This document shows, in pieces, positions 1 to 64,000 of a stretch of DNA of 64,000 nucleotides. This stretch comes from Dehalococcoidia bacterium (GTDB taxonomy: Bacteria; Chloroflexota; Dehalococcoidia; Bin125). The notes under the pieces were generated by a model. It worked only from the letters and a program-made list of their open reading frames with translations. It was not told the origin of the DNA and did not search any database. The stretch covers positions 2,016,001 through 2,080,000 of the forward strand of contig OY820591.1 in NCBI GenBank assembly GCA_963555985.3. The letters are read 5' to 3'. The position numbers and the translations under genes are program-made. The stretch's first letter is position 1, and the number at the start of each line of letters is the position of its first letter.

Positions 1-844
1 CGGCGATCGTGACCAGACCGGCGCCCGCGCGGTAGGCTCCTCGCGCCGCCAAGACCGCCGCGCCCGGATAGCGCGACGAGCCCGCGATCACCAGCACCCG
101 CCCGAACGTGCCCTTGTGCGCGTCCGCGGCGCGATCCGGCAAGAGCGCTTTCGCCGCCCGACGCTCCAGCACCTCCGTGCGCAGGTCGTCGTCCAGACCG
201 GGCGGAATCCCGATCTCCACCTGCTGCACAGATCCCGCCGCCGCCGCACCCGGCTGCATGTACAGCCCCACCTTGGGCGCGTGAAAGGTCACTGTCTCGT
301 CCGCCGCTACCGCGAGCGGATCGAGCCTGCCGCTGTCCGCGTCCAGACCGGTGGGCAGATCGACCGCGACCAGCTTCGGTTTCACCGTGCGGCTGCGGGT
401 CGCCGCCAGCCGCCGCATGATCTCGGCTAGATCACCCTCGATCGGGCGCGTATTGCCGGTACCCAAGAGCGCGTCGATGATTGCTTCCGCGCCGCCCAGC
501 AACGCCTCCAGCGCCTCAAACTGATCGTCATCGGCGACGGTGCCGCAGGGCACGCCCAGTTCCAGTGTCTGCGTCCACTGCGTATCGTTGCGCTCATGCA
601 GCGCGTAGACCCGCACCTGCGCCCCCCACTCATGCAGATGCCGCGCGGCGACCAGGCCGTCGCCGCCGTTGTTGCCCGGCCCGACCAGCACGGCGATCCG
701 CCGGTCTTCGAGCGAGCCCAGCTGCATCCAGATTTCCTGAGCGACCGCGAGGCCGGCGTTCTCCATCAAGGTGTCGGTCGAGACTCCGGCCGCTTCCGCC
801 CGTTGTTCCAGTTCGCGCATCTCCGCAGCCGTGAGCAGTTTCAT
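1..844 (-). CDS. nnr: bifunctional NAD(P)H-hydrate epimerase/dehydratase (3' end truncated by window edge)
   Basis: Not in the ORF track. Manual translation from ATG 844 gives MKLLTAAEMRELEQRAEAAGVSTDTLMENAGLAVA, then GPGNNGGD, DALLGTG, AVDLPTG and HKGTFGRVLVIAGSSRYPGAA, the YjeF N and C domain motifs. Confidence 0.93.
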   Translation of the reverse strand, partial: MKLLTAAEMRELEQRAEAAGVSTDTLMENAGLAVAQEIWMQLGSLEDRRIAVLVGPGNNGGDGLVAARHLHEWGAQVRVYALHERNDTQWTQTLELGVPCGTVADDDQFEALEALLGGAEAIIDALLGTGNTRPIEGDLAEIMRRLAATRSRTVKPKLVAVDLPTGLDADSGRLDPLAVAADETVTFHAPKVGLYMQPGAAAAGSVQQVEIGIPPGLDDDLRTEVLERRAAKALLPDRAADAHKGTFGRVLVIAGSSRYPGAAVLAARGAYRAGAGLVTIA

Positions 845-861
845 GACGTCTCCAAAATCCC

Positions 862-1251
862 TTAGTGACGAGCTCGCGGCTGTCCCACCGCAAAGGCGCA
901 GACGATCGTCTGCTCATGGGTGAGACTAATCTCCACCCGCTCCAAGCCAATCGCCCGCGCCCGCTCGCGCGCCCCACCGTGCAGGATCACGACCGGTTTG
1001 CCTCGCGCGTTGGCCAGAATCTCGATCTCGCGCCACTTCACCCCGCGCACGCCCGTCCCGAGGCACTTCATTACCGCCTCCTTGCCCGCAAACCGCGCCG
1101 CCATCTCCGCCACCCGATCCCTGCAATAGTCCCGTTCGCGCTCCGTCAAGATCCGGCGCGGAAAGCGTTCCGGGTGTCGATTGAGCACACTTTCGAATCG
1201 CTCAATCAGGAGCAAGTCCACGCCGCAGGTCAGATCGCCGAACATCGCCAT
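862..1251 (-). CDS. acpS: holo-[acyl-carrier-protein] synthase
   Basis: GVDL, ARFAGKEAVMKCLGTG, GKP and ISLTH motifs; upstream of nnr, a common gene order. Start could be 1245, 1251 or 1263. Confidence 0.95.
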   Translation of the reverse strand: MAMFGDLTCGVDLLLIERFESVLNRHPERFPRRILTERERDYCRDRVAEMAARFAGKEAVMKCLGTGVRGVKWREIEILANARGKPVVILHGGARERARAIGLERVEISLTHEQTIVCAFAVGQPRARH

Positions 1252-1408
1252 AGATCGTATCAACGCCGCGTGAGGTCAGGGTCATCTGAGGGACGAAGGG
1301 GTAGATCCACGTCCACTCATCAGGGTCATGTTGCTATTCATAGCCGTGTTATATTGGCCGCCGTTCGCCTAGATGAGTTCACTGAATCGAAAGGTCGAGG
1401 TGAGTTTG

Positions 1409-4400
1409 ATGAACGGTACACAGGTCGTTCTGCGACTGGCAGCGATGGCGGTGCTCGTGGCCGCGGCATTTGCCATGCAGAACTTGCTTTCTAACGGGGG
1501 GGGGGTAAGTAGCTCCCTTCTGGCCCAGTCTCCCGCCGAAGCGGAGGAAGCGCAGGTCCGAGTCGCCGCCAAGCGGCTCGCCAACGGCAGGGTGGAACTG
1601 GCGGTTCAGGTCGAGACCCAGGGGCAGTGGTCGCCGCGCGTGCTGCCAGAGAAGCGCATGCTGTCGGCGAGGGCCAGGCTGGATGACTGGCTACAAACCA
1701 GCCAAGTCGGCCTCTCCAGCGGACACAAGGTCAGGATCAACGCACGACGGGTGGAGAGCGGCGAAGTCGAGCTCGGCTTGGTGGAGATCGTCAACGGCGA
1801 GAGCCAGGACCGACAGTTGCCGGACATTCGCCTGCTCCCGGCCGATCAGGCCGTCGGCGAGTGGTGGGACAGTTCCCCGCTGACCCTGCCCGCGCGCCTC
1901 TCGGAACCGACACATGTGCCGCTGGTGCGCGAATGGACGCGCGTCAACCCATCCCTCAGGTACAACACGCACTTCGATCGCAACGGAACGATCACGACCT
2001 CGGTTCGAACAGAACCGACGGGCGGAGGCGAATGGGCGACCGCCAGGTACGCGGGACGCTTGAGCCTACTCTGCTACAACAGCGAAAATTTCTCCTTCGA
2101 TATTCATGGGCTTTCACCACTGGTGGGCGACTCGGTTGCCGTCACATTGACGATTGACGGAGTACAACTGCCGCCCCAGGATTGGGGCGTCTGGACCCAC
2201 TACGAGGACGACGAGCCCGTGTACTCCAACGTCTGGTCACGAGATCCGCGCAAGCTGCTCCGGCTATTGCGAGGTGCGGAGGAACTGGAAGCGCAGATCG
2301 AGGGTCGTAATCAGACCAGCACGTGGGACCTGTCGGACATGTTGACGACCCCGGTCCAAGGCAACCTCGAACACTGCGGCAACTACGTCGTCGGTTACAT
2401 CCAACCGCCGCCTCCGCCTAACTACGTGCCGCTGGTCAACGCTAACGGCTGGCTCAGCAATGTGCGTTACCAGTCGAGACTGGCCGATGATGGGAGCGCG
2501 TGGGCCGAGACCCTGACCTATCCCGAAGACGGAGACCTGTTCCTAAAGATCGGAGCCTCGGACCACGGCGAGCACTTCTACGTGCTCGTCGATCAACTGC
2601 CGCCGTTGGATGTCGATGAGGTATCGGTGGTTTGGAGCGTGGACGACGGCGACAGCGTGAAAGAGCAATGGGGGGTGCAGACCTTCGAGGGATCGCACTC
2701 CTTTATCTCCCCGCGTGACCGGCCAGGGTTCTATGACCAGTTGCGCGGAGCATCGAGCTTCACCTTCGAGGTGAAGAAAGCCGATACTGGCAGCGTCACG
2801 CTCGACCTCACCCACACCTTCTCGACGCCGGTACAACTCAACATCGACGAGCGCGGCAGTTGGGTGGAGGGTCAGAGCCGCGAGCCCGTCTACGACTACG
2901 TGCCGCTGGCCAACGTGAACGGCACGACCGACGCAGGCCATTACTGGTCGGCTCACGCGCCGAACGAAGAAGGCTTGATCTGGACAGCGGTCAGGCTCGA
3001 TGCGGCCCTGCCTGATGGTGGCACTGCGACGCTCGATTTGCATTGCAACGGTGAAGGAGGTGTTGGCTTCGTCGTCGGCGGGGCTCCGCTGATTGACGCC
3101 GACAACGGCGTTGAGGTCTCCCTGCGCTTTGACGACGGCGAGGCAATCATCGAGCAGTGGTACTACCACCGATGGGGCAGCAGCGACAATGAGCACGCAT
3201 CGTTCGGCTCGCGCAGCCCACACAGGTTGGCGGCTCGGCTCAAGCAGGTTTCGGCGTTCACCTTCGAGGTACCGGGTCACGACTTCGGGCCGATCACGTT
3301 CAACATGGTCGGCTTTTTCGACACCCCGGTGCAAGACAACGTCGACAAGTGCGGCATGTACAAGCCCGGCGAAACCCGCGGGTTCGACTACGTGCCGATT
3401 GTCAACGCCACAGGTACGACCGGGAACGGTCTCCACTATCAAGCGTCCGTTGGTGAGTCCGGCGGCGTCTACACATCTGTTTACCGCACAGAGGAAACGG
3501 ATGGGACGTTCAATATCTTCGCCATGACCTGTCAACAGCACGGCGTGATTCACTTCCAACTGTCGCCGCTGCCCGCCATTGACGGCGATGAGATCGAGTT
3601 GACGATCCGCTACGGCGACGGCGACCCGACAATTGAGCAATGGCGCTACCACGCCATCCCGACCGGCGGTTTAGCCATCATGAGGAGCAGTGCCGCGTTG
3701 CTGGAGCAACTGCGATCGGTTGACACGATTACGGTTGAAGCTGCGGCGCACGACTGGGGCCCATTCACGTTCGACATCACCGGCCTGTTCGACACACCAG
3801 TGCAGGGCAACATCGACAACTGCGGCATGTACAAGCAGGGCGAAACCCGCAAACTGGAGCAGCCGGAGTCGCCGGTCATTTCGGGCCAGACGGACAGTTC
3901 GGATGGCGAGTCAATCATCCAATGGAGCCTCTCGCCGATCGGCGGGACAATCCCCAATATCTGGACGCGACACCTCCTGCACGACGGCGACTTGAAACTC
4001 TTCTTCTGGCCTGCCTGCAGCCCGAATGGCGTGACGCTCCTTCTCGGCGGTAGCCGATTCGGCGAGATCGCCACAGACCAGGTAGAAGTTGTGTGGTCCC
4101 TTGACGGTGGCGCTGAGCAGCGTGCGACTTGGAAGAAGTTGGCCAACTTCCCCTATGTCCACCCGGACGATGCGCTCGCGCTGATCTCGGCTTGGCGTCA
4201 CGGCCAGACGCTGGACATCACGGTCGAGAACGCGACCGCGCATACGCAGCGGTTCGACCTCGCAGAGCTGTTCGGGACGCCGATTCAGGCGGCGATGGAC
4301 GATTGCCTCGCGCTGCCGCAACCGGCGCTGCCGGCGCCGGCAGGCGCCGTGGACCCAACCACCGTTGATCAGTTGAGCTATGGCAGCGGCGCGACGCGGG

Positions 4401-4816
4401 GCAGTACCGTCGCCAGCACATCCCTGTCGTTGAGAGTTCCCAGTGACGACGCGCCCGACTGGGCCGGCTACAGTTCACGCTTCGAGGTTCACTGCGGCAT
4501 CGGCGGTTACCGGATCGCGATCTGGGGACTCGGGCTGACCTCGCCGTTGTACATAGCCGGCGACACCGTCGAGGTGACTTGGAGCGCGGACGGCGGGCCG
4601 ACGAAGACCGCAACCTGGGACGTCTGGCCCTGGAACCGCGAGTACTATGCCATCTCGCCGCAGGACGACTCGGCCCTCTACGCCGCGATCAAGGACGCCG
4701 ACTCCCTGACCATCACAGTCGCCTCGGATCCGGCCTTCCAGGAGACCTACGACCTTGCCGGCAACGGCTTCTGGGAGACGCCGGTGCAGCCCAACCTGGA
4801 CGCTTGCACCGGCTGA
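1409..4816 (+). CDS. large exported protein: signal/TM segment, two ~55-aa modules, six ~160-aa repeats
   Basis: ORF 1373..4816; GAGGTG SD before ATG 1409; hydrophobic N-terminus; six repeats ending in variants of (F/W)D(L/I)xxxFxTPVQxN(I/L)DxC. Confidence 0.85.
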   Translation: MNGTQVVLRLAAMAVLVAAAFAMQNLLSNGGGVSSSLLAQSPAEAEEAQVRVAAKRLANGRVELAVQVETQGQWSPRVLPEKRMLSARARLDDWLQTSQVGLSSGHKVRINARRVESGEVELGLVEIVNGESQDRQLPDIRLLPADQAVGEWWDSSPLTLPARLSEPTHVPLVREWTRVNPSLRYNTHFDRNGTITTSVRTEPTGGGEWATARYAGRLSLLCYNSENFSFDIHGLSPLVGDSVAVTLTIDGVQLPPQDWGVWTHYEDDEPVYSNVWSRDPRKLLRLLRGAEELEAQIEGRNQTSTWDLSDMLTTPVQGNLEHCGNYVVGYIQPPPPPNYVPLVNANGWLSNVRYQSRLADDGSAWAETLTYPEDGDLFLKIGASDHGEHFYVLVDQLPPLDVDEVSVVWSVDDGDSVKEQWGVQTFEGSHSFISPRDRPGFYDQLRGASSFTFEVKKADTGSVTLDLTHTFSTPVQLNIDERGSWVEGQSREPVYDYVPLANVNGTTDAGHYWSAHAPNEEGLIWTAVRLDAALPDGGTATLDLHCNGEGGVGFVVGGAPLIDADNGVEVSLRFDDGEAIIEQWYYHRWGSSDNEHASFGSRSPHRLAARLKQVSAFTFEVPGHDFGPITFNMVGFFDTPVQDNVDKCGMYKPGETRGFDYVPIVNATGTTGNGLHYQASVGESGGVYTSVYRTEETDGTFNIFAMTCQQHGVIHFQLSPLPAIDGDEIELTIRYGDGDPTIEQWRYHAIPTGGLAIMRSSAALLEQLRSVDTITVEAAAHDWGPFTFDITGLFDTPVQGNIDNCGMYKQGETRKLEQPESPVISGQTDSSDGESIIQWSLSPIGGTIPNIWTRHLLHDGDLKLFFWPACSPNGVTLLLGGSRFGEIATDQVEVVWSLDGGAEQRATWKKLANFPYVHPDDALALISAWRHGQTLDITVENATAHTQRFDLAELFGTPIQAAMDDCLALPQPALPAPAGAVDPTTVDQLSYGSGATRGSTVASTSLSLRVPSDDAPDWAGYSSRFEVHCGIGGYRIAIWGLGLTSPLYIAGDTVEVTWSADGGPTKTATWDVWPWNREYYAISPQDDSALYAAIKDADSLTITVASDPAFQETYDLAGNGFWETPVQPNLDACTG
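1496..1505 (+). repeat. G10 homopolymer inside the 5' coding region of the exported protein
   Basis: ctaacGGGGGGGGGGtaagt read directly from the sequence. Confidence 0.9.
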
Positions 4817-4876
4817 CGCCGCCAACGCGCAGTCACACCGCCCCGGCGGCCGTTGAGCGGTCGTTGGGGCGTTGGT

Positions 4877-5527
4877 TCAGGCCGAATCCCAGATTCTCGA
4901 CAGATCGACCGAGAGGCCGGGCATCACGCCCTCGCCCGACAGCGTTTCCGGACGCTCCAACAGCTCCGGCTCCGACTCACCTTCCCGATACACCCAGATC
5001 CGACTCTCGTACGTATCAATCAGCCATCCAAGCCTCGCACCGTAACCGAGCCAACGCTCCATCTTCGTCTGTTGGTCTTCGAGCTGGTCGCTGCGGGAGC
5101 GCACCTCAACCACGAAATCGGGACAGACCGACAACAGCGCCGCATCATCCGCCACTGCCGCGTAGCGTTCGTCGCTGATCCAGGAAACATCGGGAATCCG
5201 CATCGGCCGGCCGCCCAGATTGACCGCTCCGTCGGCGCCGCCGGTATGCCCTCCGCCGCCGCCGCGCCGCCACAGGTTGACGTCGGTCGCGATCTCGATC
5301 GCGACCTCGCTGTTACTGAATCCCGTGCCAGGCATGAGCGACAACGCCCCCTCTTCGATCACCTCGATGTCCCATTCCGGGTTCTGCTCCCAGAGTTCGA
5401 GCATGGCCGCTTCGCTGATCGGCCAAGACTCGGGCAAGCGCAAGATGATCGGGTCAACCGGTATCGGTTGAGGCGGGGCGTCAGCCTGGTCGGACGCCGC
5501 TTCAGGCGCGGGCGCAGTGGAGACCAT
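4877..5527 (-). CDS. Uma2 family (DUF820) PD-(D/E)xK endonuclease
   Basis: RIPDVSWI, CPDFVVEVRSRSD, KMERWLGYGARLGWLID and LSGEGVMPG motifs. Confidence 0.9.
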   Translation of the reverse strand: MVSTAPAPEAASDQADAPPQPIPVDPIILRLPESWPISEAAMLELWEQNPEWDIEVIEEGALSLMPGTGFSNSEVAIEIATDVNLWRRGGGGGHTGGADGAVNLGGRPMRIPDVSWISDERYAAVADDAALLSVCPDFVVEVRSRSDQLEDQQTKMERWLGYGARLGWLIDTYESRIWVYREGESEPELLERPETLSGEGVMPGLSVDLSRIWDSA

Positions 5528-5613
5528 GCGCGTTCCTTTCAGGGTTGAGGTCAGGATACGTGAATCCCACAACCGCAATCCCCCATACGCCGCCGCAGAC
5601 ATACCCTGACCGC

Positions 5614-6513
5614 ATGACCGCTCAACTCATCGACGGCGCAGCGATCGCGGGCGGCATCCGCGACGCTCTCGCCCGGCAGACCGGCGATATGCTCGCGCGC
5701 GGACTGCTTCCGCATCTGGCTGTGCTCCTGGTCGGCGACAACCCTGCTTCTGCTTCGTATGTGCGGGGCAAAGTCCGCGCCGGCAAACAGACCGGCATCA
5801 AGGTCGTCATCCACCGGATTGAAGCGGATCCGGATGCTCGGCTCACTGAGCGCCGTATCCGCGACCGGATCGATCTGCTCAACGCCGACCCTGATGTGCA
5901 CGGGATCATCCTCCAGCTCCCCGTCCCCGATGAGGTGGACGCCGATGCGCTGCTCGAGCGGATCGATCCGCTCAAGGACGTCGACGGACTCCACCCCGCT
6001 AACCAGGGGCGCATCCTCCAGGGGCGCGAACGCTTCCTCCCGGCCACGCCCCACGGCGTGCAACAGTTGCTCGTGCGCTCCGGGAATGATCCGGCCGGCA
6101 AGCACATCGTGATTGTCGGACGCTCGCGCCTGGTGGGGATGCCGCTCGCGGCGATGCTCGCGCAGAAACGCACCGGCGCGAACGCGACCGTGACCGTCTG
6201 CCACACGCGCACCGTCGCGCTCGCCACCCACACCCGCCAGGCCGACATCCTCGTCGCCGCCACCGGCCGCGCCGCCACGATCACCGCCGAGATGGTGCGC
6301 GAGGGAGCGGTTGTGATCGATGTCGGCGTCAACCGCGTGGACGATCCGACGCGCAAACGCGGATACCGCCTTGCCGGAGACGTCGACTTTGATGCAGTTG
6401 CCGAGAAAGCCTCCTTCATCACGCCCGTCCCAGGCGGCGTCGGTCCGATGACCGTCGCCATGCTCCTCAACAACGTCACCCGCGCCGCTCGAATGGCCCA
6501 GCAGCGCCGCTGA
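5614..6513 (+). CDS. folD: bifunctional methylenetetrahydrofolate dehydrogenase/cyclohydrolase
   Basis: LIDG start, ASASYVRGK, GIILQLP, KDVDGLHP, VIDVG and TPVPGGVGPMTVAML motifs. Confidence 0.97.
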   Translation: MTAQLIDGAAIAGGIRDALARQTGDMLARGLLPHLAVLLVGDNPASASYVRGKVRAGKQTGIKVVIHRIEADPDARLTERRIRDRIDLLNADPDVHGIILQLPVPDEVDADALLERIDPLKDVDGLHPANQGRILQGRERFLPATPHGVQQLLVRSGNDPAGKHIVIVGRSRLVGMPLAAMLAQKRTGANATVTVCHTRTVALATHTRQADILVAATGRAATITAEMVREGAVVIDVGVNRVDDPTRKRGYRLAGDVDFDAVAEKASFITPVPGGVGPMTVAMLLNNVTRAARMAQQRR

Positions 6514-6545
6514 TTCGATGCAGTCCGGGCGGCTATCCTGTCGGC

Positions 6546-7031
6546 ATGGTCGCTGTCGATCGTCTCCCCATCTACGAGTTCCTGACCCGCGAACTCGGCT
6601 GGTCGGATGATCACGCCCGCACCGCCGGAGACATCCTCACCGCCACCCTTGAACACGCCGCAAAAGCGGAAGACCTCTACCAGTTGCGTGATCAACTGGC
6701 GGAGCTCAAGGAACGGCTCGAGGGTTTGGAGCGCCAGTTGAGCGAATTGAAACTCTCGTTCGAGCTGTTTCGCCAACTCACCGAGCAGCGCTTCGATACG
6801 GTGATAGCTCGAATCGATCAGCTGGAGCGACAGGCAGAAGAACGCGATCGCCGCCAACGAACCGAGCAGGAGGAACGCGATCTCCGGTTGCGAGCCGAGC
6901 AGGAAGAACGCGACCGTCGCAATCGAGCTGAGTGGGATGCCCGTTTCAACCGCTTTCGGCTCCAGGTTGCGCTCGCTCTGTTCACCGGGTTCGGCACGAC
7001 CATTGGCCTGATCGTGACCCGCTTCTTCTGA
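6546..7031 (+). CDS. coiled-coil protein with C-terminal membrane anchor (CCDC90/DUF1640-like)
   Basis: Small head, AKAEDL neck-like motif, long coiled coil, C-terminal TM (LQVALALFTGFGTTIGLIV). Confidence 0.6.
   Translation: MVAVDRLPIYEFLTRELGWSDDHARTAGDILTATLEHAAKAEDLYQLRDQLAELKERLEGLERQLSELKLSFELFRQLTEQRFDTVIARIDQLERQAEERDRRQRTEQEERDLRLRAEQEERDRRNRAEWDARFNRFRLQVALALFTGFGTTIGLIVTRFF
6834..6932 (+). repeat. three imperfect 33-bp in-frame tandem repeats
   Basis: GAACGCGA recurs at 6840, 6873 and 6906; encodes (E)QEERDxRxRA units. Confidence 0.8.
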
Positions 7032-7102
7032 ACGCAGCTTCACTTTCCTTTCCCCTGATACGCTCACGACATCGCCTTGATGCGATCCAAGGACACCAGA
7101 GC

Positions 7103-8237
7103 ATGGACGATCTGCGCGACCGCTTTGACCAGCTTGGGCAACAGCTTCACGACACCCTGGAGCGTCTTTGACCTGACCGCGCTCGAAGCTGAGGCCGAAC
7201 GTCTCGAACAGCAATCGGCCGCGCCCGGGTTCTGGGACGACGCCGAACACGCCCGCGTCCTGATGCAGCGTCTGGCCGAGCGTCAGCGCACGATTGAGAC
7301 CTGGCGCGCGCTGGAGCAGCGCCTTGAGGACGCGGCCGAACTGCTCGAACTGGCCGACGACGATGACGACAGTTCGTCCTTCGCCGACGAGCTTCAGTTC
7401 GAAGCCGAGCAGATCGCTGCTCAGCTCGAAGAGCGCGCCTTCGAGCTCGCCTTCTCCGGCCCTTATGACGAGCGCAGCGCGATCGTTGCGATCTTCGCCG
7501 GGGCGGGCGGGGTGGACTCGCAAGACTGGACCGAGATGCTCTTGCGGATGTACCAGCGCTGGGCTGAACGCGCGGGTTTCAATGTCGATCTGGTCGATCT
7601 GGTCGACGGCGACGAAGCGGGACTCAAGTCGGCCACGCTCGAAGTCAGCGGCGAACGCGCCTACGGTTGGCTGCGCTCCGAGCACGGCGTCCACCGCCTC
7701 GTCCGCATCTCTCCCTTCGATCAGAATCACGCCCGTCATACTTCCTTCGCCCGCGTCGAGATCATGCCCGAAACCGAGTCCGCCTCCGAAATCGAGATCA
7801 ACGACGACGAGCTCAAGCTCGATGTCTACCGCGCCTCGGGCAACGGCGGCCAGAACGTGCAGAAGAACTCGACCGCCGTGCGGATCACCCATCTGCCTAC
7901 GGGCTTTGTCGTCAGCTGCCAGAATGAACGCTCGCTGCGCCGCAATCGCGAGTCGGCGATGATGGTGCTGAAGGCGCGCTTGTTGATGCGGCAAGAGCAA
8001 GAGCGTGAAGCGGAGCGGCTGAAAATTCGCGGCGAACATATTGAGGCGGGTTGGGGCAACCAGATTCGCTCCTACGTGCTCCAGCCCTACCGGATGGTGA
8101 AAGATCTGCGCACTCAATACGAAACCGCGGACACTGACGCTGTGCTCGACGGCGAGTTGGAGCCGTTCTTGCGCGCATCGCTGGAAGCCAAGATCGGCGA
8201 CGCGCTGCATCAGGAACCGGTTGAGGCGGCCCGATGA
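7103..8237 (+). CDS. prfB: peptide chain release factor 2, programmed +1 frameshift at CTT TGA C (7166-7172)
   Basis: Short ORF0 MDDLRDRFDQLGQQLHDTLERL ends at CTT-TGA preceded by an internal GGAG; the +1 frame continues DLTALE with SPF and GGQ motifs. Confidence 0.96.
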
Positions 8238-9763
8238 CGCCGCCCCGCGCCGTTCGAGTGGCTGCTTCGATCTGGGCCGGCCTCATGCTCGCGCTGCTGT
8301 GCTGGGCGACGCTCGGCGCGCAGGAGGGGCTGGTCGTCCAGAGCACACGCTTCGAAAACGAATGGCCCGACAATGTCGGCGTAATCGCGCTGGTTGACGA
8401 CGCCGCCGCCGAGTCCATCGAATCCGCCTGGTTCCACTACCAAATCTTGCCCGAAGGCGCGATCACCCGCACCGAGGCTGATGTCGAAATCGGCGACATC
8501 TCCCGCCTCCACGCCGTCATCCCCACCCGCGACGGCGACCTTTGGATCCCAGCCGGCGCAGACTTTGAGTGGTACTGGGAGGTGGTCCTCAGCGACGGCC
8601 AGATCGTCAGCACCGAACCCCAGATCTGGCGCTACGAAGATCCCCGCTTCGAGTGGAGCTCGATTAGCGAAGGCGTACTCGAAGTCGCCTACTACGATCG
8701 CACCGACATTGCCGAAGCGCTCTTGCGTGAGGGAGTGCAGGCGATTGAAGACATGACTGCTTTGATGGGTATCGAAGAACTGATTCCGATCAAGGTCTAC
8801 GTCTGGGCGAACACCAACGACGCGCGTCAGGTGGAGCGGATTCTCTCCGAGGAATTTGAGGAGTCGGTGATCACCGGCGGTACGCGCGTGCTCGCCGATC
8901 TGGTGCATATCTACCAACCCTCGCGCTGGGTGATCCGGCACGAACTCACCCATGTGCTGACCAAGATCGCCGGCGAAGGCCCTTACGGCGACTTGCCCGC
9001 CTGGCTCGACGAGGGCACTGCCACGATCGCCGAAGACGACTGGCGCAGCCGGCGCGGCGCCGTGCTCGACTTTGCCATCGCCAACGACCGCCTGCTCTCT
9101 TTGCGCAGCATGGAGGCGACTTCCAACCGCCCCGATCAGGTTGACCTCTTCTACGGTCAGTCGGCGGCGATCGTGACTTGGCTGGTCGACGAGTTCGGGC
9201 AGGCGAAGATGGCTGAACTCTTCGCTGTCTTCAAGGCCGGCTCGAACGTCGAGAACGCCTTGCTCGAGGTCTACGGCCTGGGCCGCGACGAGATCGAGGA
9301 CGCTTGGCGCGAGTCTGTCGGCCTGGCTCCCCGCGAGCGAGGCGAGGACAGGTCGACGGAGATCGAGGACGAGGTGATCAGCGGTCCTCAGATCGCGGGC
9401 GAAGAGGAGGAAAGCGAGGCCGGCCAAGCAGATTCGCAGGCGCAAGCTGAGGAAGCACAGGCGGCCGCGCCTGCGAGCGACGATCCAGATGAGAGCGACG
9501 CCGGCGCAGGATCGGCGGGGGAGCAAGCGCAAGAGGCGGAGACGACCGCGGCGGGCGGGCGCAGCCAGGCTGAGATCGACGAGCGTAAAGCGGAAATCGA
9601 ACGCCGTCAGCAAGAGCGCCGCCCTGCGCCCGTCTTCGCCACCCCGGGCGAGTTCCCCTGGGAATACGTCTTGATCGGTGTCGCCGGAGGCTTGCTCGCG
9701 CTGAGCGCGCTCTGGCTGATCCGAATTCTCACGCCGAGCAGCCAACGCCAATCGACTCCTTGA
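8234..9763 (+). CDS. peptidase MA family zinc metalloprotease, exported, with C-terminal TM anchor
   Basis: Signal peptide; HELTH and PAWLDEGTA motifs; acidic low-complexity linker then TM helix; ATGA overlap with prfB. Confidence 0.85.
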   Translation: MTPPRAVRVAASIWAGLMLALLCWATLGAQEGLVVQSTRFENEWPDNVGVIALVDDAAAESIESAWFHYQILPEGAITRTEADVEIGDISRLHAVIPTRDGDLWIPAGADFEWYWEVVLSDGQIVSTEPQIWRYEDPRFEWSSISEGVLEVAYYDRTDIAEALLREGVQAIEDMTALMGIEELIPIKVYVWANTNDARQVERILSEEFEESVITGGTRVLADLVHIYQPSRWVIRHELTHVLTKIAGEGPYGDLPAWLDEGTATIAEDDWRSRRGAVLDFAIANDRLLSLRSMEATSNRPDQVDLFYGQSAAIVTWLVDEFGQAKMAELFAVFKAGSNVENALLEVYGLGRDEIEDAWRESVGLAPRERGEDRSTEIEDEVISGPQIAGEEEESEAGQADSQAQAEEAQAAAPASDDPDESDAGAGSAGEQAQEAETTAAGGRSQAEIDERKAEIERRQQERRPAPVFATPGEFPWEYVLIGVAGGLLALSALWLIRILTPSSQRQSTP

Positions 9764-9794
9764 GCGCCAAGCTTTCTCCCTCTCTCGCACTGTT

Positions 9795-9846
9795 TTCTCC
9801 CCTCCCCCGCAGAGTGGGGGAGGGGTCACGAAGTGACAGGGGGAGT
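9795..9846. repeat. REP-like GC-rich palindrome (CCCCTCCCCC..GGGGGAGGGG family) between convergent genes
   Basis: cccctcccccgcagagtgggggagggg hairpin; relatives at 13118, 15292 and 43007. Confidence 0.65.
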
Positions 9847-9867
9847 CCGACACTTGCACAACTCAAC

Positions 9868-10752
9868 CTACCGATCGGGCACAATCAGTCCGCCGGCGGT
9901 GCGGCGCATCCCCTCCGGGGTTGCCGCCGCCTCGCGGGCGCGGCCGGCTGCGGCCGCGATCGGGTCTACACCCGCCGGCTGCTGCGCCGGGGCTGGGCGA
10001 CGCGCTCCTGGAGGGGGCGCGGGGGGACGCCAGGCGCTGACCGTGCCCGCCTGCGACTCCGGCGGATTCAGCGCCGCCCGCTCCGGATTTGACTGGCAGA
10101 GCCGCACGTACTCGATCAGCGCCAGCGGGTCGATTAGGCCGAGACCGGCCGGCTGCTCGTCGACGAAGGTGGCTGGGACTCCGCTCACGCCTGCGCGCTG
10201 GGCGAGCGGGGCGAATTCGTCGATCTCGAACACGTCGGCCTGCAACTTTGGCGAGAGCAGCGCCGCCGCGCAGGCGGCCAGCGCCGCCTGGCCCGAGTTC
10301 GAGTCCAGCGCGGAGCCCAGCACGCGGAGGCGGGACGGCCGGCGCAGCTTGGCTAGCGCCCGCTTCATCACGACCGAGGGTTTCGCTTGCCGGGTCGAGG
10401 CCAGCACCAGGGCGCGGATTAGGGCCACCAGCAGATGCCCGTTGGGCGCTCCGTAGAAGCGCAAGGGACGGTTTAACTCTCCCCGCACCAGGAGGCAGGG
10501 GACATCGATCACATCGCGGCGCTCGGCCAGCTCCGGCTCCTCGGCGTGTTCGTAGATTGTGAGTTGGAGCTTGTCGGAGAGACTGGCGATCTCTTCGTAG
10601 AGTTCAATCGCGAGCTCGCAGGTTGGGCGTTCGGCGCGTCCGGGGACCATTACGCGGAGGCGGGTTTGATGGAAGTACTCCAGCTTGAGCTTGCCCTCCA
10701 GAGCGGAGAGCTGCTGCCGGATCTGCGTCCGCTCGGAACCGGCTAGCGCCAT
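9868..10752 (-). CDS. two-domain thioredoxin-fold protein (protein-disulfide oxidoreductase/AhpF-NTD-like) with degenerate CxxC motifs
   Basis: EEIASLSDKL, DVPCLLV..RFYGAPNG and EFAPLAQRAGVSGVPATFV match the PDO architecture; Pro-rich tail. Confidence 0.7.
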   Translation of the reverse strand: MALAGSERTQIRQQLSALEGKLKLEYFHQTRLRVMVPGRAERPTCELAIELYEEIASLSDKLQLTIYEHAEEPELAERRDVIDVPCLLVRGELNRPLRFYGAPNGHLLVALIRALVLASTRQAKPSVVMKRALAKLRRPSRLRVLGSALDSNSGQAALAACAAALLSPKLQADVFEIDEFAPLAQRAGVSGVPATFVDEQPAGLGLIDPLALIEYVRLCQSNPERAALNPPESQAGTVSAWRPPAPPPGARRPAPAQQPAGVDPIAAAAGRAREAAATPEGMRRTAGGLIVPDR

Positions 10753-10810
10753 CGTCCATCCCTCGTGTTCCAGCGGTTGCCGCTTGTGTAGATCACAATC
10801 CTAGCCCGCT

Positions 10811-10842
10811 GCGATTGCCGCGCTTCGCCTCGGCAATGACGG
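10811..10842. repeat. REP-like palindrome (GATTGCC..GGCAATGAC family)
   Basis: gcgattgccgcgcttcgcctcggcaatgacgg; reverse-orientation relative at 42871. Confidence 0.65.
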
Positions 10843-10860
10843 AGGCGGGGACACACCACT

Positions 10861-11850
10861 TCACTCCGACCCATCCTGCAAGACCCAGGCCACAGCGGAG
10901 CGCAGTTCGGCTTCGGTGGCGCTGCCCTCGAAGGTGTAGCGGATGATGCCCTCGGCGTCGATGACGAAGACCCAGGGTTCGCTGGGCAGACGCCAGGCGA
11001 CGAAGGCTTCGGCCTCGACCAGACGCTGGGTTTCGGCGGGGTTCTCGAAGACTTCTACGTGGATGCCGGAGAGGGCTGGGGCGAACTCTCGCCAGACTGT
11101 TTTGACGGCTTCGAGGACCGGCCCGCAGGTGCGGGAGTGGCAGAAGGCGGGCGTCGCAAACGCCAGGATTAGCGGCTTGTCCAAGTCCAGCGCTTCCGCG
11201 ATCGAGTATTGGTAGAGACCGGGTTCGGGTTCCGGATCGCTGGTCAACTCGGCCAGCGATTGGACCTGCTCGCGGGTGCGGGAGTCGGTGCGCGGGGCTC
11301 GTTCGCCGACACTCGGGGCTTGCGGACGCTCGCGGACGCTGAAGCGCAGCCGGGTGAGGCCGGGCTCGGCGCAGCAGGAGGTGAGCTCGAACTCCAAGCC
11401 CCAGAGCCCGGCCGAGGTCAGGCGCACGGGCAGGAGGTAGAGTCCGGCGCCGATCGGCTGCGCGCGGTCGGAGACGCTTGCATTGGCGTGTCCGTGGGGG
11501 GTGAAGGCTGTATTCGATCCGGTACTGCTGCCGTAGGGGATGAAGCGCGCGTACTGCACGGAGCGCGGCTTCGACTTGTCCGCCTCCGGGCCTTCGAGGG
11601 CGTAGAGGCCGACTCGCACGGTAGGCGGCTCGTCGCCTTGTGCGAGTCCGTCCAGCGTGAACGCGATCCGGGTTACGCCGACTGCGAGGTCTTGGGTGGC
11701 CAGCACCGGCAGCCAAGCGGCGTTGCCGACTTCGGCGACCAGCCAGGGATCGTGCGGGTTGAGCGGCTGCTCATCGTCTGTTCCGCAGGCGGTTGCGATT
11801 GCCGCAAGCGCGAGCGCGCAGCATAGGCTGAGGATGCGGGGCGAAGGCAC
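10861..11850 (-). CDS. lipoprotein with C-terminal thioredoxin-like domain
   Basis: Lipobox IATAC; FATPAFCHSRTCGP (Cx4C) and LPSEPWVFVIDAEG motifs; start uncertain. Confidence 0.7.
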   Translation of the reverse strand: MPSPRILSLCCALALAAIATACGTDDEQPLNPHDPWLVAEVGNAAWLPVLATQDLAVGVTRIAFTLDGLAQGDEPPTVRVGLYALEGPEADKSKPRSVQYARFIPYGSSTGSNTAFTPHGHANASVSDRAQPIGAGLYLLPVRLTSAGLWGLEFELTSCCAEPGLTRLRFSVRERPQAPSVGERAPRTDSRTREQVQSLAELTSDPEPEPGLYQYSIAEALDLDKPLILAFATPAFCHSRTCGPVLEAVKTVWREFAPALSGIHVEVFENPAETQRLVEAEAFVAWRLPSEPWVFVIDAEGIIRYTFEGSATEAELRSAVAWVLQDGSE

Positions 11851-11972
11851 ATAACGCGCACGAACATAAGGGCCGCCCAGATAAGCGTTGACAAGGCTGG
11901 CGGCGGCGCGTTGAATTAGCAATGTCAACGGCATAGGCGGGTGATCAATAGTCCCGCGAGCGGAGCGAAGCG

Positions 11973-12194
11973 ATGGCCTACAGCACCACCAACCAGCGCG
12001 GGCGCATTTACTACCTCCATGCCAAGGTGGTCGAACTGCGCAACCACCGGCAGCAACGAATCTACTTTTTCGCCCCCGAGATCCAGGAGGGCGTGCTGGA
12101 GGACATTCCCGACGGCTTCGAGGTCGTGGAGAACCAGCGCACCGGATTGCCGGTCCTCCGCCGCATTCGCACCGAGGTCAAAGCGAGCGCCTGA
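11973..12194 (+). CDS. small hypothetical protein (73 aa)
   Basis: GGAG SD, TTGACA upstream, host-like codon usage, globular-looking sequence (YYLH, IYFFA, VVENQRTGLPVL). Confidence 0.8.
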   Translation: MAYSTTNQRGRIYYLHAKVVELRNHRQQRIYFFAPEIQEGVLEDIPDGFEVVENQRTGLPVLRRIRTEVKASA

Positions 12195-12263
12195 CCCGGT
12201 ACCCCGCGAGCTTCCCGGAGCGCCCGCCCTCACGCCCGTCCGCGCCATGCGTTTCCACCTTCC

Positions 12264-13076
12264 CTATCTTGTAGGCCGTCCGTTAAGCAGCGCCAGCGCC
12301 GCCCCGTGCAGCGCCTCGGTCGCCGCCGCCAGCACTTGCGCCCCGGAGCCGAGCCGCAGCGCCCGGCCCTCCCAGTCCGTCATGATTCCGCCCGCGCCGC
12401 TGACGATCGGCGGCAGCGCCAGATAGTCCCAGGGGCGCAGCGACGACTCCGCGACCAGATCGATCCAGCCCATCGCCAGCAGGCCGTAGGCGTAGCAGTC
12501 GATCCCGTAGCGAACCCGCCCCAGCGAGCCTGACAAGCGTTCCCAGGCCGCCCGTTCCGCGCCCTCGAACATGTCCGGCGTGGTGGCATAACCCGCCGAA
12601 CGATGCAATTCTGTCGTGGACGAGCTGTGGACAATGTGTAAGCCGAATCTGGTGCGGGCGGGCTGATCGGGGAACGCAACCCCCGTCCAGCGCTCTCTCG
12701 TGATCGGCTGATCGATCATGCCCAAGACCGGCTCGCCCGCGCACAGCAGCGCAATCAGCGTGCCGAAGGTGGGCAAGCCTGAGACGAAGGCGCCGGTTCC
12801 GTCGATTGGATCGATCACCCAGACCCATTCAGCCGCGTCGCTCTCGGAGCCGAATTCTTCGCCGATCACGCCGTGATCGGGAAAGCGATCGGCGATCCGC
12901 TCGCGAATCGCTGTTTCCGCTGCGCGATCCGCTTTGGTCACGGGCGAGCCGTCGGCTTTGCTGTCGACCTCGAGCGGACGGCGGAACCAGGGGCGGATGG
13001 CGTCGCCGGAGGCGTCGGCCAGTTCGTTTGCGAACGCGGTGTAAGTCTGAGTTGGGGATTGGGCGGGCGTGGTCAT
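12264..13076 (-). CDS. hisN: histidinol-phosphatase, inositol monophosphatase family
   Basis: SPVTKADR, GEEFG, WVIDPIDGT, FGTLIAL, DCYAYGLLA and PWDYLAL motifs. Confidence 0.85.
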   Translation of the reverse strand: MTTPAQSPTQTYTAFANELADASGDAIRPWFRRPLEVDSKADGSPVTKADRAAETAIRERIADRFPDHGVIGEEFGSESDAAEWVWVIDPIDGTGAFVSGLPTFGTLIALLCAGEPVLGMIDQPITRERWTGVAFPDQPARTRFGLHIVHSSSTTELHRSAGYATTPDMFEGAERAAWERLSGSLGRVRYGIDCYAYGLLAMGWIDLVAESSLRPWDYLALPPIVSGAGGIMTDWEGRALRLGSGAQVLAAATEALHGAALALLNGRPTR

Positions 13077-13117
13077 GCTTGCACTGTATCGCTGCTTTGG
13101 ATGCCTCTCTGTCGCTG

Positions 13118-13168
13118 GTCTCCCCGCCTGTGCGGGGGAAGCGGGGAGTTGCGCGAGAGGGTGCGGCG
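13118..13168. repeat. REP-like palindrome downstream of the terminase gene
   Basis: tctccccgcctgtgcgggggaagcggggagttgcgcgagagggtgc; similar to the 9795 element. Confidence 0.5.
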
Positions 13169-13176
13169 GGCATGGG

Positions 13177-14598
13177 TTAGAGCTGGTTTCTCATGCTGGC
13201 GATGCGGCCGCGGTCGACGGGCGGGAGGTGGAAGAACTCGATCCGGGTGGTTGGCGGTTCGAGTTGGGGTTGGGCGAGTTCGTGGCAGTAGCGGTCGGCG
13301 TCGAGGAGGTCGTCGTCGCGGTCCCGGGGTTGGGGGTTGGCGGCGCGGGGGTCTCGCCACTGGTACTCCCTCATCCGGCGCGGGAACTGGACGAGCTCGG
13401 GGGTGTAGAAGGACTGAGGCGGGTCGGCGGCGAGCCGCTCTTGCACCAGGCCGATGCCCTGGTGGACGGAGCCGGGCCCGCCCCGGCTGGGGCGGATGTC
13501 GCGCCCGCGGCGGTGAAGGTGGTCGATCCAGGCGGACTGCGTGCGGTCGGCGTTCCAACTGATTGAGCCGAAGCGCCGGCGGCACTGGTGCATCCACTGT
13601 TCGAGGCGTTGGGTGACGCCCGGGCCGCGGTCCTCGAACTCGGCCAGGCGGATGAGGACATTGGGTCCGCAGACGGCATGGCGGGTGGTGAGTCCGGCGA
13701 CGATGCCGGCGGTGTAGTGGGCTTGCTCGGTCTGGGCGCCGAAGTCGAGGCCGCCGAGGTAGCGCTCGAAGCTGGGCAGGCGCTTATCCCAGAGGTGGCG
13801 TTTGGGGTCGAACTTGGGGTAGACCAGACCCTCGAAGGCGTCGAAGCGGCCCTCGATGAAGCGTTCGACCCAGTCGGGCGGGAGCAGAGCGCGCTGCTGT
13901 TCGGCGTAGTTGTCGGGGAGATGGGGGTTGTCCTCGATCTTGGCGGGGATGAAGACGGCTTGTCCGCCGGCGTGCTCGAGTTCAGCTTTGTTCAGTTCGC
14001 GTTGGACGAACCAGCGCTCGAACCAGCCCGGGTGGGGGTTGGAGGCGGCCACGAACCAGCGTTGGGGCTGGGCCGGGTGTCTGAGGCGAGTGAGCAGCAT
14101 CTGGGCGGCTTCTTCGGCGACTTCTCCGGCTTCGTCGATGAGCACGGTTCCGTACTGCTGGGAGCCGAGGCCGGTCCAGTCGGAGAGATGGCGAAAGTGG
14201 ATCGTGGAGGGTTCGCTCGAGTACTGGAGGCTGCTGACCGTGAGGGAATGGGTGGGTGAACTGCGGCGTTGGACAGTGAGGTCGGGGTCTGCGGTGCAGA
14301 TGCGCAGGAACTCGCCCATGGTCGTGGTGTAGAGGTCTGTGAACGTGTCGCGTGCGAGCAGGATGTTGTTGCCCGGGAAGATCAAGGCCGCGTCCAGGGC
14401 GAGCTCGGCCAGGGCGCGGGTCTTGCCGCCGCCCATGGCGCCGCCGTAGCCGACCAGGGCGAGGCCGGGATTGGGCACGGTAGCGACTGCGCAACAGAGC
14501 TCGCGCTGTCTGTCCGTCGGAAAAAAACCGCGAGACTTGTGCAAGCGGTCGAACGCAACGACCGCCCGCTTTGAGCTGGGGGTATTACTGTGGCTCAT
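13177..14598 (-). CDS. terL: phage terminase large subunit (orphan)
   Basis: PTDRQ adenine-binding motif, Walker A GGAMGGGKT, Walker B VLIDEAGE, motif III ASNP, DNPHL, nuclease GLDFG and DDLLDADRY. Confidence 0.88.
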   Translation of the reverse strand: MSHSNTPSSKRAVVAFDRLHKSRGFFPTDRQRELCCAVATVPNPGLALVGYGGAMGGGKTRALAELALDAALIFPGNNILLARDTFTDLYTTTMGEFLRICTADPDLTVQRRSSPTHSLTVSSLQYSSEPSTIHFRHLSDWTGLGSQQYGTVLIDEAGEVAEEAAQMLLTRLRHPAQPQRWFVAASNPHPGWFERWFVQRELNKAELEHAGGQAVFIPAKIEDNPHLPDNYAEQQRALLPPDWVERFIEGRFDAFEGLVYPKFDPKRHLWDKRLPSFERYLGGLDFGAQTEQAHYTAGIVAGLTTRHAVCGPNVLIRLAEFEDRGPGVTQRLEQWMHQCRRRFGSISWNADRTQSAWIDHLHRRGRDIRPSRGGPGSVHQGIGLVQERLAADPPQSFYTPELVQFPRRMREYQWRDPRAANPQPRDRDDDLLDADRYCHELAQPQLEPPTTRIEFFHLPPVDRGRIASMRNQL

Positions 14599-14941
14599 CC
14601 TCTTCCTCTTCGCTTTCCTCGTCCTCCGTCAGGGGGACGTCTTCGCCGCGCATGAGGGCGGCTGCTTGGGCGTGGACCGAGTGGAGGTGGAACTCCTTCT
14701 GCTGCTCAGCGGTGAGCGGGGCTTCGGGCAGGTGGGGGGAATGGTTGGGCCGGGGCGGGGGCTCGGGGTGGGGCACGATGCCGAGCGCGTGGTGGATCTC
14801 GCGGCTCTTGGGGTTGGCCGGGGAGAGTTCGCGGCGCAGGATGGCGAAGGCTTGGGCGCGGACGTAGCCGGGTTCGCGCTTGCAGAAGGCGAGCTCGCCG
14901 ACGCCGGCCATGGCGGACTGGTAGCTGTAGTTGAAGGGCAT
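14585..14941 (-). CDS. hypothetical protein (118 aa, acidic tail) overlapping the terL start
   Basis: AGAGGA SD before ATG 14941 (MPFNYSYQSA...EEEEDEPQ); 14-bp overlap with terL. Confidence 0.65.
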   Translation of the reverse strand: MPFNYSYQSAMAGVGELAFCKREPGYVRAQAFAILRRELSPANPKSREIHHALGIVPHPEPPPRPNHSPHLPEAPLTAEQQKEFHLHSVHAQAAALMRGEDVPLTEDEESEEEEDEPQ

Positions 14942-15038
14942 GGGTCGGGGTTCCTCTCTTGCTGAATAAAGGACACTTGATCTTATATGGATGGGTGTTC
15001 GGGTGGGTAGGTTGGGGGTGTGTCGTGGTTGACTGAGG

Positions 15039-15362
15039 GTTGGGTGCTGGTCACGGCGAGATACCCGCGACGGGGCGCGGGTATGACGGAGTTTGTTGGG
15101 GCGGGGATGACGGAGGTGGGGATTTTGCAACGGTCTCCGCAGGCGGGAGTCCGGATGCCATTCGAGACGCCGCATGGATTCCCGCGTTCGCGGGAATGAC
15201 GGAGATGGGGATCTACGCGCAGGTCTTCTCAAAGGGGAGAGGGGGATAAAGGGGGAGGGGAGTTGTTGGGCGGCGTTTGTGCTGGTTGGGGGCGTTTCAC
15301 CCCCTCTGCCCCGTTGGGGCATCTCCCCCTCAAGGGGGAGAGGGGACAAGGGGGAGAGGGGA
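15039..15362. repeat. composite nested REP/MITE cluster
   Basis: GAGATACCCGCG..CGCGGGTATGAC hairpin; end-like GATTTTGCAACGGTCTC (15121-15137); ATTCCC-N8-GGGAAT (15178-15197); second end-like GATCTACGCGCAGGTCT (15210-15226); CCCCTCTG..CTCCCCCTCAAGGGGGAG element (15292-15345). Confidence 0.8.
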
Positions 15363-15389
15363 GGTGTTGGGTCTCTTAGACTCGCGGTT

Positions 15390-15902
15390 ATGAGTGGGGC
15401 GCTTGACTTGGGTGGGCGATTTGTCTCGGCGCTTGGGGAGGCGCAGGGGGAGGTTGTGGATTGCGGATCTTGGGCTGAGGTGCTGGAGCGGGCGCTTGCG
15501 GCTTGTGGATCGGGTGAGCCGCTGCTTTCGCCTGAGGCTGCGCGTCTGGTTGGGGGTGGGCGCACTCCCGATTTGGACGATGCCGTTGCCGATGCGGCTG
15601 ATCAAGCGGTGGGGGTTGCGGTTGCCGAGCTTGGGATTGCGGCGACGGGATCGGTGTTGCTGGTGGAACCTGATCCGGCGGCGCGGACGGTGTCGCTGCT
15701 GACGCATCATTTGTTTGTGGGGCTGCGACGGGAGCGGATTTTGGCGGAATTGGAGGATGGGTTTGCTTGGCTTGCGGGGCAGCCTCGGGCGGCGGCATAT
15801 GCGACGTTTGTGACGGGGCCGTCGCGGACGGCGGATATTGAGCGTTCGTTGACGATTGGCGTGCAGGGTCCGCGCCGCCTGACTGTGGCGTTGCTGCCAT
15901 GA
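15390..15902 (+). CDS. lutC: lactate utilization protein C (LUD domain)
   Basis: GIAATGSV and FVTGPSRTADIERSLTIGVQGP motifs. Confidence 0.88.
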   Translation: MSGALDLGGRFVSALGEAQGEVVDCGSWAEVLERALAACGSGEPLLSPEAARLVGGGRTPDLDDAVADAADQAVGVAVAELGIAATGSVLLVEPDPAARTVSLLTHHLFVGLRRERILAELEDGFAWLAGQPRAAAYATFVTGPSRTADIERSLTIGVQGPRRLTVALLP

Positions 15903-18067
15903 CTGCGCCATTTGCGGAGCGGTATGGGAAGGCAGTGGGCGATCCTGAGCTGGGGCCGCGTTTGCTGGCGTTTCAGCGCTCGTGGCGGGAGAGCCGGGAT
16001 GCGCAGGTGCGGCGGCTGGAACAGCGCCGGGAGCAGTCGTTCGAGGAGTTGCGGCGCGATTTTGCGGCGGTCAAGGATCGGGTGCTTGAGCGGCATGAGG
16101 ACTACATCTCGGAGTTTCGAGCGAACGCGGAGGCGGCGGGCGCGGTGGTGGTAGAGCTTTCGACGGCGGAGGAGGCGGTGGCTTACATCGCCAACGTCTG
16201 CCGTGAGCGCGGGATCGAGTTGGTCGTTAAGAGCAAGTCGATGGTCTCGGAGGAGATCGAACTGAACGATGAGCTTGCGGAGCTCGGGATCACGGCGATC
16301 GAGACGGACTTGGGGGAGTGGCTGCTGCAACTGGCGAAGGAGCGTCCTTCGCATCTGGTGATGCCGGCGATTCACCAGAAACGGCAATTCGTCGCGGAGC
16401 TGCTGGGCGCGGAGTTGGATCGTGAGTTTGATCCGGACGACATTCCGGCGATGGTGGCGAGCGCGCGGGAGGGATTGCGGGGGCACTATCTGGCGGCGGG
16501 GGCGGGATTGACGGGTGCGAACGCGCTGGTGGCGGAAAGCGGCAGCATCATGGTGGTGACGAACGAGGGGAATATGCGGCTGGCGACCTCGCTGCCGGCG
16601 GTGCATTTTGTGACGGCGGGGATCGAGAAGCTCGTGCCGACGTGGGCGGACGCGGCGCGGCAATTGGAGTTGTTGCCGCGTTCGGCGACGGCGCAGACGT
16701 TGAGCACGTATACGACTTGCATTACGGGTCCGCAGCCCGGGCGCGAGATGCACATCATTCTGCTGGATAACGGTCGGCGGGCGATGGGGGAGGACTCCAC
16801 TTTTGCGGCGGCGCTGCGGTGCATCCGCTGCGGGGCTTGCGCGAATGTGTGTCCGCCTTATCAGGTGGTGGGGGGGCACGCTTTCGGGCATATCTACACG
16901 GGGGCGATCGGGTTGGTGAATACGGCGTTTCATCACACGGTCGCGGACGCGGCGGGGCCGCAGGGGTTGTGCGTGTCGTGCGGTGCGTGCGAGTCGGTGT
17001 GTCCGGTGGCGATCCCGCTGCCGAATCAGATTTTGCGGACTCGCAAGCGGGCGTCGGAGTCTGGGCACGCGCCGCGTTGGGAGCGGATTGTGCTGCGGGC
17101 GTGGTCGTCGCCGGGGCTGTTTCGGGCGGGGATGCGGCTTGCGGCGGTCGGGTCTGCGCTGGCGGCCGGGGTTGGGCTTGCGCGCAGGGGGCATCTTGCG
17201 CTGCCGCTGCCGAAGCGGTTGCGTTGGCGTGGTCTGCCTGTGATTCCGTGGCGTCATGCGCGGAGTCGGATTCGAGCGCGTCAGGCGCAGCCGACGCTGG
17301 CTGCAACGCCCGCCAGCGGGACGACGGTTGAGCTGTTTCTTCAGTGTCTGGCTGATCGGATTCTGCCGAACACTGCGGATGCGGCGGCTCGGTTGATTGA
17401 GGCGGGTGGCGCGTCGGTGCGGATTCCGGGGGATCAGCACTGCTGCGGTCTGCCGGCGTTCGATGCGGGGGATTGGGAGACGGCGCGGCGGATGGCGCGG
17501 CAGACGATCGTGGCGCTGGAGGATTCGGGCAACGCGATTGTGACACCTGCTCCCAGTTGTCTGATTGCGATGGAGCGGCACTGGCCGCAGCTGTTTGAGG
17601 AGGACGATCGCTGGCGTAGTCGTGGTGAGGCGGTCGCGGGCCGGGCGCATGATCTGGCGGGCTGGCTTGAGGGTCCCGGGCGGTTGCCGGACGGGTGTCT
17701 GGGCGGTTCGGAGACCGGCGAATCATGGACTGTGCATCGGTTCTGTCAGGCGACGAACACGCTTGGGGCGGGGGATCAGATTGATCGTCTGGTGGCTCGG
17801 CTGACGGGTGAACAGGCGGTTGCGTTGGACGAAGCTGAGGTTTGTTGCGGCTTTGGTGGGTTGACGTCGATTGCGGCTCCGGAAGTGGGGGCGGGGATTT
17901 TGGGGCGCAAGCTGGATTGTGTGGCGGCGAGCGGCTGCGGGACGCTGTTGAGTCATAATCCGGGTTGCGTTTTGCATCTGCGGGCGGGTGCGCACGCGGC
18001 GGGTGCGCCGCACCATACGCTCCACTACGCGGAGTACCTTGCCCGGCGTCTACCCGGCGTTCGTTGA
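15899..18067 (+). CDS. lutB: fused LutB-LutA iron-sulfur L-lactate dehydrogenase subunit
   Basis: KSKSMVSEEI, ETDLGEW, PSHLVMPAIH, CIRCGACANVCP and CVSCGACESVCP, then two CCG domains (QHCCG, EVCCGFGG). Confidence 0.9.
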   Translation: MTAPFAERYGKAVGDPELGPRLLAFQRSWRESRDAQVRRLEQRREQSFEELRRDFAAVKDRVLERHEDYISEFRANAEAAGAVVVELSTAEEAVAYIANVCRERGIELVVKSKSMVSEEIELNDELAELGITAIETDLGEWLLQLAKERPSHLVMPAIHQKRQFVAELLGAELDREFDPDDIPAMVASAREGLRGHYLAAGAGLTGANALVAESGSIMVVTNEGNMRLATSLPAVHFVTAGIEKLVPTWADAARQLELLPRSATAQTLSTYTTCITGPQPGREMHIILLDNGRRAMGEDSTFAAALRCIRCGACANVCPPYQVVGGHAFGHIYTGAIGLVNTAFHHTVADAAGPQGLCVSCGACESVCPVAIPLPNQILRTRKRASESGHAPRWERIVLRAWSSPGLFRAGMRLAAVGSALAAGVGLARRGHLALPLPKRLRWRGLPVIPWRHARSRIRARQAQPTLAATPASGTTVELFLQCLADRILPNTADAAARLIEAGGASVRIPGDQHCCGLPAFDAGDWETARRMARQTIVALEDSGNAIVTPAPSCLIAMERHWPQLFEEDDRWRSRGEAVAGRAHDLAGWLEGPGRLPDGCLGGSETGESWTVHRFCQATNTLGAGDQIDRLVARLTGEQAVALDEAEVCCGFGGLTSIAAPEVGAGILGRKLDCVAASGCGTLLSHNPGCVLHLRAGAHAAGAPHHTLHYAEYLARRLPGVR

Positions 18068-18097
18068 CGGTCAGCTTCAAGCGCTCAGTTTGCGAGG

Positions 18098-19018
18098 ATG
18101 GCTATGACTCCCAGCATCATCGACGTTCACGTTCATCTTTGCCGGACGGCTCGGCAGGAGGCGATTGTGTTTCCGCGGGCGGGTTTGCCGGACGAGTGGC
18201 GCTGGGCGAACGGGGACGCCTGCGGGGAGTACATGACGCGCAACGGGGTGGAAGCGATTGTGGGTTTGAATTACATGGTGGTACCGCAGATGTTTGAGCA
18301 GCAGCGGGTTCGCCGGCCGGAGGCGAGCGAGGCTGAGTTGTGGGAGATGCTTCGGGAGCGTGTGCGCGAGTTCAATACGTGGACGTTGGGGCGACAGGCG
18401 GCAGATCCGCGCATTCGCACGTTCCTTTGCTGCGATATCGGCTGTTGGCGGGAGACCGATCTGTTGATGGAGGAGTTGGAGCGGGGGATCGCGGCTGGGG
18501 CGCGGGGGGTGAAGATGCATCCGGGGTTGGGTCGCTACTTTCCGGCGGACGAGCGGATGATGCCGCTGTATGCGCGTTTGGAGGAGGCGGGGCTGCCGAT
18601 CTTGAGCGATACGGGTTCGCTGCGGGGCGGGCCGGGCGAGGATGTGTACGGGATGCCGGATCATTTCATTCCGGTGTTTGAGCGGTTTCCGCGACTCCAG
18701 TTCATCATGGCGCATATGCCGGGGGCGTATTGGGATCAGCGGATCGAGATTGGGAAGCGTTTTCCGCAGGTGCTATTCGACACGGCGGGCGGGTTTGACG
18801 ACGGTCACTTTCCTTGCCGGGACGGTCGGCGCGCGTGCGCGTTGGAGGATGCGGCGCGGCTGATTCGGAAGCTGGGGGTGGAGCGGGTGCTGTTCGGGTC
18901 GGACGCGCCGGGGGCGGATCAGCGTCCGCAGGTGTTGCAGTTGTTGCGGAGCGGTCTGAGGGATGGGGAGCTGGAGTCGGTGTTGTCTGGGAATGCGCGT
19001 CCGGTGTTGGGGATATGA
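18098..19018 (+). CDS. amidohydrolase_2 family protein
   Basis: IIDVHVH, GVKMHP, IMAH and VLFGSDAP motifs. Confidence 0.88.
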   Translation: MAMTPSIIDVHVHLCRTARQEAIVFPRAGLPDEWRWANGDACGEYMTRNGVEAIVGLNYMVVPQMFEQQRVRRPEASEAELWEMLRERVREFNTWTLGRQAADPRIRTFLCCDIGCWRETDLLMEELERGIAAGARGVKMHPGLGRYFPADERMMPLYARLEEAGLPILSDTGSLRGGPGEDVYGMPDHFIPVFERFPRLQFIMAHMPGAYWDQRIEIGKRFPQVLFDTAGGFDDGHFPCRDGRRACALEDAARLIRKLGVERVLFGSDAPGADQRPQVLQLLRSGLRDGELESVLSGNARPVLGI

Positions 19019-19155
19019 TCGGGGAGGCAGAGAGACCCTGGAGAGCGTAAACGGGGCGGGTGATTTCGTCGTCGGGGTGTTCGGATTTCGACGGGGTACT
19101 GTTGGGTAGACCCGGTAGCCTCGTCGCGCACGGGAACCCTTGGTGGAGGTCACAC

Positions 19156-20601
19156 ATGTCGCATCTTGCGGAACTGCTCCAGGCTGCTGTGGATGAGACG
19201 CAGTTCGATCTGGGGCGCATCAGACAGATGATGACCGGGACGAGAACCAGCTACCGCAGCCACCCAGAAGACTTGGTGACGCCAGCCGAACTACGCGATT
19301 TGCTGGCACATCGACCTTATGGCGATCAAGCTATGCTCCGTGCCCGAGGTGCCGAGGTCATCATTTCTGGGGACACGCTACCTCGACTCACTGAGCATCT
19401 CGAGACGGTCCTGCAAGATTTCATCGATCCAAGTTCCGGTCTCATAGGCCATGTGTTTCCAATCCGGCTCCCAGGAAGTTTCCACACGACCGTCAAAACC
19501 AATGGAATTCAGCATCACCATTGTACGTCGTCACCCGGCAATTTTGCGAAAGCGCTCATACGAGGCGCGGCAGTGCTCGGTGTAGAGCGTATGTCGCAGC
19601 TTGTTGAGGGTTGGATTGAGGGGGAGGAAACAGTATTTCACAATCGGGCACTGTTGAACGGCGCGGAAGTCTTGAGTCAAAGGCTTGAGCCAATGAGAGG
19701 AGTGCTGATCGAGCCACTCCCGCTGTCCACCGATCAGCTGATCGGATACTTGCCTCACCGACCGGAGATGCGACCACGAGATTACCTCGGCCGCACCATT
19801 CTCTCGATCGAGTACAAGGTCGAGCCCACCCTGTATCAGCCGAGCGATAGGAACCTTGTCAAAGCATCGCCGCATACCGAAGTGCCGGGTGTCGATGTTC
19901 CGCTTGTTTTCTCTGCGGTCGCACTCGAATCTGATACGTATGCAGACGTTGCACTCTATTGGAATGACTACCTGTCGCTTGAGGCGTGTACGTTTCGAAG
20001 AGTCAAAGATGCGTGGCTCTTCGAGCCATCTCGATTTAGATCTGGGCGACGCACGGAAAATGTGCTGAGTACAACTTACCCAGACAACGTAACTACCCTT
20101 GAAGTTATCGATGACGGAAGACTCTCGATCGATAGCAGATCGCTGAGAGCAACAATTTTGGGGCTTGCGTCCGGTCGTTCTGAAAAACGTCGGATTGCAG
20201 CTACCCGTTGGGTGAGTTCGAAGGACTCGTCGTCCATTCTTGCGGACAGGTTTATTGATCTGCGCATTGCTTTGGAAGCTCTATATTTAGGGACAATCGG
20301 CGGCAAGTACCGTGGAGAAATGGTATTTCGGCTGGCCCTCTGTGGAGCTTGGCACCTTGGATCCGACTTTGCCGAGCGGAAGCGGTTTCGCAAGACTCTG
20401 CACGATGCCTACGGTAGGGCATCGGGTGTAGTGCATGGCGGTCGGATTGACCCCACACCGAAAAACCGCGAGTTGCTGGAAGATGCTCAGAGCTTATGCC
20501 GGCAAGGACTCCTCAAGTTGTTGCAGGATGACCGCCCGAGAGATACGAAAGACTGGTGGGAATTGATCCTTGGAGGGGAGATTCCAGTTGATCGGGCGTA
20601 G
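19156..20601 (+). CDS. ApeA-like HEPN domain protein
   Basis: GGAGG SD before ATG 19156; C-terminal DRFIDLRIALEALY..FRLAL..AYGRASGVVHGG; lower GC than the flanks. Confidence 0.65.
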   Translation: MSHLAELLQAAVDETQFDLGRIRQMMTGTRTSYRSHPEDLVTPAELRDLLAHRPYGDQAMLRARGAEVIISGDTLPRLTEHLETVLQDFIDPSSGLIGHVFPIRLPGSFHTTVKTNGIQHHHCTSSPGNFAKALIRGAAVLGVERMSQLVEGWIEGEETVFHNRALLNGAEVLSQRLEPMRGVLIEPLPLSTDQLIGYLPHRPEMRPRDYLGRTILSIEYKVEPTLYQPSDRNLVKASPHTEVPGVDVPLVFSAVALESDTYADVALYWNDYLSLEACTFRRVKDAWLFEPSRFRSGRRTENVLSTTYPDNVTTLEVIDDGRLSIDSRSLRATILGLASGRSEKRRIAATRWVSSKDSSSILADRFIDLRIALEALYLGTIGGKYRGEMVFRLALCGAWHLGSDFAERKRFRKTLHDAYGRASGVVHGGRIDPTPKNRELLEDAQSLCRQGLLKLLQDDRPRDTKDWWELILGGEIPVDRA

Positions 20602-20609
20602 GACCGGGC

Positions 20610-20640
20610 GGGATACCCGCGGCGAGCGCGGGTATGACGG
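20610..20640. repeat. REP-like hairpin (GATACCCGCG..CGCGGGTATGAC family)
   Basis: ggatacccgcggcgagcgcgggtatgacgg, between convergent genes. Confidence 0.75.
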
Positions 20641-20688
20641 AATTTGGGGCGGGCGATGACGACCGGCCTCCGGGCATCCCACCCTCCC

Positions 20689-23607
20689 TCACACCACCAA
20701 CTCCGACCCCGGCGGCCTTGCCTTGCCTCCGTGGACGGAGGGTTCGGCGCACCATTTGGCGGCGAGTTGGCGGACTGCTTGGTAGGTGGAGTGGTCGAAG
20801 TTGAGTAGGTCGCAGATGAGGCGGCGGTCGAGGCGGGCTCGATTGGGGTCGGCGTCGGCGAGGTAGGCGGGTTTGAGGTCGCGGTTGCGGAAGTCGTCGA
20901 AGATGTCTTCGGCGGTTTGGAGTTGGTCGTCGCTGAGCGAATTCAGATCGAGTACGGGCAAGTTGTGCATTGTCTTAACAGTCATGTCGCCTCTCCCTGA
21001 CTGAGAGCGATTCGAATGCCACCAATAGAGAAGCAGCCCAAGTGTAGAATTTCCCCACACTGCAAAGGCGTAGTCGTATGAATCCGTGTCGAAGGTCACA
21101 TTCGGCCAGGCGCGGCCTCCAGCGGTTTTCACTTCAGTCATGGCTACTGCGAGAGGCTGAGACGTAAAGCGGAACCCTCTGCTGAGGTGAGCGCGGCTAG
21201 CGGATTTCCAAAGGTCAGCCGCTTTCAGTTCCATACCCTTACGTACGACGAATTGGGAATCAGGCTGGCAGACCATTTTAGTTTCGTGTTTGGCGTCGTG
21301 TTTCCACAGCACTGGATAAGTAGCAGTTGGGCTAGCAGGTCCTTTTGCAAATGGTCCTTTGTGGGCAGGACTGATAAACAACTGGGAATCGATGCCGCGA
21401 TGTCCTACATGGCCCAAGGGCTTGATCGGTAGATTCGCAGGCTGCGGATTGGTTGGGAGCCACAGCTTTCCATCGGAAAGGGAAGCTGCGACCTGACCGA
21501 CGGTCGCGTCCGAGAGTCTTGCGGCTCCCCATCCCGTGTCGGAAACCGGCGCAGGAGCCTCTAGAGTTTCTCCTCTTAGTTCGCTGCCGACCGACAAAGC
21601 GGTGCCCCCGTATGGTCCATCCTCGATTTTTCGTATCGACAGATGGCTAGCGAGGTTCCCGGACATACCGGCTGCGTCGGCAAGGTTCCGAGGGCGATCG
21701 AGAACCGAGGTGAACTTACCGCGGGAATCAGCGCCGCCTGATGTGCCTTTCTTAACTCGCTTTCTGGCAATCACCAGACATTCAGCCATCCCGGTATCGT
21801 TGGAGAATGACAACGCTTGATCGCCGCTCTCGGCTATGGTCAGGACCTCAATATCTTCATACTCTGTTGCGAGTAGCTTCCGCACTTTCTGCCAAGAAGA
21901 TGCGTTGACCATCGATGCAAGCAATACGAAGGCCATCACGCCTCCGGTCTTCAGCTTGCGATGTGCTATCGTGATGAACGCCGATCCTAGACCTGCATGG
22001 CCATGATATGTGGAACCCTTGGCTAGTTTGGCCAGCAGAGCTGCCATGTCGGCCTGGTCGTCCTCTTTCGCGTTGAATGCCGCGAACGCTGCGTTGAGCA
22101 CGCCGTCTTCCGCATCGAAGTGTTTGGTGTTGCTCGTGAAGGGCGGATTCATGATCACCAGGTCGAAGCCGCCGTCGGGGATATCGACGGTGACTTGGGC
22201 GGCGGTCTGTTCTCCGGCGCTGCCGGTTTGGAGGGCGGGGTCGCTGGTGTTGAAGAGGGTGAGCAGGTTGGAGGCTTGCAGCAGTTCGAGCGAGCCGATC
22301 TGGACGCTGCCGTCGTCCTGGCGTCCGTAGGGCATGGTGTAGAGGCGGGACTGTTGATAGCCGAGGTTAGGCTGCGCGCCGGCCAGGGTGGCGCCGGTGA
22401 TGTGGACGGCGGAGGGCATCACGTCGCAGCCGTAGAGGACTTCCTCCATCATCGCCGTGTGCAGCTTGGCGGGGTCGCCGCCGGCGCGCTCGTGTTTGGC
22501 GGCGATCTGCTCGTAGGCGGCGGAGAGCAAGGCGCCGGTGCCGCAGGCGAAATCGCCCACGCGGAGCTTGGCGATCCGCTCGGCGTCGCTCCAGTCGATG
22601 TCTTGCAGTTTGGCCACCGCTAGACGCGCCAGCAGCGCCGCCGATGCGGGCCGGGTGTAGAAGGTGGCGAGGTACTTGCGGTCGGAGATCAGGCGCTGGA
22701 AGATGCGTCCGGTCAGGTTGTGGGCGTTGTCGATGCCGGCGGCGTCGACTTCTTGGGCGGTGTCGCGCAGTTCGTCCAGCAGTTGTTTGGCAGCGCCCGA
22801 GGGGAGTTGCTGGAGGATGTCGCGGGCGATGGCGAAGATGGGGAAGTAGTTGATGTCGAGGATCTGATCCCAGGTGGCCAGGGTGTCTTTCTGGGGATTG
22901 GCGCTGCCGGGTCCGCAGACGAGATTGAGCGGTTTGACGCCCGCGTGCATTCCGGCGATGCGTTCGTGGAAGACGAGGGCGTTGGCGATGATGGCGCAGG
23001 CCATGCGCCGCGTTTGGGGGACGTTGCGCATTCCGAGCAGGTCGGAGACGGCGCGGACGATGTGCATCTGGGTCTCGCTGATCGCGTCGAGGACGACGGC
23101 GGCGCGTTGGATGCCGGATTGGAGAGTGTCGGCGGCTTCGTCTACCTCTTTCTGAGGTACGGAAACGAGCCGGATGAGGTCGGCGAGGTCTTCGAGTCCG
23201 CCTTCGAGCCAACCGGATTGGGGGAAGCGGCTGGGGGGCAGATCGCCTTCGTCGTAGCGGACGCACCAGGAGAGCCGGGTTTCGCGCAGAGCGGTTTCGA
23301 GGTCGGCGGCGGACTTGAGCTCGGCGGGGTAGCGCAGGGCGATGGCTGCTTCGACGGGTCGGGGTTGTCCGACGATGTTCTTGGCCAGGCGACTGGCGGC
23401 CTCGCTCTCGGCGTTGGAGGCGGGCATGAATTCGGCTTCGAGGGCGACGGGGGAGCGTCCGGGCGCGGTGATCAGGTTGTCGATTTGGAGGGCGGGGTTG
23501 TCGGGGATCAGGCCGGTGTGCTCGGAGCGGACGAGGCAGGTTTGCATCATCGCTTGGAGGAGTTTGCCGAGTGCGGCGTTGACGGTCGGTTCGGTCTGGT
23601 TGGGCAT
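20689..23607 (-). CDS. type IIG-like restriction-modification enzyme / amino-methyltransferase (972 aa)
   Basis: Probable true start MPNQTEPTVN at 23607; ATFYT, motif I DFACGTG, motif IV IMNPPF; N-terminal D..ALEAE nuclease-like segment; C-terminal TRD. Confidence 0.8.
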   Translation of the reverse strand: MPNQTEPTVNAALGKLLQAMMQTCLVRSEHTGLIPDNPALQIDNLITAPGRSPVALEAEFMPASNAESEAASRLAKNIVGQPRPVEAAIALRYPAELKSAADLETALRETRLSWCVRYDEGDLPPSRFPQSGWLEGGLEDLADLIRLVSVPQKEVDEAADTLQSGIQRAAVVLDAISETQMHIVRAVSDLLGMRNVPQTRRMACAIIANALVFHERIAGMHAGVKPLNLVCGPGSANPQKDTLATWDQILDINYFPIFAIARDILQQLPSGAAKQLLDELRDTAQEVDAAGIDNAHNLTGRIFQRLISDRKYLATFYTRPASAALLARLAVAKLQDIDWSDAERIAKLRVGDFACGTGALLSAAYEQIAAKHERAGGDPAKLHTAMMEEVLYGCDVMPSAVHITGATLAGAQPNLGYQQSRLYTMPYGRQDDGSVQIGSLELLQASNLLTLFNTSDPALQTGSAGEQTAAQVTVDIPDGGFDLVIMNPPFTSNTKHFDAEDGVLNAAFAAFNAKEDDQADMAALLAKLAKGSTYHGHAGLGSAFITIAHRKLKTGGVMAFVLLASMVNASSWQKVRKLLATEYEDIEVLTIAESGDQALSFSNDTGMAECLVIARKRVKKGTSGGADSRGKFTSVLDRPRNLADAAGMSGNLASHLSIRKIEDGPYGGTALSVGSELRGETLEAPAPVSDTGWGAARLSDATVGQVAASLSDGKLWLPTNPQPANLPIKPLGHVGHRGIDSQLFISPAHKGPFAKGPASPTATYPVLWKHDAKHETKMVCQPDSQFVVRKGMELKAADLWKSASRAHLSRGFRFTSQPLAVAMTEVKTAGGRAWPNVTFDTDSYDYAFAVWGNSTLGLLLYWWHSNRSQSGRGDMTVKTMHNLPVLDLNSLSDDQLQTAEDIFDDFRNRDLKPAYLADADPNRARLDRRLICDLLNFDHSTYQAVRQLAAKWCAEPSVHGGKARPPGSELVV

Positions 23608-23757
23608 GGGGTCAGGATATTGCGGCTTGACGAACCGAAGCTGGTAGCTCTCGGAATTGTGGTCTGATCGTTCTGCACAACGAGTCGCTCCGGCGCGGCT
23701 CAGCGAACTCCGTGCGGCGTTTCTGGCGGCCCTGCGAGGGCTCTCTATACTCCGGGC

Positions 23758-24933
23758 ATGAGCGAACCGGGTTTGCGTGAAGAGCTTCGCAATTTGCAGG
23801 ACACGACTGCGATTGTGGGGGTTGGGACGACGGAGTTTGGGGCGATTTACCGGGATCTGGATCCGGAGCGGTCGGCGTATGAGTTGGGCTTGATTGCGTT
23901 TCGGGAGGCGCTGGCGGACAGCGGTTTGCGGAAGTCGGAGATTGACGGGGTGATTGTCTCGCGGTTGCCGCACTATGGGCGGATGTGCGAGATGATTGGG
24001 CTGCGGCATCCGCGTTTCGTGAACGTGTTGCCTGGGGAGGGGCGGCAGTCGGGGATCGCGTTGCAGTATGCGGCGCTGGCGGTGGCGAACGGGATGGCGT
24101 CGGCGGTGGCCTGCATTTACGGCAACAACGGGCGCTCGGCGGGGGCGCGCTACGGGGGGGAGAATCGGGGTCTGACGCCGCAGGCGATGTTCGAGGCTCC
24201 GTATGGGATGACGTCGCCTGGGGCGGTGACGTCGTTGATGTTCCGGCGGCATCAGTACCGCTACGGGACGACGACGGAGCCGCTTGGCCACTTGGCGATC
24301 TCGAATCGGGCGAACGCGGCGCTCAATCCGAATGCGGTGATGCAGAAACCGATCACGATGGACGACTACTACGGGGCTCGGTACATCGCGGAGCCGCTGT
24401 GTCTGTTGGACTACTGCCTGATCAACGACGGCGGGGTGTGTTTCATTGTCACGTCGGCGGAACGGGCGCGTGATCTGAAGCATCCGCCGGTGCTGGTACA
24501 CGCGACGTCGCAGGCGTCCGATCTCACGCCCGTCTATGTGGCCGACGACTTCTGGTATACGCCGATGGCGCAGATTGCGGACGATCTGTTCGCGATCTCG
24601 GAGGCGCAACGCGAGGACTTGGCGTTTGCGCAGCTCTACGACAACTTCACGCCGACGATGCTGTTCACGCTTGAGGGGATGGGTTTTTGCGAGCCGGGCG
24701 AAGGCGGCGACTGGATTACGCCGGAGCGGATCAACCTGCGCGGGGAGCTGCCGCTGAATACGGGCGGCGGGCATACGAGCGAGTCGTACATGCAGGGTTG
24801 GGCGCTGCACGTTGAGGCGGTGCGGCAACTTCGGGGAGAGTGCGGCGAGCGTCAGGTGGCGGACGCCCAATACGGCCTCTACGCCTGCGCAGCGCCGCTG
24901 GCGACCGGGCATATTCTCAAGCGCGACGACTAG
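23758..24933 (+). CDS. SCP-x-type thiolase-family protein (Ltp2-like)
   Basis: AIVGVG, NPNAV, PLCLLDYCLINDGG, QLYDNF and NTGGGHTSE motifs. Confidence 0.87.
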   Translation: MSEPGLREELRNLQDTTAIVGVGTTEFGAIYRDLDPERSAYELGLIAFREALADSGLRKSEIDGVIVSRLPHYGRMCEMIGLRHPRFVNVLPGEGRQSGIALQYAALAVANGMASAVACIYGNNGRSAGARYGGENRGLTPQAMFEAPYGMTSPGAVTSLMFRRHQYRYGTTTEPLGHLAISNRANAALNPNAVMQKPITMDDYYGARYIAEPLCLLDYCLINDGGVCFIVTSAERARDLKHPPVLVHATSQASDLTPVYVADDFWYTPMAQIADDLFAISEAQREDLAFAQLYDNFTPTMLFTLEGMGFCEPGEGGDWITPERINLRGELPLNTGGGHTSESYMQGWALHVEAVRQLRGECGERQVADAQYGLYACAAPLATGHILKRDD

Positions 24934-24946
24934 CGGAGATCGAACG

Positions 24947-25384
24947 ATGACCACTGAGACCAGCGAGGGCCAGTCCTACGAGAAGCCGCTGCCGCCGATC
25001 ATCCAGTTGACGAAGCCGTTCTGGGACGGCTGCCGCGAGGGTGAGCTGCGGATTCAGTTCTGCAACATCTGCGACAAGCCCTGGTTCCCACCGGCGGAGG
25101 CGTGTCCGCGCTGTCTGATGAACGACTGGGAGTGGCGGGCGATCAGCGGTCGGGGGCGGGTGTGGTCGTGGATCCGGATGTGGCAGCGGTATTTCCCGGG
25201 TTGGAGTGCGGAGGAGTATCCCTACACGGTGGCGCTGATCGCGCTCGAAGAGGGTCCGTACATGTACTCGACGCTGGTCGGGATCGAGGACAGCGATGTG
25301 AGTTGTGATCTTGAGGTCGAGGTGGATTTTCGGGTGGTGAACAAGGAGGTGACGTTGCCGGTGTTTCGGCCAAGTCGAGGATGA
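24947..25384 (+). CDS. DUF35 Zn-ribbon/OB-fold acyl-CoA-binding protein
   Basis: PFWDG, CNIC..CPRC, SGRGRVWS, PY, LEEG and PVFRP motifs; follows the thiolase. Confidence 0.9.
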   Translation: MTTETSEGQSYEKPLPPIIQLTKPFWDGCREGELRIQFCNICDKPWFPPAEACPRCLMNDWEWRAISGRGRVWSWIRMWQRYFPGWSAEEYPYTVALIALEEGPYMYSTLVGIEDSDVSCDLEVEVDFRVVNKEVTLPVFRPSRG

Positions 25385-25390
25385 TTGCCA

Positions 25391-25987
25391 ATGCCTGACG
25401 AGCTGCCGCTAGAAGACGGATGGCCCGCACGCGACTTCGACGAAGACGCTCGCGCGTACTTGCTAGAGGAGGGTCGTCAGCGTGTACAGGCGCAGCTTGC
25501 GCACCTGCGGGCGCAAGATGTCAAGGTTGCCGCGCTGTTCACGGCGAGCGCTGGCCTGTTTGCGCTGAGTGGTCTGTTTGGCGACTTGAGAGTGGAAGCT
25601 ACCCCCGAAGCCGTATTGACCTTCATGGGCTTCTTTGCTTCGTTGGTCGCATGGTCCTTCTTGGGGCTCGCATACTGGACGCGGGACATGGGTGTCGGCT
25701 TGGACTTGGAGATTGTCCGAAGGTACTACGGTCGCGCATCGAGGCAAGAGCTTCAAGATGCGGCCTTAGAGGCCTTAGTCGCGGGTTTCATCCTCAATCA
25801 GCAGACGATTAGAGCAAAAACGCAATGGCTACAGAAGTCATTCTTTGCTGTGGCGACTCAACTGCTGCTGCTGTTCGCGGCGATCGTCGCCGCTGCTATC
25901 GCGTCTCCTGGTGATCTCGCGCCTCAAGATTCAACGGCGGCCGGCAGTTCGCAATCAGGCACCGTTCTTGTCGATGGTGAGCGGTAG
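25391..25987 (+). CDS. 3-TM membrane protein, Pycsar-effector-like topology (copy 1)
   Basis: Three hydrophobic segments; QDVK, AYxxR..GxDL and NxxxxxxK pattern shared with 28576..29064. Confidence 0.75.
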   Translation: MPDELPLEDGWPARDFDEDARAYLLEEGRQRVQAQLAHLRAQDVKVAALFTASAGLFALSGLFGDLRVEATPEAVLTFMGFFASLVAWSFLGLAYWTRDMGVGLDLEIVRRYYGRASRQELQDAALEALVAGFILNQQTIRAKTQWLQKSFFAVATQLLLLFAAIVAAAIASPGDLAPQDSTAAGSSQSGTVLVDGER

Positions 25988-26086
25988 CGGGCGACGGCGC
26001 GGTTCGGCGGGCTTGGGTGCTTGTTCGCCTGTGCCAGCGCCCTTTGGCTGCTCAGTTCTTGAAGTTCGTTGGTCTACAGTCGCCAT
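25955..26086 (-). CDS. small antisense peptide (43 aa) MATVDQRTSRTEQPKGAGTGEQAPKPAEPRRRPLPLTIDKNGA
   Basis: Manual translation, below the ORF-track cutoff; GAGGA SD 5 nt upstream; overlaps the 3' end of the membrane gene by 33 bp. Confidence 0.5.
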   Translation of the reverse strand: MATVDQRTSRTEQPKGAGTGEQAPKPAEPRRRPLPLTIDKNGA

Positions 26087-26130
26087 CTCAATCCTCGCTG
26101 CCGCTGGCCATCCTCGTTGCTTTGACTTTC

Positions 26131-27297
26131 TCATCTTAGCAATTCCAGCTCGCTGAGCACCTCTGCCTGATGCTCTCCGAGCCTCGGGGCCGGGCGAGTC
26201 GGCACCGAGACCGGCGTCCCCTCGAAGTCCCAGGGTGGGGCGATCTGGCGGCTGATTGAGCCGTCGGATTCTTGGACTTCGACGATTGCTCCGACAGCTG
26301 CGACCTGCGGATCGTTGCTGAGGCGCTCGTAGTCGTGCATGGGGAAGGCCCAGCCGCCCCAGCGTTCGACGATCTCAATTACGTGCTCGGCGTCGTGATT
26401 GGCGAAGCCGCGCTCCCAGAGCGGGTTCAGTTCGGCGGCGTAGCGGCCGGCGCCGCCGGCGCCGTCGGTGCGGAGCTTGTCGTAGTCGGGGTGCTCGCGG
26501 GCCCAGTCCATACCGAGTTCGTTGATGAGACCGTCAAAGGCGTCGCCGCGCATTCGGGCAAGGGAGAAGTAGATCGGCAGATCGCGGCACTGGTAGCCGT
26601 GGTCCGGGGGTTTGACGTAGCTGTCGAGGTGGAAGCCCCACCACTCGTCGGGGTTGGAGAGGGCGACCCACATCGTGGAGCGCATCGCGATCAGGCTGCC
26701 GAACAGTGAGACCTCGACTCGCTGGCCGCCGGTTGGATGAGCTAGATCACTGTCATCGCGCGCATAGAGCGCGGCGCAGATGGCCTGGATTGCGTGGTTT
26801 GCGGCGAAGACGGAGCCGATGTCGCTGCCGTGGCGGACCGGCGGCTCGCCGATGCGTCCGAGCGACGCGGTGGCTTCGCTCGCCATTTGGGTCGCGAGTT
26901 CCGAGGCGGGGCGGTCGGCCCATGGTCCTTGCGGTCCGAAGCCTGAGACGGCGCAGTAGACCAGTCCCGGAGCATCGAGTCGCTCCCAACGAAGCTCGGT
27001 GGGCAAGCCGTGCTTGTCCACTACAGCGACATCGGCCTGGGTCAGCAGGCTCCGCGCGGTTTGCACGTCTTCGTCGGCAGACCAATCCAGGACGATCCCG
27101 CGCTTGTTGCGGTTGAGGGCGCGGAAGAGCGCAGAGTCTTCGCCGGCGGATGGGGCCCAACCGCGCGAACGATCTCCGCGTGGCGGTTCAATCTTGATCA
27201 CGTCGGCGCCGGCGTCTGCGAGCGACATGGCGGTGTAGGGGCCGGCGACGCCTTCGGCGATTTCGACGACGCGGTAGCCGTGCAGAGGGCCGGGCAC
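26131..27297 (-). CDS. family III (CaiB/BaiF) CoA-transferase subunit
   Basis: PLHGYRVVE, GADVIKIEPPRGD, NRNKR and APRLGEH motifs; catalytic Asp position appears to be Ser. Confidence 0.9.
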   Translation of the reverse strand: MPGPLHGYRVVEIAEGVAGPYTAMSLADAGADVIKIEPPRGDRSRGWAPSAGEDSALFRALNRNKRGIVLDWSADEDVQTARSLLTQADVAVVDKHGLPTELRWERLDAPGLVYCAVSGFGPQGPWADRPASELATQMASEATASLGRIGEPPVRHGSDIGSVFAANHAIQAICAALYARDDSDLAHPTGGQRVEVSLFGSLIAMRSTMWVALSNPDEWWGFHLDSYVKPPDHGYQCRDLPIYFSLARMRGDAFDGLINELGMDWAREHPDYDKLRTDGAGGAGRYAAELNPLWERGFANHDAEHVIEIVERWGGWAFPMHDYERLSNDPQVAAVGAIVEVQESDGSISRQIAPPWDFEGTPVSVPTRPAPRLGEHQAEVLSELELLR

Positions 27298-27299
27298 GG

Positions 27300-28517
27300 C
27301 TAGTCTCCGAGCGCTTCGGTGAGTTCGGGGGCGGGTTCGCGCCGGGCGGCTAATTCGTCCAGGATCTCTCCGGTGTGCTCGCCCGGCAGACAGGCCCCAA
27401 ACCAGCGGGCCGGGGTGCGGGACAGCTGCCAGGGGGCGCCTCCGGTCCAGACTTTGCCCCAGCCCGAGGTCTCTACTTCGCGCAGGTAGCCGTTCTCGAT
27501 GGCCTGGGCGTGATGCTGCAAGGTCTCGAAGGAGATCGGGTAGCCGCAGGGCACTTCCGCTGCGCTCAGCCGCAGCATCCAGTAGTGGCGAGGACGCTGC
27601 TCGAACGCGGCTTGGAGTAACGCCGCTAGCTCACTTCGGCGAGCCACGCGGTCTCGGTTGGTGCGCCAGCGTGGATCTTTCGCCAGTTCGTTGATGCTTT
27701 CGACCTCCGCCTCGGACTTTCGCATTGTTTCGGCGAAGCGCTGCCACTCGTCTTCGCTGGTGACGGAGACTCCGATCCAGTCACCCCACTGGCACTGGAA
27801 TGCCTGATCGGGGGCAGCCGCGAACGCGGCCGATCCGAGGGGCCGGTGCAGATTGCCGGTGCTCAGGTATTCGGCGATGCGTCCGCTCTGGAGGGCCATG
27901 CCGGCTCGGAGCATTCCGACGTGGATGCGCTGACCCTGGCCGGTGCGCTTGCGGGCTAGCAGCCCCATCAGGATCGCCTGGGCGGCGACATTGCCGGTGG
28001 TGGCGTCGATCTGGGCCATGTGGCGGTAGACCTCGGGGCGACCGCCTTCGGCTCCGCTGAGCGACCAGAAGCCGGTGAAGTATTGGGCCTGCACATCGGC
28101 ACCGGGGCGGTCGCGCATGGGCCCGACTTCGCCCCAGCCGGTGATGGCGGTGTAGATGATGTCGGGATTGATCGCGGCGACCTGCTCGTAGGCGACGCCC
28201 ATGCGCTCGGCGGCGCCCGGGCGCATGTTGATGAGGAAGACGTCGCAGGTTTGGAGGAGCTCGTACGCGGTTGCGCGATCGGCGGGGGACTTGAGGTCGA
28301 GGAAGAGGCCGCGTTTGTTCTGGTTCCAGGTCATGTAGCCGATCGAGGTGCCGTTGATCGAGGGCGGGACGCCTGCGCCGAGGGTGCGCGGGTCGACTCC
28401 GGGCTGCTCGATGTGGATGACATCGGCGCCGAGCGCGCCGAGCTGGGTGGAGGCCCAGGGGCCGACCATCCAGAGCGTCAGATCGAAGACTCGCACTCCG
28501 TCAAGTGGTCCGGGCAT
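27300..28517 (-). CDS. family III (CaiB/BaiF) CoA-transferase subunit
   Basis: PLDGVRVFDL, LGADVIHIE, NQNKR, NMRPG, QIDATTG and PGEHT motifs. Confidence 0.92.
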   Translation of the reverse strand: MPGPLDGVRVFDLTLWMVGPWASTQLGALGADVIHIEQPGVDPRTLGAGVPPSINGTSIGYMTWNQNKRGLFLDLKSPADRATAYELLQTCDVFLINMRPGAAERMGVAYEQVAAINPDIIYTAITGWGEVGPMRDRPGADVQAQYFTGFWSLSGAEGGRPEVYRHMAQIDATTGNVAAQAILMGLLARKRTGQGQRIHVGMLRAGMALQSGRIAEYLSTGNLHRPLGSAAFAAAPDQAFQCQWGDWIGVSVTSEDEWQRFAETMRKSEAEVESINELAKDPRWRTNRDRVARRSELAALLQAAFEQRPRHYWMLRLSAAEVPCGYPISFETLQHHAQAIENGYLREVETSGWGKVWTGGAPWQLSRTPARWFGACLPGEHTGEILDELAARREPAPELTEALGD

Positions 28518-28575
28518 GTCGGCCTCCTGTCAGGGGCATGATAGTCGGCGCCTAGACTGAGGCTCGGAGGCGGCG

Positions 28576-29064
28576 ATGGCGGACACGGGGGACCGGGCGG
28601 GCGTGTTCTACGAGATCGTGCGTTGGCGTCTGGACGAACAGTCCGCTCATCGGGCGGCGCTCAACGCGCGGCTGGCGACCTTTTTCGCGACTGCTACGGC
28701 AGTGCTGGCACTCTTCGCGGCGCTGATCCAATGGGGTCCCGGCGAGCTCGAGTTGCCAGGGGCGTCGGCCGGTCTGTTGATTGCGGCGATCGCAGTTTAC
28801 GCGAGCATGATCGGGGTGTCGCTGGCAGCGTACAGCGACCGCAGCTGGAATTTCGGCCCTGATTTGCGTCGGCTCCAGCAGATACAACAGCAGGTGGAAC
28901 AAGAAGCATTGCAGGGCTGGATTACGGCGCAGATGCTTGATGCGGTCGAGGAGAATAACGAGCGGCTGAGCAATAAGGCTTCACTGGTCTGGCTTGCGGT
29001 GGTGCTCAGGGGGTTGGATGTGCTTTTGCTGGCTTCAGCCGCGCTTGTCGCGACGCTTGTCTAA
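28576..29064 (+). CDS. 3-TM membrane protein, Pycsar-effector-like topology (copy 2)
   Basis: TAGACT -10-like box and GGAGG SD; aligns with 25391..25987. Confidence 0.78.
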   Translation: MADTGDRAGVFYEIVRWRLDEQSAHRAALNARLATFFATATAVLALFAALIQWGPGELELPGASAGLLIAAIAVYASMIGVSLAAYSDRSWNFGPDLRRLQQIQQQVEQEALQGWITAQMLDAVEENNERLSNKASLVWLAVVLRGLDVLLLASAALVATLV

Positions 29065-29220
29065 GACCCGGTTCCAGAACTGCTTCCACATCGGGGCTTC
29101 CCAGATCGGAATCAATCCTCGGTTCACTCGCGCTTGGTCGGTGTGGCTGGAAGCAGGCAAAGCGGAACACGGTTGGGACGCCGACGACGAATCGCGACTC
29201 GCGCCTGTGGACTGAGCCAT
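29035..29220 (-). CDS. small antisense peptide (61 aa) ending DKRRDKRG
   Basis: Strong AAGGAG SD 6 nt before ATG; overlaps the 3' end of the membrane gene by 30 bp. Confidence 0.6.
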   Translation of the reverse strand: MAQSTGASRDSSSASQPCSALPASSHTDQARVNRGLIPIWEAPMWKQFWNRVLDKRRDKRG

Positions 29221-29347
29221 GCTGATCTCCTTATCGGCTCGAGCGGTCAGATTCCTTTAGGCGGCTAGGCTGCGTCGCCTTGCGCCCCCACGGCTTGCGG
29301 AGTCAGTCTACCTATCCCGCACCGCGCTCACATCAGCCGTCCGGCGG

Positions 29348-29665
29348 CTAGCCGCCGCCGCGTTGGGCTTTGAGCATGAAGCGGTCGAAGATGTGGTCGA
29401 GGCGCTGCTCGCTGGCTGCGCTGAGGACGAAGTGGTGCTCTTCGATTTGGGTGCTGAGGAGGGGGTGGAAGCGGCGGCGTTCGGTTCGCCAGGCGACTTG
29501 CCAATCAGGGGCGGACATGGCTCCTTCGGGCGGGGTGAGGGCGTCGGGGTCGGTTGGGCCGGGGGGCGGGATGTCGGAGTCGGTTGCGCCCAATTGCTCC
29601 AGGTACTGCTTGAGCAGCCAGATGGGGACGCCGCGGAGGGTGAACTGTCGCACTGCTTGCGCCAT
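29348..29665 (-). CDS. DUF1952-like (MoaD-associated C-terminal domain) protein
   Basis: RGVPIWLLKQYLEQLG N-terminus and QRGGG C-terminus; AGGAG SD; aor and moaD lie within 6 kb on the same strand. Confidence 0.65.
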   Translation of the reverse strand: MAQAVRQFTLRGVPIWLLKQYLEQLGATDSDIPPPGPTDPDALTPPEGAMSAPDWQVAWRTERRRFHPLLSTQIEEHHFVLSAASEQRLDHIFDRFMLKAQRGGG

Positions 29666-29828
29666 CCGACTCCTTCTTCCTTCTGGATCCGAATCGAGGA
29701 CTCATCATCGGGTATCAGGGCTACAGACGCCAACCCGGCGCTCAGTGGGAACATCAGCAGGTATCCAGGCAGCAAGTCTCAACGCTCAAGCTGTCCGGCA
29801 TCGCGCCTCAGGCCTCGGGGGCAACTGA

Positions 29829-31424
29829 TCATTTCTCAGTCGCAGTTCTCATTCCAAACACGGCGAGCCTTGTGCGCAGATCTTGCACACATGCCTGGGG
29901 ATCTCGATCTCCGAAAATAGTGAAGCGGAATAGTACATTCTTGATTCCGTAACGTCCAAGCCACTCGCTCTCCGCAACCTGATCGACCTCAGCGGAAAGC
30001 AGGGCATCGTTGATCCGCATCAGGGTCGAGCAGATGTCCTCGACATCCAAGTCTCCATCGATGATCGCACTGATGTCTCGCCGATGGTGTTCGAGATGGT
30101 CGGCGCGCCACTTTCTTGTTTCGTCAGGCGTATAGAGCCGTTGGATCTTCCAGCGCTCGATGGGGATCTTCTTCTTGCGAGCGCTTTTGCCAAATTTCTT
30201 CAGCGCGATCTTTGATTCGTCATCGTAGGCGAGATAGTACTTGCCATTCTCAGCGATCGTCTGCCGCTCGATGATTTCAACTCGCTGCCGATCCACTGCG
30301 GCGACGATTCCAACATGCAAATGAATGTCGCTGGACGAGAACGGATTGCTCGTCTCGACAATAGTCAACTCACCTGACTGCTTTCTCTGGAGCAGGTCAT
30401 GGTAGCCTTGCTGGACACTATCGGTCAGAACAACTGAGTTCGCGTACGCGCGGACGATGTCACTGCCTTTGAAGGGATCGACGATTTCTTTGATGGCGAC
30501 TTGGATCTCTTCATCTCCCTGCGTAAATCGTTCGGCCAGCTCGCGGGCCATCTCAGCAAACAGACGTCTCAGTTCATCCGAGCCTTCCTGTCCCTGGATC
30601 TGGGCGTAGACACGCGGATTGCTGCCGATGATGCGTGAGGTAAAGGCCGTCAGGACGCTGTACGGGGGCGTGGCAAGGCGAAACGATTCGGTGAGGGTAT
30701 CTCCTGAAGTGAAGGCTCTCGCCAAGGTTTTGCCGAACACCAGATAGGCGTAATGCGTAAGGGTCTGTACCAGCAGCATGTAGCGGTCATGTTTCTCGGC
30801 GGAGATTTCCTCGGGAATAGCGCCGCGTGATCGGAGCAGAGCGGTCAGCCAGTCGTACTCGTGGCTCGCACGCTGGGTGGGGATCATGGCGAAGGTCTGG
30901 CCGACCACATCCTGCACAGCCGGACCGAAGAGTGGGTGCGTGCCAAATACTTCAACTCCTTCAGGCGCATGTTTGAGCATGGCAGCGATCGCGCGCCTCT
31001 TCGTGGAAACGACATCGAAGACCGCCGCGCCGTTTCCGAGTTGGGGCAGGATCGAAGAAGCAGCGTGTTCAATCTGATTTTCCGGTACCGCCAACATCAC
31101 CAGATTGTAGTCGCCAAGATCCAGCTGTCGCGCAGGTGCAGAAGCGGCGGTCTCGACAGCAGCCCATTCAGCAACGTCAGATCCATTCTCAAGCCGGACA
31201 GCATCGATCGGTTTGTTGATTTGTTCTAGCTCTGCTATGTGCCTCGCTCCTGGGTTGCACTCGTCCGAGAGGGCAGATGCATGTAGCGGCTTGATATCCG
31301 CCAGTGTTATCCGTCCGATCTCCGGCGTGTCAGCAAAGAAGCGCTTGGCGAGCCAGATGCCGATGCCATCAGCGCCGCCTACGATGAGGAGGTTCTTGGA
31401 GGTTGCTGAGCCTAGTTGTTTCAC
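29829..31424 (-). CDS. tyrA: prephenate/arogenate dehydrogenase with long C-terminal extension
   Basis: IVGGADGIG, DVVSTK, GTHPLFGP, HDRYMLLVQTLTH and NPRVYAQIQ motifs. Confidence 0.8.
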   Translation of the reverse strand: MKQLGSATSKNLLIVGGADGIGIWLAKRFFADTPEIGRITLADIKPLHASALSDECNPGARHIAELEQINKPIDAVRLENGSDVAEWAAVETAASAPARQLDLGDYNLVMLAVPENQIEHAASSILPQLGNGAAVFDVVSTKRRAIAAMLKHAPEGVEVFGTHPLFGPAVQDVVGQTFAMIPTQRASHEYDWLTALLRSRGAIPEEISAEKHDRYMLLVQTLTHYAYLVFGKTLARAFTSGDTLTESFRLATPPYSVLTAFTSRIIGSNPRVYAQIQGQEGSDELRRLFAEMARELAERFTQGDEEIQVAIKEIVDPFKGSDIVRAYANSVVLTDSVQQGYHDLLQRKQSGELTIVETSNPFSSSDIHLHVGIVAAVDRQRVEIIERQTIAENGKYYLAYDDESKIALKKFGKSARKKKIPIERWKIQRLYTPDETRKWRADHLEHHRRDISAIIDGDLDVEDICSTLMRINDALLSAEVDQVAESEWLGRYGIKNVLFRFTIFGDRDPQACVQDLRTRLAVFGMRTATEK

Positions 31425-31458
31425 AGAGCCGCCTCTCGCGTTATGCCAGGGAAAGCGT

Positions 31459-31534
31459 TGGTGCCTAGGGTCAGAATCGAACTGACGACCTCAGCGTTTT
31501 CAGCGCAGCGCTCTACCGACTGAGCTACCTAGGC
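31459..31534 (-). tRNA. tRNA-Phe(GAA)
   Basis: GCCTAGGTAGCTCAGTCGGTAGAGCGCTGCGCT-GAA-AACGCTGAGGTCGTCAGTTCGATTCTGACCCTAGGCACCA; 76 nt, encoded CCA. Confidence 0.95.
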
Positions 31535-31728
31535 GCGTACCATCAGACGTACTCAGACAGAGCGGATTTGGCAACTGGAGTCGCAATGGGAAGTGAGTCT
31601 CAGTTTACATTCAGCGGATGAGATCGCAGCGATTCGCTCTGCGAACGACTTGCCAGTCGGGGGCGGATACGGCTGCGTCGGGCGGGGTGAGGGCGGCGAG
31701 CGTGGTTGCCGCCACGTAAGCTCAGGCT

Positions 31729-33159
31729 ATGGCACGGATTTTGATCCTGGGGGCGAGCGGGTACATCGGCGGGCACCTCGCGCCGCTGCTGGCGCAGCGG
31801 GGGCATCGGGTGCGGGCGGCGGCGCGGCGAGTGGAGAGTCTGGCGGCGCGGGGTTGGGCGAATGTGGAGATTTGCGGCGTGGACGCGCTGGCGCGGGAGT
31901 CGCTTGACGACGCGCTGCGGGAGATCGATGTCGTCTATTACCTGATCCACTCGATGGCGGCGGGGACGAATTTCGCCGAGCTCGATCGGCGCGCGGCGAT
32001 GAACGTTCGGGAGGCGGCTGCGGCGGCGGGGGTGCGGCGGATCATTTATCTGGGCGGGCTGCAACCGCGCGCGGGCGCTTCGCCGCATCTTGCATCGCGG
32101 CTGGAAACGGGCGAGGTCTTGTGTGGAGGGTCTACGCCGGTGACGGAGATTCGGGCGGGGATCGTGGTTGGCCCCGGCTCGGCGGCGTTTGAGGTGATTC
32201 GGGATTTGGTCTACCACCTGCCGATCATGGTTGCGCCGCGTTGGGTGCGATCGCGCAGTCAACCGATTGCGCTGGATGATCTGTTGGCGCTGCTGGCCGA
32301 TTTGCTTGATTTGGAGGACGGGGGCGAATCGCAGACCTTCGACGCGGTGGGGCCGGAGATTCTGAGTTATGCCGAGTTGCTGCGGCAGTTCGGGCAGGTG
32401 GCGGGGCGGCGGGTGCGGATTGTGCCGCTGCCGGTGCTGACGCCGCGGCTGTCGTCGTATTGGCTCGATCTGGTGACTGCGGTGCCTGCGCGGGTGGCGC
32501 GGCCTTTGATCGACGGCCTCAAACATGACCTGATCTCGGACGGCGCGAATGCACTGGACGCGCTGATCGATGCGCCGCGACTGACCTATGCGGAGGCGGC
32601 GCGGCGGGCGTTGGCGGCGGAAGCGGCGGGCGGGTTGCCGATTCGTTGGACGGAGGGAGCGTTTCAGTACCGCCGGGAGCGGCACGATGTGTCCTGGTAC
32701 GACAAGTCAGCGGCTGTGGAGATGGAGACGGCGGCATCGAGCGACGAGGTGTGGCGCGAGCTCAGCGCGATTGGCGGCGGGCGCGGCTGGTACTACTGGA
32801 CCTGGTTGTGGCGTTTGCGGGGAGCGATTGATCGAGCGTTGGGCGGCGTGGGGATGCGGCGCGGGCGGCGTCATCCGACCGAGTTGCGGATTGGCGATCC
32901 GCTCGATTTCTGGCGCGTGGTCGGGGTTGAACCCGGTCAACGCCTGACGCTGGTGGCGGAGATGAAGTTGCCCGGCTCGGCGGTGTTGGAGCTGGAGACA
33001 GCTGACGCTGAGGCCGGGGCGACGATGCGTCTGCGAGCGCACTTTCATCCGGCGGGGATGTTGGGGTTGTTGTATTGGTATGTGTTGTGGCCGATCCACC
33101 AGGTGATGTTTCGGGGTCTGGCGCGGGCGATCGTGCGGCGAGCGGCGGGCGGGGGGTAG
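31729..33159 (+). CDS. atypical SDR NAD(P)-binding protein with DUF2867 C-terminal domain (YbjT-like)
   Basis: GASGYIGG, YYLIHSM, HLASR, GSAAFE, IGGGRGWY, DFWRV and AEMKLPG motifs. Confidence 0.88.
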   Translation: MARILILGASGYIGGHLAPLLAQRGHRVRAAARRVESLAARGWANVEICGVDALARESLDDALREIDVVYYLIHSMAAGTNFAELDRRAAMNVREAAAAAGVRRIIYLGGLQPRAGASPHLASRLETGEVLCGGSTPVTEIRAGIVVGPGSAAFEVIRDLVYHLPIMVAPRWVRSRSQPIALDDLLALLADLLDLEDGGESQTFDAVGPEILSYAELLRQFGQVAGRRVRIVPLPVLTPRLSSYWLDLVTAVPARVARPLIDGLKHDLISDGANALDALIDAPRLTYAEAARRALAAEAAGGLPIRWTEGAFQYRRERHDVSWYDKSAAVEMETAASSDEVWRELSAIGGGRGWYYWTWLWRLRGAIDRALGGVGMRRGRRHPTELRIGDPLDFWRVVGVEPGQRLTLVAEMKLPGSAVLELETADAEAGATMRLRAHFHPAGMLGLLYWYVLWPIHQVMFRGLARAIVRRAAGGG

Positions 33160-33175
33160 TTGGAGAGGGTTGGGC

Positions 33176-33251
33176 GTTGGGTGCTGGTCACGGCGAGATA
33201 CCCCTGTTCAAGCCAGGGGCAGGCTCCGCGGCGGAGCGCGGGTATGACGGA
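33176..33251. repeat. REP/MITE family copy with internal insertion
   Basis: GTTGGGTGCTGGTCACGGCGAGATACCC identical to the 15039 copy, then an extra ctgttcaagccaggggcaggctc before CGCG..CGCGGGTATGACGG. Confidence 0.8.
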
Positions 33252-33374
33252 ACTGTGGGCGGGGGTATGAGGGATGGTGCGGGAGGGGAGAGGAATTGTT
33301 GATCCATGGCAGCGAGCGTGAACGCGATGAGCTCCTGCCGGGGGAGGTCGTATTGCCAGAGGGCCGAGAGGCGT

Positions 33375-33668
33375 TTATGCAGTGAGACCAGCACTCGTGC
33401 CTCCTGCGACCGGCGGGAAGATGTCCAACTCGCTGGTCGGGGCGACGCGGCTTTGCAAACCCTCAATGTGGCGGATGTCGCGGCCGTCGACCATGATTGC
33501 GACGAAGCGGCGGACGGTACCGTCCTCGTCGAAGAGTTGGTCGTGCAGGCCCTCGTATTCGGCGGCGAGGCGTTCGAGGATGCCGGCGACGGTATCGGGC
33601 GGATCGGCCAGATCGACGCTGCGACCGCCGACGAGCGGTCGCAGCGTGGCGTAGAAGCGGATGATCAT
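33375..33668 (-). CDS. moaD: MoaD/ThiS ubiquitin-like sulfur carrier with a C-terminal extension after GG
   Basis: IRFYATLR, VDGRDIRH and IFPPVAGG followed by TSAGLTA; downstream of aor. Confidence 0.85.
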   Translation of the reverse strand: MIIRFYATLRPLVGGRSVDLADPPDTVAGILERLAAEYEGLHDQLFDEDGTVRRFVAIMVDGRDIRHIEGLQSRVAPTSELDIFPPVAGGTSAGLTA

Positions 33669-33685
33669 CTGCTTACCGGCTGGAG

Positions 33686-35548
33686 TTAGGAGATGATCTC
33701 GAGTTCGCGCAGCTTGGCTTCGCCGACGACGCCGTCGTCCCAGCCGCGCGCCTCGTAGTACTGCTCCTTCATCTGGTCGAGTTCGCAGATGTGGCCTTCC
33801 GCCGGTCCGGTCGCCGGTTCGGTGAGGAAGCGGTCGGGCAGGGAGTCGTCGCTGCCGTCGAAGCCAGCCAGGTTGTTGAAGTGGCGCTCGAGGTTGTAGA
33901 TGCGCTCGCCCGCGACCATCACGTCCTCTTCGGACATCGGCAGGCCAACGACGGTCTCGTAGAGCGCGGCGTATTCGGGCGCGCCGACCGCGAAGGCGGA
34001 GAACTTGCAGAGGTCGAGCGAGTCGGAGAAGGCGTGCAGGTCCTGGAAGATCTTGAGCAGCGGACCCTTGCCGTCCCAGTCGAGCGGGTCGGTCTTGACG
34101 GGGATGCCGAGCAGCTCGGAGGCGGGCGTGTAGCCGCGCAGGTGGCAGGCGCCGCGATTCGAGGTCGCGTAGCCCAGGCCCTCGCCCTTGATCCCGCGCG
34201 GGTCGTAAGCGGGGACGGCCTGGCCCTTAACGGCCATCGCGATCTCGGAGTGACCCCAGGCGACGGCGGCCTTGGCCGTGCCCTGACCCAGCGTCTGGCC
34301 GACGGCGGTTGAGCCCATCGCCATCTCTTCGGTCACGCGGACCATACCCGCGCCGTCGCCCCAGTCGAGCGGGGTGTCGACATAGCCGCGCTCGGAAGCT
34401 TCCATGTACATCGAGATCACATTGCCGATCTCGATCGCGTCCATGCCGTAGTCGTTGCACTGGTCGATCACCTTGGCGATCACGGCCGGGTCGTCGTTGC
34501 CGCAGTTCGCGCCCAGCGACCAGGCCGGCTCGTACTCGAACGACTCCATCTTCAGGCCCGCGTGCGGGCCTTCGGTGATCTCGACTTCCTTCTTGCAGGC
34601 GACCGGGCAGGCGTGGCAGGTCGGCTCGGCGGTGAGGAAGTCGTCGCGCATCCGCTCGCCGGAGACCGCATTGGCCGCATCGGGAGTGGTCTGCGTGAGC
34701 TGCGAGTTCTTGGTGCCCAGACCGCCGATCGAGTTGACCGCGTTCATCAGGACGTTCGTCCCGAACGCCGAGAGCGCGCCCGAACCATCCTTGAGGCTGC
34801 CGTCGTCGTTGACCGAGGACGGGGCAGTGACCGGCGATTCCATGATCAGCTTGAGGTGCTGGCCCTGGGCGGCGCGGAATTTCTGTCGCGGTTCGCCCTG
34901 TTCCGGTCGCCAGCGGCCGGCGCGGGTGCCGCGCACGACCACGCACTTGAGGTTCTTCATGCCGGCGACGGCGCCGGTGCCGCCGCGTCCAGCGGCGCGG
35001 TCGTCCTCGTTGAGGAAGGAGGCGAAGAGCACGCCGTTCTCGCCGGCCTGTCCGATGCTCATCACCGAGACGTCGGACCTGTTGCCGCTCTCGGAGCCGA
35101 AATGGGCAACGGTGTCGTGGATGCCTTTGCCCCAGATCTCGGAGGCGTCCTTGATCTCGACCTCACCGTTCTCGACTTCGAGGTAGACCGGGGAGTCGGC
35201 CTTACCGGTGATCAGGAGGGCGTCGAAGCCGGCCCAGCGCAAGCGCGCCGCCGACCAGCCGCCCATGTGCGAGTCGGTGACCGTCCCGGTCAACGGCGAC
35301 TTGGTGACGAACGCCAGGCGTCCGGACATGGTGACCTCGGTCCCGGTCAGCGGGCCGTTGACCAGGGCCAGCATGTTGTCGGGGCTGGTCGGGTCGGTGT
35401 CTGCCCCATTGTCCAGCAGGTACTTGACGCCCAATCCACGCGCGCCGATGTACTTGCGGGCGTCGTCTTCGTTGATGCCTTCGTAGCTGACCGTGCGGTC
35501 GCTCAGATTGATCCGAGCCACGCGATCGGCAAATCCGCCGAGAGCCAT
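33686..35548 (-). CDS. aor: aldehyde:ferredoxin oxidoreductase (W/Mo-pterin)
   Basis: YIGARGLG, TKSPLTG, SIGQAGE, AAGRGGTGAV, CHACPVAC, EYE, GMDAI and SNRGACH motifs. Confidence 0.95.
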   Translation of the reverse strand: MALGGFADRVARINLSDRTVSYEGINEDDARKYIGARGLGVKYLLDNGADTDPTSPDNMLALVNGPLTGTEVTMSGRLAFVTKSPLTGTVTDSHMGGWSAARLRWAGFDALLITGKADSPVYLEVENGEVEIKDASEIWGKGIHDTVAHFGSESGNRSDVSVMSIGQAGENGVLFASFLNEDDRAAGRGGTGAVAGMKNLKCVVVRGTRAGRWRPEQGEPRQKFRAAQGQHLKLIMESPVTAPSSVNDDGSLKDGSGALSAFGTNVLMNAVNSIGGLGTKNSQLTQTTPDAANAVSGERMRDDFLTAEPTCHACPVACKKEVEITEGPHAGLKMESFEYEPAWSLGANCGNDDPAVIAKVIDQCNDYGMDAIEIGNVISMYMEASERGYVDTPLDWGDGAGMVRVTEEMAMGSTAVGQTLGQGTAKAAVAWGHSEIAMAVKGQAVPAYDPRGIKGEGLGYATSNRGACHLRGYTPASELLGIPVKTDPLDWDGKGPLLKIFQDLHAFSDSLDLCKFSAFAVGAPEYAALYETVVGLPMSEEDVMVAGERIYNLERHFNNLAGFDGSDDSLPDRFLTEPATGPAEGHICELDQMKEQYYEARGWDDGVVGEAKLRELEIIS

Positions 35549-35650
35549 GATTGTTCCCCTTCGCCAACGCTCTGGTATGCGCGACAAGGGTAGCGGATCG
35601 CAAGCGAGGAACGCCCGCAGCGAATAGAATGGTCTTCGAGAGAGACTGGA

Positions 35651-36214
35651 ATGACGACGACTGCCACAACCATCGCGCTGCCACGCGCACCCGACCTGTC
35701 GAGGGCCGAGTTCGAGTTCGAGCACTCCAGAAACGAAGCGGTTCGCTCGGCCAATCGAGAACTCATTCGCGAGCGCTTTCCGCGTCACTGGACAGTGGTG
35801 TACGAGGGTGGACACCTAGCGGCGTTCGACGATCCACAGGAGTTTCTCGCATTTCTCAGACGTTTGGGCCCATTCGCCGGAGACAGCGCTTCCGCTAGAC
35901 CACCGTGGTCCTTGGCCGACGATTCATCTCGATCTAGGAAGGCCAGTGAACTGTCAGAACAATCCAGGCGCGAATGGGAGCGTAATCGCGCCTTCTGGAA
36001 CGCACACCACAAGCAGTTGGTGTCTGACCATCCGCACGAGTGGATAGTCGTCTACGGCGGAGGCAATGTCGCAACCGCAGCCGACCAACGTGAATTGTGG
36101 GTACTCCAGCACGGCTGTGATCAGGCGACCTGGGACGTCAGCCTGCGATCATCTCCGCGAAAGCCGCTCTATCGCTGGATGCCGCGACAGCCAGATCGCT
36201 CAACCAGCAAGTGA
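35651..36214 (+). CDS. protein with two tandem DUF5678-like domains
   Basis: RNEAVRSANRELIRERFPRHWTVVYEGG and RNRAFWNAHHKQLVSDHPHEWIVVYGGG. Confidence 0.65.
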   Translation: MTTTATTIALPRAPDLSRAEFEFEHSRNEAVRSANRELIRERFPRHWTVVYEGGHLAAFDDPQEFLAFLRRLGPFAGDSASARPPWSLADDSSRSRKASELSEQSRREWERNRAFWNAHHKQLVSDHPHEWIVVYGGGNVATAADQRELWVLQHGCDQATWDVSLRSSPRKPLYRWMPRQPDRSTSK

Positions 36215-36699
36215 CCAGAATCGTCAACGGTTGGTTGCAGGCGGAAGATCGTTTGATCTCACATCAAATCCTGGACGATCTGGCACCATTCGTCTCTTGC
36301 CGGGTCGCCGTCGGCGACGACGAATTCGATGTCGATTTCCTCATTGACTCGGGATCCGATGCGACTACTCTCATGCTAGAGGATGCTTACCGACTGCTGA
36401 GTGACCGATTCTTTGAGTTGCCGTTCGCTCAAGACGGATCAGGAATCGACATCCACGGCGTCGGCGGCAGTTATCGGGCGCTTCCGTTCGATGCCACACT
36501 CATCCTGAAAGACCAGTACGACGATCCGATCTTGCTCCGCCAGATCATCTGGATCGCCGAGCCGACTCCGAGCGAACCGTCGATCAGCGGCAACTGGGAA
36601 ATTCCCTCCATCTTCGGTCGTGACGCCATCCGACCTGGCGACTTCGAACTGAGCTACATCAAAGGAACCGCCACCCTCATCCGCCCCGACGACGAGTAG
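36211..36699 (+). CDS. clan AA retropepsin-like aspartic protease
   Basis: FLIDSGSDATTL catalytic motif, GVGG flap and SIFGRD; GTGA overlap with the upstream gene. Confidence 0.8.
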   Translation: MTRIVNGWLQAEDRLISHQILDDLAPFVSCRVAVGDDEFDVDFLIDSGSDATTLMLEDAYRLLSDRFFELPFAQDGSGIDIHGVGGSYRALPFDATLILKDQYDDPILLRQIIWIAEPTPSEPSISGNWEIPSIFGRDAIRPGDFELSYIKGTATLIRPDDE

Positions 36700-36702
36700 T
36701 CC

Positions 36703-38340
36703 TCACGGGCGCATTCCGTAGCGGACTCTGATTCCCAGCTGGCTCGGCAACTGGGTCTCGTAGGCCAACTGGAGCCACTCGGCCAGCATTGGGCGGGTGG
36801 CTCGTGGATCGACGATGTCTTCGACTGCGAAGGCTTCGGCGGCGGCAAACGGGTCTCGCAAGGCGATCAGGCGCTCTTCGATTGCGTTGCGATGGGCAAT
36901 CGGGTCGTCCGCGGCTTCGATTTCGCGGCGGTAAGCAGCCGCTACGCCTCCCTCGATTGGGAGCGACCCCCATTCGCCCGAGGGCCAGGCGAAGCGGTAG
37001 CAGAAGCGGCTGAAGTCCTGGTGCGCGCCGCCCGCGACACCGTAGAGCCGACGCACGACCACAGTCGCCCAGGGCACTTGCGAGTCGTTGATCGCGGCGG
37101 CGGCGCGGACGCCCGCCCGCAGGGTGCCGGCCGATTCTCCGGGACGTCCGATCAGGAATCCGGGTTGATCGGCAAAGTTGACGATCGGCAGATGGAAGAC
37201 GTCGCAGAGGTCGACGAACTTCTCGAACTTGCGCGCCTCCTTGGCGCCCATCGCGCCGCCGTAGTGCATCGGATCATTGGCGAGCACGCCGATGGGCATA
37301 CCGCCGATGCGGGCGAAGGCGGTGACCTGGGAGCGTCCGTAGTAGCGGGCCATTTCGAAGAATGAGCCCTGATCGACGACCAGTTCGACCATGCGGCGGG
37401 TGTTGTAGCCGCGGTTGCGGTAACGCGGGATGATCGAGGCCAACTGCTCTTCGCGGCGATCGATCGGATCCTCGCACTCGATCACCGGCGGCAACTGGTG
37501 AACATTACTGGGCAGGTAGGAGAGGAAGCGGCGGATCTGTCGGAGTGCGTCGGCTTCGTCGGCGGCGTCGTTATCGACGACGCCGCTGTTGCGAGCGTGA
37601 ACCTCGTAGCCGCCCAGTTCTTCTTTGGTCAGCTTCTCGCCCATCGATCGGGCGACGAGCGGCGGTCCGCCGGCGAAGACCTGGGAGCTACCGCGCACCA
37701 TCACCGAAAAGTGGGAGGCCGGCACTTCCGCCGCCGGCAACCCCGCCACTGATCCCAGCGCGGCGGACACGACCGGCACTTCGGCCAGCAGCTTGCCCCA
37801 GCGCTGGGGCCAGTACAACTCGGGCAGGTAGGTGCGACCCATCTCGGCGGTGGCGCGGATGTCCGCGCCGAAGCCGTCGATCAGGCGGATCATCGGAACC
37901 TTCAGTTCCTGCGCGATCGCCTCGATCTGGCCTGACTTGTCGCCGCCGCTGTGGACTCGGATCTTGCCGCCCTTCTCGCGCTCGGCGAGGGAGCCGCTGC
38001 GGGGACGGGCGGTGAAGTCTCCGCCCGAGACCGCAACGGGGCGTCCGTCGATCTTGGCAGTGCCGATCACCGTGCCGGAGGGGTGAAAGCCGACCAACTC
38101 GCCATCGTCGTCGTAGTAGCCGGCACCGGCGAGCACGCCGCGTTCGCGGAACGAACCCTCGTCGGTGAGCAGATCGATCCGCTCGCGCACGGTCAGATTG
38201 CCGCGGTCGTGCTGCTCCTGGACCCGATCGGGGCCGCCCATTTCGCGCGCCAGCTCGCGGCGACGGTCGATCTGCTCGATTTCCGCTTGCCAGATGGCAG
38301 CGCCAGTTTCGTCCTCGTCGCGGCTGTGCTTGCGTGGCAT
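36703..38340 (-). CDS. acyl-CoA carboxylase carboxyltransferase subunit
   Basis: MGGPDRV, LTVRERI, GGPPLV, EELGG, DQPGFLIG and WPSGEWGS motifs. Confidence 0.92.
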   Translation of the reverse strand: MPRKHSRDEDETGAAIWQAEIEQIDRRRELAREMGGPDRVQEQHDRGNLTVRERIDLLTDEGSFRERGVLAGAGYYDDDGELVGFHPSGTVIGTAKIDGRPVAVSGGDFTARPRSGSLAEREKGGKIRVHSGGDKSGQIEAIAQELKVPMIRLIDGFGADIRATAEMGRTYLPELYWPQRWGKLLAEVPVVSAALGSVAGLPAAEVPASHFSVMVRGSSQVFAGGPPLVARSMGEKLTKEELGGYEVHARNSGVVDNDAADEADALRQIRRFLSYLPSNVHQLPPVIECEDPIDRREEQLASIIPRYRNRGYNTRRMVELVVDQGSFFEMARYYGRSQVTAFARIGGMPIGVLANDPMHYGGAMGAKEARKFEKFVDLCDVFHLPIVNFADQPGFLIGRPGESAGTLRAGVRAAAAINDSQVPWATVVVRRLYGVAGGAHQDFSRFCYRFAWPSGEWGSLPIEGGVAAAYRREIEAADDPIAHRNAIEERLIALRDPFAAAEAFAVEDIVDPRATRPMLAEWLQLAYETQLPSQLGIRVRYGMRP

Positions 38341-38347
38341 GGTGTTC

Positions 38348-39379
38348 TCATCCGCCCTGACACATGGCCGCCAGATCACGGGCCGTATCTCTGGAGACAT
38401 CAGTACAGACCAACGGGAAGACTTCCGTCCCGTGGATCGTGCCCATCACCTGGCGGCAACGCGCGGGTACGCCGGAATCGAGCAGCAGGCGGTAGAAGGC
38501 GATGCCCTCATCGCGGAGCGGATCACACTCGTTCACCGAGATCGTGGTCGGGGGCAGCCCAATCACATCCTCGCCCGAAGCGAAGAGCGGCCAGGCGAGC
38601 GGGTCTTCGGCTTCAAAGGCGTCCCAGCCGTAACCCATCGCGCCCGTGTTGTGGTGCAGGTCGAGCAGGATGCCGTTGTTCTCGGTCGAGGAGGGCAGAT
38701 CGTCGCGGGGCCAGCTGCCGGCGATGTAGGGGCAGAGCGCGTAGAGACCCTGGACAACGCCGATGTCGCCGTCGCGCAAGAGCTTCATGCCGGTGGCGAG
38801 GGTTAGGTTTCCACCGCCGCTCTCGCCCGCAATGATGATCCGCGACGCATCGATCCCCAGCGCATCGGCGTTTGCAGCAACCCACTTCACGCCCGAAACG
38901 CAGTCGTTTAGGCCGCCCGGGTAGGGCACGACTTCGGGCGCGGAGGAAGCGACGACGCAGTTGCGGAAGTCCACCATCGCCACCGCTACGCCGTTCTGCG
39001 CAATGATCCGGCCCCAAGCCTTGTAGTTCGGATCGTAGGCCGACATCTGCGCCATGCCGCCGCCGTGGATGTAGTAGACGCAGGGCAGCGGCCCATCCGA
39101 CTCGGGGCGGATGTACTGGATCTTGATCGTGTTCCCGTCGGGTTCGGAGGTGAACTCTTCAGTCGTGATCGTGAGCCCATCAGAGGGCGCGACCTCTTCG
39201 GTGTCGCACATCGCCAGAAATGCGGTCAAGCCCTCGATCTGCGCGCGCGCTTCGGGCGAGTTGGCGCGTTCGATCACCTCCTCGCGGCTGGCCGCATCGA
39301 GCGAGCCAACCGACTCGAAGCCGCCGAACACGGCCTTGATCCGCGGGTCGATTCTGGGATCTTCGGAGAGTTTGGTCAT
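38348..39379 (-). CDS. HSL-family esterase (alpha/beta hydrolase_3)
   Basis: HGGG, GESGGG nucleophile elbow, DPLRDEG and IHG motifs. Confidence 0.9.
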   Translation of the reverse strand: MTKLSEDPRIDPRIKAVFGGFESVGSLDAASREEVIERANSPEARAQIEGLTAFLAMCDTEEVAPSDGLTITTEEFTSEPDGNTIKIQYIRPESDGPLPCVYYIHGGGMAQMSAYDPNYKAWGRIIAQNGVAVAMVDFRNCVVASSAPEVVPYPGGLNDCVSGVKWVAANADALGIDASRIIIAGESGGGNLTLATGMKLLRDGDIGVVQGLYALCPYIAGSWPRDDLPSSTENNGILLDLHHNTGAMGYGWDAFEAEDPLAWPLFASGEDVIGLPPTTISVNECDPLRDEGIAFYRLLLDSGVPARCRQVMGTIHGTEVFPLVCTDVSRDTARDLAAMCQGG

Positions 39380-39568
39380 GGCGGGTGCCTTTGCCGGCTG
39401 CAAGATCGCTGTCGGCGGCAGTCTATCCGCTCCACGTTCCGGCGAACTTCCCGATGCAGACTATGCCGAGTTCCGGATGGTTCTTGGGAGGATTGTGTAC
39501 CTGCGCGGTCAATGCTTCATCATGTCGCTGGAAGAGAACAGCGGCACGCAGTCGAAGGAGAGACGATC

Positions 39569-40969
39569 ATGGACGCCAATGAATTGGCCTTTGCCACGAT
39601 CGAGGAACTCGCACCGCAAGTGGCAGCCGGCGAATTGTCGCCAGTAGAGCTGACCGAGGCGCAGCTGGCCCGGATTGCCGCTGCGGACGGACGCTTGAAG
39701 AGCTACGCGACCGTGATGGCAGAATCGGCGCTGGCTGAGGCGCGGCGCGCGCAGGAAGAGATCGCGGCCGGCGACTATCGGGGGCCGCTGCACGGGATTC
39801 CGATTGCGGTCAAAGACCTCTGCTACACGACCGGGACACGGACGATGGGCGGGACGAAGGTGCTGGAAGACTTCGTGCCGGAGTTCGATTCGACTGTCGT
39901 CACCCGCCTGCGCGAAGCCGGTGCGGTACTGCTGGGCAAGCTCAATCTGACCGAGGGCGCGATGGCCGGCTACAACCGCGCACGGCAGGTGCCCGTCAAT
40001 CCTTGGGCGGCTGATCGCTGGACGGGCGTGTCTTCGAGCGGCTCAGGCGTGGCGACGGCGGCGGGGCTTTGTTATGCGTCTTTGGGTAGCGATACCGGCG
40101 GCTCGATTCGATCGCCCTCCGCGTCGTGTGGAATCGTCGGACTCAAACCCACATGGGGACGTGTCAGCCGCTACGGCGTGCTCGACCTCGCGCAGTCGCT
40201 CGACCACGTTGGTCCGATGTGCCGCTCGACTTGGGATTGCGCGGTCGTGCTTGAGGCGATGGCGGGCGACGATCCCAACGATCCAACGACCTTGCCCGAG
40301 CCAGCCCCGGCCATGCTCGACGGGATCGACACCGGCGTCGCCAGCCTGCGGATCGGATACGACCAGCGCTACGCGTCGGAGGATGTGATTCCGCCGGTCG
40401 CGGAGGCGGTCGCCGCATCGGTCGAGACGCTGGCGGCGTTAGGCGCGGAGATCGTCGAGGTCGAGCTGCCCGATGTTCGTCCCTACATGGCGGATTGGCC
40501 CACGCTCTGCTCGGTTGAGGCGCTCTTTGCGCATCTGGAGCATTACCCCAGCCGAGCCGACGACTACGGAGCCTGGTTCGGAGCCTGGCTGGAGCGGGGC
40601 GCGTCGGTGAGCGCAGTCGAGTACGCCGCCGCCTGCATTCGCCGCGAAGAGCTACGTGGCCTGCTCGCACGCGCCTTCGAGGGCATCGATATGCTCGCTT
40701 GTCCGGCCCAGGGAGGCCTGCCGCATCGGGTGACCGAGGACATGATGTACGACGACACGCCGGGCGACTTCGATCCGGTGCGCTTGCAGTACACCGCGCC
40801 TTGGGACATGAATCGCGCGCCCTCGCTGACCCTGCCCAACGGTTGGAGCGAACAAGGCCTGCCGATTGCCTTGCAGCTGGTCGGTCCGCTGGGCAGCGAG
40901 GCGGCGCTCTGCCGCGCGGGGTACGCCTATGAGCAAGCGACCGACTTCATGCGCCACCCGGAGCTCTGA
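39569..40969 (+). CDS. amidase signature family enzyme
   Basis: AAGGAG SD; GPLHGIPIAVKD, SSSGSG, GSDTGGSIR and GLKPTWGRVS motifs. Confidence 0.93.
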   Translation: MDANELAFATIEELAPQVAAGELSPVELTEAQLARIAAADGRLKSYATVMAESALAEARRAQEEIAAGDYRGPLHGIPIAVKDLCYTTGTRTMGGTKVLEDFVPEFDSTVVTRLREAGAVLLGKLNLTEGAMAGYNRARQVPVNPWAADRWTGVSSSGSGVATAAGLCYASLGSDTGGSIRSPSASCGIVGLKPTWGRVSRYGVLDLAQSLDHVGPMCRSTWDCAVVLEAMAGDDPNDPTTLPEPAPAMLDGIDTGVASLRIGYDQRYASEDVIPPVAEAVAASVETLAALGAEIVEVELPDVRPYMADWPTLCSVEALFAHLEHYPSRADDYGAWFGAWLERGASVSAVEYAAACIRREELRGLLARAFEGIDMLACPAQGGLPHRVTEDMMYDDTPGDFDPVRLQYTAPWDMNRAPSLTLPNGWSEQGLPIALQLVGPLGSEAALCRAGYAYEQATDFMRHPEL

Positions 40970-40987
40970 TTCCCTCGCCGCACGCGG

Positions 40988-41812
40988 CTAGTAGTCCGTC
41001 GCTTCACCGCGCGCCTGCTGCGCCTTGCGTTCGTTCATGAAGTCGCGCATCGAGCCTCGGCTGTCCGCCGGCGGCGGAGCCATGCGCAGCCATGAGTTGA
41101 GACTCGTCGTGTAGCGGAACTGCGCCCCCCAGCCGAGCATGTCCGCCTGCGTGTGCCACATCTCCTTCTTGGTCAACAGACTCGCCAGCGGCGCCTCCGC
41201 GACACTCTCAGCCATCGCGCGAACGGTCTCGTCGAGTTCGTCGGCTGGCACGCTGCGCGTGACCAGACCCCACTCCTCCGCCTCCTTGCCCGACAGCACC
41301 CGCCCGGTAAACAGCATGTCGTTGGCCCGCCGTGGACCCACGAGATAACTCCAGAATGGGATCGAACTCGCACCGCCCATGCGCATGAACGGCTCGCCAA
41401 TCTTGGCATCGTCCGCCGCCACTACGAGATCACAGAGCATCGAGATGTACATCCCGCCCGCGAGCGCGTGCCCGTGGATCTGCGCGATGATCACCTTCGG
41501 GTTGTCCCAGATCGCCTCGTAGATCCCGCGCATGATCCGCTGGTGCTTGTGCCCGCTGACGATGTTCCAGTCACTCTCACCCTCGGGCGGATTGATGTAC
41601 GGGCTGCCGTCGATGTCGTAGCCCGCGCTAAACGCTGGACCGTTCGCTCGCAAGATCGCCACCTTCAGACTGTCATCCTCCGCGACCAGGTTGAGCGCAT
41701 CGAGCAGGTCGCCAAGCAGGTCGTGGTTGAGCGCGTTGCGTTTCTCCGGCCGGTCCATCGTGATCGTCGCAACGGGTCCCTGGATCTCGAACTGGATCGC
41801 GGTATAGGTCAT
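40988..41812 (-). CDS. enoyl-CoA hydratase/isomerase family protein
   Basis: RPEKRNAL, FSAGYD, HGHALAGG and EAEEWGLV motifs. Confidence 0.9.
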   Translation of the reverse strand: MTYTAIQFEIQGPVATITMDRPEKRNALNHDLLGDLLDALNLVAEDDSLKVAILRANGPAFSAGYDIDGSPYINPPEGESDWNIVSGHKHQRIMRGIYEAIWDNPKVIIAQIHGHALAGGMYISMLCDLVVAADDAKIGEPFMRMGGASSIPFWSYLVGPRRANDMLFTGRVLSGKEAEEWGLVTRSVPADELDETVRAMAESVAEAPLASLLTKKEMWHTQADMLGWGAQFRYTTSLNSWLRMAPPPADSRGSMRDFMNERKAQQARGEATDY

Positions 41813-41959
41813 GGTCGTCCCCCTTGTGCTCGCCGATTCGGAGCCTACCAACCGCCTCCGCTCTAGTGCCCGCAGGCGGGCTGGCGCGCGTTTTCTAGAC
41901 TTTCAGTGATCGCGCCCGACCGACGGCGCGAAGTTGCCGCCAACCAAGGCTCAGGAACC

Positions 41960-42811
41960 ATGCCCACAACCACCCCAACCATCGACTGCCAAGTGCACGC
42001 CTACGAGCGCAATAGTCCGGAGAACCCCTGGCGTTCATTCCTGACCGGACCCGACGAGGTCACCGGCGACGACATGGTGGAGGCGATGGACGCCGTCGGC
42101 GTCGATGGCGCCATCCTCATCTCGCCCTTCACGATCTACGGCTACGACCCCACCTACGTGCTGTCGGTACACGCGAAACACCCCGATCGCTTCGGACTGG
42201 TCAAGCCGTTCGATCCGCAGTCGGCCTCGGTCGCCGACGAAGTCGCGGAGTGGACGGCGCAGCCGGGCGCGGTCGGCGCGCGGGTGATGCTCAGCTTCGA
42301 GGATTTGAGCGCCGATGATCCGGGCGTCGACCGCATTCTGGAGGCGGGCGCGCAGGCCGGCGTACCGGTCAATGTCCTCTGCTCCGGCAAGATTCCGCTC
42401 TTTCGCGAGTTCGCGCGGCGGCATCCCAACACGCAGTTGGTGATCGATCATGTCGGCTTGGCGCAGCCGTTTGATCCGCCCGCGCCGGCGCAGCCCTGGG
42501 CCGACCTCGAAAACGTGGCCTCGCTGGCGCAGTTTGAGCATGTAGCGATCAAGATTTCCGGGGCCTGCACGCTCTCGCACGAACCGTTCCCTTATTCCGA
42601 CATCTGGGAGCCGCTGGAGCGGCTGTTCGAGGCGTTCGGGTTCGAGCGCTGTATGTGGGGCACCGACTGGACGCGGGCGGTGAATCTGTTGACTTACGAG
42701 CAAGGCGTTGAGGCGTTTCGTGTGACCGAGCGGCTCTCGGAGGTCGAACGTGCCGCGCTGATGGGCGGCACGCTGCAAGAGATTTACGGCTGGTCGCCCG
42801 GCGCAACCTAA
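41960..42811 (+). CDS. amidohydrolase_2 family protein
   Basis: IDCQVH, VIDHVG, IKISG and MWGTDW motifs. Confidence 0.88.
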   Translation: MPTTTPTIDCQVHAYERNSPENPWRSFLTGPDEVTGDDMVEAMDAVGVDGAILISPFTIYGYDPTYVLSVHAKHPDRFGLVKPFDPQSASVADEVAEWTAQPGAVGARVMLSFEDLSADDPGVDRILEAGAQAGVPVNVLCSGKIPLFREFARRHPNTQLVIDHVGLAQPFDPPAPAQPWADLENVASLAQFEHVAIKISGACTLSHEPFPYSDIWEPLERLFEAFGFERCMWGTDWTRAVNLLTYEQGVEAFRVTERLSEVERAALMGGTLQEIYGWSPGAT

Positions 42812-42841
42812 GCGCCACCCGACTCTCTCCTCCCTCTTGTA

Positions 42842-43007
42842 GAGACCTGCGCATAAGTCGATTTTGTCCCGTCATTGCCGCGCTCCGACGCGGCAATCTC
42901 GCTGCGTGAGCGACGATGGTGCAGATCACGGCGAGATATCCCACAGGACGGAGACAGGCTCCGCGGCAAGCGCGGGTATGACGATCTTTGATTTACGCAA
43001 AGGTCTC
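42842..43007. mobile_element. putative 166-bp MITE with 18-bp imperfect terminal inverted repeats enclosing two inverted REP hairpins
   Basis: Left end GAGACCTGCGCATAAGTC; right end GATTTACGCAAAGGTCTC (14/18 match to the left end as reverse complement); no clear target-site duplication. Confidence 0.6.
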
Positions 43008-43052
43008 CTTGAGGGGGAGATGCCCCGTAGGTGCAGAGGGGGTGAGAACGCC
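43007..43052. repeat. partial copy, in reverse orientation, of the 15292-15335 palindromic element
   Basis: ccttgagggggagatgccccgtaggtgcagagggggtgagaacgcc versus the reverse complement of ggcgtttcaccccctctgccccgttggggcatctccccctcaagg. Confidence 0.8.
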
Positions 43053-43099
43053 GCAGTCCTCTCACCAAACTTCACCGATCTCCCACACCACCCCCCGCG

Positions 43100-43996
43100 T
43101 TAGTGGGCGGCGCTGCTTGCCTCGACTCCGGCAGCGGCCGTTTCGCTCGCAGCGGCGGGCATCAGCTCGGGCAGCCGACCGGGTTCCGGCTCTGTCTCCG
43201 ACGCGGGCGCGATCAGGCTGATTGCCAGCGCTCCGGAGATCGGATCGCGGTAGCAGGCGGCCTTGACCGCGAAGGCGGACTCAATCGTCTCTGGCGTGAG
43301 CACATCCTGCGGCGGGCCTTCGGTGAGCACCCGCCCTTCGCTGAGCAAGACCAGACGATCGCAGTATCTGGCGGCCAGATTGAGGTCGTGGATAGCGGCG
43401 ATGGCAGTGAGCCCATCGTCAACCAGATCTCGTACCAGGCTGAGAATCTTGAGTTGGTGGAGGATGTCCAGGTTGGCGGTCGGCTCGTCGAGCAGGAGGA
43501 TGCTGGGCTGCTGGGCGATGGCGCGGGCGAGGAAGACACGCTGGCGTTCGCCGCCGGACAAGGTGTCGAGCGTTCTGTCGGCAAACGCTTCGGTCTCGGT
43601 CAAGCGCATCGCGTCGCGGCTGATGCGAGCGTCTTCCTTGCCCTCCACCTGAAACCGCCCCAGATGCGGGTAGCGTCCCATCAGCACCAACTCGAACGCG
43701 GTGAAGCCCTGCGTATAGGGAGCGATCTGTGGAACGAGCGCGAGGATTTCGGCGACCTCGCGGGCGCGAAGCGACTTGAGCTCCGCTCCATGCAGCGAGA
43801 CTGCGCCCTCCTGGTAGCCGAGGACATTGGAGAGCGCGCGCAGCAGGGTCGACTTGCCCGCCCCGTTGGGGCCAATCAAGCCAACGAACTGTCCGTGTTC
43901 CGCGCGCAGATCGACCCGATCCAGCAGCCGTTTCGCTTCGACGCTGAAGGAGAGCGCCTGCGCCTCGACTGCGGGTTTGTGATTGCGGGTGACCAT
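43100..43996 (-). CDS. btuD: cobalamin/Fe-siderophore ABC transporter ATPase
   Basis: GPNGAGKST, LSGGERQR, LLLDEPT and IHDLNLA motifs; in a riboswitch-led operon. Confidence 0.88.
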   Translation of the reverse strand: MVTRNHKPAVEAQALSFSVEAKRLLDRVDLRAEHGQFVGLIGPNGAGKSTLLRALSNVLGYQEGAVSLHGAELKSLRAREVAEILALVPQIAPYTQGFTAFELVLMGRYPHLGRFQVEGKEDARISRDAMRLTETEAFADRTLDTLSGGERQRVFLARAIAQQPSILLLDEPTANLDILHQLKILSLVRDLVDDGLTAIAAIHDLNLAARYCDRLVLLSEGRVLTEGPPQDVLTPETIESAFAVKAACYRDPISGALAISLIAPASETEPEPGRLPELMPAAASETAAAGVEASSAAH

Positions 43997-43999
43997 GTC

Positions 44000-45298
44000 C
44001 TACTCGGGCAAGCTAAAGGAGGCGGCGGGTGGGTCGGTGAAGTCATCCGGCCAGAGGATTCGCGCGAGCTCCTCCGCGCCGCGAATGTTCCAGTGCGAGA
44101 GCGTGGTGAAGAGCTTGCTGTCGACGATGTAGACCGCCTCGTTCCGGATCGCCGGCACTTCCGCCAGCGCTTCGTTCTCGAACAGGCTCTGCCGAAACTC
44201 CTCCGCGCCGAAGGCCGCCGGTTGGGGGATGAAGATCACATCCGGCGACATGGCGATCACCGACTCCAGGCTGATCGTCTGATTGCCCTCCACCTCTGCG
44301 GCGGCGTTAAGGCCGCCGGCAGCCTCAATCAGCTCGCCCTGGGTAGAGCCGACCCCGGCGGTCCAGATGGAGTCGCCATATTGAGTCAACGACAGCACGC
44401 TCGGCCGATTCGACTTGCCGGCGGTGATGTCCAACACCGCCTGGTAGCGCGCCTGCACCTCGCCGGCGAAGGCAATGGCGCGTTCCTCCTCACCGAGCAT
44501 GTAGCCAATCAGCAGAACGTTGTTGATCTGCGCCTGCGGGTCAAGCTCCAGTGCGGTCTGAATGACCAGAATGCCGGCGCGCTGGAGGGCGTCAATGCCC
44601 TCAACCGGGTACCAGGGACTGGTCACGACGATGTCGGGTTCGGCGACGATGATCGTTTCCGGATCGCGGGATACCTCCGGCTTGTCGAGCACGAGCTCGG
44701 CAATGTTGGAGTAGGTGGCGTCTTTGGAAACCGCGCCGACGGCGACGAGGCGCTCGCTGGGCACGAGTGCGAGCACAACCTCATCGTGGCCGATCGAGGC
44801 GGTGACGATCCGCAGCGGCTTGGCCGGAATGCTGACAACTCCACCCAGTCCCTCAACCTCGCGCGGCCAGCCGTGGTTGCTTGGATCAACAATGCCGGGC
44901 ACGCCCTCGAACGAGAGAGCTTCGTCGCTCGGCTCTTCCGCTTGGGCGACCGTTTGCTGTTCGGTCTGCTGTTCGGTCTGTTGCTGCGGCTGGGCTTGAA
45001 CTTGTTCAGCTTGGCTTTCAGTTGTCTCCTCGGCGGACGCTGCGGGCTCGGACTGTGCTTCCGTCTGCTCCTCTGCCTCTTGCTGAACAGTCTCAACCGA
45101 CTGTTGGGCGGGCTGTTCCGAGGGAGCCTGAGCTTGTGGTTGCGCCTGCTGCTCTTGCGGTTGCTCCGCCTGGGCTGCTGCGGTGGCTTGAGCGGACGGC
45201 TCGGCCTGGGGCGGTTCGTCGGATGAGCAGGCCGCAAGCGCGACGCCCAAGAACAGCACCAGTGGTAAGAGAATCACGCGAACCTGTGGCATCGACAC
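44000..45298 (-). CDS. btuF: cobalamin ABC transporter substrate-binding lipoprotein with Q/E/A-rich linker
   Basis: Lipobox LAAC; long low-complexity tether; Peripla_BP_2-type motifs PLRIV, EPDIV and VPAIRN. Confidence 0.85.
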   Translation of the reverse strand: MSMPQVRVILLPLVLFLGVALAACSSDEPPQAEPSAQATAAAQAEQPQEQQAQPQAQAPSEQPAQQSVETVQQEAEEQTEAQSEPAASAEETTESQAEQVQAQPQQQTEQQTEQQTVAQAEEPSDEALSFEGVPGIVDPSNHGWPREVEGLGGVVSIPAKPLRIVTASIGHDEVVLALVPSERLVAVGAVSKDATYSNIAELVLDKPEVSRDPETIIVAEPDIVVTSPWYPVEGIDALQRAGILVIQTALELDPQAQINNVLLIGYMLGEEERAIAFAGEVQARYQAVLDITAGKSNRPSVLSLTQYGDSIWTAGVGSTQGELIEAAGGLNAAAEVEGNQTISLESVIAMSPDVIFIPQPAAFGAEEFRQSLFENEALAEVPAIRNEAVYIVDSKLFTTLSHWNIRGAEELARILWPDDFTDPPAASFSLPE

Positions 45299-45324
45299 GC
45301 CGACTCCTCTCGATGGCCGCCTCG

Positions 45325-46419
45325 TCAGAGCGAGTAGACCTGTCGTTTGTTCCTAATCAGCAGGAGGATGAAAAACGGCGCTCCCACGAAGGCGGTCAGA
45401 ATGCCGACGCGGAACTCGGCCGGTTGGATGATCGTGCGGGCGACGGTGTCGGCCAGGATCACGAAGGCTGCGCCGCCGAGCGCGCTCATCGGGATCAGGA
45501 CGCGGTTGTCCGGCCCCAGCATGAGCCGGAGAATGTGCGGAATCACGAGGCCGACGAAGGCGATCGTGCCGCTGACCGCGACAGCGGCGCCCGTCGCCAG
45601 CGCGGAAGCGGCCAAGAGGACGATGCGCGTGAAACCGGTGCGGACGCCCATCGAACGCGCTTCGTCATCGCCGAGCATGAGCAGGTTGAGATCGCGCGCC
45701 ATCAGCAGGAGCAGGAGAGTGCTGCCCAGGATCAGCGGGCCGGCAATCCGCACGTGCTCCCAGGAGCGGGCGTCGAGTCCGCCGGCCAGCCAGAACAGGA
45801 TCTCGCGCAGGGCGTCGTTGTCGGGCAGGACGATGATGATCGCGGAGATGACCGCGCCCAAAAAGGCGTTGACCGCGACTCCGGCGAGCAGGAGCGTCGC
45901 CATCGAGAAGTGTCCGCCGACCACGGCGATGCCGTAGACCAGAAACGCCGCCGCCATCGCGCCGGCAAAGGCGAAGGCCGGCAGCGCCAGGAAGAACAAT
46001 CCAGCCATACCCGTCGCAATAGCGACCACTGCGCCCAAGGCGCCGCCGGCGGAGACGCCGATGATGCCCGGATCGGCCATCGGATTGCGGAACAGTCCCT
46101 GCATCGTCGCGCCGGCTACGCCGAGCGCCATCCCCACCACCGCGCCGACGATGATCCGGGGCAGCCGGATCTGGTCGATCACGAGCTGCTCGGTGCGCCC
46201 GAACTCGGGTACGTCGAACCCAATCGAGGAAAGCACGATCCAGGCGACATGGCTGACGGGAATATCAACCGGGCCGAGGCTGAGCGAGATCAGGCCGACC
46301 AGCAGCACTAGCGCCAGCAGGATCGAGGCGCCGATCGTCAGACGGGCGGAGACGCCCATCCGGCGGTAGCCGTGCAGCTTGGAGATTCCCGTGACGCGCA
46401 AACGAAACGCCTCCAACAT
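45325..46419 (-). CDS. btuC: cobalamin ABC transporter permease (FecCD family)
   Basis: IRLPR, QGLFRNPMADPGIIGVS, IAFVGLVIPH and GAPFF motifs. Confidence 0.88.
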   Translation of the reverse strand: MLEAFRLRVTGISKLHGYRRMGVSARLTIGASILLALVLLVGLISLSLGPVDIPVSHVAWIVLSSIGFDVPEFGRTEQLVIDQIRLPRIIVGAVVGMALGVAGATMQGLFRNPMADPGIIGVSAGGALGAVVAIATGMAGLFFLALPAFAFAGAMAAAFLVYGIAVVGGHFSMATLLLAGVAVNAFLGAVISAIIIVLPDNDALREILFWLAGGLDARSWEHVRIAGPLILGSTLLLLLMARDLNLLMLGDDEARSMGVRTGFTRIVLLAASALATGAAVAVSGTIAFVGLVIPHILRLMLGPDNRVLIPMSALGGAAFVILADTVARTIIQPAEFRVGILTAFVGAPFFILLLIRNKRQVYSL

Positions 46420-46506
46420 TGCTCCGCTGGAGGCGTGGAATTCGACCTGCCCGGACGGCTGCCCGGAGATCGAGGGACCTCTCTGAAGCGGAGAGTTGTC
46501 ACCTCA

Positions 46507-46668
46507 TCGTCCAGGCAGGTCTCCTGGCTCGCGGGCGGAGTGCTGTGCCGAGCCCTTCCCATCGGCGATCCGACAGTGGGCCTCAGCTCCGTCTCCCGCT
46601 CACAGTGGCGCTACCGCGTCGGAATTGCACCGACTTCCCTATTCTCCCGGGACGGGCACCTGGACGAG
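46507..46668 (-). promoter_or_regulatory. cobalamin (AdoCbl) riboswitch
   Basis: Minus strand: CGTCCAGGTGC..AATAGGGAAGTCGGTGCAATTCCGACGCGGTAGCGCCACTGT..CCACTG..GGGAAGG..GAGCCAGGAGACCTGCCTGGACG (B12 box), upstream of btuC. Confidence 0.95.
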
Positions 46669-46760
46669 TGTTGTGATGTGGAGGCTAGCAGGCGCACCCT
46701 GCCGTAAACAAGCTCAGTGCGCACGCCTAGCCTGCGCCCTGCATCTCCCAAGGGGAGACT

Positions 46761-47561
46761 ATGAAGGAAGGCAACATGACCGAAGCTTCGTTTGCCCGCT
46801 TCGAAGACAAGGTGGCGTTGATCAGCGGAGCCGCCAACGGCATCTGCCGCGTCAGCGCCGAGATCATCGCCGCCGAAGGCGGAAGGATCGCCGCCGTCGA
46901 CTACGACCGGGAGCTGCTTGACAGCGCGATGGAGGCCTTCGCCCAGGCCGGCGGCGGCTCGCATCACGCCTATCCCGCCAATGCGCTCCGGCAGGAGGAA
47001 GTCGACGCCGTCGTCGCCGACGTGATCGACCGCTTCGGTAGGATCGACATCCTGATCAACGGCGTCGGCGGCTCGACGATCATCGCCAACTCAGCCGCGC
47101 GTGCCGACGAACTGACGATGGAGGAGTGGCAGCAAGTGCTCGACTTCAACCTCAGCGGCACGTTCCTCTTTTGCCACGCCACAATTCCGCATATGACCCG
47201 GCAGGGCAGCGGCAAGATTGTCAACTTCGCCTCGATCGCCGGCCGGGGTAAGAGCGCCAGTAGCTCCTCGGCCTACGCGGCGGCCAAGGGCGGGATCATC
47301 GCCTTCACGACCAAACTCGCGTTGGAGGTCGGTCCCGCAGGCATCAACGTCAACGCAATCGCACCCTCAGCCACCCTCACCGAACGCATCCGCCGCCACT
47401 GGGAGACCCGGCCCGCAGAACTGCGAGAACAAGCCGTCGCCTCAACCCCGCTGGGCCGGCTCGCCGAACCAATCGACCAGGCCAATGTCGTCTGCTTTCT
47501 GGCGTCGTCGCACGCGGACTTCGTCACCGGCGTCACGATCGATGTAACCGGCGGTGCCTAG
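46761..47561 (+). CDS. classical SDR oxidoreductase
   Basis: SGAANGI, FNLSG, SIAG, YAAAK and VTG motifs. Confidence 0.9.
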   Translation: MKEGNMTEASFARFEDKVALISGAANGICRVSAEIIAAEGGRIAAVDYDRELLDSAMEAFAQAGGGSHHAYPANALRQEEVDAVVADVIDRFGRIDILINGVGGSTIIANSAARADELTMEEWQQVLDFNLSGTFLFCHATIPHMTRQGSGKIVNFASIAGRGKSASSSSAYAAAKGGIIAFTTKLALEVGPAGINVNAIAPSATLTERIRRHWETRPAELREQAVASTPLGRLAEPIDQANVVCFLASSHADFVTGVTIDVTGGA

Positions 47562-48595
47562 AGCTCTCCCGACTTCATCACTGGCAAGACCTCTTCCGCG
47601 AACAGCTGCATCGATCCCAGCACCTGCTCTTGCGAGAGGTCGCCGAACCAGAAGTTCGCGTTGAAGTGGTCGGTGCCCATGACTTCGCGGAGCTGCTTGA
47701 TCTTGGCGATGCAGGTATCGGGCGTACCCATCACGAAGTAGCGGTCGAGCAGATCCTCCGCCGTTGGTTCCGTGTCCAACGGGATCGCGACTGCCCGACC
47801 GTGGTCGACACGCGCCAGACCCTGGCGGAGGCTTAGGGTCACGCGCATGTTCCAGCGGGCCTGCTCGACGATCGCCGGCAACTCCGATTCATTGTGCGTG
47901 ACGTAGACGGGGCGCTGAGTGCTGACCCGAACTGATTCGCGCCGCGCGGGATCCGGAATCGCCTGATCGAAGGTTTGGCGGAACTCGGCTAGCCGCTCGA
48001 TCGGGATGCCGAATCCGCCGGAGACCAGGTTGAAGCCTCGCTCTGCGGTGGCCGCGATCGACTCGTGGCTCTGTCCAACCACCCAGAACGGCGGATGCGG
48101 CTTCTGCACGGGCATCGGAAAGATGCTGGTCTCGTCGAAGCAATAGTACTTGCCCTCGTGTGAGAATGGCTTGCCCGCGAATGCCTTAAGCAGGATGTCG
48201 ACGGACTCGTCAAAGCGTTCCCGGCTCTCGTCGAGCGTGTGACCAAGCCGGTCGAACTCATAGCGCTGATAGCCGCGACCCAGCCCGACATCAAGCCGGC
48301 CGCCGCTGAGCACGTCGGCGGTGGCGATCTCTTCTGCAACCACCAGGGGGTGGTGCAGCGGCAGCACCACGACGGCGGAGCCGACCCGGATCCGCTCCGT
48401 GTGAGCCGCGAGGTGCATCGCAAACATCAGCGGACGCGAGAGGTAGCCGTAGGTCGAGAAGTGATGCTCGGCGCACCAGATGCTGTCGAAGCCCAGCCGG
48501 TCGGCGCTCTGGGCCATCTCGGTCGCCCGCGCGAACACCTCGGCATGGTCCTGACCGCCTGGCGACTGGAGCAGCAGGAAGGTTCCGCAATCCAT
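47558..48595 (-). CDS. LLM-class (luciferase-like) flavin-dependent monooxygenase
   Basis: WCAEHHF, HHPLVVAEE, GRLDVGLGRGY, PVQKPHPP and LFAEEVLP motifs. Confidence 0.93.
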   Translation of the reverse strand: MDCGTFLLLQSPGGQDHAEVFARATEMAQSADRLGFDSIWCAEHHFSTYGYLSRPLMFAMHLAAHTERIRVGSAVVVLPLHHPLVVAEEIATADVLSGGRLDVGLGRGYQRYEFDRLGHTLDESRERFDESVDILLKAFAGKPFSHEGKYYCFDETSIFPMPVQKPHPPFWVVGQSHESIAATAERGFNLVSGGFGIPIERLAEFRQTFDQAIPDPARRESVRVSTQRPVYVTHNESELPAIVEQARWNMRVTLSLRQGLARVDHGRAVAIPLDTEPTAEDLLDRYFVMGTPDTCIAKIKQLREVMGTDHFNANFWFGDLSQEQVLGSMQLFAEEVLPVMKSGEL

Positions 48596-48659
48596 GAGGT
48601 CCGTTTCCGTTGCCGAGCGCCGAAGCCGCGCCCTGCCAATGCTGCCTAGCGCGATCCGT

Positions 48660-49640
48660 TCAGCCGTTCAGCGCCCGGTCGAGGGCGGACATTTCGTCGC
48701 GCTGCCAACGCCGGGAGATCTCTGAGTCCGGTACCAGCGCATTCGAGCCATGAAATGCGCCTGGATAGATGTGCAGCTCCACCGGCACATCGGCCTCCAG
48801 CAGGCCCTGCGTGTAGGCGACGCTCTCGTCGACGAAGAGATCGAGCGTGCCGACGTTGATGTAGGCCGGCGGTAGTCCGGCGAGATCGGTGGCGCGGGCC
48901 GGCGCCGCGTAGGGCGAGACATCCTCGCCGCCGGCGTTACCCGACAGGTACGCATTCCAGCCGGCGAGGTTGGAAGCGCGGTTCCAGACTCGCGGGTCGA
49001 GGATCGCATGGCTGCTGCGGGTGATGTTGCGATCGTCCAGCATCGGAAAGACCAGCAGCTGGAAGCAGACATCGACCTCGCCGCGGTCGCGGGCGACCAG
49101 TGCCAGACCTGCTGCGAGTCCGCCGCCGGCGCTGCCGCCGCCGATCGCGATCCGGCCGCGGTCGACGCCAAGCTCGTCGGCGGCCGAAGCGAACCAGCGC
49201 AGCCCGGCGTAGCAGTCCTCAATCGGCGCCGGGAACGGATGCTCGGGCGCGAGCCGGTACTCGACCGACGCGACCATCACGTTCAACTCGGCGGCGATCC
49301 CGGCGCAGTACGGGTCGTTCATGGCGACGCTGCCGAGCACCATCCCGCCTCCGTGGATCCAGTACAGCGCCGGAGCGCTATCCGGCAGCGACGTGGGACG
49401 GTAGAGCCGGACCATCACCTCGGGCGCGCCGTCGGGTCCGGGGGCCATGCGATCCTCGGTCACAACGCCCTCGGGCAGCGCCGCCGCCGGCAGCACGCCG
49501 TCGAGCATGCCGCGCAGCTCGGCGGCGGACTCGGGCGTGCTGAGCATGGCTTCCAGATCGCCTAGGCCCGGGAACTGTTGCAGCCCGGCAAGGTGTTCGG
49601 CGTCAAGGTACGCCTCAATTTCGAGTTCAGGGATGGCCAT
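48660..49640 (-). CDS. HSL-family esterase (alpha/beta hydrolase_3)
   Basis: GGAG SD; HGGG, YRLAPEHPFP, GGSAGG, LDLFVDE and FHG motifs. Confidence 0.92.
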   Translation of the reverse strand: MAIPELEIEAYLDAEHLAGLQQFPGLGDLEAMLSTPESAAELRGMLDGVLPAAALPEGVVTEDRMAPGPDGAPEVMVRLYRPTSLPDSAPALYWIHGGGMVLGSVAMNDPYCAGIAAELNVMVASVEYRLAPEHPFPAPIEDCYAGLRWFASAADELGVDRGRIAIGGGSAGGGLAAGLALVARDRGEVDVCFQLLVFPMLDDRNITRSSHAILDPRVWNRASNLAGWNAYLSGNAGGEDVSPYAAPARATDLAGLPPAYINVGTLDLFVDESVAYTQGLLEADVPVELHIYPGAFHGSNALVPDSEISRRWQRDEMSALDRALNG

Positions 49641-49827
49641 GGTGAGTTCTCCTGGTGGCGTCTGAGATCGCTTGCGGGGGCGTCCCGCATCTACCGGTGT
49701 TGCAAATCGTACCAAGCCCGCCACCGCTGCTCGGCCAGGGTCATCCACGATCGGGCGTCGCGCGCTCACTGCTTGCAACGTTTCCGCGCCCGGCCTAGCC
49801 TGAGCTACCGAACCTGCGGGGGTGTGG

Positions 49828-50142
49828 ATGCCGTCTCAATATCCGATCGATCCAAGCCGTACCGATCTCGCCCGGGAGTTCATGGCCAACCCCCTGGGCC
49901 CTCACAGCGCCGCGCTCCAGCGCATCGTCACCCGTATGCGCGACACCGAAGCGACCGGACGCTACGTCCTCGTCACCCGCGTCCCCTACAAAGAGTGGGG
50001 GCTCGCGCAACTCTCCGGTCAGCGCGGCGTGGATCTCACCCTCCTCGAAGACCAGGTGTTTACGTCTATCGAAGACGCGGAGCGCGCGGTGTTCAAACTG
50101 CGCTGGGAACTGATCACCGGTACCCCACTCCTACTCGACTAA
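49828..50142 (+). CDS. N,N-dimethylformamidase small-subunit-like protein
   Basis: EFxxNPxGxHSxxLQR..AERAVFKLRW pattern; directly upstream of the large subunit. Confidence 0.7.
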   Translation: MPSQYPIDPSRTDLAREFMANPLGPHSAALQRIVTRMRDTEATGRYVLVTRVPYKEWGLAQLSGQRGVDLTLLEDQVFTSIEDAERAVFKLRWELITGTPLLLD

Positions 50143-50164
50143 TCCATCCCCGAGGGAGCGATTC

Positions 50165-52396
50165 ATGCTCGAAAAGAAGATCGCGGGCTACAGCGACGAG
50201 ATCAGCGTCGCTCCCGGCGAACGCATCCGCTTCATGGTCAGCTGCGAGCCGGGCGTCGATCGCTACCAGGCCGACATCGTCCGCCTCATCTCCGGCGACC
50301 GCCAGCCCGGCGGCCCCGGCTACCGCGATGAACTCTTGCCAACGCCCATCAGCGGCGAGTACCCCGGCCGAACGCAAGAGACCTACTGCGGCTCCTACGC
50401 CATCGTCCCTCACGGCCCCGCCTTTGACGGCCTCAGCGACCTCTCCCTCCAGGCCGCCATCTTTCCCACCCTGCCCAGCCTCCGTCGCGCGTGCCTGATC
50501 TCCAAGATCGACGTCGCCGCCGGTCGCGGCTTCGCCCTCTGGACTGATCCCGCCGACGGCCTCGTCCTGCAACTTGGAGACGGCGCTGGGGGGCTGCAAG
50601 AATTTGCCCTCGGGCAGCCCTTCGTCGCCCGCGAGTGGTACCTGGTCAGCGCCACGTACGACGCCGCCAGCGGCGACGTTCAGCTGCGGCAACAGTTGCT
50701 GGACTCCTACGCCCGGGACACGTCGAGCGGCGAGGCCAGACATGTGAGCGAGGGGGCCGCTGTCGTCGCCTGCGACGCGCCGCTCCTGATCGCGGCCGCC
50801 AGCCGCGAAGAGGCCCGCGGGAAACCGATCGGAGAGATGATCTTCAACGGTCGCATCGAGCGTCCGGTCGTCGCCTCCCGCGTCCTGGAGCGCAGTGAAA
50901 TCGAGGCCCTCCGCACGGGCGCGGTTCCCCTTGACCTGCGCCCCGACATCTGCGCCGCCTGGGACTTCGCCCGCGCGATCGAGACGGACGACATCCTTGA
51001 CATCTCCCCCAACCGCGCCCACGGCGAACTGATCAACCTCCCGATTCGCGCCGTACGCGGCTCCACCTGGACTGGCGAGGAACTGAACTTTAACCACGCG
51101 CCGGATCAGTACGCCGCGATCCACTTCGTCGACGACTCGCTCTACGACTGCGAATGGGACGCCGACTTCGAGCTGGAAGTCCCCGCCGATACGCCGAGCG
51201 GCCTCTACGCCGCCCGCCTTGTGGCCGGCGACCAGGAAGATCACATCACCTTCATCGTGCGCCCGCCCCGCGACCGCGCCACCGCTTCGCTCGCCCTGCT
51301 GATCCCCACGGCCAGCTACATGGCTTACGGCAACTCGCGCGGCACCGTGGAGGCCGGGGGCGAGCTGCACACCAACCGCCTCGCCGAGATCGGGCCGGAG
51401 GACCGCTACCTCAACCGCCACCCCGAGTACGGCAACTCCATGTACGACAACCACAACGACGGCACCGGCGTCTGTTACTCCTCGCGCCTGCGCCCGCTGA
51501 TCAACATCCGTCCGACCCATCATTGGCTCTGGCAGCTGAGCGCCGACATGCACCTCGTCGAATGGCTCGAAGCGCAAGACATCCCCTTCGACGTGATCAC
51601 CGACGAAGACATGCACCAGGACGGCGTCTCACTGCTCGAGCGCTATTCCTGCGTGATGACTTGCAGCCACCCCGAGTACTACTCCACCAACATGTGGGAT
51701 GCGGTTCACGCCTTCACCCAGCGCGGCGGCCGGCTGATGTACATGGGCGGCAACGGCTTCTACTGGCGCGTCGCCTACCGCGACGACAAGCCCGGCGCCA
51801 TGGAGATGCGCCGGACCGAGGACGGCTCCCGCTCCTGGGCCAGTGAGCCGGGCGAGTACTACATGGCCTTCAGCGGCGAGTACGGCGGGCTCTGGTGGCG
51901 TGCCGGACGCACGCCGCAGTCGCTTGTGGGCAATGGCTTCATCGCCCAGGGCTTCGACCACTCCTCCTACTTCCGCCGCACCTCGGACGGCCACGATCCC
52001 CGCGCCGCCTTCATCTTCGAGGGCGTCGAGGGCGAGATCATCGGCGACTTCGGCTTAATCGGCAACGGCGCCGCCGGGCTCGAACTGGACTCCGCCAGCC
52101 GCGCCTACGGAACGCCGCCCCACGCCCTCACCGTCGCCACCTCCGAGCAGCACACCGACGCTTACATCCGTGTCAACGAGGACATCGGTCACATGCTGCT
52201 CGCCATCGGCGGACAGGACGATCCCCAGGTGCACGCCGACGTGGTGTTTTTCGAGACGCCGCGCGGCGGGGCCGTGTTCTCCACCGGCTCCATCGGCTGG
52301 AGTTCCGCCCTCTTCCACAACAATCACGACAACAACATCTCGCGTATCACGCGGAATGTGCTCGACCGATTCTTGGACGCAACCCCGCTCGCATAG
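50165..52396 (+). CDS. N,N-dimethylformamidase large-subunit family protein
   Basis: GYSD..V.PGE.I.F, LamG-like insert, PTASYMAYGN, SMYDNHNDG, HPEYYS, GGNGFYW, AAGLELD and GGAVFSTGSI motifs. Confidence 0.9.
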   Translation: MLEKKIAGYSDEISVAPGERIRFMVSCEPGVDRYQADIVRLISGDRQPGGPGYRDELLPTPISGEYPGRTQETYCGSYAIVPHGPAFDGLSDLSLQAAIFPTLPSLRRACLISKIDVAAGRGFALWTDPADGLVLQLGDGAGGLQEFALGQPFVAREWYLVSATYDAASGDVQLRQQLLDSYARDTSSGEARHVSEGAAVVACDAPLLIAAASREEARGKPIGEMIFNGRIERPVVASRVLERSEIEALRTGAVPLDLRPDICAAWDFARAIETDDILDISPNRAHGELINLPIRAVRGSTWTGEELNFNHAPDQYAAIHFVDDSLYDCEWDADFELEVPADTPSGLYAARLVAGDQEDHITFIVRPPRDRATASLALLIPTASYMAYGNSRGTVEAGGELHTNRLAEIGPEDRYLNRHPEYGNSMYDNHNDGTGVCYSSRLRPLINIRPTHHWLWQLSADMHLVEWLEAQDIPFDVITDEDMHQDGVSLLERYSCVMTCSHPEYYSTNMWDAVHAFTQRGGRLMYMGGNGFYWRVAYRDDKPGAMEMRRTEDGSRSWASEPGEYYMAFSGEYGGLWWRAGRTPQSLVGNGFIAQGFDHSSYFRRTSDGHDPRAAFIFEGVEGEIIGDFGLIGNGAAGLELDSASRAYGTPPHALTVATSEQHTDAYIRVNEDIGHMLLAIGGQDDPQVHADVVFFETPRGGAVFSTGSIGWSSALFHNNHDNNISRITRNVLDRFLDATPLA

Positions 52397-52453
52397 CAGA
52401 CTCGCCAAGACCAGGCGATCAGTTGGTCGTTCAGTATCAGATGGTCGTGAAGA

Positions 52454-52529
52454 TGGTGGCCCCAACGGGATTCGAACCCGTGCTACCAGCTTGAAAGGCT
52501 GGCGTCCTAGGCCTCTAGACGATGGGGCC
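52454..52529 (-). tRNA. tRNA-Glu(TTC)
   Basis: GGCCCCATCGTCTAGAGGCCTAGGACGCCAGCCT-TTC-AAGCTGGTAGCACGGGTTCGAATCCCGTTGGGGCCACCA. Confidence 0.96.
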
Positions 52530-52592
52530 CACTGCGACCCAGCCTACACCGCGCGGGCGGGAGCCGGTGTCGCCGCGGCGGCGGGCTGATAC

Positions 52593-53780
52593 TTAGTTGG
52601 CGCTCAATTCCGCCATTGCGGCGGCGAATCCAGGGGCGGCGCCTTCGAGCTCACGCTGTTCAACGCAGTAGGAGATGCGGAAGTAGCCGGGCATTCCGAA
52701 ACCGCGTCCGGGCACGACCAGGACGCCTTGCCGCTGGAGCGCAGCGACCAACTCCATCTCGTCGGCGACCGGCGACTGCGGGAACATGTAGAACGCGCCC
52801 TCCGGCTTGCGCACGCGGTAGCCGGCGCTCGTGAGCACGTCGTAGAGGTAGTCGCGCTTCTGCTGATAGTCGAGGGTGTCAATCGTGACGGTCTGGAGGT
52901 TGCGGACGAGATGCTGCATGATCGCGGGGGCGTTGACGAAGCCGAGCACGCGGTTGCAGAAGATCAGCGCGTCCATCAGCAGGCCGCCGTCTTCGTAGTC
53001 GGGATGCAGGGCGATGTAGCCGATGCGGTCGCCGGGCAAGGCCAGGTCTTTCGCGTGCGAGGTGACGGTGATTGTGCGCTCGTAGGCGAGTTGGGGGAAG
53101 GCGTAGGTGTGCTCGTCGAAGAGGATCTTGCGGTAGGGCTCGTCGCTGACGAGGAAGATTTCGGTGCCGAACTCATCGCTCTTGCGGCGCAGCAACTCCG
53201 CCAGCGATTCGATGAACGAGGCCGGATACATCGCGCCGGAGGGGTTGTTGGGCGAGTTGACGATCACCATCTTGGTGCGCGGCGAGAGCTTGGTCGCCAG
53301 TTCCTCGAGATTGGGGATGAAGTCGCTGTCGCAGCCGACCACGACCGGCCTTGCGCCGTGGTTGGCGGCGTAGAAGAGGTACTCGGCGAAGTAGGGCGTG
53401 AGGATGATGACTTCGTCGTCGCGGTCGCAGAGCGAGTGGACGACGACGTTGAGCGCGGCGGCGGCTCCGACGGTCATGACAACGTGATTTGCGTCGTAGG
53501 CGAGACCGGTCTCGTCGGAGAGCGCGTCGGCGACGGCCTGGCGGGTTTCGACGTAGCCGGCGTTGGGCATGTAGCGGTGCGCGCCGGGCGCGTCGGTCTG
53601 AGCGAAGCGGCGGAGTTCGTCGAAAAACTGCGCGGGCGGTTCGGCGATGGGATTACCGAGCGAGAGATCGAAGACGTTTTCGGCGCCGCGCTCCTGGCGG
53701 AGTTGGATGCCGAGTTCGAACATGCGCCGAATCCAGGAGCTGTCCTCCATCGCCTGCCGAATTTCAGCCGCAATTGCCAT
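52593..53780 (-). CDS. class I/II PLP-dependent (aspartate-type) aminotransferase
   Basis: GGAGG SD; SWIRRMFE, DLSLGNP, NSPNNPSG, SDEPY, SHAKDLALPGDRIGY and YFRISYC motifs. Confidence 0.92.
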   Translation of the reverse strand: MAIAAEIRQAMEDSSWIRRMFELGIQLRQERGAENVFDLSLGNPIAEPPAQFFDELRRFAQTDAPGAHRYMPNAGYVETRQAVADALSDETGLAYDANHVVMTVGAAAALNVVVHSLCDRDDEVIILTPYFAEYLFYAANHGARPVVVGCDSDFIPNLEELATKLSPRTKMVIVNSPNNPSGAMYPASFIESLAELLRRKSDEFGTEIFLVSDEPYRKILFDEHTYAFPQLAYERTITVTSHAKDLALPGDRIGYIALHPDYEDGGLLMDALIFCNRVLGFVNAPAIMQHLVRNLQTVTIDTLDYQQKRDYLYDVLTSAGYRVRKPEGAFYMFPQSPVADEMELVAALQRQGVLVVPGRGFGMPGYFRISYCVEQRELEGAAPGFAAAMAELSAN

Positions 53781-53818
53781 CGCCGCGTCCTCCGTCGTTC
53801 GGGTGGGTTTGTCGCAGG

Positions 53819-54250
53819 CTAGCCCAGTTCGGCCTTCAGCAGCCTGCGCGCGAATTCGCCGATCTCGTCGCGGATTCGACGGAATACGGCGGTCAGTTCC
53901 TGCTCGCTCAGATCGGGATCGTTCGGGTCCTCGAACGAGTGATGCAGCGTCCGCCGCGCGCCCGGGAAGACGGGGCAGGTCTCGCGGGCCGCGTCGCAGA
54001 CGGTGAGGACGAGGTCGAATTCGTCGTTGAGGTAGCGGTCGGCGTGGTCGGAGGTGTGGGCGGAGAGGTCGATGCCGACTTCGGACATGACTTGGATAGT
54101 GATGGGATGGACGCCCTTCGGTTGGGTACCGGCGCTGGAGACTGCGGCGCGTCCATCTCCCAGCGCGCGAATCCAACCTTCGGTCATCTGGGAGCGGGCG
54201 CGGTTGCCGGTGCAGATCACGAGCAGGCGGAGCGGGTCGCGAGCGGGCAT
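53819..54250 (-). CDS. arsC: thioredoxin-coupled arsenate reductase (LMW-PTP fold)
   Basis: CTGNRARS P-loop, SAGT, VCDAARETCP and FEDP motifs. Confidence 0.85.
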   Translation of the reverse strand: MPARDPLRLLVICTGNRARSQMTEGWIRALGDGRAAVSSAGTQPKGVHPITIQVMSEVGIDLSAHTSDHADRYLNDEFDLVLTVCDAARETCPVFPGARRTLHHSFEDPNDPDLSEQELTAVFRRIRDEIGEFARRLLKAELG

Positions 54251-54371
54251 GAAGAAGCTCGAAGCGCGTAGACGGCGGGGCGAATGGGAGCCTAGCAGGG
54301 CTTGAGCGAGCTCTACGGAGTTGGCTCACCAGATTCGCCAACAGGCATACACTCGCCCAGAGGACGAGTGC

Positions 54372-55799
54372 ATGAGCCAACGGCCTTCGTCGTATCGCAG
54401 GCGGCCGGGCGATGTGATTCTGCGCCGCGCACGGCTTGAGACCGAGGTAGTGCGTGCGCGCACGCCGCGGCGGATCCGCTTCTCGCCCCGGCTTTGGATG
54501 GTTCCGGCGATCTTCGCTGCGATCATGCTCGCGGGCGGCGCATTGCTGCATCTGCCCTTCGCCTCCAGCAGCGGCGAGTCGCTTCCCTTTTTCGACACGC
54601 TCTTCACAGCCGTCTCAGCGGTCTCGGTTACGGGACTCACGCGCTTCGATACGGCCGATTCCTATTCGGGCTGGGGCGAGTTGATCACGCTGGCACTGTT
54701 CCAGATCGGCGGCTTGGGCGTGACGATGTACGCAGGAGTGCTGATTCTCCTGGCGGGACAGCGGCTGGGGATGCGGGGGCGACGGTTCCTGGGGATTGAG
54801 TTGATGGGCGCCGGGACGGAGCGCTCGGGCGCGCCGCAATTGCTGCGACGGGTGATGATCTACACCATCGCGGTCGAGTTCACGACCTTCCTGGCGCTGC
54901 TGCCTTGGTTCCTGCTTGAGCAGCCGGGCGGGGTCGGCCTTGCCCGCGCGACTTGGCTCGCGCTGTACTCCGCCGTCTCCGCCTTCAACAATGCCGGCTT
55001 CGATCTGATGGGCGGCGGCCAAAGTTTCACCGCTCAGGCGCATGACGCCTGGCCGGTGTTGGTGATGGGCGTTTCCGCCTTTCTTGGTTCGCTCTCTTTC
55101 CTCACCGTGTTCGATCTTCGGCGCGGCCGGCGGCGCTGGAGCCTCGATACGAAGATCGTGGGGACGGGGATGGCCATTCTGCTCGTACTTGGGATGGCGC
55201 TCTTTCTCGCGTCGGAGTGGAACGGGCTGCTGGGCGGGCAGAGCGTCGGTTCGCGCGTGGCCAACTCGTTCTTCCTCTCGGTCAACCGCACCACCGGCAT
55301 GACCAGCGTGCCGATCGACGAGGCCAACGAGACCAGTTCGGTGGCGATGCTGATTTTCATGTTCATCGGGGGCGCGTCCACCTCCACCGCTTCGGGGATC
55401 AAGATCGGTTCGTTCATGGTCGTCGCCTTCGGCGTGTTCTCGGCGCTGATTGGACGCCCGCGCGTGATCGCGTTCGGGCGCGAGATTCCGGCTGCGGTCG
55501 TGCTTCGCGCGAACGCGCTGGTCTTCATCGCCTTGGGCGGATACGCCTCCGGGCTCGTGCTGTTCATGGCGGTCGAACAGGACTTGCAAGTGCTCCCGGC
55601 CGCGTTCGATGTGATGTCCGCTCTGGCCAACGTGGGCTGGACGCAGAACATCGCCGCGAGCGCGTCCACGGCCGGCGCGAATATCCTGATCGTGATGATG
55701 TTCGTGGGACGGTTGGGGCCGCTTGTGATTACAGGGCTGATTCCCGATCGTCCGCGCGAGCGCTTCCGCTATCCGACTGCGGCCGTGCGGATCGGCTAA
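54372..55799 (+). CDS. ktrB: Ktr/Trk K+ uptake membrane subunit
   Basis: SAVSVTGL, QIGGLG, SAFNNAGF, MFIGG..ST..GIK, SALANVG and MFVGRLGP motifs. Confidence 0.9.
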   Translation: MSQRPSSYRRRPGDVILRRARLETEVVRARTPRRIRFSPRLWMVPAIFAAIMLAGGALLHLPFASSSGESLPFFDTLFTAVSAVSVTGLTRFDTADSYSGWGELITLALFQIGGLGVTMYAGVLILLAGQRLGMRGRRFLGIELMGAGTERSGAPQLLRRVMIYTIAVEFTTFLALLPWFLLEQPGGVGLARATWLALYSAVSAFNNAGFDLMGGGQSFTAQAHDAWPVLVMGVSAFLGSLSFLTVFDLRRGRRRWSLDTKIVGTGMAILLVLGMALFLASEWNGLLGGQSVGSRVANSFFLSVNRTTGMTSVPIDEANETSSVAMLIFMFIGGASTSTASGIKIGSFMVVAFGVFSALIGRPRVIAFGREIPAAVVLRANALVFIALGGYASGLVLFMAVEQDLQVLPAAFDVMSALANVGWTQNIAASASTAGANILIVMMFVGRLGPLVITGLIPDRPRERFRYPTAAVRIG

Positions 55800-55832
55800 G
55801 GCGCGGGGATTCGCGGAGAGGAGCTGTGGATC

Positions 55833-56468
55833 ATGCAAGTCGCCGTGCTGGGTCTGGGGCGCTTCGGCGCTCATCTCGCGGAAACGCTGTACGACCAGGG
55901 GCATGACGTGCTCGCGATTGATATGGATGAAGGCAGCGTCAACGATCTCAGCGAGAAGGTGACGGACGCGCGGATCGCCGATATCACCGACCTCGACGCG
56001 CTTGATGCGCTCTCACTGGCGGATGTCGACGTGGCCGTGGTCGCCACTGCCGATCTCGAAGCATCGGTACTGGCGACGATGAATCTGCAACAGCTCAAGG
56101 TAGGCGCGATCTACGCGAAGGCGCGCTCCGACCGTCACGCGCGCATCCTTCAGTTGATTGGCGCCAGTCGCGTGATGCGGCCTGAGCGGGACGGGGCGGA
56201 GCGGTTCGCGCACATGATTCAGGTCGCTGCGGCGATCGACTTTCTGCCGCTCACCTCCGCCTACGGGATCGGGATTTTCGCGCCGCCCGCGCGCTGGATC
56301 GCGCAGCCGCTGGCCCACGCCGTCGCACAGGCCACACCGAGACGATTGCTCGCGCTCGTGCGGGGAGACGAAGTACAGCTCAATCCCGTCCTCGATCAGC
56401 AGCTCCGGGCCGGGGATCAGCTCGTGTTTGCGGCGACTGACCGGGAGTTGGGCGCGCCGCTCGCATAG
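55833..56468 (+). CDS. ktrA: Ktr/Trk K+ uptake NAD-binding subunit
   Basis: VLGLGRFG, VLAID, AKA, IGA..V..PE motifs plus a TrkA_C domain. Confidence 0.9.
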   Translation: MQVAVLGLGRFGAHLAETLYDQGHDVLAIDMDEGSVNDLSEKVTDARIADITDLDALDALSLADVDVAVVATADLEASVLATMNLQQLKVGAIYAKARSDRHARILQLIGASRVMRPERDGAERFAHMIQVAAAIDFLPLTSAYGIGIFAPPARWIAQPLAHAVAQATPRRLLALVRGDEVQLNPVLDQQLRAGDQLVFAATDRELGAPLA

Positions 56469-56528
56469 CGAGTGGCGCGGAGCGGAGACGGCGAAGGCCG
56501 GCTGATCGGCCGGCCCTCGGTTCGCGTC

Positions 56529-56603
<75 letters not shown>

Positions 56604-56705
56604 CCGTCGGGGACAGATATTGGAGAGATGCGCGTGTGCGGTTGACTTGCGATGCTGCTCTGCGCGGTTGGCAGCAGCCGGTTGGCGCTGCGAAGGGCGT
56701 AGAGC

Positions 56706-59688
<2,983 letters not shown>

Positions 59689-59919
59689 GCGCTACGCCGT
59701 TCGCAGGCGCCGTTTGCAATCGGCTCCCGCAACCGCGCTGTTCCAGCGCAGGATCGCATGTTCAGAACCACACACGCGCCTCACATCGGCCAGCCCAACC
59801 CGGCGGGCGCAAGCGCCGCCGGCCTCGACCCGGCCTCCGCGAGACGTCTCCCGCAGCCCCCCAACAAACGGTCGCAGCCGTCGCGAGGGGTGCTGTGGAC
59901 GCATCTCTCCATCTGTCCC

Positions 59920-59932
59920 TTGTCAAGGCGCA
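59920..59932 (-). promoter_or_regulatory. boxA-like antitermination element in the rRNA leader
   Basis: Minus strand TGCGCCTTGACAA about 60 nt downstream of the promoter. Confidence 0.45.
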
Positions 59933-59990
59933 TCCCGAGGTCGGTCGCCCCGCGTCGGCGGGGACGGCTGATCCGGGGGTGCAAGAAGCA

Positions 59991-60020
59991 ATCTTAGCCA
60001 CGCGCGAGCGGGGATGTCAA
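59991..60020 (-). promoter_or_regulatory. sigma70-type promoter for the 23S rRNA gene
   Basis: Minus strand TTGACA-N18-TAAGAT, about 300 nt upstream of the 23S 5' end. Confidence 0.75.
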
Positions 60021-60067
60021 CAAGGGGTTTACAGAGGAGGCGCGAGATTCGGTGGAAATCGGCTCCC

Positions 60068-60439
60068 TTAGTCCACAACATCCGCCGTCTCCGGCAGGTC
60101 GCCAAGCTCGAGGGCGTCCAGTTCTTCGTCCGACAACTCCGGCACGCGCGAGATCTCCAGCGCGCCGAACTCGTCCTGCGCCAGCGCGAGATCGTGGTCC
60201 ATCTGCATCCCGAGCCAGACTTCCGGGGAACTGCCGAACGCCTTCGCCAACCGCACCGCCCATTCGGCGGTGATTGGAGCGCGCTCGTAGCAGATGTCGG
60301 CGAGCGCGTTGGCTTCCACGCCAAGATGTTCGGCCGCCCTCTCGATCGACATGCCGGTACCCGGCAGACAGAACTCCAGCACTGTGCCGCCTGGATGCGG
60401 GGGATAGCGCAGGGTCATGGCAAGCCTCACCGCCCTCAT
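60068..60439 (-). CDS. higA: HigA family antitoxin (HTH)
   Basis: PPHPG, ITAEWAVRLAKAFGSSPEVWLGMQ; ATGA overlap with higB; alternative start at 60418. Confidence 0.9.
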   Translation of the reverse strand: MRAVRLAMTLRYPPHPGGTVLEFCLPGTGMSIERAAEHLGVEANALADICYERAPITAEWAVRLAKAFGSSPEVWLGMQMDHDLALAQDEFGALEISRVPELSDEELDALELGDLPETADVVD

Positions 60440-60720
60440 CGTCCGTGGTAGTCCACGTAGTCGATGTCGTAGAGGATATCGCCTTCAACGCGGAAGATGA
60501 TCCGCCAGTTCGCGCTCACTCGGATTGACCACCATCCGGCGCGGTCGCCAGACAACTGGTGCAGCCGATAGCCCGACACCCGCAAATCCTCAAGGCGCTT
60601 GGCTCGGCTCATTCGCGCGAGGATTGCGGCAAGCTTCTTCGCGTATCGCGGATCTACGCGGCTGAAGTCACGCTGTTCATGCAGCAACCTGAGCGCCCGC
60701 GAGCGAAACAGCAACTCCAC
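60436..60720 (-). CDS. higB: HigB (RelE-family) toxin
   Basis: RLHQLSGDRAGWWSIRVSANWRIIF..VDYH. Confidence 0.92.
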   Translation of the reverse strand: MELLFRSRALRLLHEQRDFSRVDPRYAKKLAAILARMSRAKRLEDLRVSGYRLHQLSGDRAGWWSIRVSANWRIIFRVEGDILYDIDYVDYHGR

Positions 60721-60723
60721 CCG

Positions 60724-61563
60724 CTAGAACCGGTCCTGATACGACCTCGCCAGCGACTCCGACGGATCCGCCTGAATCCCCAGCGGCGCGATCGGATAGC
60801 GCAGACCGTTGCGTGAGAGCGCGGCCAGGCCGTCGATCAGCTTGGGCAGATAACGCGGCGGGATCGCCATCAGCAGCTCGTCGTCCTGGACGCCGCCGAA
60901 GCGTCGTTCGGCGAAGCAGGGGATTGAGAGCGACGGCTCGCCCGTGCGCAGCGCCCGGCCCCAGCTATCGGCGCAGGCCGACTCGCCCACCGAGGCGAAC
61001 TCGAACTTCTTGAAGCCCGAGTACTGCAAGCCGTTGATCAGGATGATCATCTGCCCCGGCGTCGCGTAGAGCAGTACCACGTCGGGTGGATCCAGCCGCC
61101 CCGTCGCGATCGGCGAGAGCGCCAGCGCGGCGTAGCGACCGTAGGGCAGGACGTCCATCGCCTGCTGATGCAGGATCGAGTCCTCGTCGGTCTCGAACCA
61201 GACGTTGGTCATCGTCGTGCGCAGCCGCCACTCGCCGTCGTCCTCGTTCGGATGCAGACCGACCGGCGCGCCGCACTGCGCCCCGATCAGGTCGTCCATG
61301 GTCACGCCGAGCGTGAAGTTGAGCCAGCGCGCCTGAGCCACCAACTGATCCAGGGCGTGCTTGAAACGCGGGCGGCGGATGCGCTCAACTTCCTGCATCT
61401 CCTCAATGGTCTCGAACATCTTCATCCCGACCGGCGTCGCGGTCAGGCGCAGATAGCGCTGCAACCCCTCCACGATGGCGGGCCAGTCGTAGCGGTCGGG
61501 TTCGGGCGGGGCGTCGGGGGCGACGCCGACGGCAGCTGCGGTGGTCATGGGGTTCGACTCCAT
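60724..61563 (-). CDS. DUF169 domain protein
   Basis: PVGMK, PDVVLLYATPGQ, SACAD and SIPCFAERRFGG..DDEL motifs. Confidence 0.8.
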   Translation of the reverse strand: MESNPMTTAAAVGVAPDAPPEPDRYDWPAIVEGLQRYLRLTATPVGMKMFETIEEMQEVERIRRPRFKHALDQLVAQARWLNFTLGVTMDDLIGAQCGAPVGLHPNEDDGEWRLRTTMTNVWFETDEDSILHQQAMDVLPYGRYAALALSPIATGRLDPPDVVLLYATPGQMIILINGLQYSGFKKFEFASVGESACADSWGRALRTGEPSLSIPCFAERRFGGVQDDELLMAIPPRYLPKLIDGLAALSRNGLRYPIAPLGIQADPSESLARSYQDRF

Positions 61564-61670
61564 CTCTGCGCTCCAGCGCTCTGATTGGACTAGATCGCAT
61601 GGTACGAGCTCGCCCGCGCCAACCGCCTGCTATGATCCGCTCAACAGAGATGTCCCAAAAGGAGTCAATT

Positions 61671-62939
61671 TTGCACAAAATATCCATAACTCTTCCGTCG
61701 CCCTCGATTGTGACAGCGCTCTCGCTGATTGCCGCCTTCGCCGTGGGCATGGTCGCCTACCACTTCGCCTTCTCCGACGCCAACGCCGACTCGCACGACA
61801 GCGCCGCCGAGGTCCGCGTCGCCACCCGCAGCCTCGACGACGGGCGCGTCGAAGTCGCCGTCCAGCAACGCGTCGCCGACGCCGCCTGGGGCGCGCGCCA
61901 ACTACCTGAGGCCCGCTTCCTGCCCGCCGATGTCGAGCCCGGCGTCTGGCGCGTCAGTTCCGGCGTCCCGATCAGCGCTGCCGATGCCGACGGCAGCTCA
62001 TTGCTCTGCATCGTCGCGCACGGCGCAACCGACGACTTCTTCTGGCGAGTGGTCAAGGGTTGGTCCAGACAGGCGTCGATCGACTCGGGGCTCAACGTCC
62101 GATTTCGGCAGTCGCAGGACGGAGCGCAACAGGCATCGCAGATCGAGCAGTGCAGCGCCGACGGCGCATCCGTGATCGCTTCGACCCTTGCGGATCCGGA
62201 TGCAGTGCGGGATGCACTGCTTGCGGCGAAGGCAGCCGGAGCAAGGATCATCACCTTCAACTCAGGCGCGGAATACGCCGCCTCGGTCGGTTCTGAGCTG
62301 CACATCGCACTCGACGACCAGGCCGCAGGCCGTCTGGTCGGAGAAGTCTTCAATAGCAAAGGCATTTCCGGGGCAATCGGCTGCCTGTTGCACGAGGAGA
62401 ACAACGTCGGTCTGATCACTCGGTGCGAGGCCCTGGCCGCAACCTACACGGGCGGCGACGTGATCAACATTCGGTTGCCTGAAGGCGGCGATCCGGCTGC
62501 GATACAGGCGTCAATCGAGGAACGGCTGCTTGACGCCGACAACGCGCCTCTGGTCGCGCTAGTCGGCTTGAACTCCAACACCCTGACTGCGGCGCTGTAT
62601 GCGATCCTGGGAACGGCCGATCAGTTGGAACAGACCGTACAGCTCACAGCCGTCGGCGGCAGTCTCGATGTGACCAAGATTCCGGCCGAGAAGCGAAGCA
62701 GGCATATCTCCTTCCACGTCAGCGCCGCCCCTGAGGCGCAGGGATACTTGGTCACAGCCGCGTTGCAGATGGTCCACAATCACACCACACCTGCCAGATT
62801 CATCGGATCGCCGACGATTCTGCTCGCCGAACCGCGCGTCCTGGACTTGCAGACGGCCCGGGCCGATCCTCGAGCCGCCAAAGACACTCTGGGCCGTTTG
62901 GCGGAGCGAATCGCATTGGGCGACCAATACGACGAGTAG
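61671..62939 (+). CDS. membrane-anchored sugar-type substrate-binding protein with an extra N-terminal ~55-aa module
   Basis: AAGGAG SD before TTG 61671 (alternative ATG 61650); TM helix; VAHGATDDFFWRVV, ITFNSG and RCEAL motifs (Peripla_BP_4-like). Confidence 0.78.
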   Translation: MHKISITLPSPSIVTALSLIAAFAVGMVAYHFAFSDANADSHDSAAEVRVATRSLDDGRVEVAVQQRVADAAWGARQLPEARFLPADVEPGVWRVSSGVPISAADADGSSLLCIVAHGATDDFFWRVVKGWSRQASIDSGLNVRFRQSQDGAQQASQIEQCSADGASVIASTLADPDAVRDALLAAKAAGARIITFNSGAEYAASVGSELHIALDDQAAGRLVGEVFNSKGISGAIGCLLHEENNVGLITRCEALAATYTGGDVINIRLPEGGDPAAIQASIEERLLDADNAPLVALVGLNSNTLTAALYAILGTADQLEQTVQLTAVGGSLDVTKIPAEKRSRHISFHVSAAPEAQGYLVTAALQMVHNHTTPARFIGSPTILLAEPRVLDLQTARADPRAAKDTLGRLAERIALGDQYDE

Positions 62940-63066
62940 CTCAGGCCTGACCGCAGGCATTCCCAGCTTGCCTGGGAATCTCGCTCCCCCTGATGGCGGG
63001 GACGGCCGCCCGTGCCTCCCGTTCGCTACCTTGCACCAAACACCGCGCCCAACGAAGGACACCACC

Positions 63067-64000
63067 ATGCCCGCACTTGACGGACTTCGCGTCCTCGACA
63101 TGACCCAGTACGAAGCGGGCACGTCCTGCACGCAGGCGCTGGCCTGGCTGGGCGCGGACGTGGTCAAGATCGAACAGCCCGGCCAGGGCGACCCCGGCCG
63201 CGGGGCGCGCGACGACCAACTGGACTCGCCCTACTTCATCGCTTGGAACTCCAACAAACGCTCGGTCGCCATCGACCTGCGCTCCGAGCGGGGTCGCGGC
63301 TTGCTGCTCGAAATGGCTCCCCACTACGACATCTTCGTCGAGAACTACGGTCCCGGCGTGATGGAACGGCTCGGCCTCACCTACGACGTGCTCAAGGCGG
63401 TTCACCCGAGCATCATCTACGCGCGGCTCAAGGGTTTCGGTCTCTCCGGGCCATACTCCGAGTTCAAGTGTTTCGATCCGATCGCGCAGAACGCCGCCGG
63501 CGCATTCTCGACCACGGGCGAAGCCGACGGTCCACCGATGATGCCGAAAGCGGCAGTCGGCGACTCGGGCACGGGGATGCAGCTTGCGTTTGCCATCGCC
63601 GCCGCCTACATCCAAAAACTGCGCACCGGCGAGGGACAGCAGATCGAGATCTCGATGCAGGAGGCGATGACCTACTACATGCGCACCTACGTTTCCCAGA
63701 CCGAGGGGTGGGGCGAAAGTGTCGTGCCGCGCAACGGCAACGGCTTCGGATTCAGCGCCTCAGATCTCTACCCTTGCAAGCCGTTGCCGGGCTCGGACGG
63801 TGCGAACGACTACGTCTACATCATCCTCACAACCTCCCGGATGTGGGACACGCTGTGTACGGCGATGGATCGACCTGAATTGACTGTCGACCCACGCTTC
63901 GCCGAAGACGCAGGCAGGGTTGAGCATCAAGCGGAACTCCAGGAGGAGATCCGCACCTGGACGCTCCAGCACAGCAAGTGGGAGGCGATGGACATCCTGG
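63067..64000 (+). CDS. family III CoA-transferase (formyl-CoA transferase-like; truncated at window edge)
   Basis: Not in the ORF track. Manual translation MPALDGLRVLDMTQYEAGTSCTQALAWLGADVVKIEQPG..NSNKRS..VENYGPG..VGDSGTG. Confidence 0.92.
   Translation, partial: MPALDGLRVLDMTQYEAGTSCTQALAWLGADVVKIEQPGQGDPGRGARDDQLDSPYFIAWNSNKRSVAIDLRSERGRGLLLEMAPHYDIFVENYGPGVMERLGLTYDVLKAVHPSIIYARLKGFGLSGPYSEFKCFDPIAQNAAGAFSTTGEADGPPMMPKAAVGDSGTGMQLAFAIAAAYIQKLRTGEGQQIEISMQEAMTYYMRTYVSQTEGWGESVVPRNGNGFGFSASDLYPCKPLPGSDGANDYVYIILTTSRMWDTLCTAMDRPELTVDPRFAEDAGRVEHQAELQEEIRTWTLQHSKWEAMDIL

What the first reader, a model, noticed from the sequence alone, without database searches (positions are those of the whole stretch)
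28576..29220. Cassette copy 2: same architecture in a highly diverged paralogue, best candidate for an undescribed system
Seen: the membrane protein aligns with copy 1 only at scattered residues (E..R.R...Q.AH..A; AY..R....G.DL; LQ; N......K; LLL), so the duplication is old. The architecture is nonetheless identical: a convergent minus-strand ORF (61 aa, 29220 to 29035) with a strong AAGGAG SD, a disordered Ser-rich N-terminus, a C-terminus DKRG (copy 1 DKNGA), a 30-bp overlap, the same in-register frame and a TGA stop. Both genes have TAGACT -10-like boxes upstream (about 28553 on +, about 29305 on -). Inference: retention of this layout despite sequence divergence implies selection on the pair, for example a new toxin-antitoxin, defence or peptide-signalling module with a C-terminal K-x-G motif.
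Basis: partly seen in the sequence, partly recalled or inferred. Interest (0 to 1): 0.72.

Follow-up and report, generated by a model that had tools for sequence, protein, structure and literature searches.

The report
Membrane protein with convergent mini-protein partner
A small three-helix membrane protein and a tiny proline-motif protein, encoded tail to tail, recur as a unit in many diverged copies in one group of Chloroflexi bacteria; this looks like an undescribed self-contained module, perhaps a toxin with its guard.

Summary
The features are at the stated coordinates. The 162-aa membrane protein (28576-29064 +) and the 61-aa convergent ORF (29220-29035 -) are both real genes.

- Copy 1 and copy 2 membrane proteins are remote paralogues (hhalign 97.6%, E 4e-12).
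- Both small ORFs are conserved as proteins. Invariant residues are written with 4-6 different codons.
- At one syntenic junction the two genes are present together (10 of 30 loci) or absent together (20 of 30).
- In the window's bacterial family the membrane family has 0-14 copies per genome.
- In a held-out set, 34 of 46 copies had a convergent downstream ORF with a hydrophobic-PP-[P/G/R] motif. Control frames gave 6-12 of 46.
- The stop codons lie a median of 9 nt apart.

The membrane family has no Pfam match. It is weakly related to the PycTM, CBASS 2TM and SLATT membrane effectors. No cyclase gene lies beside it.

Best reading (about 0.4): a toxin-antitoxin or abortive-infection-like pair, in which a pore-type membrane effector is restrained by a cognate disordered mini-protein.

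The terminal DKRG of copy 2, the 30-nt overlap and the shared register are not conserved.

The parts
28576..29064 (+). Copy 2 membrane protein, 162 aa. It is a three-long-helix protein with three hydrophobic segments (about residues 33-52, 64-86 and 137-160).
   Evidence: ORF. GC by codon position 0.69/0.45/0.74, like the neighbouring genes. AlphaFold2 model with pLDDT 90.5 and helices 6-52, 62-87, 97-104, 109-161. Relatives at 29-57% identity. Family of 3943 representatives at E<=1e-3.
29035..29220 (-). Copy 2 small protein, 61 aa. The N-terminus is Ser-rich and looks disordered by composition. The conserved block RVNRGLIPIWEA lies at 29095-29130.
   Evidence: ORF. Positional orthologues in 10 of 10 loci that carry the copy-2 membrane gene at this junction, plus L156 and L157. 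V32, G35 and W40 invariant, R34 and P39 90% or more. Synonymous codon variation at the invariant residues.
29227..29232 (-). Shine-Dalgarno-like AAGGAG, 6 nt before the ATG of the small ORF
   Evidence: Read directly
28553..28558 (+). TAGACT, a -10-like box 17 nt before the membrane gene's ATG, followed by GGAGG
   Evidence: A TAGGCT/TAGACT/TAAGCT/TTGGCT box at the same place in 10 of 10 copy-2-type genes, aligned by eye. Function not tested.
25385..25987 (+). Copy 1 membrane protein (198-200 aa, start at TTG 25385 or ATG 25391). Same helix plan as copy 2. The C-terminal tail after the third hydrophobic helix is not conserved.
   Evidence: Syntenic orthologues at 35-65% identity. AlphaFold2 helices 18-60, 72-96, 106-112, 118-171, with the tail 174-198 at pLDDT<50. 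Several orthologues end right after the third helix.
25955..26086 (-). Copy 1 small protein, probably 43 aa from the second ATG at 26086 (the 59-aa reading starts at 26134). C-terminal block RRPLPLTIDKNGA at 25958-25996.
   Evidence: P-L-P and G are invariant in 23 of 23 loci and use 4, 6, 4 and 4 codons. Orthologues start M-A-T-A-K.. at the position of the second Met. GAGGA lies 5 nt before that ATG (read).
29348..29665 (-). Flank: conserved 105-aa protein of unknown function, upstream of the copy 2 small ORF on the same strand
   Evidence: Found in 56 of 65 genomes of the family. Only a weak DUF1952 match (E 0.031).
26131..28517 (-). Flank: two family III CoA-transferase genes (27300-28517 and 26131-27297) lying between the two cassettes
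   Evidence: PF02515, E 4.5e-94 and 5.2e-68

Best explanation
The window holds two copies of one two-gene module.

Shown, with about 0.95 confidence:
- Gene A encodes a protein of about 160 aa built as one long three-helix bundle. One end of the bundle is three membrane-spanning segments. The other end carries the family's conserved residues (W17, R18, E21, Q22, N127, K134).
- Gene B runs towards gene A and ends within a few bases of its stop codon. It encodes a protein of 35-75 aa. The N-terminal part is variable and low in complexity. It also has a short conserved block, whose forms are: hydrophobic-P-P-P-G-P-x-hydrophobic-x-hydrophobic-[E/D/K]-[R/K]-G-[L/A]; R-P-L-P-x-T-I-x-x-x-G-A (copy 1); or V-D-R-G-L-x-x-P-W (copy 2).
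- The pair is inherited, duplicated and lost as a unit. Each membrane subfamily keeps its own type of partner.

Inferred, with about 0.4 confidence:
- Gene A is a membrane-damaging effector of the PycTM / CBASS-2TM / SLATT kind.
- Its N-terminal helix and the helices between the second and third membrane segments face the cytoplasm (my reading from the charge distribution).
- The cognate mini-protein binds that cytoplasmic end through its proline-plus-hydrophobic block and keeps the effector closed.
- Loss of the short-lived partner frees the effector. Such loss could come from a stop in its synthesis, for example when translation is disturbed; PPPGP is a sequence that needs EF-P (recalled knowledge).
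- Convergent transcription with abutting or overlapping 3' ends and no terminator would add antisense coupling between the two genes.
For: Real genes under protein-level selection:
- Copy 1 small ORF is present with its C-terminal block in 25 of 25 syntenic loci. A regex found 23. L059 and L060 were read by eye.
- The invariant P, L, P and G columns use 4, 6, 4 and 4 different codons.
- Copy 2 small ORF is present in 10 of 10 loci with the membrane gene at the junction between the 105-aa gene and the CoA-transferase gene. It is absent from the 20 loci without the membrane gene. In 11 of those 20 the two flanking genes sit from a 10-nt overlap to 70 nt apart.
- Two further metagenome loci (L156, L157) also have it.

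Homology of the two cassettes: hhalign of A1 against A2 gives prob 97.6%, E 4.1e-12. The predicted helix plan is the same.

Pairing across the family:
- By my reading of the printed frames, all 16 paralogue genes inspected in the first loci have a convergent partner except L017.
- In 40 newly fetched loci with 46 membrane ORFs, the motif [LIVFWMY]PP[PGR] occurs in the convergent downstream frames of 34 of 46. Controls gave 6 of 46 (same strand downstream), 12 of 46 and 12 of 46 (upstream, either strand) and 8 of 46 (antisense inside the gene). The genome background is 0.24 matches per window.
- In the window's own genome, 5 of 7 family members have a clear partner and 2 have a likely variant.

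Accessory, mobile-like behaviour:
- 0 to 14 copies per genome in 65 genomes of the family. Four genomes of one genus at 95% completeness or more have none.
- Tandem arrays occur (L151 three pairs; L116, L126 and L142 two pairs).
- The copy 2 membrane protein is 29-40% identical to its positional orthologues, against 56-65% for the adjacent 105-aa protein.

Effector kinship:
- PADLOC models matched 13 of 31 members for CBASS 'Effector 2TM' (best 2.8e-7), 13 of 31 and 12 of 31 for two PycTM models (best 2e-8), and 2 of 31 for RT-associated SLATT (best 8.5e-7).
- The nearest ESM Atlas clusters score 0.95 and 0.94 and carry PF18967 PycTM on 11% and 33% of their members.

Close 3' ends: median gap 9 nt; 62 of 87 pairs lie between an overlap and +30 nt. 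No terminator-like site was found in 25200-29800.

Precedent: SpoIISA is a toxin with three membrane segments, and SpoIISB is a natively disordered small antitoxin that wraps around its cytoplasmic domain (abstract of PMC3057836).
Against:
- Membership in the known effector families fails the curated tests. Pfam PF18967 matched none of the own genome's paralogues (best 0.84, elsewhere in the genome). NCBIfam SLATT_5 scored 16 bits against a cut-off of 60. Pfam gave nothing on 25 representatives except sub-threshold noise.
- PADLOC models carry no cut-offs, and hydrophobic helices attract spurious similarity.
- No cyclase or other sensor gene is adjacent. The genome's three class III cyclase homologues lie at 0.44, 0.82 and 1.04 Mb, while the paralogues examined lie at 0.56, 1.56, 1.58, 1.70, 2.04 (two) and 2.18 Mb.
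- The neighbours are metabolic genes, not a defence island.
- In another genus of the class, the family member sits at a fixed place between gyrB and a relA/spoT gene in 3 of 3 genomes. That looks like a housekeeping position.
- Nothing was found on viral contigs or in PHROGs (0 of 31).
- A convergent layout is unusual for protein-protein toxin-antitoxin pairs.
- The related genomes are not independent, so the counts overstate the number of events.
- The motif used was chosen after seeing the first loci, although it was counted on loci fetched afterwards.
Confidence: 0.4

Rival explanations
1. This is a non-conflict membrane complex. The membrane protein would be a lineage-specific scaffold or stress-response component, and the mini-protein its cytoplasmic adaptor or regulator. 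The many copies would reflect ordinary paralogue expansion.
For: - The neighbours are metabolic genes.
- The position between gyrB and relA/spoT is fixed in 3 of 3 genomes of another genus.
- There are weak sub-threshold matches to the mycobacterial membrane families Rv2743c/PspM (4 of 31, best 8.4e-5) and Rv2732c.
- No link to phage or mobile elements was found.
Against: - Copy number runs from 0 to 14 within one family, and near-complete genomes of the same genus have none.
- Presence and absence alternate at the same syntenic junction.
- Tandem arrays occur, and the module diverges faster than its flanks. These are traits of accessory or selfish modules.
Confidence: 0.27
2. The small ORF is mainly a cis-acting regulatory device and not a binding partner. 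Its transcript would be antisense to the 3' end of the membrane gene. Ribosome pausing on its polyproline stretch would set how far convergent transcription or RNA pairing silences the membrane gene.
For: - The stop codons abut or overlap (median gap 9 nt).
- No terminator-like site was found.
- PPPG-type runs are present in many partners.
- That such runs stall ribosomes without EF-P is recalled knowledge.
Against: - Copy 1 (RPLPxT) and copy 2 (VDRGLxxPW) lack a polyproline run yet are just as conserved.
- Non-proline residues after the run are also conserved, with synonymous codon change.
- In other families of the phylum, a small ORF with a similar look lies on the same strand directly after the membrane gene, where antisense action is impossible. 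This was read by eye, and a post hoc regex gave 10 of 20 against 1-3 of 20 in controls.
Confidence: 0.1
3. The roles are reversed. The proline/arginine-rich mini-protein would be the active agent (a ribosome- or chaperone-targeting peptide of the proline-rich antimicrobial type), and the membrane protein would be its immunity or export factor.
For: - Composition of the partners, for example ..RKPRPDLPPPGPEVL...
- Pairs of a small peptide with a small multi-helix membrane immunity protein are a known layout for bacteriocins (recalled knowledge).
Against: - By eye the small proteins show no leader or signal segment.
- No processing or export genes lie nearby.
- By composition the partners are acidic or neutral in several classes.
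- The membrane protein's kinship points to effectors, not transporters.
Confidence: 0.07
4. The 61-aa ORF is a chance open frame in GC-rich DNA.
For: - Random frames stay open for long stretches at 65% GC (my estimate: about 0.36 chance of 40 stop-free codons).
- tblastn with the single 61-aa sequence found no significant relative (best E 0.0025 in 61 genomes).
- Its GC by codon position (0.54/0.59/0.72) is less gene-like than that of its neighbours.
- ESM Atlas gave no usable hit.
Against: - Positional orthologues carry an invariant V..G....W block written with varied codons.
- It is strictly co-present with the membrane gene.
- The profile finds 11 database clusters, which other pipelines have called as genes.
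- It has an AAGGAG Shine-Dalgarno sequence.
Confidence: 0.02

Closest known systems
PycTM, the membrane effector of Pycsar (Pfam PF18967; PADLOC PDLC02363/02364)
   Same: - Similar size (models of 154-160 positions) and N-terminal helix plus hydrophobic hairpin.
- 12-13 of 31 family members match the PADLOC models, best E 2e-8, mostly over positions 7-82 and once over nearly the full length.
- The nearest ESM Atlas clusters carry PF18967 on 11-33% of their members.
- PycTM is described as disrupting membrane integrity once activated (passages of PMC11224242).
   Different: - The Pfam model itself does not match.
- No PycC cyclase lies beside any copy examined.
- The invariable neighbour is instead a convergent mini-protein.
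SLATT / CBASS '2TM' effectors
   Same: - Two to three membrane helices, predicted pore-forming effectors that move between conflict systems (passages of PMC9226505).
- PADLOC 'Effector 2TM' matches 13 of 31 members (best 2.8e-7). RT-associated SLATT matches 2 of 31 (best 8.5e-7).
   Different: - Below the curated thresholds: NCBIfam SLATT_5 gives 16 bits against 60, and Pfam SLATT_5 gives E 0.061 for 1 of 31.
- No nucleotidyltransferase, reverse transcriptase or other sensor lies next to it in the window.
SpoIISA-SpoIISB toxin-antitoxin of Bacillus subtilis
   Same: A toxin with three membrane-spanning segments plus a small, natively disordered cytosolic protein that neutralises it by binding its cytoplasmic part (abstract of PMC3057836). 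This is the logic proposed here.
   Different: - No sequence relation was seen. The Pfam scans of the window proteins gave no SpoIIS family.
- SpoIISA has a GAF-like cytoplasmic domain, whereas here the cytoplasmic part is the end of a helical bundle.
- spoIISA and spoIISB form an operon on one strand, whereas here the genes converge.
- Toxicity is unproven here.
Type I toxin-antitoxin loci with convergent, 3'-overlapping transcripts (for example txpA/RatA and bsrG/SR4; recalled, not looked up)
   Same: Convergent genes whose 3' ends overlap or abut, with a membrane-active product on one strand.
   Different: - The membrane protein is about 160 aa rather than a peptide under 60 aa.
- The opposite strand encodes a conserved protein rather than only an RNA.

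Membership tests
Pfam PF18967 PycTM | Match to the family model above the gathering score (27.2 bits) | tested here: not met
   - Own-genome six-frame search: best E 0.84 at places that are not the paralogues.
- No PF18967 hit for the window proteins at E<=0.1.
- PF18967 is not among the 25 families shown of the 45 matched by A3 members at E<=1.
Pycsar system | An adjacent pyrimidine cyclase (PycC, class III cyclase fold) | tested here: not met
   - PF00211 matches in the genome lie at 0.44, 0.82 and 1.04 Mb. None is near the paralogues at 0.56, 1.56, 1.58, 1.70, 2.04 or 2.18 Mb.
- The window's neighbours are CoA-transferases, a thiolase-like gene, a ChsH2-like gene and a prephenate dehydrogenase-like gene.
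PADLOC PycTM / CBASS Effector 2TM models | Sequence similarity to the stand-alone effector models of about 160 aa | tested here: inconclusive
   - 12-13 of 31 members match at E<=0.1, best 2e-8 and 2.8e-7.
- The window's copy 2 matches only RTasSLATT (9.8e-5). Copy 1 matches PycTM at 0.004.
- The library gives no curated cut-off.
SLATT domain | Two to three membrane helices flanked by N- and C-terminal helices | tested here: met
   AlphaFold2 models have helices 6-52, 62-87 and 109-161 (copy 2, pLDDT 90.5) and 18-60, 72-96 and 118-171 (copy 1, pLDDT 75). The feature as stated comes from passages of PMC9226505.
SLATT domain | Match to a curated SLATT model above threshold | tested here: not met
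   NCBIfam SLATT_5 gives 16.1 bits against a cut-off of 60, and matches 2 of 8 A1 members (best 1.1e-4). Pfam SLATT_5 gives E 0.061 for 1 of 31.
Protein-protein toxin-antitoxin pair (SpoIIS-like) | Two adjacent genes, inherited together, one product small and disordered | tested here: met
   - Both genes present or both absent at the junction in 30 of 30 loci.
- Pairing in 34 of 46 held-out copies by a strict motif.
- The N-terminal parts of the partners are low in complexity and poorly alignable. Disorder itself is inferred from composition.
Protein-protein toxin-antitoxin pair (SpoIIS-like) | Toxicity of one product and its neutralisation by the other | not testable with these tools
   This needs expression experiments. 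Co-folding was not available.
Type I toxin-antitoxin | A small hydrophobic toxin peptide plus a non-coding antisense RNA | tested here: not met
   The membrane protein is 152-200 aa. The opposite strand encodes a hydrophilic protein under amino-acid-level constraint.

The most novel reading that the evidence does not exclude
This would be a new class of two-gene suicide or defence module. A stand-alone PycTM/SLATT-like pore former is controlled by a cognate, short-lived mini-protein instead of a nucleotide signal. The mini-protein plugs the cytoplasmic end of the helical bundle with a polyproline-plus-hydrophobic peptide. Because the plug contains EF-P-dependent PPPG(P) runs, and its gene converges on the effector gene with abutting 3' ends, any disturbance of host translation or transcription (for example phage takeover) would stop the supply of plug and open the pore. 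The same pairing, on one strand, may extend across the phylum (read by eye).
Probability: 0.25. Interest if true: 0.85.

Novelty: new variant of a known kind. Interest (0 to 1): 0.66.

Why it matters
If the reading holds, membrane effectors known only as the last step of nucleotide-signalling defence systems would also exist as self-contained modules guarded by a mini-protein. That would give a simple, portable pair (about 650 bp) to test in laboratory strains.

It would put a function on a family of several thousand unannotated membrane proteins (3943 representatives at E<=1e-3). It would also put a function on mini-proteins of 35-75 aa that carry no annotation: only 11 and 15 clusters were found, and the only name seen is 'hypothetical protein'.

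Even without a function, the case is a clean example of conserved small proteins recognisable only through synteny and codon-level constraint in GC-rich genomes.

Tried and rejected
- Single-sequence searches with the 61-aa ORF found only noise. BLASTP between the two small ORFs was not significant (E above 1).
- Pfam, NCBIfam and PHROGs gave no family for either protein.
- The PDB sequence search gave nothing below E 0.24.
- Fold searches returned only generic helical bundles: Foldseek PDB best E 0.5; VIA-align best Z 12.3, below the level the tool calls meaningful for helical bundles; BFVD best E 0.22.
With the 8-sequence alignment, viral contigs gave no relative and metagenome contigs gave two loci.
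- No RNA holder was listed for the region.
- A narrow HMM built from 8 short partners did not detect the same-strand small ORFs of distant relatives (best E 0.65). Their homology to the convergent partners therefore rests on my reading and on a post hoc regex.
- A natural fusion of the two proteins was looked for among longer family members. The C-terminal extensions of P0055 and P0068 look to me like read-through into the opposite strand of the partner gene, not fusions.
- The literature search for 'PPPGP' returned only (p)ppGpp papers.
- No paper describing this pairing turned up in the searches. These were few and narrow, so this is not proof that the pairing is unpublished. No supplementary files were read.
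Full report
**What is at the coordinates**

The window is GC-rich (about 0.57-0.68). It is part of a 3.33-Mb genome assembly in 11 contigs (completeness 96%, contamination 7.5%). The only organism name seen for a relative's protein is 'Chloroflexi bacterium' / 'Chloroflexota bacterium'.

ORF 28576..29064 (+) encodes 162 aa, and ORF 29220..29035 (-) encodes 61 aa. AAGGAG lies 6 nt before the small ORF's ATG. The two ORFs share 30 nt, and the small ORF ends in TGA.

Copy 1 is 25385..25987 (+, 200 aa) with 26134..25955 (-, 59 aa). Between the cassettes lie two family III CoA-transferase genes. To the left lie a thiolase-like gene and a ChsH2-like (zinc ribbon/OB) gene. To the right lie a conserved 105-aa ORF and a prephenate dehydrogenase-like gene.

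**Are the two membrane proteins related?**

BLASTP says no (E 0.10). Profiles say yes. An alignment of 8 copy-2-type proteins against 15 copy-1-type proteins gives hhalign probability 97.6%, E 4.1e-12, over 147 columns. The copy 1 protein used as a query also hits copy-2 orthologues in other genomes at E 1e-4 to 1e-5 per genome.

AlphaFold2 gives the same plan for both:
- Copy 2 has helices 6-52, 62-87, 97-104 and 109-161 (pLDDT 90.5, pTM 0.79).
- Copy 1 has helices 18-60, 72-96, 106-112 and 118-171, with a low-confidence tail at 174-198 (pLDDT 75).

**Is the 61-aa ORF a gene?**

A single-sequence tblastn search found nothing significant. One weak row, however, lay right beside the best membrane homologue. 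That locus (L006) proved syntenic. It holds, in order, the 105-aa gene, a 72-aa ORF, the membrane gene on the other strand, and the CoA-transferase.

I then fetched 30 loci using the 105-aa protein as bait, with these results:
- 10 loci (the window included) have a membrane homologue between the 105-aa gene and the CoA-transferase. All 10 have a small ORF on the strand of the 105-aa gene carrying V-[D/N/T]-[R/Y]-G-[L/I/F]-x-x-[P/I]-W.
- In 11 loci the CoA-transferase follows the 105-aa gene directly (from a 10-nt overlap to a 70-nt gap). Neither the membrane gene nor the small ORF is present.
- 9 loci have other arrangements, again with neither gene.
- In one locus of the 10 (L043) the membrane gene is broken, while the small ORF is intact.
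- Two metagenome loci found later with the membrane alignment also carry the small ORF.

At the invariant V, G and P positions the codons vary: four different codons are used for each.

The profile of the 10 small proteins finds 11 database clusters of 61-74 aa. The only name any source gives them is 'hypothetical protein'.

The terminal DKRG of the window's copy is not shared by any orthologue. It lies in the stretch antisense to the membrane gene's last helix, so it is probably read-through to the first stop codon (my inference).

**Copy 1**

The membrane gene has syntenic orthologues in 24 further loci (38-64% identity by the tool's table). Between its stop codon and the stop of the upstream CoA-transferase, every one of the 25 loci has a small ORF ending in [R]-R-P-L-P-x-[T/S/K/V]-...-G-[A/L/G/P]. 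A regex found 23 of these, and L059 and L060 (..RRPLPRVIDKNGA) were read.

P, L, P and G are invariant in the 23 regex-found loci and use 4, 6, 4 and 4 different codons.

Many orthologous membrane proteins end right after the third helix and do not overlap the small ORF, yet the small ORF's block is kept. The conservation therefore belongs to the small ORF and not to the membrane protein's tail.

Orthologues begin M-A-T-A-K.. at the position of the window's second Met. The likely product is therefore 43 aa, starting at 26086 and preceded by GAGGA. The first ATG overlaps the CoA-transferase stop codon as ATGA, but this is not conserved.

**The pairing is family-wide**

The membrane protein belongs to a multi-copy family. 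A profile of 31 members (A3) finds 0-14 copies per genome in 65 genomes of the window's family. 45 of the 65 genomes have at least one copy, and four genomes of one genus at 95% completeness or more have none.

When I printed the convergent frames downstream of 16 paralogue genes in the first loci, a partner could be read in all but L017. The partner is a small ORF ending close to the membrane gene's stop codon. It carries ..[L/I/V]PPPGP..hydrophobic.., the copy-2-type V-[D/Q]-[R/W]-G block, or, in L012, a GRLPPGKLDIVY variant.

I then fetched 40 further places listed by the membrane search but not yet seen. These held 46 family ORFs. The strict motif [LIVFWMY]PP[PGR] occurred as follows:

| Frames examined | ORFs with the motif |
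|---|---|
| Convergent, downstream | 34 of 46 |
| Same strand, downstream | 6 of 46 |
| Upstream, convergent strand | 12 of 46 |
| Upstream, same strand | 12 of 46 |
| Antisense, inside the gene | 8 of 46 |
| Genome background | 0.24 matches per window |

Some of the upstream matches come from neighbouring pairs in tandem arrays.

The 12 misses mostly show variant partners by eye, for example ..KLPPASKPEYLDRGL*..GVEPPWTLYF....DLHPPGHDDIPARF*. The motif was chosen after seeing the first loci, and related genomes are not independent, so the contrast with the control frames matters more than any p-value.

In the window's own genome, 5 of 7 family ORFs have a clear partner and 2 have a likely variant (..KLPPHPKPGRTII*..KKLPIKIVKRSL*).

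With a looser rule, 87 of 105 distinct family ORFs had a proline-type convergent ORF. Their stop-to-stop distances have a median of 9 nt: 30 overlap, 32 lie at 0-30 nt and 25 lie farther away.

No terminator-like site was found in 25200-29800.

**Promoter-like boxes**

TAGACT occurs 5 times in the window, against 6.6 expected. Upstream of copy-2-type membrane genes, however, 10 of 10 loci carry a TAGGCT/TAGACT-like box 17-22 nt before the ATG, inside a conserved stretch (..CATGATAGGTC..TAGGCT..GGAGG..).

About 30 nt before the small ORFs, 5 of 10 loci carry TAGAAT or TAGTGT. The window's minus-strand TAGACT lies 85 nt upstream and is not at that place.

These are readings by eye, and function is untested. 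The generic sigma-70 scan found nothing.

**What the membrane family is**

An exhaustive HMMER search gives 3943 representatives at E<=1e-3 and 1080 at E<=1e-10. Pfam finds no family for the window proteins or for 25 representatives, only sub-threshold noise. PHROGs finds none. The PDB sequence and fold searches are uninformative.

The consistent weak signal is to stand-alone membrane effectors of defence systems:
- PADLOC 'Effector 2TM' matches 13 of 31 members (best 2.8e-7).
- Two PycTM models match 13 of 31 and 12 of 31 members (best 2e-8).
- RT-associated SLATT matches 2 of 31 members (best 8.5e-7).
- One alignment spans nearly the full length, residues 17-161 against positions 8-158 of 164.
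- The nearest ESM Atlas clusters (0.95 and 0.94) carry PF18967 PycTM on 11% and 33% of their members.

Against membership:
- The Pfam PycTM model does not match the paralogues.
- NCBIfam SLATT_5 scores 16 bits against a cut-off of 60.
- No cyclase is adjacent.

From the papers I saw only passages. PycTM is said to disrupt membrane integrity on activation (PMC11224242). SLATT proteins are said to have 2-3 membrane helices and to be predicted pore-forming effectors that move between systems (PMC9226505).

**Outside the window's family**

The profile finds the family in 24 of 401 genomes sampled from the phylum. This tally includes one genome flagged unpublished, G426, whose locus I did not use.

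In 22 family ORFs from 20 of those loci, the convergent proline motif is at background level (5 of 22, against 6 of 22 on the same strand).

Many of these loci instead show a small ORF on the same strand directly after the membrane gene:
- An 88-94-aa acidic protein with ..DPRLFSPLQ.. occurs in three genomes of one genus, where the pair sits between gyrB and a relA/spoT gene.
- ..KPPPIRPHPELDHIVERG.. and ..KRPPPIRADLDLAVIIRSG.. occur in two other families.
- ..RLSNLI[L/E][E/Q]GGK.. occurs in three loci.

A post hoc regex for hydrophobic-hydrophobic-[EDRTK]-x-G is found in 10 of 20 same-strand downstream windows, against 1, 1 and 3 of 20 in controls. A narrow HMM of 8 short partners does not reach these ORFs.

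I therefore treat a phylum-wide pairing with flipped orientation as a lead, not a result. Neighbours in these loci are heterogeneous and include no cyclase of the Pycsar type.

**How it most likely works**

Shown: a two-gene unit, present or absent as a unit, duplicated as a unit, with each membrane subfamily keeping its own partner type. The partner has a variable low-complexity N-terminal part and a short conserved block. The 3' ends abut.

Inferred: the membrane protein is a SLATT/PycTM-like effector whose cytoplasmic end is bound by the partner's block, so that the partner acts as the guard. This follows the SpoIISA/SpoIISB logic (abstract of PMC3057836).

I put about 0.4 on this reading. 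The accessory behaviour (0-14 copies, junction polymorphism, arrays, fast divergence) fits a selfish or defence module better than a housekeeping complex. The lack of a defence-island context and the fixed gyrB-relA position in one genus keep the housekeeping rival at about 0.27.

The rival in which the small ORF acts only as a regulatory RNA or stalling device is weakened by the conservation of non-proline residues and of partners that lack polyproline runs.

**Novelty**

Neither protein carries an annotation in any source seen. My few literature searches found no description of such a pair. These searches were narrow, and no supplements were read.

I file the finding as a new variant of a known kind: a membrane effector with a small protein guard. 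It is not filed as a member of Pycsar, CBASS or any toxin-antitoxin family.

Noticed in passing
window 20692-23670 (-): An Eco57I-type restriction-modification methylase-like gene (PF07669, E 1.1e-7). The mechanical ORF of 1421 aa (20689..24954) runs on through the antisense of the thiolase-like gene at 23758-24933. GC dips to 0.57-0.60 at 18-22 kb.
   Followed up: partly
window 13180-14598 (-): A phage terminase large-subunit-like ORF (PF03237, 2.1e-9) standing among metabolic genes. It may be a prophage remnant.
   Followed up: no
window 29348-29665 (-) and window 31584-31700 (-): The 105-aa protein is conserved in 56 of 65 genomes of the family (53-65% identity in most) but has no family, only a weak DUF1952 match at E 0.031. 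A fragment similar to its residues 40-81, interrupted by two stop codons, lies about 2 kb away (G000:C1:2047584-2047700).
   Followed up: partly
window 26131-26134: The first ATG of the 59-aa reading of the copy 1 small ORF overlaps the CoA-transferase stop codon as ATGA. Orthologues do not keep this overlap and point to the second ATG at 26086.
   Followed up: yes
L151 (G002:C3:661900-666100); L116, L124, L126, L142; L074: Tandem arrays occur: three membrane-plus-partner pairs in a row in L151 and two pairs in L116, L126 and L142. L116, L124 and L074 each carry two tandem copies of the small ORF beside one membrane gene.
   Followed up: partly
L091, L092, L096 (three genomes of one genus in the same class): Here the family member lies between gyrB and a relA/spoT gene. 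It is followed on the same strand, at or overlapping its stop codon, by an acidic 88-94-aa ORF with a conserved ..DPRLFSPLQ.. block.
   Followed up: partly
L002, L016, L019, L121, L125; L003, L015, L089, L127-L129 and others: Partners often follow a host gene on the same strand: an ion-channel-like gene, or a short-chain dehydrogenase-like gene ending ..EDITVL. The module therefore tends to sit at the 3' end of a host transcription unit. Gene identities were read by eye from translations and were not scanned.
   Followed up: no
window 36211-36696 (+): A 162-aa ORF with gene-like codon GC (0.61/0.41/0.69) and no Pfam match. The membrane-family profile search of the own genome did not hit it.
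   Followed up: no
L101 (G300:C8:2822-6211): A family domain lies at the end of a 494-533-aa open frame next to a type IV secretion coupling-protein-like gene. It may be a fused form on a conjugative element.
   Followed up: no
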